A stretch of 32,000 bases of DNA, from contig NZ_CP066018.1 of assembly GCF_016127575.1 (NCBI RefSeq), forward strand, positions 2,520,001 to 2,552,000. The letters are read 5' to 3'. A program made the position numbers and the translations under genes. Under the pieces are notes generated by a model, which searched no databases, was not told the origin of the DNA, and saw only the letters and a list, made by a program, of their open reading frames with translations. Each line of letters opens with the position of its first letter. Within the stretch, counting starts at the first letter, position 1. Source of the DNA: Cupriavidus necator (lineage in GTDB: Bacteria > Pseudomonadota > Gammaproteobacteria > Burkholderiales > Burkholderiaceae). Of this stretch, positions 1-32,000 are shown piece by piece.

Positions 1-2
1 GC

Positions 3-431
3 ATGGAAGTGATCTACCTGGAATCGATCCGCAACGATGCGGGCGTGATGCTGGGGCTGGGCGTGGGCTCGCGGCTGTCGCTGGTGTCCAGTTCGATGGG
101 GCGGGCATACCTGGCCGCGCTGCCGGCGGCGCGGCGCGAGCGGGTCATGGCTGAGTTCAGCCAGGCTTTTCCGGAGCAGTGGAAGCAGCAGGAGACGGCC
201 ACGCGCGCGGCCCTGGCCGAGGCGCAGCAGCGCGGCTATGCGGCGTCGTTCCGCGACTGGCATCCAGCCATCCATGCGTGTGCGGTGGCGTTCCGGCCGG
301 TGGGGGAGAAGGAGCTGCACATGCTGAGTTGCAGTGCCTCCTATGGGGCGGTGGATGAGTCGGTGTTCCACCAGACGCTGGCGCCGGCGTTGCGGGCGCT
401 GGCGGCAAGGTTGTCGGACCCGGCGGGGTGA
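3..431 (+). CDS. IclR-family transcriptional regulator, C-terminal effector-binding domain (5'-truncated by the window edge)
   Basis: The ORF is open at the left edge. Blocks such as GSRLSLVSSSMGRAYLAAL and YAASFRDWHPAIHACAVAF fit the IclR ligand-binding domain. The HTH part would lie upstream of the window. Confidence 0.75.
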   Translation: MEVIYLESIRNDAGVMLGLGVGSRLSLVSSSMGRAYLAALPAARRERVMAEFSQAFPEQWKQQETATRAALAEAQQRGYAASFRDWHPAIHACAVAFRPVGEKELHMLSCSASYGAVDESVFHQTLAPALRALAARLSDPAG

Positions 432-456
432 CGGCCAGGTCCGACGCGCGCAGGCG

Positions 457-1341
457 TTACAGGTCCGTGCGCAGCTTCCACAGTTCCGGGAACAGCACCA
501 CGTCCAGCATCTTGCGCAGGTAGCTGACGCCCTCGGTGCCGCCGGTGCCGCGCTTGAAGCCGATCACGCGTTCGACCGTGGTCACATGGCGGAAGCGCCA
601 CTGGCGGAACGAATCCTCCAGGTCCACGAACTTCTCGCCGAGCTCGTACAGTTCCCAGTGCGCCGACGGATTGCGATAGACCTCCAGCCACGCCGCCTCG
701 ACCGAGGCGTTGTACGCAGTCGGCTGGGTCCAGTCGCGCTCCACGCAATCCGCATCGACCGCAAAACCACGCCGCGCCATCAGCCGGATCGCCTCGTCAT
801 AAAGCGACGGCGTCTTCAGCGCGGTCTCCACCAAGGCCAGGTGCTCCGGCCGGTGCGCATGCGGTTTCAGCATGGCCGCGTTCTTGTTGCCGAGAATGAA
901 CTCGATCTCGCGATACTGGAACGACTGGAAGCCCGACGACATCCCCAGGTAAGGCCGCATCGCGGAATACTCCGGCGGCGTCATCGTCGCCAGCACGTTC
1001 CACGCCTGCACCAGCTGGTCCATGATGCGCGACACCCGCGTCAGCATCTTGAACGCCGGCGGCAGGCTGTCGGCCTTGACCGACTCGCGCGCGGCGCGCA
1101 GCTCGTGCAGCATCAGCTTCATCCACAGCTCGGTGGTCTGGTGCTGCACGATAAACAGCATCTCGTTGTGGTCCGGCGACAGCGGATGCTGCGCGCTCAG
1201 GATCTGGTCCAGGCCGAGATAGTCGCCATAGCTCATGTCCTTGGCGAAGTCCATCTGCGCGCCGTGCCAGCCCTCGCCCTGTGCTTTCGTGCCTGCCTCG
1301 CTGGCAGCGCCGGAGAAGGGGCATCCCTTGAATTCACTCAT
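457..1341 (-). CDS. kynA: Tryptophan 2,3-dioxygenase
   Basis: 294-aa ORF. The ATG at 1341 has a GGGAG SD 6 nt upstream. [37 protein letters not shown] and [14 protein letters not shown] are typical bacterial TDO blocks. It is the last gene of a kynB-kynU-kynA string. Confidence 0.95.
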
Positions 1342-1354
1342 GATGCGCTCCCGA

Positions 1355-2611
1355 TCAGGTCACCTGGCCGCGCGTCTGGAAGCGCGCGTCGCGATAGGCG
1401 CCGCTGTCCAGCACGTCGCGCAGGATTTCCACAGCATCCCACACCTCGGCGAAGCTGGTGTACAGCGGCGTGAAGCCGAAGCGGGCGATGCGCGGCTCGC
1501 GGTAATCGCCGATCACGCCGCGCTCGATCAGGGCCTGCACCAGCGCATAGCCGTCCGGGTGCTCCAGGCTGACCTGGCTGCCGCGGCGCGCGTGCTCGCG
1601 CGGCGTGACCAGCGTCAGCGGGTGGTGGCCGCAGCGCGCCTCCACCAGTTCGATGAACAGGTCGGTCAGCAGCAGTGACTTGGCGCGCAGCACCTGCATA
1701 TTGGTCTGGGCGAAGATGTCCAGGCCGCATTCGACCATCGCCAGCGAGGTCACAGGCTGCGTGCCGCACAGGAAGCGGCGCACGCCTTCCACCGGGCGAT
1801 ACTGCGGATCCATCGCGAACGGCGCGGCATGGCCCCACCAACCCGACAGCGGCTGCCAGAAGGCATCGCGCAGCGCCGGCGCGACCCACACGAAGGCGGG
1901 CGAACCCGGGCCGCCGTTCAGGTACTTGTAGGTGCAGCCGATGGCGTAGTCGGCCCCGGCCGCCTTCAGGTTGACCGGCACCGCGCCGGCGGAGTGGCAC
2001 AGGTCCCACACCGTGAGCGCGCCGCGGGCGTGGGCGAGTTCGGTCAGCGAGGCCATGTCCAGCATCTCGCCGGTCTTGTAGTTGACGTGCGTGAGCATCA
2101 GCACGGCGGTGTCGGCGCCGACGGCGGCGTCGATCTCGGCCGGCGAATTGACCAGGCGCAGCGAATAGCCCTGCTGCAGCAGGTCGGCCAGGCCTTGCGC
2201 GATGTACAGGTCGGTGGGGAAGTTGCTGGCCTCCGACACGATCACCTTGCGCGCCGGGTCGCGCGTCTGCTGCACGCGCAGCGCCGCGGCCAGCACCTTG
2301 AACAGGTTGATCGAAGTGGTATCGGTCACCACCACCTCATCCTGGCCGGCGCCGACCAGCGGGGCCAGCTTGTTGCCCAGCCGCTGCGGCAGCTCGAACC
2401 AGCCGGCGGTGTTCCAGCTGCGGATCAGGCCCTCGCCCCATTCCTCGGCCACCACCTGGGCGGCGCGAGCGGCGGCGGCGCGCGGGCGCGCGCCCAGCGA
2501 GTTGCCGTCGAGGTAGGTCACGCCCTCGGGCAGAGCGAACTGGTCGCGCAGCGGGCGCAGCGGGTCTTGCTGGTCGAGCCGGATACAGTGCTCGCGGTCA
2601 AATGTCGTCAT
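1355..2611 (-). CDS. kynU: Kynureninase (PLP-dependent)
   Basis: 418 aa, ATG verified. N-terminal [23 protein letters not shown] and the [20 protein letters not shown] region match kynureninase. There is a 13-bp gap to kynA. Confidence 0.95.
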
Positions 2612-2646
2612 GTCGTGGGATTGGCCAGGGGTTGTTCGGGAATGGT

Positions 2647-3297
2647 TCAGTCGAGGCTGCGCAGCACCGCGCGCACCGGGCTGGCGTCGAGCCCGGCAAA
2701 GCGCAGCGGCAGCGCGATCAGTTCGTAGTCGCCGGCATCGACCTCATCCAGCACGATGCCTTCCAGGATGGCGAGCCCGTGCCTGCGCACGGCGTTGTGC
2801 GCGTCCATGGTCTTGGATTCCTGCGGGTCCAGCGACGGTGTGTCGATGCCCACCAGCTGCACGCCGTGCGCGGCCAGCAGCGCGATGGTCTCGGCCGCGA
2901 CTGCGCAGAAGTGCGGGTCCCACTGCGCCAGCGGCGCCTGCCGGTAGGTGCGCAGCAGCACGCGCGGCGGCAGGCCGGCCAGCGCGTGTTCGATATGGCG
3001 CGGCTCGACCACCGGCGAGGCGCCGATGCAATGGATCACGCGGCAGGTGCCGAGGTAGGGCGTGAGCGGCACGGCGCCGATCGGCGCGCCGTCGGCGGCG
3101 TAGTGCAGCGGTGCATCGGCGTGCGCGCCAGTGTGCGGCGACAGCGTGATGCGGCCGACATTCACCGGGCAGTGCTCGTCCATCTGCCAGGCCGGCTGCT
3201 GCTGGAACGGCGTGTCGCCGGGCCAGACCGGGGTGGCGGGGGAGAGCGGCGGGCTGATGTCCCACAGCCGGCGCGGGTCTTGATTGGGGGCGGTCAT
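2647..3297 (-). CDS. kynB: Kynurenine formamidase (arylformamidase, cyclase family)
   Basis: 216 aa, ATG verified. [20 protein letters not shown] and the metal-binding block [11 protein letters not shown] are typical of KynB/cyclase-family enzymes. It is the first gene of the kyn operon. Confidence 0.9.
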
Positions 3298-3409
3298 AAG
3301 GGTGCGCGGCGCCTTTGCAAGGCGCCGTCGTTGTCTGCCTCGATGACGGAAATCATAGTCAAAATTGCCGGCAAGAGGCTTGCTAAATGGACCGTCGATG
3401 CGGTCATCT

Positions 3410-3426
3410 TTCGCATAAAATGCGAA
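3410..3426. promoter_or_regulatory. 17-nt palindrome TTCGCAT-AAA-ATGCGAA in the AT-rich kynB/kynR divergent region (candidate regulator site)
   Basis: Perfect 7-3-7 inverted repeat read directly from the sequence, 30 nt upstream of the kynR ATG. It sits in the only AT-rich stretch of this locus. Confidence 0.3.
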
Positions 3427-3455
3427 GAATTGATGATTAGTCGAAGGAAATTCGA

Positions 3456-3938
3456 ATGAACCTCGATCCCACCGACCTGCGCATCCTGACCTGCCTGCAG
3501 GAGAACGGCCGCATCAGCAACCAGGACCTGGCCGACCGCGTGGCGCTGTCGCCTTCGGCATGCCTGCGGCGGGTGCGCCTGCTGGAAGAGTCAGGGGTGA
3601 TCGGCGGCTACCGCGCCTGGTTCGACGCCGAGCAGCTCGGGCTGGAGCTTGAGGCGATCGTGCAGGTCTCGATGCGCCATGATGTGGAAGGCTGGCACGA
3701 CACCTTTATCGCCGCGGTTCAGTCGTGGCCGGAAGTGCTGTCCGCGTACATCATCACCGGCGACAGCAACTACATCCTGCGGGTGCAGGCGCGCAACCTG
3801 AAGCACTACTCGGACTTCATCGTGAACCGGCTGTACCGCACCAAGGGCGTGATGGATATCCGCTCGAACATCGTGTTGCAGCGCATCAAGGTGGACAGTT
3901 CGCCGCTGGCGATCCTGAAGGCGGCGGAGGGCGCCTAG
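3456..3938 (+). CDS. kynR: Lrp/AsnC-family transcriptional regulator, divergent from kynBUA (KynR-like by context)
   Basis: 160 aa. The ATG has an AAGGA SD. N-terminal [50 protein letters not shown] is followed by an AsnC/RAM-type C-terminal domain. The symbol is assigned from position next to the kyn genes only. Confidence 0.8.
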
Positions 3939-4390
3939 CGTTGCGTATGCAGCGCAATCAGCTGCCGCAGGGCTTCTTTCAGCAGCGCGCCCTGGCGCGG
4001 GCCAAAGTCGTCCAGCACTGCGCGCTCGTGCTGGGCGGCGCGTGCCAGCAGCGGCTGGGCCAGCGCGAGGCCGCGCGGGGTGATCGAGATCAGCGCCTGG
4101 CGGCGGTCGGCCTGGCCGGCGCGGCGCGTCACCAGCCCGTCGGCGGCCATGCGGTCGACCAGCTTGGTCAGCGTCGGCTGCTTGGTCAGTGTGATTTCGG
4201 CGAGCGTGCCGATGGTGCAGTCGGGGCGGTCGGCCAGCGTGGCCAGCACGCGCCATTCCTGCACGGACAGGCCGCTGGCCTCCACTTCGCGGTGGAATTC
4301 GCCCGAGATCAGGTGGCTGGCGCGGGCCAGCAGGTAGGCCAGGTAGCCATCGACAAAGGGCAGGGGGGATTGCGCGGGCAGGTCCGCCAT
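3935..4390 (-). CDS. MarR-family transcriptional regulator
   Basis: 151 aa, ATG verified. The winged-helix core LSVQEWRVLATLADRPDCTIGTLAEITLTKQPTLTKLVDRMAADGLVTRRAGQADRRQALISITPRG is classical MarR. It lies 17 bp downstream of the flavin reductase on the same strand. Confidence 0.85.
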   Translation of the reverse strand: MADLPAQSPLPFVDGYLAYLLARASHLISGEFHREVEASGLSVQEWRVLATLADRPDCTIGTLAEITLTKQPTLTKLVDRMAADGLVTRRAGQADRRQALISITPRGLALAQPLLARAAQHERAVLDDFGPRQGALLKEALRQLIALHTQR

Positions 4391-4407
4391 GATGGGCCCG
4401 GTGCCGT

Positions 4408-4986
4408 TCAGAGGTCGAGGGGGGCGGTGGTGGTGAACTGGCCGCCCTGGAATACCAGCGGGCCGTCGCCGCCATCGAGCACGCCGCAGCGCTCGACTTC
4501 ACCCACGAAGATGATGTGGTCGCCCTCGTCGTAGCGGCTGCGGTTGTGGCATTCGAACCAGGCCAGCGCATTGGACAGGATCGGCAGGCCGGTGGCCGAG
4601 AGCCGGTAGTCGACGCCGGCGAAACGGTCGCCCTTGAGGGTGGCGAAGCGCTGGCACAGCTCCAGCTGCGAGGCCGACAGCACGTTGATGATGTAGTGGG
4701 TGCCGTCGCGGAACATCGGCAGGCTGTTGGCGCGCGTGGCCATGCTCCACAGCACCAGCGGCGGATCCAGCGACACCGAATTGAACGAACTGGCGGTGAT
4801 GCCGATGAACGGCGGCGCGCCGGCGGCGACCGACGCGGCGCTGGCGCGCGTAGTGATCACCGTCACCCCGGTTGCGAACTGCGACAGGGTGCGGCGGAAG
4901 TGCTGCGCATCGAAATCTGGTGCGGCGGCGCTGGTGATCTGTGGCTGGGCCTCAGGCATGCCCATGGGGGCTCCGCTGGAGTTCAT
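4408..4986 (-). CDS. Flavin reductase domain protein (NAD(P)H:flavin oxidoreductase, HpaC/Flavin_Reduct family)
   Basis: FRRTLSQFATGVTVITT, GITASSFNSVSLDPPLVLWS and GDHIIFVGEV match the FMN-binding split-barrel reductase family. The start is ambiguous. The ATG at 4986 has no SD, whereas the in-frame ATG at 4965 has GGAG 5 nt upstream. Confidence 0.85.
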   Translation of the reverse strand: MNSSGAPMGMPEAQPQITSAAAPDFDAQHFRRTLSQFATGVTVITTRASAASVAAGAPPFIGITASSFNSVSLDPPLVLWSMATRANSLPMFRDGTHYIINVLSASQLELCQRFATLKGDRFAGVDYRLSATGLPILSNALAWFECHNRSRYDEGDHIIFVGEVERCGVLDGGDGPLVFQGGQFTTTAPLDL

Positions 4987-4996
4987 GAAATTTCAT
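4985..4996. promoter_or_regulatory. 12-bp perfect palindrome ATGAAATTTCAT followed by an ATATATATT tract (candidate MarR operator / promoter element)
   Basis: Read directly from the sequence. It sits in a local AT-rich island at the divergent junction between the reductase-marR unit and the nicX-like operon. Confidence 0.3.
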
Positions 4997-5121
4997 ATAT
5001 ATTATTCGCGCCATGGGCATCGAGTACAAGCCCGGCGACCACCAATCCGCGATGCGGGCGTTGGCTGGCGCACAAAACCAGGCGAGCCCTGCCGCCATAC
5101 AAGAACAACCGGAGACAAGTC

Positions 5122-6192
5122 ATGCTCATCGAGCAGATCGAACACCGCTGGCTGGCGGCGTTCCGGCGCACGCTGGAACTCTGTGCCCTGCAGGGTGCGG
5201 AAGTCGTTGGAATTGTAACGGAGTCGCAATCCCGCCCTGTCAACGTGGCCTTGGCCGAACTGGCCGTGCAGTCGCTGGGCGCCACCCCGGTGCGGATCCA
5301 GGTGCCGACACCGGCACTTGGCGCGCCCGCGCCGGTGCGCTCCACCGGCGCCAGCGATGCCTTGCAGGGCCTCGCGCCGGTGGTGGCGGCCTTGTCGCGC
5401 TGTCACCTGGTGCTGGACTGCACGGTGGAAGGCCTGCTGCACGCGCCGGAACTGCCGCTGATCCTGCGCGGTGCCGACGGCATCGTGCCGCGCATGCTGA
5501 TGGTCAGCAACGAACATCCCGAGATCCTGGAACGCTGCCAGCCCGACCCGGCGCTGGAAGGCACCGTGCGCGCCGCCATGAAGCGCCTGCGCGGCGCGCG
5601 CGAGATGCGCGTGCATTCGCCGGCCGGCACCGAGCTGCGCATCGGCCTGGCCGACGCCCGCGTGGGCGGGGTCTGGGGCTTCTGCAACAAGCCCGGCCAG
5701 GTATCGCACTGGCCCGGCGGGCTGTGCCTGGCGTTTCCGGCCAGCCGCCAGGTCAACGGCACGCTGGTGCTGGCGCCGGGCGACGTCAACCTGACCTTCA
5801 AGACCTACCTGCGCGATACCGTGGTCTGCCATATCGAGGACGACTACATCGTCGGCGTCGAGGGGCAGGGCGTCGACGCCGACATGATGCGCGGCTACTA
5901 CCAGGCCTGGGCCGATCGCGAAGGCACGCGCGATGCGTATGCGGTCTCGCACGTGGGCTGGGGCCTGAACCGGCTGGCGCGCTGGGACGCGATGACTTTC
6001 TACGACAAGCGCGACTGCAACGGCACCGAGCTGCGCGCGTTTGCCGGCAACTTCCTGTTCTCGACCGGCGCCAACGAGGTCGCCGGGCGGCATACGCTGG
6101 GCCATTTCGACCTGCCGCTGCGCAACTGCACGGTGTCGCTGGATGGCCGCAACGAGGTGGAAGCGGGCACGCTGGTGGAGGTGGCGGCATGA
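5122..6192 (+). CDS. NicX-like Fe(II) ring-cleavage dioxygenase (2,5-dihydroxypyridine 5,6-dioxygenase family, aminopeptidase-T-like fold)
   Basis: The internal ATG at 5122 has a GGAGA SD 6 nt upstream. The upstream part of the 558-aa track ORF is antisense to the reductase gene. The C-terminal blocks VSHVGWGLN, RAFAGNFLFSTGAN and GHFDLPLRNC closely resemble my recollection of P. putida NicX, including an H...H-x-D metal triad. Confidence 0.8.
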   Translation: MLIEQIEHRWLAAFRRTLELCALQGAEVVGIVTESQSRPVNVALAELAVQSLGATPVRIQVPTPALGAPAPVRSTGASDALQGLAPVVAALSRCHLVLDCTVEGLLHAPELPLILRGADGIVPRMLMVSNEHPEILERCQPDPALEGTVRAAMKRLRGAREMRVHSPAGTELRIGLADARVGGVWGFCNKPGQVSHWPGGLCLAFPASRQVNGTLVLAPGDVNLTFKTYLRDTVVCHIEDDYIVGVEGQGVDADMMRGYYQAWADREGTRDAYAVSHVGWGLNRLARWDAMTFYDKRDCNGTELRAFAGNFLFSTGANEVAGRHTLGHFDLPLRNCTVSLDGRNEVEAGTLVEVAA

Positions 6193-7010
6193 GCGCGACC
6201 GCGACGATGCAACGCCACGCCAACGGCATCGCCACGCTGGCCTGGGGCGATGGCCCGGTGGCGGTGGTGATGCTGCACGGCATCGGCGGCGGCAAGGCCG
6301 CCTGGCCCGCGCAGGGCGAGGCGCTGGCGCAGGCCGGCTACCGCGCCGCGGCCTGGGACATGCCCGGCTACGGCGACAGCGCCCTGATCGATCCCTATGA
6401 CTTCGACGGGCTGGCGCAAGCGCTGGCGCCGCTGCTGCAGGCCGAGCGCGACGCCGGCCGGCGCGTGGTGCTGCTGGGCCACAGCATGGGCGGCATGGTG
6501 GCGCAGCAGGCCTGCGCGGCCGCGCCCGCGCTGATCGACGGCATGGTGCTGTCCGGCACCTCGCCCGCCTTTGGCAAGGGCGACGGGCCCTGGCAGCGCG
6601 ACTTCATCGCCGCGCGCACCGCGCCGCTGGACGCCGGCAGGACCATGGCCGAGATGGCCGCCGGGCTGGTGCGCACCATGGTCGCGCCCGATGCCGAGCC
6701 ACAAGCCGTGGCCTTTGCCACGGCGGTGATGGCGGCGGTGCCGGCGCCAACCTACCGCGCGGCGCTGGGCGCGCTGGTGCGCTTCAACCAGCGCGACGCG
6801 CTGCCGCGCATCGCGGTGCCGGTGCTGGCGCTGGCCGGGCAGCACGACACCAATGCCGCGCCCGAGGTGATGGAGCGCATGGCGCAGCGCATTCCCGGCG
6901 CCGAATACCGCTGCCTGCCGGATGTCGGCCACCTGGCCTGTATGGAGCGGCCCGCGCTGTTCAACGAAGCGGTGCTGGATTTCCTGCAGCGGCGCTTCCC
7001 CGTGCACTGA
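6189..7010 (+). CDS. Alpha/beta-fold hydrolase (NicD-like deformylase, thioesterase or esterase candidate)
   Basis: 273 aa. The ATG at 6189 overlaps the upstream stop as ATGA. It has an HGIGGG oxyanion-type motif, a GHSMGG nucleophile elbow and a C-terminal GHLACMERP histidine motif. Confidence 0.85.
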   Translation: MSATATMQRHANGIATLAWGDGPVAVVMLHGIGGGKAAWPAQGEALAQAGYRAAAWDMPGYGDSALIDPYDFDGLAQALAPLLQAERDAGRRVVLLGHSMGGMVAQQACAAAPALIDGMVLSGTSPAFGKGDGPWQRDFIAARTAPLDAGRTMAEMAAGLVRTMVAPDAEPQAVAFATAVMAAVPAPTYRAALGALVRFNQRDALPRIAVPVLALAGQHDTNAAPEVMERMAQRIPGAEYRCLPDVGHLACMERPALFNEAVLDFLQRRFPVH

Positions 7011-7098
7011 ACCACGCCGCTTCCCGGCAACGCAACACAAGAACCGCCGCAGCGCCGCCACCGCATCCGGCGCGAGCAGGAAAACAGGAGACCGCGAC

Positions 7099-8352
7099 AT
7101 GCCATCCGGACAGCTCGACTTCATTCCCGCCATCGGTACGGCGGACTTTACCCCGCAACAAGCGCGCCTGCTGGCGCTGGCCAACCGCCTCGGCCGCGAG
7201 CGCTTCGCCGCGCGCGCAGCCACCTGGGACCGCGAGGCCAGCTTCCCCTTCGCCAACTATGCCGACCTGCGCGAGGCCGGCCTGCTGGCCCTGTGCGTGC
7301 CGCAGGCGTTCGGCGGCGAGGGCGCGGACTTTGCCACCTACTGCATGGTCGGCGCCGAGATCGGCCGCTTCTGCGGGGCCACGGCGCTGACGTACAACAT
7401 GCATATCTGCTCGACCATGTGGACCGGCGTGCTGTCCGACGGCATCGACATGACGCCTGAGCAGCGCGCCGAGCACGAAGCCCGGCGCGAGCTGCATTTC
7501 TCGCGCGTGGTGCGCGATGGCGCGGTCTATGCGCAGCCGTTCTCCGAAGGCTCCGCCGCTGCCGCGGGCAAGGCGCCGTTCGGCACCACCGCGCGCAAGG
7601 TCGAGGGCGGCTGGGTGCTGAACGGGCGCAAGATCTTCGCCTCGCTGTCGGGCGCGGCCGACTACTACGGCATCCTGTGCACCGAGGACCGCGGCGACCA
7701 GCATCCCGACATGCGCGACACGCTCTATATCGCCGTGCCCGGCAAGGCGGAAGGGCTGACCGTGACCGGTGAGTGGGACCCGATGGGCATGCGCGGGACG
7801 GTATCGCGCACGCTGCTGCTCAAGGACGTGTTCGTGCCCGACCATGAGCAGCTGATGCCGCGCGGCGTCTACTACCGTGCCGCGCAGACCTGGCCGGCAA
7901 TGTTCTTCACGCTGTCGCCGACCTACCTGGGCGTAGCCCAGGCTGCCTACGATTTCACCGTGCAGTACCTGCGCGGCGAGGTGCCGGGCCAGCCGCCGGT
8001 CAAGCGCCGCATGTACCCGACCAAGCAGATCGCGGTGGCGCAGATGCGCATCCAGCTGGAAACCATGCGCTCGATCTTCTGGCGCGTGATCCATGAGGCC
8101 AGGCCCAATCCGACCAAGGACGAGCGCCTGCGCCTGTACGCCGCGCACTACACCGTGATGGAAGGCGCCAACGACATCGCCCGGCTGGCGATCCGCACCT
8201 GCGGCGGCCAGTCGATGCTCAAGGACCTGCCGCTTGAGCGGCTCTACCGCGACTCGCGCTGCGGTGCGCTGATGCTGCCCTGGACCGCCGAGCTGATCCT
8301 GGACCGCATGGGGCGCGAGACCCTGTACGAATCCGGCGAGCGCGACGAATGA
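7099..8352 (+). CDS. Acyl-CoA dehydrogenase-fold flavoprotein (possibly the oxygenase component of a two-component monooxygenase)
   Basis: 417 aa. The ATG at 7099 has an AGGAG SD. ACAD-type blocks include ASFPFANYADLREAGLLALCVPQAFGGEG, GEWDPMGMRGTVSRTLLLKDVFVP and CGGQSMLKDLPLERLYRDSR. Confidence 0.85.
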   Translation: MPSGQLDFIPAIGTADFTPQQARLLALANRLGRERFAARAATWDREASFPFANYADLREAGLLALCVPQAFGGEGADFATYCMVGAEIGRFCGATALTYNMHICSTMWTGVLSDGIDMTPEQRAEHEARRELHFSRVVRDGAVYAQPFSEGSAAAAGKAPFGTTARKVEGGWVLNGRKIFASLSGAADYYGILCTEDRGDQHPDMRDTLYIAVPGKAEGLTVTGEWDPMGMRGTVSRTLLLKDVFVPDHEQLMPRGVYYRAAQTWPAMFFTLSPTYLGVAQAAYDFTVQYLRGEVPGQPPVKRRMYPTKQIAVAQMRIQLETMRSIFWRVIHEARPNPTKDERLRLYAAHYTVMEGANDIARLAIRTCGGQSMLKDLPLERLYRDSRCGALMLPWTAELILDRMGRETLYESGERDE

Positions 8353-9884
8353 GCGCCGCCAGCCGCGCCATGCGCGCGGGCGCCGCCGGGCTGGGCGCGC
8401 TGCCGGCCATGCTGCATGGCCATGCCGCCGCGGCGCCGGGGCGGCCGGCGTTGCACTACCTGGGCCGCACCTTCACCTACGGCAAGCTGTGGCGGCGCGT
8501 CGAGCGTGCCAGCGCCCACCTGGCAGCGACGTGGGGCATCCGCGCGGGCGACCGCGTCGGCACGCTGTGCCTGAACCACGAGTTGCAGCTGGTGCTGCTG
8601 TTCGCCTGTGCGCGTGTCGGGGCGATGTTCGTGCCGCTGAACTACCGGCTGGCGCCGGCGGAGCTGCGTACCATTGCCGGCCACGCGCAACTGGCCGCGC
8701 TGTTCCATGACGAGCGCCATGCAGGGCTGGCGCAGGAGGCTGGCAGCGGCTGCCAGGTCGCGCATCTCGACCGGCTGATCGACCATCCCGCGCCGTTCGG
8801 CGTGGCCCATGCGCCGGTGCCGGACGATGCGCCGCTGCTGCTGGCCTACACCTCCGGCACCACCGGCAAGCCCAAGGGCGCGGTGCATACGCAGGCCGGG
8901 TTGCTGGCCAATGCGCGCGCCAGCTGGTGGGCGCACGGCATGACCGCGGACGACCACGTGCTGTCGGTGCTGCCGATGTTCCATGTCGGCGGGCTGTGCA
9001 TCCAGACGCTGCCGGCGCTGCTGGCCGGGGCGCAGGTCACGCTGCACGACCGCTTTGCGCCGGACGCCTGGCTCGGCGCGGTCGCGCAGGCGCGGCCGAG
9101 CCTGTCGCTGATGGTGCCGGCCACGCTGCGCGCGGTGCTTGAGCATCCCGGCTGGCCCGGGGCCGACCTGTCGGCGCTGCGCGGCGTGATGGCAGGTTCG
9201 TCGACCATCCCGCTGTCGTATATCGAGGCCTTCCATGCGCGCGGGGTGCCGCTGGGGCAGGTCTATGGCGCGACCGAGACCGGTCCGGTGTCGGTGGTGC
9301 TGAAGCTGCAGGATGCGATGGCCCGGCCTGGCTATGCCGGCTGGCCGCAGCCGGAGGCGCAAGTCCGGCTGGCCGGTCCGGACGGTGCCGAGGTGGCGCC
9401 GGGCGAGGTTGGCGAGCTGTGGGTGCGCGGCGCCAACGTGATGGCTGGCTACTGGAACCAGCCTGATAACGGCCTGCCCGACGGCTGGTTCCATTCCGGC
9501 GACCTCGCGCACCGCGATGCCGGCGGCTGCATCGAAGTCGTCGGCCGCAGCAAGGACATGATCATCTCGGGTGGCGAGAACATCTATCCCGCCGAGATCG
9601 AGAACGTGCTGGCCGGCCTGCCCGGCGTGCAGGAGTGCGCGGTGGTCGGCGTGGCCGATGCGCGCTGGGGCGAGGTGCCGGTGGCGGTGATCGTGCCCGC
9701 GCCGGGCGCGCCGCGCGACGCGCTGGGCGCGGAGCCGCTGCGCGAACTGCTGGCCACGCGCATTGCCCGCTTCAAGTTGCCGCGCGAGGTGGTGCTGCTG
9801 GAGGACCTGCCGCGCAGCGCGCTGGGCAAGGTGCTCAAGCCGCAACTGCGCGCGATGCTGGAGGCGCAGCGCCAGCCTGGCTGA
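8349..9884 (+). CDS. AMP-dependent synthetase/ligase (acyl- or aryl-CoA ligase)
   Basis: 511 aa. The ATG overlaps the upstream stop as ATGA. Motifs are AYTSGTTGKPKGAVHT, GDLAHRDAGGCIEVVGRSKDMIISGGENIYPAEIE and the terminal LPRSALGKVLK. Confidence 0.9.
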   Translation: MSAASRAMRAGAAGLGALPAMLHGHAAAAPGRPALHYLGRTFTYGKLWRRVERASAHLAATWGIRAGDRVGTLCLNHELQLVLLFACARVGAMFVPLNYRLAPAELRTIAGHAQLAALFHDERHAGLAQEAGSGCQVAHLDRLIDHPAPFGVAHAPVPDDAPLLLAYTSGTTGKPKGAVHTQAGLLANARASWWAHGMTADDHVLSVLPMFHVGGLCIQTLPALLAGAQVTLHDRFAPDAWLGAVAQARPSLSLMVPATLRAVLEHPGWPGADLSALRGVMAGSSTIPLSYIEAFHARGVPLGQVYGATETGPVSVVLKLQDAMARPGYAGWPQPEAQVRLAGPDGAEVAPGEVGELWVRGANVMAGYWNQPDNGLPDGWFHSGDLAHRDAGGCIEVVGRSKDMIISGGENIYPAEIENVLAGLPGVQECAVVGVADARWGEVPVAVIVPAPGAPRDALGAEPLRELLATRIARFKLPREVVLLEDLPRSALGKVLKPQLRAMLEAQRQPG

Positions 9885-9962
9885 ATCTGCTGCAAGGGCG
9901 CCAATCTGCGCTTATGCTTGAGGCCGTGACACCACAGACGACAACGCAAGGGGGCGGCGCAA

Positions 9963-10505
9963 ATGGAACATGGACTTGAAACGGCCACGCTGGGGGGCGG
10001 GTGCTTCTGGTGCCTGGAAGCGGTCTACCAGCAGGTCGATGGCGTGGTGGCGGTGGAGTCCGGTTATACCGGCGGGCACGTGGATCACCCGACTTACCAG
10101 CAGGTTTGCGAGGGGGATACCGGGCACGTCGAGGTGGTCCGTGTCACCTTCGATCCGTCGGTGATCAACTATCGCCAGATCCTGGAAATCTTCTTCGCCA
10201 TCCATGACCCGACCACGCCGGACCGGCAGGGCAACGACGTGGGGCCGCAGTACCGGTCGGCGATCTTTACGCATTCGGAGGCGCAACGGGCCACGGCGGA
10301 ATACGTGATGCGGGAGTTGGCTGCCGCCAAGGTCTTTGATGCGCCGATCGTGACGCAGGTCGAGCCGGAGCAACCGTACTGGCGCGCCGAGGCAAGTCAC
10401 CAGAACTACTACCAGGATCATCCGAGCCAGGGGTACTGTGCCTTTGTGATCTCGCCGAAACTGGCCAAGTTTCGAAAGCAGTTTGGGGGCAAGTTGAGGA
10501 AGTAG
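9963..10505 (+). CDS. msrA: Peptide-methionine (S)-S-oxide reductase
   Basis: 180 aa, with an AAGGGGG SD. It has the active-site GGGCFWC motif and HVEVVRVTFDP and GNDVGPQYRSAIF blocks. Confidence 0.95.
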   Translation: MEHGLETATLGGGCFWCLEAVYQQVDGVVAVESGYTGGHVDHPTYQQVCEGDTGHVEVVRVTFDPSVINYRQILEIFFAIHDPTTPDRQGNDVGPQYRSAIFTHSEAQRATAEYVMRELAAAKVFDAPIVTQVEPEQPYWRAEASHQNYYQDHPSQGYCAFVISPKLAKFRKQFGGKLRK

Positions 10506-10517
10506 GGACCGGGCGCT

Positions 10518-10540
10518 GGGTCGGCGCCAAAAGCCGACCC
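10518..10540 (+). terminator. Hairpin GGGTCGGC-gccaaaa-GCCGACCC after msrA (probable terminator)
   Basis: Perfect 8-bp GC-rich stem with a 7-nt loop, 13 nt after the msrA stop. It is followed by TAGTTTCC, a weak T tract. Confidence 0.4.
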
Positions 10541-11265
10541 TAGTTTCCCTGCGCAAACATCGCGTAACCGACCACGGCCGCGGTTTGCGGATCGTCCGCG
10601 AGGTAGTCGAGGTAATCCGAATAGTCCAGGCAGGCTTCGTTGCCGGTATTGATGAACTGGTGGAAGCCCACGTCCATCTGCCTTCCTGTGGCGTAGACGA
10701 TGGCGCAGACGTTGCCGCTCTGGGTCAGCAGGCTCACGGCACCCGGGCCGTCCTGCGGCGGGAACGCGCGGAACGTGGTGGCAAATGCGGTGATGGCGCG
10801 CGTGGTCAGGTTGGCCAGCCCCATGCAGTTGGGTCCGGCGATTGCCATGCCGCTCTCGCGGGCGAAGGCCGCAAGTGCGGCCTGGCGCCCGGCACCAGCT
10901 TCACCGGCCTCGGCAAAGCCCGAGGCGTAGACGATGGCGGCACGGACGCCGCGGGCATGGCAGCGCTGCAACTGCGGCAGCACCTCGTCCGCGCCGAGCT
11001 CCAGCACCGCCACGTCAGGCACCTGCGGCACGGATTCGATATCGGGATAGCACGCCAGGCCGGCGATCTCGGCATAGCGCGGATTGACCGGATACACCTG
11101 ACCCTGGTATCCAAGGCGCTGCAGGTGGTCCAGCGCCACGCCGCCGATGCGGCTGGTATCGCGCGAGGCGCCGACAATGGCTATCGAGGCAGGATCAAGC
11201 AGCTGCGGCAGGGCGGCGCGGCCCGGTGTGCGCGCCGTAGTGGAAAGGGGCATCGTCGTCTCCAT
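10540..11265 (-). pseudogene. Truncated N-terminal fragment of an NDP-forming acyl-CoA synthetase (CoA-binding domain plus part of the CoA-ligase domain)
   Basis: IAIVGASRDTSRIGG, VYPVNPRY and IAGPNCMGLAN are the N-terminal domains of proteins that are normally about 700 aa. The ORF stops after about 240 aa. Its last residues (AMFAQGN) diverge from the family, and its stop codon lies inside the msrA terminator stem. The likely translational start is the second ATG at 11253 (GGAG SD). Confidence 0.6.
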
Positions 11266-11423
11266 CCTTCCTCGGTTGGAAGGTGCCCCGATTCAAGCCG
11301 ATCGCGTGGGTGGGGACAAGCGCATGGCCTCCAGCTGTGCATATTATGCACAAGTGTTCAGGCGGTGATGGCCGTTGCCTGCGGGAGCGGCCTATCGGCC
11401 ACTGTGCACTGCCGGCAAGCGAT

Positions 11424-12476
11424 TCACCGCGCCAGCCTCGCAATGATCGACTCGGCCAGCCGCACGCAACTCAGCGGCGCGCAGCCCTCGGCGTTGTTGC
11501 TGACAATGACGATGGCAGGCTGCCCCGCGCGCAGCGTGCGTACCACCACATCGGCAATGGCATGGCGGGTGTCGGGGTCGTCGTCGACGATGCGGTCGAA
11601 GGGTGCGTACAGCTTTTCCGCGTAGGCGTAGGGCCGGCCCCCATGCAGCATCCAGCGCAGCACCAGCGGGCCTGGCGCTTCCTCGTCCATCAGCGCCTGC
11701 GCCGCGGCCTGGCGCGGCACCGGCGGCAGGCGGTCGCGTGCCGACAGGCAGAAGCGCACCCCGTGGCGGCGCAACAGCCGGATATAGCGTGGCGTCAGCA
11801 GTGCTGGGTCGCGCAGCTCTACCGTGTAGCACGCATGCGGGGTGATCGACGGATCGAGTGCCGGCAGCGCGCCCAGGAAGGCATCGAGCCGCTCCAGGAA
11901 CACGGCGCTGTCGGCCAGCGGACCCATCGGCGACAGCTGGAACAGCAGCGGCCCGCATTTGCTGCCCAGCCCGCTGGTGGCGGGCACGATGAAGTCGCGC
12001 ACCGCGATCTCGGCATCGAGGAAGGCAGCGTTGGCCAGCCGGCCGGCGCCGTCGGAGCCGCGCAGCCAGGCATCGCAGACGCTGGCGGGCGCCTTGACCA
12101 GGAAGCGGAAGCCGTCGGGGACCTGCGCGGCATAGGACAGGTAGTCCGCCAGCGGGATCGGCCCGTAGAAGCCGCGGTCGATGCCGGCGGCACGCAGCAG
12201 CGGATGGCGCGAATATGCGGCCAGGCCCTTGCGTGACAGCAGGCTGTCGCCGTACTCGCCGTCATAGACCAGCCCGTTCCAGCCGGGGTAGGCCCAGGAG
12301 GATGTGCCGAAGTACAGGTTCGATGGCAGCTGCGCGGCGAGCGCGCACAGGGTTTCGTCCGCCTGTGCGGGTTGCACGCTCTTGCCACGCGCAGGTTTGC
12401 CGGAGGGGGCGGCGGGCGGCTCCGCAGGGGCAGGTGGGGCGGGCTGGAGCAGCCCGCCAAAGAGGTCTTCAGTCAA
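11424..12476 (-). CDS. DUF72 (UPF0759, YecE-like) family protein
   Basis: The core YFGTSSWAYPGWNGLVY is typical of DUF72. The track start at 12476 is TTG. An alternative GTG at 12377 would remove a Pro/Ala-rich N-terminal extension. It lies 15 bp downstream of cfa on the same strand. Confidence 0.8.
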   Translation of the reverse strand: MTEDLFGGLLQPAPPAPAEPPAAPSGKPARGKSVQPAQADETLCALAAQLPSNLYFGTSSWAYPGWNGLVYDGEYGDSLLSRKGLAAYSRHPLLRAAGIDRGFYGPIPLADYLSYAAQVPDGFRFLVKAPASVCDAWLRGSDGAGRLANAAFLDAEIAVRDFIVPATSGLGSKCGPLLFQLSPMGPLADSAVFLERLDAFLGALPALDPSITPHACYTVELRDPALLTPRYIRLLRRHGVRFCLSARDRLPPVPRQAAAQALMDEEAPGPLVLRWMLHGGRPYAYAEKLYAPFDRIVDDDPDTRHAIADVVVRTLRAGQPAIVIVSNNAEGCAPLSCVRLAESIIARLAR

Positions 12477-12491
12477 TCGCCGGCGTTGCCT

Positions 12492-13733
12492 TCAGTCGTT
12501 GCGGCCAATGGGTTGGTCGTAGATATAGCGGCGCGACCACGGCAGGGTATCGGCCGGCAGCCCGGCCTTGTGGCAGAGCACCTGGTAGATCGACATCTTC
12601 TCGGTCTCGAAGGCATGTGCGCAGCCGGCCAGGTAGACCCGCCAGATGCGGTATTTCTTCTCGCCGACCAGGCTGCGGATGGTGTCGCCGCGGGCCTCGA
12701 AGTTGTCGGCCCAGTAGTGCAGCGTCTGCGCGTAGTGGCGGCGCAGCAGTTCGACGTCGAAGGCTTCCAGGCCGCCTTGCTGCAGCGTGCGCAGCACCAG
12801 CCCGATATGCGGCAGCTCGCCCTGCGGGAACACATAGCGGTCCATGAACTCGGCGCCGTCCATCGGCGTCGCGCCGTTGTCGGGGTCGGGCGAGGTGATG
12901 CCGTGGTTCATCACATAGCCGTCGTCGGCCAGCAGTTCGCGGATGCGGCTGAAGTAGCCGGGCAGGTTGTCCTTGCCCACATGCTCGAACATGCCGACGC
13001 TGGTGATGCGGTCGAAGGTGCCGGCGGTGTCGCGGTAGTCCTGCAGCCGGATCTCGATGCGGTCGGACAGGCCCGCGGCCCTGACACGTTCGGTGGCCAG
13101 GTCGAACTGGTTTTGCGACAGCGTGATGCCCACGCAGCGCGCACCGAACTTCTGCGCGGCGCGCAGCACCAGCGCGCCCCAGCCGCAGCCGATGTCCAGC
13201 AGCGTCTGGTCAGGCTGCAGCCGGATCTTGGTCAGGATGTGGTCGATCTTCTTGATTTGCGCCGTGGCCAGGTCTTCGTCGCCGTGCTCGAAGTAGGCGC
13301 AGGAGTAGACCATGTTGGGATCGAGCCAGAGCTGGTAGAAGTCGTTGGAGACGTCGTAGTGGTACTGGATCGAGTTCTTGTCTTCCTGCTTGGTATGCGC
13401 GAAGTGCTGCGCCGCCTTGAACAGCGCGCCGCCGGCGCGGTGCGTGGCCGCGGCCGAGAAGCCGTAGGCGACCTTGATGATGTCCGTCAGCCTGCCCTCG
13501 AAGTCGATTTTCTCCTGCACATACGCTTCGCCCAGGTTGTCCAGGCTCGGCGTCAGCAGCAGCGGCAGGGCCGCGGCTTCGCGTACGGTCAGCGTGACAG
13601 CCGGCTTGTCGAAGTGCCCGAGCGGGTATTCGATGCCATTCCACAGCCGCAAGCTGACCGGCAGATTGGCATTCTCTCGCAGGTCGGCGATCCAGTTGTC
13701 GAGTTGCTTTTCCAGGGCTTGCTTGAAAAACAT
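12492..13733 (-). CDS. cfa: Cyclopropane-fatty-acyl-phospholipid synthase (SAM-dependent)
   Basis: The SAM motif LLDIGCGWGAL and the C-terminal YLAGCAHAFE block are present. I use the ATG at 13733 (GGGAGG SD 7 nt upstream) rather than the GTG at 13763 used by the track. Confidence 0.9.
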   Translation of the reverse strand: MFFKQALEKQLDNWIADLRENANLPVSLRLWNGIEYPLGHFDKPAVTLTVREAAALPLLLTPSLDNLGEAYVQEKIDFEGRLTDIIKVAYGFSAAATHRAGGALFKAAQHFAHTKQEDKNSIQYHYDVSNDFYQLWLDPNMVYSCAYFEHGDEDLATAQIKKIDHILTKIRLQPDQTLLDIGCGWGALVLRAAQKFGARCVGITLSQNQFDLATERVRAAGLSDRIEIRLQDYRDTAGTFDRITSVGMFEHVGKDNLPGYFSRIRELLADDGYVMNHGITSPDPDNGATPMDGAEFMDRYVFPQGELPHIGLVLRTLQQGGLEAFDVELLRRHYAQTLHYWADNFEARGDTIRSLVGEKKYRIWRVYLAGCAHAFETEKMSIYQVLCHKAGLPADTLPWSRRYIYDQPIGRND

Positions 13734-13965
13734 GCGCTTTACCTCCCGATGGTTGCGGCACACGCTGCGGCCGACGCATCAGGCAAGGTTGGTACTGAGC
13801 TGGAACCTTGCCCAATCCGTATCGAGCGCTGCAAGAAAAGAGTAACCAAGCGACGCCGGTCTCACTTTAGTCCAATTCCGCAGCTTGTGCAGCGCACCGC
13901 CCAGAAGACCCCACTACCGACCCGTTCGGCGTAGTTGGCGCATGTTCAGGCGCGTGCCAACCGTT

Positions 13966-14604
13966 TCAGGGCGACAGCCGCACGATCTGCCAGTCGCCGC
14001 CGGGTTGCAGGCGGAAGGCAATGCGGTCGTGCAGCCGCGACGGGCGGCCCTGCCAGAACTCCAGCGCGGTCGGCACCAGGCGGTAGCCGCCCCAGTGCGG
14101 CGGGCGCGGCGGGTTTTCGCCGAACTTGCTGCGGTATTCCTGCTCGCGCTGCTCCAGCACGTCGCGGCCGGGCACCTCGCGGCTTTGCGCAGAGGCCCAG
14201 GCGCCCACGCGCGAGCCCAGCGGGCGCGTGGCGAAATAGGCGTCGCTCTCGTCGTCCGAGACTTTCTCGACGCGCCCTTCGACGCGTACCTGGCGCTCCA
14301 GCTGCACCCAGTGGAACAGCAGCGCCGCGCGCGGGTTTGCCGCCAGGTCCAGGCCCTTGCGGCTTTCATAGTTGGTGAAGAAGGTGAAGCCGCGGTCGTC
14401 GATGCCCTTGAGCAGCACGATGCGCGCGGACGGCTGGCCGTCGGCGTCGACCGTGGCCAGGGTCATGGCATTGGGTTCGGGCAGCTTGGCCGTGACCGCC
14501 TCGTCGAACCAGCGTTTGAACTGGCTCATCGGGTCGGGCGCTACGTCGGTTTCGGACAGAGAGCCCAGCACATAGCTACGGCGAAGGTCGGCAAGTTGAG
14601 TCAT
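13966..14604 (-). CDS. pdxH: Pyridoxamine 5'-phosphate oxidase
   Basis: 212 aa from the internal ATG at 14604. Blocks are [35 protein letters not shown] and [16 protein letters not shown]. The 5' extension in the track ORF is Arg-rich and implausible. Confidence 0.95.
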
Positions 14605-14749
14605 GTCGCAATCATCAGGATATCGGTCGGGATGCGCGGTGCGCCCGGGGGCGGGGGCCGCAGGTCCGGCTGATTCGAGTATAGCGAATGCATCGGGGAT
14701 CGCATTTGCGTGGCGACAAACGTATCGGCAGCGCCACCTGCCGCGGCGG

Positions 14750-15943
14750 CTAAACCGGCGGTGGCAGCGCCTTGCGCCCCTGGCGCCGCGAGTAGTAGCC
14801 GGCCGCGCCCATCGCGCCCGCCATCGACAGGAAGATCGGCAGCATGCCCAGCGCCGTGCCGACCACGCCAAACGTGAGCGGCCACACCACCTGGCTGGTA
14901 TTGAGCACCGCCGAGCGCAGGCCCAGTGCCTCGCCGGCGCGGCCGTGCGGCGACGCCGTGTGCAGGATATTCATGACATTGGGCTGGGCGCTGCCCAGCG
15001 CCAGGCCCAGCACGAAGGCCAGCCCGCACATCAGCCAGAACTGCGTGACCAGGGGGTAGGCCAGGTAGGCCAGCGCTCCCACCAGCAGCGCGCTGCGGAT
15101 GATTTTCCACTCCGAGAGCCGGCGCGACACCGCCGGCATGGCCACGCGGATGGCAAAGGTGGCAATCGCGAAAGCGCCCAGCACCCAGCCGATCGACGAC
15201 GGCGACAGGCCGATGCGCGAGCCCTGGATCGGGATCAGGAAGGCGTGCAGGTCCCATGCGGCGGACAGCACCGCGCTGGCGATAAAGACCGCGCGCAGCT
15301 CGGCATGCTGCAGCAGGTCCAGCGTGGAGTGGCGGCTGCCGTCCTCGATGGCGATGCGCCCGGCATTGCCGCCTTGCGCCGGCAGGCGCGGACGCAGCCA
15401 TTGCAGGCCGGCCTGGCCGACCAGCGCCACCGCCACCAGCACCATGAAGGCGGGACGGAAGCCCGCATGCTCGATAACGTAGCCCATCGCCACCGGCCCG
15501 AGCGTGCCGGACACCGACAGCCCCAGCGCATGCCAGGTGTAGTTGCGCAGCCGGGTCTCGTTGGTGGAGACCTGGCCGATCAGCAGCTGCATCGCCACCT
15601 GGACCAGCATGAAGCCCACGCCGATCAGCGCGCATGACAGGTACAGCGCGCCGAGGTCGTGCCAGAGCGCCGGCAGCAGCGTGCCCGCCACCACCATCAG
15701 CGAGCCCGCGGTCATCGGCTTGCGCGGCCCGATCTCGTCGATGCGCTTGCCGGCGCGGATTGCCAGCAGCATTGGCAGCACCGCATACAGCGACATCAGC
15801 ACGCCGAGTGTGATGGTGGAGGCTTTGAGGGAAATCGCGAACAGCGACACCACCACGCGGCTGGCATTGAAGGCCACGTGGTTGCACACCGTCAGCGCGA
15901 TCAGCCAGGTGATCGGCGGGACGGCGGCGTGCGGCAGCGACAT
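14750..15943 (-). CDS. MFS transporter
   Basis: 397 aa from the ATG at 15943. It has about 12 hydrophobic segments and an MFS loop motif, [17 protein letters not shown], between TM2 and TM3. The GTG-initiated extension to 16069 is Arg/Pro-rich and was rejected. No clear SD, so the start is moderately uncertain. Confidence 0.8.
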
Positions 15944-16251
15944 GGGAACGGGGGCTCGCGGTGGCCGCGCTCGTGGCGGCCGGCGGCCGTGCCGAGGCGG
16001 GAAAATAAAGAGGAAACAAAGGGCGGCCGCAGCCGCGCCTTCAGAAGGATGCAGCGGGCGAACCCGCACCGCACCCGATGCTTGCCATGCTTAAACTTCT
16101 TGTAAATGGCCGTTTAATTATGCGCCCGGCGTGGGCGCGGCACAACGGCTGCGTGCGGCAGGATGTCGCAGCGGGGCAAAGTGTTGCGATTTTGCTTCAG
16201 ACAAGGGCGGACATGTGGCCGCCAGGCGACGCGCCATGGTTTGCACGCGCC

Positions 16252-18603
16252 TCAACCGCCCTTGTACAGGGGATCGTTGTCCGGGCGCGCCGGTGCCGGC
16301 GCCGGCTTGCGCTCCTCGCGCTCGCTGGCGCGTGCCGGCTGGCGGGTCTGGGCGTCAGCCTGCGCGGCGGTCCCCGGCGTTTCCTTCGGGATCGGCCTGC
16401 CGGCGGTCATGCCGGCGGTCTTGCCGGTCCTGGGATCCTTGTAGGTCTTGCCCGGCGGCGGCGCGACCGGGCGTTTGCGCAGGTCGGCCAGCAGCGTTGC
16501 GCACAGGTTGTCTTCGCCGTCCGGGGACAGGTCCACCAGCGGCAGCACCGCAGTCGCCACCGGTGCCAGCAGCGCCAGCGACAGCGCGCCGCCGGCGCGC
16601 AGCGCCAGCACCCCGATATCGGGGCTGACGGACGGCTTCTTCATGGTGCCGCCCACGTACAGTGGCGAGCGCAGCGAGAACACGCGCAGGCCCTTGGAGT
16701 CCGGGTGGATGGTCAGCGCCAGCCTTTCATTGCGCAGGTCGATGCCGCCGGTGGTTTCGACCACCGCATCTTCCGTATCCAGCACAAAGGTGCGCGCCCG
16801 CGCGATGCCGTCGGTGAAGGCAAAGTCGCTGACGCCGCAGTTGATCCGCACCGGCCTGTCGCCGAACAGCTTGCGGATCACCACGCTGCCCACGTTCAGC
16901 CCCATCGCCTCAAGCAGGAACTTGCTGACCGTGCCGTTCTCGACCAGCAGCTTGGCTTCGCCGTTGGAAGACGCCATCAGTGCCGCCACTGAATTGCCGG
17001 TGGCCGAGAGCTTCGCGCTGCCGTTGAGTTCGCCGATGCTGGTGCGCATCAGGTCAAAGGTGGGGAACAGCTGCTTGAGCTTCATGTGCCGCGCGGTCAT
17101 GTCGACCGTGGCCCCCATCGGCTCGCGCTTGCCGTCCAGGCGCATGGTCGACACCAGGTTGCCGCCGGCCACGCCGAAATTCAGCGGGTCCAGCAGCAGC
17201 ACGCCGTCCTGCAGCTTCAGGTGCGTGACCAGGTCGGTGATCGGCAGGTCGGCATCGCGGATGATGCGCTTGCCGGCAAAGCGCACGTCGGCGTCGATCT
17301 CGTCCCAGCGCTCGGTGCGGAATGGCGCCACCGGCAGCGCCTTGTCGGCCGGCTGGGCCACCGGGCTGTCCTTGGCGGGGCGTCCGGGCTTGGCATCGGC
17401 GCCGATCAACGGCGCCAGGTCGACAAAGCGCAGCTGGTTGGACACCAGGTTGCCGGCCAGCAGCGGGCGCGGCTCGCGCTTGGTAAAGGTCAGCGTGCCG
17501 GACAGGTCGCTGCCGCCGACGCGGCCGGTGAACTTCTGGTACTCGTAGATCGAGCCCTGCTTGCGCAGCGTCGCCATCAGCCGGCCGCGGGTCTGGTACG
17601 GGGGCGTGGACGGCAGCACCACGCCGGTCAGCGCATAGAGCCTGGCCATGCTGTCGCCGCTCAGGGTCAGGTGCACGTCCAGCGCGGCCAGGTGGGCCGG
17701 GTTGGTCACGGTGCCTTCGATCACGGCGCGGGTGGTGCCAACCCGCACATCGGCCAGGATCGGGAAGGGCACGTCGGCGTTGCGCAGGCTCAGCACCGTG
17801 CCGGCCTTGCCGCTGGCGTTGATGGTGGCCTCGTTGTAGCGGCCGGTGGCTTTCCAGCGCACGCCGTAGCGGTCGTCGGGGCCCTTGGCCGTGGCCGGCG
17901 GGGCGGAAACGCCCGGCGCCGAAGCCGCTGGCGCGGAGGCTGCCCTGGCCGCGCCGGGTGCACTGGCCGGGGGCCCTGGCGGCACCGCGGAGGCCTCGGG
18001 CGCGACCAGCGCGCCGTCGCGGGCCTTGTCATAGAGCGGGCTGCCGCCGATGGTGTCGAGCTCTGCCTGCAGCTCGATCTTCTTGAGCTGGTCGGCCAGC
18101 GCCAGGTTGCCGCGCGCCAGCACCACCTCGCCGATATGCAGCTCCCATTCGGACGGGCCCTTCTTGGGGCCGAACTCGAGGGTCCAGTTGTTGCGGGCGT
18201 CCGGCAGGCGCTCCAGCCACACCGCCGGGCTGTCGACGACAATGGTCGGCACCGCGATCTGGTGCGCCAGCAGCGGTATCGGACGCAGCACGAAGATCAG
18301 CTCGCGCACGGTTGCCAGGTTGGGCTGTTTGGCCCAGTCGGTATTGGCGATGGTGATGTCGCGCGCCGACAGCCGCGGCCACGGCACCAGCGTATGCCAG
18401 CCTTTCTCGCCCTCACCGCGGCGCCAGGTCACGCTCAGGTCGCCGTTGATGGCAAAGGGGCGGCCGATGGCCTCGGTGACGCGGTCATTGAGCCAGGGCT
18501 TGAGGCGGTTCCAGTCGAAGGTCAGGATCACGACCACCAGCAGCGCGATCAGCGCGATGGGTGTCAGCACACTCCACAGAACAACCTTGCGGCGCACGGG
18601 CAT
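16252..18603 (-). CDS. AsmA-family outer-membrane biogenesis / lipid-transport protein
   Basis: 783 aa from the ATG at 18603 (AGGAGA SD). An N-terminal TM anchor VLWSVLTPIALIALLVVVILTF is followed by DWNRLKPWLNDRVTEAIGRPF, typical of AsmA-like proteins. The protein is long and beta-rich, with a disordered Pro/Lys-rich tail. Confidence 0.8.
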   Translation of the reverse strand: MPVRRKVVLWSVLTPIALIALLVVVILTFDWNRLKPWLNDRVTEAIGRPFAINGDLSVTWRRGEGEKGWHTLVPWPRLSARDITIANTDWAKQPNLATVRELIFVLRPIPLLAHQIAVPTIVVDSPAVWLERLPDARNNWTLEFGPKKGPSEWELHIGEVVLARGNLALADQLKKIELQAELDTIGGSPLYDKARDGALVAPEASAVPPGPPASAPGAARAASAPAASAPGVSAPPATAKGPDDRYGVRWKATGRYNEATINASGKAGTVLSLRNADVPFPILADVRVGTTRAVIEGTVTNPAHLAALDVHLTLSGDSMARLYALTGVVLPSTPPYQTRGRLMATLRKQGSIYEYQKFTGRVGGSDLSGTLTFTKREPRPLLAGNLVSNQLRFVDLAPLIGADAKPGRPAKDSPVAQPADKALPVAPFRTERWDEIDADVRFAGKRIIRDADLPITDLVTHLKLQDGVLLLDPLNFGVAGGNLVSTMRLDGKREPMGATVDMTARHMKLKQLFPTFDLMRTSIGELNGSAKLSATGNSVAALMASSNGEAKLLVENGTVSKFLLEAMGLNVGSVVIRKLFGDRPVRINCGVSDFAFTDGIARARTFVLDTEDAVVETTGGIDLRNERLALTIHPDSKGLRVFSLRSPLYVGGTMKKPSVSPDIGVLALRAGGALSLALLAPVATAVLPLVDLSPDGEDNLCATLLADLRKRPVAPPPGKTYKDPRTGKTAGMTAGRPIPKETPGTAAQADAQTRQPARASEREERKPAPAPARPDNDPLYKGG

Positions 18604-18815
18604 GAGGCGGGCTCTCCTGTCTGGCGGGGGGGCAGGGCCGGGGCCGCCCAAGCCAGCGCGGGGCGGCGAACGGACCACTGCACGTCTATTGTATAGTTGC
18701 GCGCTTCCTGTCTTTGTCGGGGATTGGCTGACATCGCCGCCGGAAAATGCCGGATTCTTGCCCCGCGCAGCCAAGCGCCGACCCTGCCGCACTCCATCGA
18801 CCCGATACCTCCAGC

Positions 18816-19685
18816 ATGAACGATGCCGCACACGACCTGGCCGGCCTGCCCGAGCCGCTGACCCACGAAAGCCCGGCCGAGGATGACTACCACCGCCGCT
18901 TCGGCGGCGTGGCAAGGCTCTACGGCGCCGCCGGCCTGGCCCGCCTGGAGGCGGCCAGCGTGTGCGTGGTCGGCATTGGCGGCGTCGGCAGCTGGGCGGC
19001 CGAGGCACTGGCGCGCAATGCGGTCGGGTGCATCACGCTGATCGACCTGGACCATATCGCGCTGTCCAACACCAACCGCCAGATCCATGCGCTGGGCGAT
19101 GCCTACGGGCGCGCCAAGGTCGAGGCCATGGCCGAGCGCATCGTGGCCATCAACCCGCGCTGCCGGGTAACGCAGGTCGATGATTTCGTCACGCCGGACA
19201 ACGTGCCCGAGCTGCTCGGAGCCGGCTATGACTACGTCATCGACGCCATCGACGCGGTGCGCGTCAAGACTGGGATGCTCGGCTGGGCCCGGCGCCAGGG
19301 CGTGCCGGTGATCACCTGCGGCGGCGCGGGCGGCCAGCTCGACCCCACGCGCGTGCGCATCGACGACCTGGCGCGTACGATCCAGGACCCGCTGCTGTCC
19401 AAGGTGCGCGCCGGCCTGCGCAAGCAATGGGGCTTTACGCGCGACCCGAAGAAGAAGTTCGGCATCGCCGCGGTCTATTCGGACGAGCCGCTGCAATATC
19501 CCGAGCCCGAGCAGCAGGCCTGCGAGATCGACGAGGCGCCGCCGCTGGACCTGCAGCCGGGCCAGCCGGCCATGCGCGGCCCGCAGGGGCTGGCCTGCGC
19601 GGGCTTTGGCTCGTCGGTGGCGGTGACGGCGGTGTTCGGCTTTGTCGCGGCGTCGGCGGTGATCGGCGCGATCGCGCGCGGCTGA
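18816..19685 (+). CDS. tcdA: tRNA threonylcarbamoyladenosine dehydratase (ThiF/HesA family)
   Basis: 289 aa from the ATG at 18816. It has RRFGGVARLYG, the Rossmann motif VCVVGIGGVGSWAAEALAR, LIDLDHIALSNTNRQ and a C-terminal hydrophobic tail as in TcdA/CsdL. Confidence 0.9.
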   Translation: MNDAAHDLAGLPEPLTHESPAEDDYHRRFGGVARLYGAAGLARLEAASVCVVGIGGVGSWAAEALARNAVGCITLIDLDHIALSNTNRQIHALGDAYGRAKVEAMAERIVAINPRCRVTQVDDFVTPDNVPELLGAGYDYVIDAIDAVRVKTGMLGWARRQGVPVITCGGAGGQLDPTRVRIDDLARTIQDPLLSKVRAGLRKQWGFTRDPKKKFGIAAVYSDEPLQYPEPEQQACEIDEAPPLDLQPGQPAMRGPQGLACAGFGSSVAVTAVFGFVAASAVIGAIARG

Positions 19686-19700
19686 AGCCGCCCGGGCCGC

Positions 19701-20279
19701 TCAGGCGCTCAGCGCGCGCAGCAGCCCGTCGATCTCGGCGTCGCCGGGTGCAAGGTTGTCGAAGAAGATCAGCTCCGGATAATCCGCGGGCGCCGGCATG
19801 AAGCGCCGGGTGCGGTAGGCTTCCCAGTGGCCCAGCTTGTAGGCGTCGTTGGGATTGCCGCGCCGGATGATGCGCGCATGGGCCTCGTCTTCAGGCAGAT
19901 GGACCCAGACCGTGCGCACCGTCGTGCCGGCGGGCACGTGCAGCCAGCCGGGGTCATGCAGCAGGTGGGCCTTGACCTCGCGCGACAGCGGGCCGATCAC
20001 GATCACGCTGATGCCCAGCGCCAGGTTCTCGCGCGCGGTGTCGAGCAGGCCCTGGTATTCCGGGTCGCGCAGGTTGTTCAGGTAGGCCGGGCTGTCGCGG
20101 TCATTGGGGTCGCCGGTGATCGCGGCCATGGCCGCGGCGCTGTAGCGGCCGTACAGGGTGTCTTTGTCGAGCAGGCAGAAGGGCTCGCCGGTGGCCTGCA
20201 TCAGCGGGCCGATCAGGCGGTGGGCGAGGGTGGTCTTGCCGGTGCCGGCATGGCCGCAGAAGAAGATCAGTCTTGGCAT
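19701..20279 (-). CDS. P-loop NTPase / small-molecule kinase-like protein (AAA_33-type)
   Basis: 192 aa from the ATG at 20279. Walker A is FFCGHAGTGKTTL, with a Walker B-like VIVIGPL. The substrate is unknown. Confidence 0.7.
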   Translation of the reverse strand: MPRLIFFCGHAGTGKTTLAHRLIGPLMQATGEPFCLLDKDTLYGRYSAAAMAAITGDPNDRDSPAYLNNLRDPEYQGLLDTARENLALGISVIVIGPLSREVKAHLLHDPGWLHVPAGTTVRTVWVHLPEDEAHARIIRRGNPNDAYKLGHWEAYRTRRFMPAPADYPELIFFDNLAPGDAEIDGLLRALSA

Positions 20280-20403
20280 GAGGGTTTGGTGTAGCGGACA
20301 GGGCGCATCGCCCACAGCATACCCCCTGGGCTTGCGCCAGATCAGGCCCGGGCCGCGCCGATTCGGTATCCTTGCCGTTTTCTCCCACGATTGCCGTCGA
20401 TCC

Positions 20404-20844
20404 ATGGACGCCAAAGACCAGCTTTCCTCCGCCGGCCTGCCGGACCACCTCCATCTGGGCGAACCGGTCACCGACGCCACCCATGCCGAGTTCGTGCAGC
20501 TGCTGGCCGCGGTGGCCGGCGCCGACGACGCCGGCTTCCTGGCGGCGATGGACGAATGGATCGACCATACCCGCCATCATTTCGCACAGGAAGAGCAGTG
20601 GATGGAGGCGATGGGCTTCGGCCCGCGCCATTGCCACGCGGGCGAGCACCAGCAGGTGCTGGCCGTGGCCGCCGCGGTGCGCGACAAGGTGCACACCGAT
20701 GCCGAGTTCCAGCTTGGCCGCCGCCTGGTGGCCGAGCTCTCGGGCTGGTTCGACCATCACGTCAAGTCGATGGACGCGATGATGGTGGAACATATGCGCG
20801 AGCACGGCTTCACGCTGGTCGAAGGCCCGGTCACGGCGGCCTGA
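20404..20844 (+). CDS. Hemerythrin-like metal-binding domain protein
   Basis: 146 aa from the ATG at 20404. The His/Glu/Asp pattern (THAEF, HTRHHFAQEEQWM, HCHAGEH, WFDHHVKSMD) matches the bacteriohemerythrin di-iron ligand pattern. Confidence 0.75.
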   Translation: MDAKDQLSSAGLPDHLHLGEPVTDATHAEFVQLLAAVAGADDAGFLAAMDEWIDHTRHHFAQEEQWMEAMGFGPRHCHAGEHQQVLAVAAAVRDKVHTDAEFQLGRRLVAELSGWFDHHVKSMDAMMVEHMREHGFTLVEGPVTAA

Positions 20845-20850
20845 GCGCAG

Positions 20851-21228
20851 TCAGGCCGGGTGGGCGGCGGCGCGGTCGATCACCACGAAATACTTGCGCA
20901 CCGGCGCCAGCACCTCGAACAGCCCGGTAAAGCCGGCCGGGATCACGCAGGCGTCGCCGGGGCCGAAATCGCTGGCCTGGCCGGCATCGTCGCTGATGCG
21001 GATCCGGCCGCTGATGACATGGAAGAACTCTTCCTTGCCGGCCGGAAAGGCGATGCGCCATGCCCCGGGCTCGCATGCCCAGATGCCGCAGTCGAAATCG
21101 CCGTGCTGCGCGCTGTAGTGCGTCCAGGTGGTGCGGTCGGGGTTGCCTGACACCAGCCGGTCCGGGCGCGGGCGGTCGTGGCTGGGGGCGGGCTCGGTCT
21201 TGAAGTCGATCAGGCGGGGCGCTGGCAT
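20851..21228 (-). CDS. Cupin domain protein (DUF861/cupin_3-like)
   Basis: 125 aa, ATG verified. GIWACEPGAWRIAFPAGKEEFFHVISGRIRISDD and GDACVIPAGFTG fit small EutQ/DUF861-type cupins. No SD. The ATG lies only about 13 nt after the cnoX terminator T-run. Confidence 0.75.
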   Translation of the reverse strand: MPAPRLIDFKTEPAPSHDRPRPDRLVSGNPDRTTWTHYSAQHGDFDCGIWACEPGAWRIAFPAGKEEFFHVISGRIRISDDAGQASDFGPGDACVIPAGFTGLFEVLAPVRKYFVVIDRAAAHPA

Positions 21229-21240
21229 GGCGGATGGCAG

Positions 21241-21266
21241 GAAAAATGGCGGAACTGAGTCCGCCA
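21241..21266 (-). terminator. Rho-independent terminator downstream of cnoX
   Basis: On the minus strand it reads TGGCGGA-ctcagt-TCCGCCA followed by TTTTTC. It lies about 33 nt after the cnoX stop. Confidence 0.55.
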
Positions 21267-21298
21267 GTTTACCGCGCCGGGGCCCGCGGCCCGGCCGT

Positions 21299-22144
21299 TC
21301 AGTTCAGCGCCGTGCTCAGCTGGCGGCGCCAGTGCGACACCACGTCGGGCCGGTCGGCCAGCATCTCGAACACCGACAGCATGGTCTTGCGGCCGATATC
21401 GTCCTCGAAAGTGCGATCGGTGCGCACGATTTCCAGCAACTGCTCCAGCGCCGGCTCGTACTGCTGGCGCGCGATCAGCAGCCTGGCCAGGTCCCGCCGC
21501 GCCGCCAGGTCGCGCGGGTCGGCGGCAATGCGCGCGCTCAGGGTGGGCTCGTCCGGCAGGCCGGACAGGCCCTCCATCGCATCCATGCGCATGCGCAGCG
21601 CGGCATGGGCGTCCTGCTGCGCGGCCTGCGGCGACAGGGCCTCGAACTGCGACCTGGCCTCGGCGATGGCATTGCCGTCCAGCAGGAAACCGATATAGGC
21701 CAGCCGGGCGGCGTCGGTCTCGGGGTCGAGCGCAATGGCTTCGTCGAACTTCGCCTCGGCGCCGGCCCGGTCGCCCTCGGCGGCCAGTTGCAGCGCGTCA
21801 TGCAGGGCCGTCTGCGCGGGCCTGGGCATCAGCCGCCCGAGGAATTCACGCAGGCCGGACTCGGGCAGCACGCCGATGAACTGGTCCACCGCCTGGCCGT
21901 CGGCAATCGCCACCACATGCGGGATGCTGCGCACGCCGAAGTGCGCGGCCAGGTCCTGGTTCTCGTCGACATTGACCTTGACCAGCTTCCACTGGCCGCC
22001 GGCCTCGGATTCCAGCCGTTCCAGCATCGGGCCCAGCGTGCGGCAGGGGCCGCACCACGGCGCCCAGAAGTCGACCAGCACGGGCGCCTGGCGCGAGGCC
22101 TCGATCACTTCGGTTTCGAAATTCTGCAGGGTCACGTCGCTCAT
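21299..22144 (-). CDS. cnoX: Thioredoxin-domain plus TPR-like chaperedoxin (YbbN/CnoX family)
   Basis: 281 aa from the ATG at 22144. The N-terminal Trx fold has a canonical WCGPC (nt 22043-22057). The C-terminal helical TPR-like region (AEAKFDEAIALDPE etc.) resembles YbbN. Confidence 0.85.
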   Translation of the reverse strand: MSDVTLQNFETEVIEASRQAPVLVDFWAPWCGPCRTLGPMLERLESEAGGQWKLVKVNVDENQDLAAHFGVRSIPHVVAIADGQAVDQFIGVLPESGLREFLGRLMPRPAQTALHDALQLAAEGDRAGAEAKFDEAIALDPETDAARLAYIGFLLDGNAIAEARSQFEALSPQAAQQDAHAALRMRMDAMEGLSGLPDEPTLSARIAADPRDLAARRDLARLLIARQQYEPALEQLLEIVRTDRTFEDDIGRKTMLSVFEMLADRPDVVSHWRRQLSTALN

Positions 22145-22297
22145 GGGAAATCCTGGATCGGGGAGAGGCGGGAGCGGCCAGCCCGGGCGGGCCGCCCGAA
22201 GGGGCAAGGCAATCTATACCCCTATTGTGAGGGCGAAGGCGCCGAATGCAACGCCTTGTGCCAATACCGTGCCCGCAGGGTTCGGGAAAGTCTGCGG

Positions 22298-22327
22298 TTG
22301 AAAATAGAACGATCGTTCGGTTATAGT
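22298..22327 (+). promoter_or_regulatory. Sigma70-like promoter TTGAAA-18-TATAGT with an embedded 12-bp palindrome GAACGATCGTTC (candidate fatty-acid regulator operator) upstream of the fadD-like gene
   Basis: Hexamers are at 22298-22303 and 22322-22327. The perfect palindrome at 22307-22318 fills the spacer. It lies about 50 nt upstream of the ATG at 22379, which has a CAGGAGA SD. Confidence 0.4.
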
Positions 22328-22378
22328 CCTTGATCATACCAAAAGCCCCGGTCCGCGAGACCGCACAGGAGACCTTGC

Positions 22379-24094
22379 ATGCAGACCCCAGCTCGCCCGC
22401 ATTTCCAGTTCTGGCCGAAGCGCCTGCCGACCGCCATCGTGCTGCCGGAGACCTCGCTCTGGGCCAACCTGGAAGTCTCGGCGCTCCGCTATGCCGACAA
22501 GGCCGCGATCCGCTACTTCGGCAATGCCATCACCTTCCGTGAGCTGGAGGCGCAGGCCACCGCCCTGGCCGGCTGGCTGCAGCAGAAGGCGGGCGTGAAG
22601 AAGGGCGACCGGGTGCTGCTGTACATGCAGAACTGCCCGCAGTTCATCGTCAGCTACTACGCCATCCTGCGCGCCGACGCGGTGGTGGTGCCGGTCAACC
22701 CGATGAACCGTGCCGAGGAATTCAAGCATTACGTGACCGACGCGCAGGCGCGCGTGGCGATCTTCACCGCCGACCTGGCCGCCGGGGTCGAGCAGGCGCA
22801 GGCGGAACTGGCGCCGGCCGAGCGCCTGGAGCATATGCTGGTGACCCAGTATGCCGACGCGCTGCCGCCCACGCACGAACATCCGGAAGACGCGCCGCCG
22901 GCCTGGCTGACCACGCCGCATCCGCTGCCCGCGGGCGCCACCGCGTGGCCCGAGGTACTGGGTGCCGGCCTGCAGCCTGGCCCGCACACCGCCGGCCCGG
23001 ACGACATGGCGGTGATGCCCTACACCTCGGGCACCACCGGCTTCCCCAAGGGCTGCATCCATACGCACCGCTCGGTGATGCACAACATCGTCGGCGGCTC
23101 AACCTGGTCGGGCTCGGGCGCCGAATCGGTGATCCTGTCGGTGCTGCCGCTGTTCCACGTCACCGGCATGCAGTACGGCATGAACGGCCCGATCTACAGC
23201 GGCGCCACCGTGGTGATGCTGCCGCGCTGGGACCGCGAGGTGGCCGGCCGCCTGATCTCGCGCTACCAGGTCACGCACTGGACCAATATCCCGACCATGG
23301 TGATCGACTTCCTGGCCAGCCCCAACCTGGCCCAGTTCGACCTGGCCAGCCTGCGCTATATCGGCGGCGGCGGCGCGGCCATGCCGCAGGCCGTGGCCGA
23401 GCGCCTGCGCGAGCAGTTCGGGCTGAACTACCTGGAAGGCTACGGCCTGTCCGAGACCATGGCGCCGACGCACAGCAACCCGTCGGACCGGCCCAAGCTG
23501 CAGTGCCTGGGCGTGCCGACCTTCAACACCGACGCGCGCGTGGTCGACCCGGTCACGCTCAAGGAACTGCCGCCCAACGAGATCGGCGAGATCATCGTCA
23601 GCGGCCCGCAGGTGTTCAAGGGCTACTGGGGCAAGGAAGACGCCACCCGCGACGCCTTTATCGAGTTCGAGGGCAAGGCCTTCTTCCGCACCGGCGACCT
23701 GGGCCGCATGGACGAAGAGGGCTACTTCTTCATCACCGACCGCCTCAAGCGCATGATCAATGCGTCGGGCTTCAAGGTGTGGCCGGCCGAGGTGGAGAAC
23801 CTGCTGTACAAGCATCCGGACGTGCAGGAGGCCTGCATCATCGGCACGCGCGACCCGTACCGCGGCGAGACCGTCAAGGCGGTGGTGGTGCTGCGCGCCC
23901 ATGCCAAAGGCAAGACCACGCCGGAGCAGATCATCGAATGGGCCAAGGAGAACATGGCCGCCTACAAGTACCCGCGCGTGGTGGAGTTCGTTGAGGCGCT
24001 GCCGAAGTCGGGCACCGGCAAGGTGATGTGGCGCCATCTGCAGGAATGCGAGAATGCGCGCAACACCGGCGCAGAGGAGAGGCCCGCGGCCTGA
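22379..24094 (+). CDS. fadD: Long-chain-fatty-acid--CoA ligase (AMP-forming)
   Basis: 571 aa. Motifs are YTSGTTGFPKGCIHTH, TGDLGRMDEEGYFFITDRLKRMINASGFKVWPAEVE and LPKSGTGKVMWR. The symbol is by family resemblance only. Confidence 0.85.
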   Translation: MQTPARPHFQFWPKRLPTAIVLPETSLWANLEVSALRYADKAAIRYFGNAITFRELEAQATALAGWLQQKAGVKKGDRVLLYMQNCPQFIVSYYAILRADAVVVPVNPMNRAEEFKHYVTDAQARVAIFTADLAAGVEQAQAELAPAERLEHMLVTQYADALPPTHEHPEDAPPAWLTTPHPLPAGATAWPEVLGAGLQPGPHTAGPDDMAVMPYTSGTTGFPKGCIHTHRSVMHNIVGGSTWSGSGAESVILSVLPLFHVTGMQYGMNGPIYSGATVVMLPRWDREVAGRLISRYQVTHWTNIPTMVIDFLASPNLAQFDLASLRYIGGGGAAMPQAVAERLREQFGLNYLEGYGLSETMAPTHSNPSDRPKLQCLGVPTFNTDARVVDPVTLKELPPNEIGEIIVSGPQVFKGYWGKEDATRDAFIEFEGKAFFRTGDLGRMDEEGYFFITDRLKRMINASGFKVWPAEVENLLYKHPDVQEACIIGTRDPYRGETVKAVVVLRAHAKGKTTPEQIIEWAKENMAAYKYPRVVEFVEALPKSGTGKVMWRHLQECENARNTGAEERPAA

Positions 24095-24114
24095 GGCAGC
24101 CGGGTAGCCATATG

Positions 24115-24145
24115 AAAAAGGCTGGTCGACCGACCAGCTTTTTTT
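24115..24145. terminator. Bidirectional rho-independent terminator between the convergent fadD-like and ankyrin genes
   Basis: AAAAAG-GCTGGTCG-ac-CGACCAGC-TTTTTTT. The perfect 8-bp stem is flanked by an A-run and a 7-T run, so it works on either strand. Confidence 0.8.
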
Positions 24146-24164
24146 ATTTACGCGGTGCCGGCCC

Positions 24165-24965
24165 TCAATGCCCCCGCACCCGCATCAGCATCTTCACCAT
24201 CGTCTTGTAGCCCCGCTCGCGCGCATGGCGCGTGGGGCTCACGCCTTCGCGGTCGGCGAGGTTGGCGTCAGCGCCGGCATCCAGCAGCAGTTGCACCGTT
24301 TCCTCGTAGCGGGTGCTGCCATCGCCCAGGATCACCGCTTCCAGCAGCGCGGTCCAGCCGAGGTCGTTGACATGGTCCACGGCAACGCCGGCCTTCAGCA
24401 GCAGCTTCACCACCTCGACATGGCCGTGCTGGCTGGCGGCGATCAGCGCGGTGCCGTCATAGCGGTCGGTGCTGGCCAGGTCGGCGCCGTGCGCCAGCGC
24501 CAGGCGCACCATGTCGGCCTGGCCGGTGGCGGCTGCCAGCAGGAAGGGGCTGTTGGCCTCGGTGTCCTTCAGGTTCACATCGGCGCCGGCCAGCAGCAGC
24601 GTGCGCGCGACTTCGGTGTGCCGGTTCTGCACCGCCGCCAGCAGGGCGCTGCGCCCGCGCTCGTCGGCCGCGCGCGCCGAGGCGCCGGCGGCCAGCAGGC
24701 GCGCCACCAGGTCCTGGTCGCCGGCGCTGGCGGCGGTGATCAGGTTGCGGTCGAGCGTGCCGATGGCGTCGCGGCGTGGCGGCGGCTGCATGGCCGCGCT
24801 GCGCGGCGCTCGGGCGGCGGGCTGGCTGGCCGCGCCGCCGGCGGGCCGTGCCGCCAGGGTTTGCCCGCCCTGGGCCGCCAGCAGGCCACCCCCCATCAGC
24901 AATCCCATCAGGCCCAGCAGCTCGTTGAGTGCCTGTCTGCGGGTGAGGGCGGCGGGGCGCGTCAT
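24165..24965 (-). CDS. Ankyrin-repeat protein with a twin-arginine (Tat)-type signal peptide
   Basis: 266 aa. The N-terminus MTRPAALTRRQALNELLGLMGLLMGGGLLAAQG is a TRRxAL Tat-like motif plus an h-region. There are at least 4 ankyrin repeats (GRSALLAAVQNRHTEVARTLLLAGADVN, NSPFLLAAATGQADMVRLALAHGADL, GTALIAASQHGHVEVVKLLLKAGVAV, GWTALLEAV). Confidence 0.85.
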   Translation of the reverse strand: MTRPAALTRRQALNELLGLMGLLMGGGLLAAQGGQTLAARPAGGAASQPAARAPRSAAMQPPPRRDAIGTLDRNLITAASAGDQDLVARLLAAGASARAADERGRSALLAAVQNRHTEVARTLLLAGADVNLKDTEANSPFLLAAATGQADMVRLALAHGADLASTDRYDGTALIAASQHGHVEVVKLLLKAGVAVDHVNDLGWTALLEAVILGDGSTRYEETVQLLLDAGADANLADREGVSPTRHARERGYKTMVKMLMRVRGH

Positions 24966-24982
24966 GGCGGCAGCTCCTTGGC

Positions 24983-25789
24983 TCAGACGGTTTCGTGGGG
25001 GCTGGCCGGCAGGGGCGCTGCGTCGTCGCGGGCGGCGTGCGCAGCGCGCTCGGCGTCGGCGGCATCGTTGGCCTGCAGCTGGCGCCAGAGCCTGCCCAAG
25101 TAGGGATCGTCGACGCCGTTGGTGGCCAGGCCCAGCAAGGTCTGCTGCAGGTATTCGCGCGCGGGGCCGTACAGTCCGGCAGCGTGGCGCAGGCGCTCGA
25201 CCACGCTGGGATCCGGCAGCCGGCCGGCGTAGGCCTCGTGCGAGCGGTTCATGACGAAGGCGAGGGCACGCTGCTCAGGCGCGCTGGCATCCCCGGTGCG
25301 GATGCGCAGCCAGCGCGGATGGTAGGCCCCGGTCAGCATCTCGCGGCGCCACAGCACGCGGAATTCCTGCTCGACCACATGGCTGGGGATGCGGAACACC
25401 ATGCCGTGGCAGCAGCCGCCCCGGTCCAGGCCCAGTACCAGGCCCGGGTTGTCCCAGGTGCCCCGGTTGATGCGGGAATAGAGGTAGAAGCCGCGGTGGT
25501 AGCCGTGCACGGTGGCGCGCTGGCGCTCGGTGTGCACCACCATCGGGTTCCAGATCAGCGAACCATAGCCGAACAGCCAGACATCGCCGCCAAGCGCGGG
25601 ATCTTCCGGGCGGCGCGCCAGCGTGTCGGAAAGGGACTGCTCGAGCACGGCTTCCGGCAGCAGCGAGGACGCGACCGGAGTACTGCACAGCGAGGTGCGC
25701 AGACGGTCGGATTCGAGGTCCTGTCGCGTGATGGCCATGGTGGAAGCATAAATCAAAGCGGCGCCACGGGAAGGTGGGGGAAATGACAT
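24983..25789 (-). CDS. chaC: ChaC-family gamma-glutamylcyclotransferase (glutathione-specific)
   Basis: VWLFGYGSLIWNP, GYHRGFY and GLVLGLDRGGCCHGMVFRI are ChaC/GGCT signatures. Two possible ATG starts (25789 or 25738) both lack an SD. There is a 17-bp gap to the ankyrin gene downstream. Confidence 0.85.
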   Translation of the reverse strand: MSFPPPSRGAALIYASTMAITRQDLESDRLRTSLCSTPVASSLLPEAVLEQSLSDTLARRPEDPALGGDVWLFGYGSLIWNPMVVHTERQRATVHGYHRGFYLYSRINRGTWDNPGLVLGLDRGGCCHGMVFRIPSHVVEQEFRVLWRREMLTGAYHPRWLRIRTGDASAPEQRALAFVMNRSHEAYAGRLPDPSVVERLRHAAGLYGPAREYLQQTLLGLATNGVDDPYLGRLWRQLQANDAADAERAAHAARDDAAPLPASPHETV

Positions 25790-25993
25790 AAGTGCCAGTT
25801 TTTCTCAGAATTGCCTGAGCAACCGGCACGGGTGTGGGCGCCTGACAACGTTTGGCGTGGCGTGCCGCCTCTGTCACTCGCCGCGGACGGGTGCTGCCGC
25901 ACCTTTGTCCGCGATCAGGTGCACGTGAATTGCTGGCCGGCGCGGCTGCCATGTCCTTACAATGGTGGCCTCAATTCACAGGGGGAACCCGCG

Positions 25994-26314
25994 ATGGCAC
26001 GCACGCTTACGGTGGTGTTCGGCAGTGGCAAGGAATATGACTTCACGATCGGCACGGACGAGCTGGCCGCGGTCACCGAGGACGCCGCGTGGCGCTGGTT
26101 CGACCGGGAATACAGCGAGCTGGGCTGTCAGGCGTCGAGCCCGGTCGGCAAGGTGCTGGTGATCGACAAGATCCTGAATGTCGCCAAGTTTTCCGGAGAG
26201 GCGCGCTTCTCCGGCGATCCTGCCTGGGCGCAGGACTATGCCCGCCATGCGGCGCGGCTGCTGGACCGGGACAAGGTCCGCGTCGATGTCGGCAACGCCG
26301 CGATCGGGTTCTGA
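25994..26314 (+). CDS. Hypothetical protein, 106 aa, no family recognised
   Basis: The ATG at 25994 has an AGGGGGA SD 7 nt upstream. The composition is non-repetitive and protein-like (MARTLTVVFGSGKEYDFTIGTDELAAV...), unlike GC-artefact ORFs. A hairpin follows. Confidence 0.55.
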   Translation: MARTLTVVFGSGKEYDFTIGTDELAAVTEDAAWRWFDREYSELGCQASSPVGKVLVIDKILNVAKFSGEARFSGDPAWAQDYARHAARLLDRDKVRVDVGNAAIGF

Positions 26315-26349
26315 GGCGCGGGCGCGCCAGCAAGACGGGTAGTTGCCGC

Positions 26350-26383
26350 GGTTGTCGCCCCTGCCTGTGCAGGCGCGACAACC
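26350..26383. terminator. Compound hairpin between the convergent hypothetical and FKBP genes
   Basis: The outer stem GGTTGTCGC/GCGACAACC (9 bp) encloses an inner stem GCCTG/CAGGC. The following T tract is weak, so terminator function is only plausible. Confidence 0.4.
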
Positions 26384-26394
26384 TTGCTGCCGGC

Positions 26395-26742
26395 TTAGAC
26401 CGCCAGCAGTTCCACTTCAAACAGCAGGGTAGCGTTCGGCGGGATCACGCCGCCGGCGCCGCGGGCACCGTAGCCGAGGTCGGCCGGGATCACCAGCCGG
26501 CGCACGCCGCCCACCTTCATGCCCTGCACGCCTTCGTCCCAGCCGCGGATCACATGGCCGGCACCCAGCGGGAACACGAACGGGTCGTTGCGGTCCTTGC
26601 TCGAATCGAACTTGCGGCCAGCCTGGCCGTTCTCGTACAGCCAGCCGGTGTAGTGCACGGTGACGTGCTTGCCGGCGGTGGCTTCGGCGCCGGCGCCGAC
26701 GGTGGTGTCTTCGTATTGCAGGCCAGAGGGCGTGGTTTGCAT
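26395..26742 (-). CDS. FKBP-type peptidyl-prolyl cis-trans isomerase (small Mip-like)
   Basis: 115 aa from the ATG at 26742 (GGAAGGA SD). [50 protein letters not shown] and [16 protein letters not shown] are near-canonical FKBP12-like sequence. Confidence 0.95.
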
Positions 26743-26782
26743 GGCGTATTTCCTTCCGATGGGAACAGACGTGGTGAGAGGA

Positions 26783-26803
26783 GAACGCAGCGCGGCTGCG
26801 TTC
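26783..26803 (-). terminator. Hairpin GAACGCAGC-gcg-GCTGCGTTC overlapping the yaeQ stop (possible attenuator or terminator)
   Basis: Perfect 9-bp stem, followed on the minus strand by TCCTCTC only, with no real U-run. Confidence 0.3.
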
Positions 26804-27350
26804 AGGCTTGGGCGCGCTGGAGCACATCCAGCGTCAGTTGCACATTGCGGTCGTCGTCGGCCACCCAGATGTCGCCGTCCTGGATCGTCACCGACAGGCG
26901 CATGGCGCGCTGCGCCAGCGCAGCCAGGGCTTCGACCGCTTCCGCCGGGACATTGTAGACGGTGACGTTGCGCAGCTTGCCGGCCTTGCCCGCCATGCCC
27001 TTCCACCATTCGCGCGCGCTGGCGGCGTTGTAGGTATAGACGGTCACGCGCTCGGCGCGCGCCGCGGCGCGCTTCAGGCGCGCTTCGTCGGGCTGGCCCA
27101 GTTCGACCCAGTGGGCGATGTCGCCGGTCAGGCGCTTGTCCCACAGGTCGGGTTCGTCGGGTTCGTCCAGGCCGCGCGTGAAGGCCAGCGTTTCGGTGGC
27201 TTCGCAGGCAAAGGCCAGCAGGCGCACCATCATGCGCGCGTCATTCTCGGACGGGTGCTGGGCGATGGTCAGGCTGTGGCTGCCGTAGTAGGGCCGGTCC
27301 ATGTCGGAGACCGACAGGTCAGCTTTGAAGATGGTGGATTTGAGCGCCAT
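26802..27350 (-). CDS. yaeQ: YaeQ-family protein (PD-(D/E)XK-like fold)
   Basis: 182 aa from the ATG at 27350. [47 protein letters not shown] is the conserved YaeQ N-terminus. Confidence 0.9.
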
Positions 27351-27461
27351 GAGGTGAAGTGAGCGGCAGGCGCCCCGGCTGGGGTGCGGGAGACGCAAAA
27401 GGCCGCATCATACGCCATTTGCCGGACACCGCCTGCGGGCCCGGCATACTCGCGCAGTGGC

Positions 27462-27803
27462 TCAGCGCTTGCGGTATTCCTTGAGGTAGAAGCGCAGCAG
27501 CGCCGACAGCAGCAGCGTGCTCAGGAAGCCGGCGGCAACGATCAGCGCCTGCCCGGCGGTGGAGTCGATCTGGCCGGCCACCCCGAGGCGGAACAGCCAG
27601 GTGCCGACCATCATCGCCAGGAACGGCATCAGCAGCGCGCCGCGGCCGTAGGTTTGCACTGCCCACAGCGGGAAGCGGCGCAGGAAGTCGCCCGGAATGC
27701 TGCAGGCCAGGCAGGCACCGGCAGCTGCCAGTGCGGCGGCCACGATGTCGCCGGAATGGATGTCGAACATGGTCTTGGTCTCGCGCGCCCCCATCAGGCA
27801 CAC
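27462..27803 (-). CDS. Small hypothetical membrane protein (about 3 TM segments)
   Basis: Hydrophobic segments are IVAAALAAAGACLA, ALLMPFLAMMVGTWLF and ALIVAAGFLSTLLLSALL, with a basic C-terminal tail. The track start at 27803 is GTG. In-frame ATGs at 27794 and 27770 are alternatives. A TAGAAT -10-like box lies on the minus strand at 27844-27839. Confidence 0.5.
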   Translation of the reverse strand: MCLMGARETKTMFDIHSGDIVAAALAAAGACLACSIPGDFLRRFPLWAVQTYGRGALLMPFLAMMVGTWLFRLGVAGQIDSTAGQALIVAAGFLSTLLLSALLRFYLKEYRKR

Positions 27804-27878
27804 GCAGGCGAGCGTGGCGGGAATTGGGCAAAGCGCTGATTCTACAAGAGAAATTTGCGCCGGAGGTGACGAATACGG

Positions 27879-28466
27879 TTACCGTGGGGTGCTGCCCGCG
27901 GGCGATGCCTCGACCGCCACTTGCAGCGTCACGGTGTCGCCTACCTCGGGCAGGAAGCGGGTCATGCCAAAGGCACTGCGCGGCACCTCGGCGCGGAAGT
28001 CACCGCCGCAGACCTGCCGGCTCACGCCGAACAGGGTGACCTCGCCGCAGCGGAAACGTTCGGCCTGCAGGCGCAGCGGCTGCGTGACGCCGTGCAGCGT
28101 CAGCTCGCCTTCCACCGCCGCCAGCCGGCCGCCTTCCATCAGGAAGCGGTCCGCGCGCAGCCGCGCCACCGGGTGCTGGGCAGTATCGAAGAATTGTGCC
28201 GAGCGCAGCACGCCGTCCAGGGTGCGGTTGCCGGTATCGACCGAGGCCAGGTCCACGGTCACGTCGAGTGCGCCGGCGCCGCTGTCCGCGTCATAGACCA
28301 GGCGCCCGTCGATCTTGCCAAAGCGCCCGCGCACCGAACTGCGCTCGAAATGGCTGGCGGAAAAATAGACGGTGGTGTGCGCCGGATCGATGGTGTACTC
28401 AAGCGGCGCCGCCTGCGCAGCGGTGATGCCCAGGGCGGCAGCGAGTGCCAGCGCGCGTGCGGCCAT
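27879..28466 (-). CDS. yceI: YceI-family periplasmic polyisoprenoid-binding protein
   Basis: 195 aa. A signal peptide MAARALALAAALGITAAQA is followed by YTIDPAHTTVYFSASHF, RGRF and LTLHGVTQP, which are YceI hallmarks. Confidence 0.9.
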   Translation of the reverse strand: MAARALALAAALGITAAQAAPLEYTIDPAHTTVYFSASHFERSSVRGRFGKIDGRLVYDADSGAGALDVTVDLASVDTGNRTLDGVLRSAQFFDTAQHPVARLRADRFLMEGGRLAAVEGELTLHGVTQPLRLQAERFRCGEVTLFGVSRQVCGGDFRAEVPRSAFGMTRFLPEVGDTVTLQVAVEASPAGSTPR

Positions 28467-28480
28467 GGCTCAGTCGGCGT

Positions 28481-28864
28481 TCAGTGGACGAACACGGGCA
28501 GCAGGAACATGCCCACCACCGACAGGTAGCCGATGGTCCAGCACAGCGTGCGCAGCGTGGCGCGGTCGGTCACGTAGCACACGGTGTAGAGCAGGCGGGC
28601 CACGATGAAGACCACGGCCAGCTCGTCGATGCGGGCCTGCGGCGCCTGCAGGTGGCTGGCGGCCAGCACGGCGGCGGCAAAGAAGGGGAAGGCCTCGAAG
28701 TGGTTGCGGTGCGCCATGTCGGCGCGGCGCGCGCGGCCGGACTGCTGCTCCAGCCAGCCGCGCGGGTCATGGTTGTCATAGCCAGGCCCGCTGGCCTTGG
28801 CGATGGCCACCGTCGCCAGCGGCAGGATGCCGGCCAGCAGCACGCACCAGAAAGCGATCGGCAT
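28481..28864 (-). CDS. MAPEG-family membrane protein (glutathione-transferase-like)
   Basis: 127 aa with 4 hydrophobic helices. RAHRNHFE-type block (RADMAHRNHFEAFPFFAAAV) and ARLLYTVCY fit bacterial MAPEG. It lies 14 bp upstream of yceI. Confidence 0.8.
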   Translation of the reverse strand: MPIAFWCVLLAGILPLATVAIAKASGPGYDNHDPRGWLEQQSGRARRADMAHRNHFEAFPFFAAAVLAASHLQAPQARIDELAVVFIVARLLYTVCYVTDRATLRTLCWTIGYLSVVGMFLLPVFVH

Positions 28865-28930
28865 AATCCAGTCCTTTCGGTTGCAATGCCGGCGCCGCCG
28901 TCACTGGCGCCGCCGGCCCGGCCCGAGCGG

Positions 28931-29173
28931 TCAGGCGGCGACCACGCGGATCTCGATGCCCGCCAGGCCCACCACCTGCCCGGCGCGGATCTTGGCAGTC
29001 TTGCGCGATTCAGGCGCGCCGTCCACCGAGACTTCGCCGGTGGCGACCAGCGCCTTGCCGGCGCCGCCGCTGTCGCACACGCCCGCCAGCTTGAGCAGGT
29101 CATTGAGCGCGATGAACTCGCCCTCGAGCGGGAAGGTGATGGTTTGCACGGCTGCCTTGCCAGGTTTGGCCAT
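28931..29173 (-). CDS. ybcJ: S4-like RNA-binding protein YbcJ
   Basis: 80 aa. LNDLLKLAGVCDSGGAGKALVATGEVSVDGAPESRKTAKIRAGQVV closely parallels my recollection of E. coli YbcJ. The ATG overlaps the glnS stop as TGATG. Confidence 0.85.
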   Translation of the reverse strand: MAKPGKAAVQTITFPLEGEFIALNDLLKLAGVCDSGGAGKALVATGEVSVDGAPESRKTAKIRAGQVVGLAGIEIRVVAA

Positions 29174-30930
29174 CACTTGCCCCAGCTGTCTTTCAGACCG
29201 ACGATGCGGTTGAAGACCGGCTTGCCCGGCTGCGAATCGGTGCGGTCGGCGACGAAGTAGCCATGGCGCTCGAACTGGAAGCGGTCTTCGGGCTGCGCCT
29301 CGCGCAGGCCCGGCTCCAGGTAGGCGGTGATCACCTGCTTGGAATCCGGGTTGAGCGCATCCAGGAAGTTCTTGCCGCCGGCATCCGGGTTGGGGTCGTT
29401 GAACAGGCGGTCGTACAGGCGCACTTCGGCCTCGTACGCGTGCGCCGCGCTGACCCAGTGGATCACGCCCTTGACCTTGACGCTGTCGGCGCCCGGCGTG
29501 CCGCTCTTGGTTTCGGGCAGGTAGCTGGCGTGCACGGCGATCACGTTGCCGTCGGCATCCTTGTCCACGCCGGTGCACTCGATCACGTAGCCGTATTTCA
29601 GCCGCACCTTGTTGCCCGGGAACAGGCGGAAGTAGCCCTTAGGCGGAGTCTCGTTGAAGTCCTCGCGCTCGATCCACAGCTCGCGCGACAGCGGAAAGAC
29701 GCGCTTGCCGAGTTCCGGCTTCTTCGGGTGGACCGGTGCCGAGCATTCCTCGCTCTGGCCCTCGGGGTAGTTGTCGATGATCAGCTTGAGCGGGTCCAGC
29801 ACGGCCACGCCGCGCGCGGCACGGCCGTCCAGGTCGTCGCGCACCGCGCCTTCGAGGGTGCTCATGTCGATCCAGCTGTCGGCCTTGGCCACGCCCACGC
29901 GGTCGCAGAACAGCTGGATCGATTCCGGGGTGTAGCCGCGCCGGCGCACGCCCACCAGCGTGGGCATGCGCGGATCGTCCCAGCCGTCCACGCGCTGCTC
30001 GTCGACCAGCTGCTTGAGCTTGCGCTTGCTGGTGATGGCGTAGGTCAGGTTCAGCCGCGCGAACTCATACTGGTGCGGCAGCGGGTCGCGAAACACGCCG
30101 CTATCGCGCAGGTGCTCAAGCACCCAGTCGTACAGCGGGCGGTTGTTCTCGAACTCCAGCGTGCACAGCGAATGCGTGATGTTCTCGAGCGCGTCCGAGA
30201 TGCAGTGGGTGAAGTCGTACATCGGGTAGATGCACCACTTGTCGCCCGTGCGGTGGTGATGCGCATGGCGGATGCGGTAGAGCACCGGGTCGCGCATCAC
30301 GATATTGGGCGCGGTCATGTCGATCTTCGCGCGCAGCACGTGCTCGCCGTCGGCGTACTTGCCGGCGCGCATGTCGCGGAACAGCTGCAGGTTCTCTTCG
30401 ACGCTGCGCTCGCGGTAGGGCGAGGGCTTGCCCGGCTCGGAGAAATTGCCGCGGCTGGCGGCGATCTGCTCGGCGGTCTGGCTGTCGATGTAGGCGGCGC
30501 CGCGCTCGATCAGGGTCTCGGCAAAGGCGTAGAGCTGGTCGAAGTAGTCGCTGGCGTAGTACAGGTGCGGCTGTCTGGTGCCGTCCTTGCCCTCGCTGTC
30601 CCAGGAAAAGCCCAGCCAGTGCACCGCGTCGATGATCGAATCGACGTATTCGGTGTCTTCCTTGACCGGGTTGGTGTCGTCAAAGCGCAGGTGGCAGCGG
30701 CCGCCATAGTCGCGCGCCAGCCCGAAGTTCAGGCAGATGCTCTTGGCGTGGCCGATATGCAGGTAGCCGTTGGGCTCCGGCGGGAAGCGGGTGATGACGG
30801 TCGGCAGCGGTTCGCCGGCCTTGTCCTGGCGGCCGGCATAGGTGCTGGCGGCGAGATCCTGGTCGATGATGCTGCGCAGGAAGTTGGAGGCGGCGGGGGT
30901 GCTGTCGGTAGGCTTGTTGTCGTGGCTCAT
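29173..30930 (-). CDS. glnS: Glutaminyl-tRNA synthetase
   Basis: 585 aa. It has the class I HIGH motif [17 protein letters not shown], an MSK-type loop [11 protein letters not shown] and a typical GlnRS anticodon-binding C-terminus. Confidence 0.97.
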
Positions 30931-31185
30931 GATGGCGCCGGTTGGCCGGCCTGATGCGTCTGGGTGCTTGGGGCCGGGTCGTCAGATTGCGTGGCGGAAT
31001 GCCAATAGCGGGATTTTACCGTGCCGGAGCCGCCGCACGCCGCGAGCCGCCGCGGATTTCCGCCCTTATCCCGGATTTGCGTCCGCGCGGATGCGCCTGG
31101 CTGCGACGAAAGTGATGTGTCGGAGTAGCATGGGAGCGTGCCGGCCCGTGGTGGCCGGCTTTGGTCCATCGCTGCAGGAATGCCC

Positions 31186-32000
31186 ATGAACGCCCAACCC
31201 GATGCGGCGCCAGTGCCGCTTGAGCCCTCTGAAGTCGTTGCCGCGCTGTGGCGTGATGCCGGCCTGCCCGCCGAGGCGCTGGCGCACCTGAAGCTGGACG
31301 GCGCCGAGCCGGTGCTGCCGTCGAGCTTTGCCGTGGGCACCGCCGCCCAGGCCAGCCTTGGCGCCGCGGCGCTGGCAGCCGCCGCACTGTGGCACAGCCG
31401 CACCGGCCGCTGGCAGGACGTCAGCGTCGACATGCGCCACGCCATCACCGAATTCCGCAGCGAACGCTACCTGCGCGTCGATGGTGGCCCCGCGCCCGAA
31501 CTGTGGGACAAGCTGGCCGGCATCTACCGCTGCGGCGACGGCCGCTGGGTGCGCCTGCATACCAATTTCCCGCACCACCGCGACGGCGTGGTGCGCTTGC
31601 TCGGCTGCGCCAATGACAAGGCGGCCGTGCAGGCCGCGCTGGAAAAGCGGGACGCCGAAGCCTTCGAGACCGCGGCGTCCGACGCGGGCCTGGTGGTTGC
31701 GGCATTGCGCAGCTTCGAGGAATGGGACCGCCATCCGCAGGCGGCCGCCTTGCGCGGCCTGCCGCCGGTGACGCTGGAGCGCATCGGCGACGCCCCGCCA
31801 CAACCACTGCCGGCGCCCGCATCCGCGGATGCGCAGCCGCTGTCGGGCGTGCGCGTGCTCGATTTCACCCGCATCATCGCCGGCCCGGTGGCGGGCCGCA
31901 CGCTGGCCGCGCATGGCGCCGACGTGCTGCTGGTCACTGCCTCGCACCTGCCGTCGATCCCGCCGCTGGTGATCGACACCGGCCGCGGCAAGCGCAGCTG
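31186..32000 (+). CDS. Family III (CaiB/BaiF-type) CoA-transferase with an atypical N-terminal extension of about 220 aa (3'-truncated by the window edge)
   Basis: This ORF is absent from the track because no stop falls in the window. I translated it by hand from the ATG at 31186 (AGGA SD 6 nt upstream). The canonical N-terminal motif GVRVLDFTRIIAGPVAGRTLAAHGADVLLV appears only at about residue 221. Confidence 0.8.
   Translation, partial: MNAQPDAAPVPLEPSEVVAALWRDAGLPAEALAHLKLDGAEPVLPSSFAVGTAAQASLGAAALAAAALWHSRTGRWQDVSVDMRHAITEFRSERYLRVDGGPAPELWDKLAGIYRCGDGRWVRLHTNFPHHRDGVVRLLGCANDKAAVQAALEKRDAEAFETAASDAGLVVAALRSFEEWDRHPQAAALRGLPPVTLERIGDAPPQPLPAPASADAQPLSGVRVLDFTRIIAGPVAGRTLAAHGADVLLVTASHLPSIPPLVIDTGRGKRS

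Follow-up and report, generated by a model that had tools for sequence, protein, structure and literature searches.

A conserved bec-containing gene module beside kynBUA in Cupriavidus necator and a tentative route from indole to anthraniloyl-CoA

Which compound is processed by the six tightly packed genes beside the kynurenine genes of Cupriavidus necator, and do these genes belong to a pathway that is already described? They lie within a window of 32,000 nucleotides, which is the whole stretch of DNA analyzed here. On the minus strand, a gene for an NAD(P)H:flavin reductase of the HpaC/C1/HsaB type (4408-4986, 192 aa) is followed 17 bp downstream, in the same orientation, by marR (3935-4390, 151 aa), encoding an HpaR-like regulator of the MarR family. 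The plus strand carries genes for a NicX-like dioxygenase of the mononuclear Fe(II) ring-cleaving type with an altered pocket (5122-6192, 356 aa), an α/β-fold serine hydrolase (6189-7010, 273 aa), the ACAD-fold (group D) flavin-dependent monooxygenase BEC (bec, 7099-8352, 417 aa), and an AMP-forming acid-CoA ligase (8349-9884, 511 aa). Direct reading of the junctions located ATGA overlaps at 6189-6192 (dioxygenase/hydrolase) and 8349-8352 (bec/ligase), as well as an 88-bp gap (7011-7098) between the hydrolase gene and bec, whose start codon is preceded by AGGAG 8 nt upstream. The hydrolase gene is predicted to be translationally coupled to the dioxygenase gene, and the ligase gene likewise to bec. 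Both the layout and the family assignments agree with the original prediction, which had been made from the sequence alone. Pfam and NCBIfam profile searches with curated cut-offs returned MarR_2 (1.9e-16), Flavin_Reduct (1.3e-38), Abhydrolase_1 (3.3e-30), three ACAD domains and AMP-binding (1.3e-80), all above those cut-offs. The best NCBIfam match of the regulator was HpaR (7.5e-17), below its cut-off; matches of the reductase included the p-hydroxyphenylacetate hydroxylase C1 reductase (3.3e-45) and HsaB (4.8e-36), all likewise below cut-off.

The module was found to be conserved in hundreds of bacterial species. Counting as informative only non-duplicate related loci with 4 kb or more of downstream sequence, the order NicX-like, hydrolase, ACAD-fold, ligase is kept in 56 of 67 loci, which include Burkholderiales, Alphaproteobacteria and Acidimicrobiales and in which the flanks of the four-gene block differ; in 60 of these 67, the hydrolase gene comes directly after the NicX-like gene. 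A MarR or flavin reductase gene lies upstream in 66/80 loci (a MarR gene in 56/80), and a flavin reductase gene is adjacent in 58/80; in the Polaromonas/Rhodoferax group, a more distant reductase (37-43% identity) substitutes at another position. A widespread variant in Comamonadaceae (loci L090-L092) retains the NicX-like, hydrolase, reductase and MarR genes together with an 82%-identical BEC and has no ligase gene. This conservation supports the earlier view of the six genes as one functional unit.

The ACAD-fold gene can be identified by its sequence as bec of Ralstonia eutropha HF39. Its product is 88% identical to BEC (AAK38074), and mismatches occur only in blocks resembling compensated frameshifts. 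By inspection, BEC contains LPWT where YEGT is expected and therefore lacks the catalytic glutamate; neither the MCAD-type nor the IVD-type catalytic glutamate is present. Its best sequence relative in the PDB is 5Z8T, titled "Flavin-containing monooxygenase". Together with the bec identity, this favors the reductase-dependent oxygenase that had been predicted over a dehydrogenase, and the neighboring flavin reductase presumably supplies the reduced flavin. As cited in PMC5481743 and PMC6221969, Drewlo et al. (2001) cloned bec and found that it mediates indigo formation in E. coli, which implies that BEC oxygenates free indole and not a CoA thioester. Both articles list BEC among indigo-forming oxygenases and note that aromatic oxygenases commonly form indigo as a side activity; indole thus need not be the native substrate of BEC. 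In the available literature, bec appears only as an isolated indigo-forming gene, and its conserved partners and its ties to kyn and abm genes go unmentioned there. The ACAD-fold gene is accordingly not undescribed, as had been supposed, whereas no description of the module as one unit was found in the literature.

The neighborhood of the module points repeatedly to anthranilate. On the minus strand of the window lie kynA (457-1341), kynU (1355-2611) and kynB (2647-3297), assigned by the NCBIfam equivalogs trp_2_3_diox (457 bits), kynureninase (365 bits) and trp_arylform (336 bits), all above cut-off; their products together convert tryptophan to anthranilate. Kynurenine-pathway or 2-aminobenzoyl-CoA (abm) genes occur within 10 kb of the module in 31/60 loci, and these kyn and abm associations stem from just about four to five independent lineages. 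The module has kynBUA as its neighbor in Cupriavidus, in Pandoraea and also in four MAGs. In no fewer than 22 loci it borders abmA or a complete abm operon; in Limnohabitans, a complete abmA-B-R-C-D-G-E operon ends beside it. Locus L007 and similar loci carry a stand-alone ACMR-type gene near the module, the ligase of which is the only one nearby. The link to anthranilate, which had been proposed from the kyn genes, is thus strengthened by abm and ACMR-type genes in several lineages.

Taken together, these data led us to a tentative reading, to which we assign a probability of roughly 0.45: the module converts indole via indoxyl, N-formylanthranilate and anthranilate to anthraniloyl-CoA. The most likely substrate of this MarR-controlled module would be indole or a close tryptophan-derived indole-type heterocycle. 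With reduced flavin from the adjacent reductase, its putative partner, BEC would hydroxylate indole at C3 to yield indoxyl, the presumed intermediate. The NicX-family Fe(II) dioxygenase may then cleave the HO-C3=C2(H)-N1 unit of indoxyl to N-formylanthranilate; the same substructure, HO-C5=C6(H)-N1, is cut by NicX in 2,5-dihydroxypyridine. The α/β-hydrolase could deformylate this product to anthranilate and formate, in a role like that of NicD after NicX, and the ligase would form anthraniloyl-CoA, feeding the ACMR/abm pathway. Kamath and Vaidyanathan reportedly described a direct step from indoxyl to N-formylanthranilate in Aspergillus niger in 1990. An old bacterial indole pathway proceeds through indoxyl, isatin and then N-formylanthranilate (Sakamoto 1953, as summarized in PMC6221969). 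With anthranilate as the product, the associations with kynBUA, the abm operon and stand-alone ACMR-type genes would be explained, as would the ligase-less variant with its 82%-identical BEC. No genes were found described in the literature for this opening of indole to anthranilate and its CoA ester; if the reading is true, the indole ring is opened to anthranilate by a route without described genes.

The enzymes themselves are consistent with these roles to differing degrees. The NicX-like protein had no match in our local Pfam copy, but it aligns with the solved NicX structure 7cn3 (E=5.5e-51), is 36% identical to a plasmid NicX, and has relatives carrying PF26233:NicX. It retains L104, H105, H189, H265, R293, S302, H318 and D320, so that none of the iron-binding and catalytic residues of NicX is lost (residue roles from PMC7910607). 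In NicX, Glu177 forms hydrogen bonds with both N1-H and the C2 oxygen of 2,5-dihydroxypyridine (PMC7910607). This residue is replaced by Val in 10/10 sampled clade members at ≥65% identity, whereas other sampled family members mostly have Glu or Gln at this position. A hydrophobic residue here would suit a fused benzene ring. The hydrolase has a GHSMGG nucleophile elbow; among NCBIfam models, PcaD-like ones come nearest to it, without reaching cut-off. The best solved relative of the ligase is feruloyl-CoA synthetase 8wev (7e-101); anthranilate is its proposed substrate. To our knowledge, no member of the NicX family acts on a substrate other than 2,5-dihydroxypyridine.

Several observations run counter to the indole reading. 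The hydrolase was ruled out as a NicD orthologue, with 30% identity across 150 aa and E=0.004. Nor does the ligase belong to the AbmG/benzoate-CoA ligase type, its nearest solved relative being the feruloyl-CoA synthetase, and Limnohabitans would hold two anthranilate ligases side by side. Larger HF39 clones are said to have also formed indigo, which one would not expect with co-expression of an active indoxyl dioxygenase. Genetic work on Cupriavidus sp. SHE has assigned its indole degradation to an iif/ind cluster (summarized in PMC6221969 from Qu et al. 2017).

Comparison with known systems shows partial likenesses only. In agreement with the original prediction, the unit does not correspond to a nicotinate, picolinate or 5-hydroxypicolinate cluster: nicC, nicE, nicF and nicAB were all missing from the 20 ORFs scanned (window positions 3-20576), with locus L093 serving as the canonical nic cluster for comparison. 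In Pseudomonas putida, NicX converts 2,5-dihydroxypyridine to N-formylmaleamate and NicD yields maleamate. The nic cluster and the module share the dioxygenase family, down to the same Fe(II) ligands and catalytic residues, the pairing of this gene with an α/β-hydrolase gene, a MarR-type regulator, and the proposed cleavage of HO-C=C(H)-N to a carboxylate and an N-formyl group followed by deformylation. They differ in the modest identity to NicX, the Val at position 177, the non-orthologous hydrolase, and the module's partners, a two-component ACAD-fold oxygenase and a CoA ligase. The iif/ind system of Acinetobacter and Cupriavidus sp. SHE (IifC/IifD, IifB, IifA) also leads from indole to anthranilate, as proposed for the module, and also begins with a two-component flavin-dependent oxygenase and a flavin reductase. 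However, it proceeds through a dihydrodiol and 3-hydroxyindolin-2-one, whereas the module lacks the short-chain dehydrogenase (IifB) and the cofactor-independent oxygenase (IifA) and would open the ring via indoxyl and N-formylanthranilate with a NicX-type Fe(II) dioxygenase and a deformylase. In Cupriavidus, anthranilate from the iif/ind route enters the 2-aminobenzoyl-CoA pathway (PMC6221969). The module shares with abm the handling of anthranilate as a CoA thioester, a MarR regulator, and adjacency in Limnohabitans and other Burkholderiales; it differs in that abmA-E are all missing from the window and its ligase, only 29% identical to AbmG, belongs to another branch. The module probably feeds the abm pathway rather than belonging to it. 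The abm cluster of Azoarcus evansii serves aerobic 2-aminobenzoyl-CoA metabolism, with AbmA as the ACMR and AbmG as the ligase.

Among the alternatives, the original prediction had placed a ligase, a CoA-ester hydroxylase, a thioesterase and a para-diol-cleaving dioxygenase in series: an aryl-CoA such as anthraniloyl-CoA would be formed by the ligase and hydroxylated by BEC at C5, and the hydrolase would release the acid for cleavage of its para-aminophenol or para-diol ring by the NicX-like enzyme. The salicylyl-CoA/gentisyl-CoA route (sdg, Streptomyces sp. WA46) is a precedent for this logic and likewise unites genes for an aromatic-acid ligase, hydroxylase and ring-cleaving dioxygenase in one cluster. 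The sdg hydroxylase, however, is an ACMR-like FAD/OYE fusion that works on the thioester, whereas BEC is an ACAD-fold two-component enzyme shown to act on a free heterocycle, and the dioxygenase of the sdg route is a cupin gentisate dioxygenase. BEC resembles true short-chain ACADs fairly closely in sequence (E about 5e-30) and so might have kept a CoA-binding cleft, and ACMR/SdgC-type CoA-ester hydroxylases are neighbors in other genomes. The thioesterase call rests solely on a partial, borderline Pfam match (27.3 bits versus a cut-off of 26.4). Set against this scheme are the indigo formed from free indole, the ligase-less variant, the redundancy that BEC would have with the ACMR-type hydroxylase in seven loci, and the AbmG already encoded by the adjacent operon in Limnohabitans. 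We consider it an improbable and weaker rival to the indole reading; the conserved unit, its non-nic nature, the oxygenase and the anthranilate link are supported, and the CoA-ester mapping of the reactions is not.

A further possibility, unlikely but less so than the other rivals, is modeled on steroid ring degradation (HsaAB-HsaC-HsaD-FadD3), where an ACAD-fold oxygenase with reductase, a ring-cleaving dioxygenase, an α/β-hydrolase and an acid-CoA ligase also act together. BEC and the reductase would take a free aromatic acid, with anthranilate as the most plausible one, and hydroxylate it para to its amino group to give 5-hydroxyanthranilate; the NicX-like enzyme would open the benzene ring beside the hydroxyl, the hydrolase would act as a C-C hydrolase on the fission product with release of formate, and the ligase would activate the resulting unsaturated acid for β-oxidation-type steps. 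HsaA, HsaB, HsaD and FadD3 all appear among the NCBIfam matches, every one below cut-off, and the dioxygenase family and substrate differ. Feruloyl-CoA synthetase activates an enoic acid, the ligase-less variant is compatible, the kyn genes would supply anthranilate, and the Val at position 177 would also fit a carboxylate-bearing ring carbon replacing N1. Nevertheless, the sole reported activity of BEC is on indole and none is on anthranilate, no maleylacetate reductase or other downstream gene is linked, our literature search found no bacterial catabolism of 5-hydroxyanthranilate, and ACMR-type genes, which need an aryl-CoA, would be left unexplained beside a module without another ligase. 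The module might instead serve the 2-aminobenzoyl-CoA pathway as an accessory for salvage or detoxification, disposing of 5-hydroxyanthraniloyl-CoA, a documented aromatic by-product of ACMR when NADH is limiting, by thioester hydrolysis, ring cleavage and re-activation of products. Arthrobacter grown on anthranilate was found to contain a hydroxyanthraniloyl-CoA (PMC3534580), and the abm neighbors accord with such a role. Yet it leaves BEC and the reductase, the most consistently conserved partners, without a function, about half of the loci have no abm gene within 10 kb, and the Cupriavidus module adjoins kyn instead, so we regard this as quite improbable. That two unrelated pairs, dioxygenase with hydrolase and oxygenase with ligase, merely lie side by side would fit the 88-bp gap and the ATGA coupling inside each pair; it is very improbable given the contiguous ordered block across three phyla or classes with differing flanks and the many loci in which the hydrolase and ACAD-fold genes abut or overlap.

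Two regulatory features accompany the unit. Between kynB and marR lies a plus-strand Lrp/AsnC-family gene (3456-3938; Pfam AsnC_trans_reg and HTH_24), the 3' end of which overlaps that of marR by 4 bp; it is found in Cupriavidus loci, is missing from Pandoraea, and presumably encodes the kyn regulator. A consensus promoter scan gave no match. An AT-rich element without strand assignment, CATGAAATTTCATATATATTATT (4984-5006), overlaps the reductase start codon and holds the perfect palindrome ATGAAATTTCAT. It is kept in 7/7 aligned Cupriavidus sequences (identical in five, two bases shorter, by AT after TTTC, in two), while the remaining intergenic region diverges; it may serve as a MarR operator or as the core of a divergent promoter.

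The six genes between window positions 3935 and 9884 are arranged as the original prediction had described, as judged by coordinates, sequence and Pfam/NCBIfam family matches for marR, the reductase, the hydrolase, the ACAD-fold gene and the ligase. marR (3935–4390) and, 17 bp away, the flavin reductase gene (4408–4986) lie on the minus strand. A 135-bp divergent intergenic region separates them from the plus-strand NicX-like gene (5122–6192), which is followed by the α/β-hydrolase (6189–7010), the ACAD-fold gene (7099–8352) and the AMP-ligase (8349–9884). The two ATGA overlaps and the 88-bp gap are seen directly in the sequence; G+C of the window is about 69%, and codon-position G+C selects the reading frames originally proposed for the module genes. 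The nearby kynA, kynU and kynB, which lead from tryptophan to anthranilate, exceed curated Pfam/NCBIfam cut-offs and have an Lrp/AsnC regulator gene in between. This regulator gene (3456–3938, plus strand) and marR are convergent, and their 3' ends overlap by 4 bp (3935–3938), so that the kyn regulator and the module regulator are without shared terminator space. Downstream, where ORFs were scanned to 20.6 kb, the genes are ordinary chromosomal ones (msrA, DUF72, cyclopropane-fatty-acid-synthase-like, pdxH, an MFS transporter and AsmA). The one candidate regulatory feature, spotted by eye and by alignment, was a perfect 12-bp palindrome within an AT-rich block (CATGAAATTTCATATATATTATT, 4984–5006) of this 69% G+C genome; promoter, terminator and inverted-repeat scans gave no useful result. 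The block overlaps the start codon of the reductase gene and is kept in 7/7 aligned Cupriavidus sequences, two of them with a 2-base gap, whereas the remaining intergenic region is not kept.

To examine how far the neighbourhood is conserved, an alignment of the NicX-like clade was used to scan a set in which each species is represented by one genome, and at least 586 relatives were returned; the loci analysed were the best 80 of these at least 586, together with loci fetched by exact protein look-ups. The closest relatives are from Cupriavidus (strain UYPR2.512, 98%; C. taiwanensis, 94%), and the hosts extend from Burkholderiales (Cupriavidus, Pandoraea, Limnohabitans, Polaromonas, Rhodoferax) to Alphaproteobacteria and Acidimicrobiales. 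Sixty-seven non-duplicate loci extend 4 kb or more downstream; in these, the NicX-like gene is followed by a hydrolase gene 60 times, by an ACAD-fold gene 63 times and by a ligase gene 60 times, and 56 of the loci have all three in that order. A flavin reductase or MarR gene stands immediately upstream in 66/80 loci, and the reductase is adjacent in 58/80. In the Polaromonas/Rhodoferax group, its place is taken by a more distant, co-directional reductase (37–43% identity), which argues for a functional need for a reductase. Flanking genes vary from lineage to lineage (e.g., at locus L005), and ORF clustering of the flanks revealed no additional gene kept across all lineages. The expected conservation was thus found across Burkholderiales and beyond, and the six genes are a genuine conserved module rather than a chance juxtaposition.

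A homologue search matched the ACAD-fold protein to "BEC [Cupriavidus necator]" (AAK38074, Q9AHJ3) at 88% identity, with mismatches only in a few short blocks flanked by identical sequence on either side. This pattern suggests compensated frameshift errors in the 2001 AAK38074 entry, on which basis the window gene is identified as bec. Precomputed Pfam matches of AAK38074 are without the C-terminal ACAD domains; the window protein contains the N-terminal, middle and C-terminal domains of the three-domain fold. Its predicted structure (pLDDT 74) matches SCAD, IBD and MCAD in Foldseek with TM scores of 0.70–0.75, values that establish the ACAD fold and do not separate an oxygenase from a dehydrogenase. 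Inspection of the sequence and alignments, rather than of structures, indicated that ALMLPWTAE (LPWT) replaces the EIYEGTSEI of ACADs (catalytic YEGT, the MCAD Glu376 position) and that no glutamate occupies the IVD Glu254 position. The protein therefore lacks the catalytic base of proper acyl-CoA dehydrogenases. Its best PDB sequence match, 5Z8T, was deposited as "Flavin-containing monooxygenase"; no literature match was found for the codes 5GJ7 and 5Z8T. In fold, missing base and adjacent reductase, it corresponds to the ACAD-fold group D two-component flavin monooxygenases (HsaA, C2-HpaH, DszC, IacA, XiaF and BEC), with the oxygenase activity of BEC taken from the literature. There, BEC is placed among the ACAD-fold, flavin-reductase-dependent oxygenases (PMC5481743, citing Drewlo et al. 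2001) and among "acyl-CoA dehydrogenase-like" indigo-forming enzymes (PMC6221969). The BEC identity, the missing glutamate and the 5Z8T match all support the original view of a reductase-dependent oxygenase. The accompanying proposal that it acts on a CoA thioester fared less well, as the sole substrate documented for BEC is free indole.

The NicX-like protein is homologous to the solved NicX 7cn3 over residues 13–352 (E=5.5e-51) and 36% identical to an annotated plasmid NicX; the local Pfam copy gave no match to it, and its relatives carry PF26233. In NicX, iron is bound by His265, His318, Asp320 and Ser302, Arg293 positions Asp320, Leu104 and His105 guide the substrate, and hydrogen bonds to N1-H and the C2 oxygen of 2,5-dihydroxypyridine are formed by Glu177 and His189 (PMC7910607). 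We aligned the window protein with NicX and 44 representatives of the family. His265, Ser302, His318, Asp320, Arg293, Leu104 and His105 are kept in the window protein and in all sampled clade members of at least 65% identity, and His189 is likewise kept in the window protein and its clade. Glu177, however, is replaced by Val in all sampled clade members of at least 65% identity; in most of the remaining branches, this position is occupied by Glu or Gln. Given that all of these NicX residues except Glu177 are retained, the protein is very probably an active ring-cleaving dioxygenase with a substrate other than 2,5-dihydroxypyridine; it belongs to the NicX family by descent but is probably no 2,5-dihydroxypyridine dioxygenase. 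A nicotinate/hydroxypyridine pathway was rejected owing to the loss of Glu177 and the lack of nicC, nicE, nicF and nicAB, which, like nicD, are absent among the 20 ORFs scanned (window 3–20576); the nic genes of the canonical cluster fetched for comparison (L093) are missing around the module. Orthology of the α/β-hydrolase with the NicD of that cluster was also rejected (30% identity over 150 aa, E=0.004).

The genomic contexts of the module in other species point toward anthranilate. In Cupriavidus, in Pandoraea and in four unclassified MAGs of Burkholderiales, the module has kynA/kynU, with or without kynB, no more than 10 kb away. In Limnohabitans and relatives, a complete abmA-B-R-C-D-G-E operon, which agrees with the 2-aminobenzoyl-CoA cluster of Azoarcus evansii in the form listed for C. 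metallidurans, ends directly beside the divergent MarR–reductase pair; its AbmA exceeds the NCBIfam cut-off of the ACMR/salicylyl-CoA hydroxylase model. Seven other loci have a stand-alone ACMR-type gene 0.6–5.6 kb upstream, with 46–49% identity to AbmA. Altogether, upstream flanks of 8 kb or more are available for 60 loci, and 31 of these have kyn or abm genes within 10 kb. These associations represent perhaps four or five independent lineages, so that the raw count overstates the statistical strength; even so, for genes with roughly one copy per genome, the enrichment goes far beyond chance. Where the window was scanned (3–20576), it contains no abmA (ACMR), abmB–D (β-oxidation-like), abmE (RidA-like) or abmG (ligase of the benzoate-CoA-ligase family). 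The 20 ORFs of this part also include neither of the enzymes that mark the sdg-type salicylyl-CoA/gentisyl-CoA pathway, an SdgC/ACMR-type FAD-monooxygenase/OYE fusion for the aryl-CoA and a cupin gentisate 1,2-dioxygenase; ACMR-type genes stand beside the module in other genomes only.

The window ligase is feruloyl-CoA-synthetase-like rather than AbmG-like: its identity to the AbmG of locus L089 is 29%, and its best 25 NCBIfam matches do not include the model for benzoate-CoA ligase. At L007, a metagenome contig and the one stand-alone-ACMR locus with called genes, the module ligase is the only ligase gene nearby, and tblastn detected no AbmG-type ligase in the other stand-alone-ACMR loci (among them L041, L043, L045, L048 and L066). 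By this genomic context, the module ligase is a candidate anthranilate-CoA ligase. A ligase-less variant occurs in Ramlibacter, in Hydrogenophaga and in a related genome from a metagenome (L090–L092); there, the module consists of MarR–reductase and, divergently, NicX-like–hydrolase–BEC. The BEC of this variant is 82% identical to the window protein and closer to it than the Limnohabitans copies, which do have a ligase; its dioxygenase is 58–61% identical and has Asn at 177. The existence of this variant indicates that the ligase is an add-on and that BEC is independent of it. In these loci, an EamA transporter gene lies upstream and the gene that comes next is an MpaA-like (murein-peptide-amidase) M14 gene, which in 2/3 overlaps the ACAD-fold gene at its end. 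The M14 amidase was considered as a ligase replacement and dropped; being MpaA-like, with a hydrophobic N-terminal stretch resembling a signal peptide in the L091 copy, it is probably an unrelated neighbour.

We propose, with a probability of roughly 0.45, that the module is a route from indole to anthraniloyl-CoA, a reading that gives a job to every gene and accounts for all contexts. BEC and the reductase would turn indole into indoxyl, and the NicX-type enzyme would split the HO-C3=C2(H)-N1 bond of indoxyl to yield N-formylanthranilate. The enol-enamine motif of this bond is also that of the C5-C6 bond in 2,5-dihydroxypyridine, and Val at 177 would fit a fused benzene ring in place of the pyridone carbonyl. 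The direct step from indoxyl to N-formylanthranilate has reportedly been described in Aspergillus niger. The coupled hydrolase would then deformylate N-formylanthranilate, a role comparable to that of NicD after NicX, and the ligase would pass anthranilate on to ACMR/abm. With anthranilate as the product, both the anthranilate-producing (kyn) and the anthranilate-consuming (abm) neighbours are explained, as is the dispensability of the ligase. BEC-dependent indigo formation, taken from the literature, is the sole experimentally supported part of the scheme. A classical proposal for a bacterial pathway, according to PMC6221969, includes indoxyl and N-formylanthranilate, with isatin between them. 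Several caveats nevertheless apply: indigo formation is a frequent side reaction (PMC5481743, PMC6221969), indole is handled by the iif/ind cluster in Cupriavidus sp. SHE (PMC6221969), the ligase is not AbmG-like, and the hydrolase family offers no specific clue to the substrate.

Other readings assign the same enzymes differently. An Hsa-like scheme, in which free anthranilate is processed via 5-hydroxyanthranilate and the ligase acts on the ring-fission acid, is regarded as unlikely. The originally predicted order of ligation, hydroxylation of the CoA ester, thioester release and para-diol ring cleavage is weakened by the reported activity of BEC on free indole and by the ligase-less variant, and it would be redundant with the ACMR-type genes and AbmG, which leaves it distinctly improbable. 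Salvage of the ACMR by-product 5-hydroxyanthraniloyl-CoA is given still less credence, and two unrelated gene pairs, set against the shared gene order, would be very surprising. Under the preferred indole reading, the NicX-like enzyme would be the first genetically defined indoxyl 2,3-dioxygenase, opening a pyrrole rather than a pyridine ring. With BEC/reductase, a deformylase and an anthranilate-CoA ligase of a new type as partners, it would constitute a further route by which indole becomes anthraniloyl-CoA, one that differs from iif/ind and is common among Betaproteobacteria of soil and freshwater; we advance this fuller claim tentatively, at somewhat less than even odds.

Indole is a major interspecies signal and pollutant, and to our knowledge, the iif/ind route is the only established gene-level route of aerobic indole degradation. 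Compared with that cluster (IifC/IifD, IifB, IifA), the window has an oxygenase–reductase pair of an apparently different family, and no SDR or IifA-like gene inside or beside the module. If the proposal is true, a second widespread route would alter genome-based prediction of indole turnover, notably in the abundant freshwater Limnohabitans and Polaromonas, and bec, for 25 years known as an indigo-former only, would gain a physiological role. The NicX dioxygenase family would reach past pyridine substrates, feeder genes would be identified for the incompletely understood 2-aminobenzoyl-CoA pathway, and the indoxyl/N-formylanthranilate pathway, biochemically proposed decades ago, would acquire genes. 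Even with another substrate, the module is a large conserved unit of no assigned function. As for its novelty, literature searches (gene combination, 5-hydroxyanthranilate/CoA ester, salicylyl/gentisyl-CoA, NicX homologues and anthranilate 5-hydroxylase), in which subscription journals were thinly covered, did not turn up any account that treats the module as a unit; their one useful match was accession AAK38074, and the bec gene had already been cloned and named. Nor did they yield an account of its kyn/abm link or a NicX-family enzyme with a non-pyridine substrate, and all three negatives are absence of evidence only. All enzyme families are known, and this is a catabolic cluster of known parts with a specificity that is probably new.

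Several local variations were also observed. A Burkholderiales MAG with a 3.0-Mb chromosome (L004/L044) carries a reduced module among housekeeping genes, close to rplM/rpsI and COQ7, in the order reductase-like gene (tblastn only), NicX-like, ACAD-fold and ligase, without hydrolase or MarR. At L007, the reductase and MarR genes are separated by an inserted carboxymuconolactone-decarboxylase/AhpD-like gene, and a 390-aa protein with no Pfam or NCBIfam match adjoins the stand-alone ACMR-type gene; MarR is shifted by a similar distance in the metagenome contigs L041 and L043. The window also contains, between msrA and the DUF72 gene, a 241-aa minus-strand ORF (10540–11265) that has CoA_binding_2 but, of the 138 Succ_CoA_lig positions, just the first 61. 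It resembles what is left of a truncated ADP-forming acyl-CoA synthetase, and in C. taiwanensis (L001) no gene occupies this position. msrA (9963–10505) also occurs a few kb 3' of the ligase in L001, L002, L004, L041 and L045, whose neighbourhoods otherwise differ, and its recurrence could reflect ancestral synteny or a functional link. Directly after the ligase, L089 (14772–16777) and about ten Limnohabitans-type loci have genes for a TctC-type solute-binding protein and a second α/β-hydrolase, possible uptake or extra-hydrolase partners.
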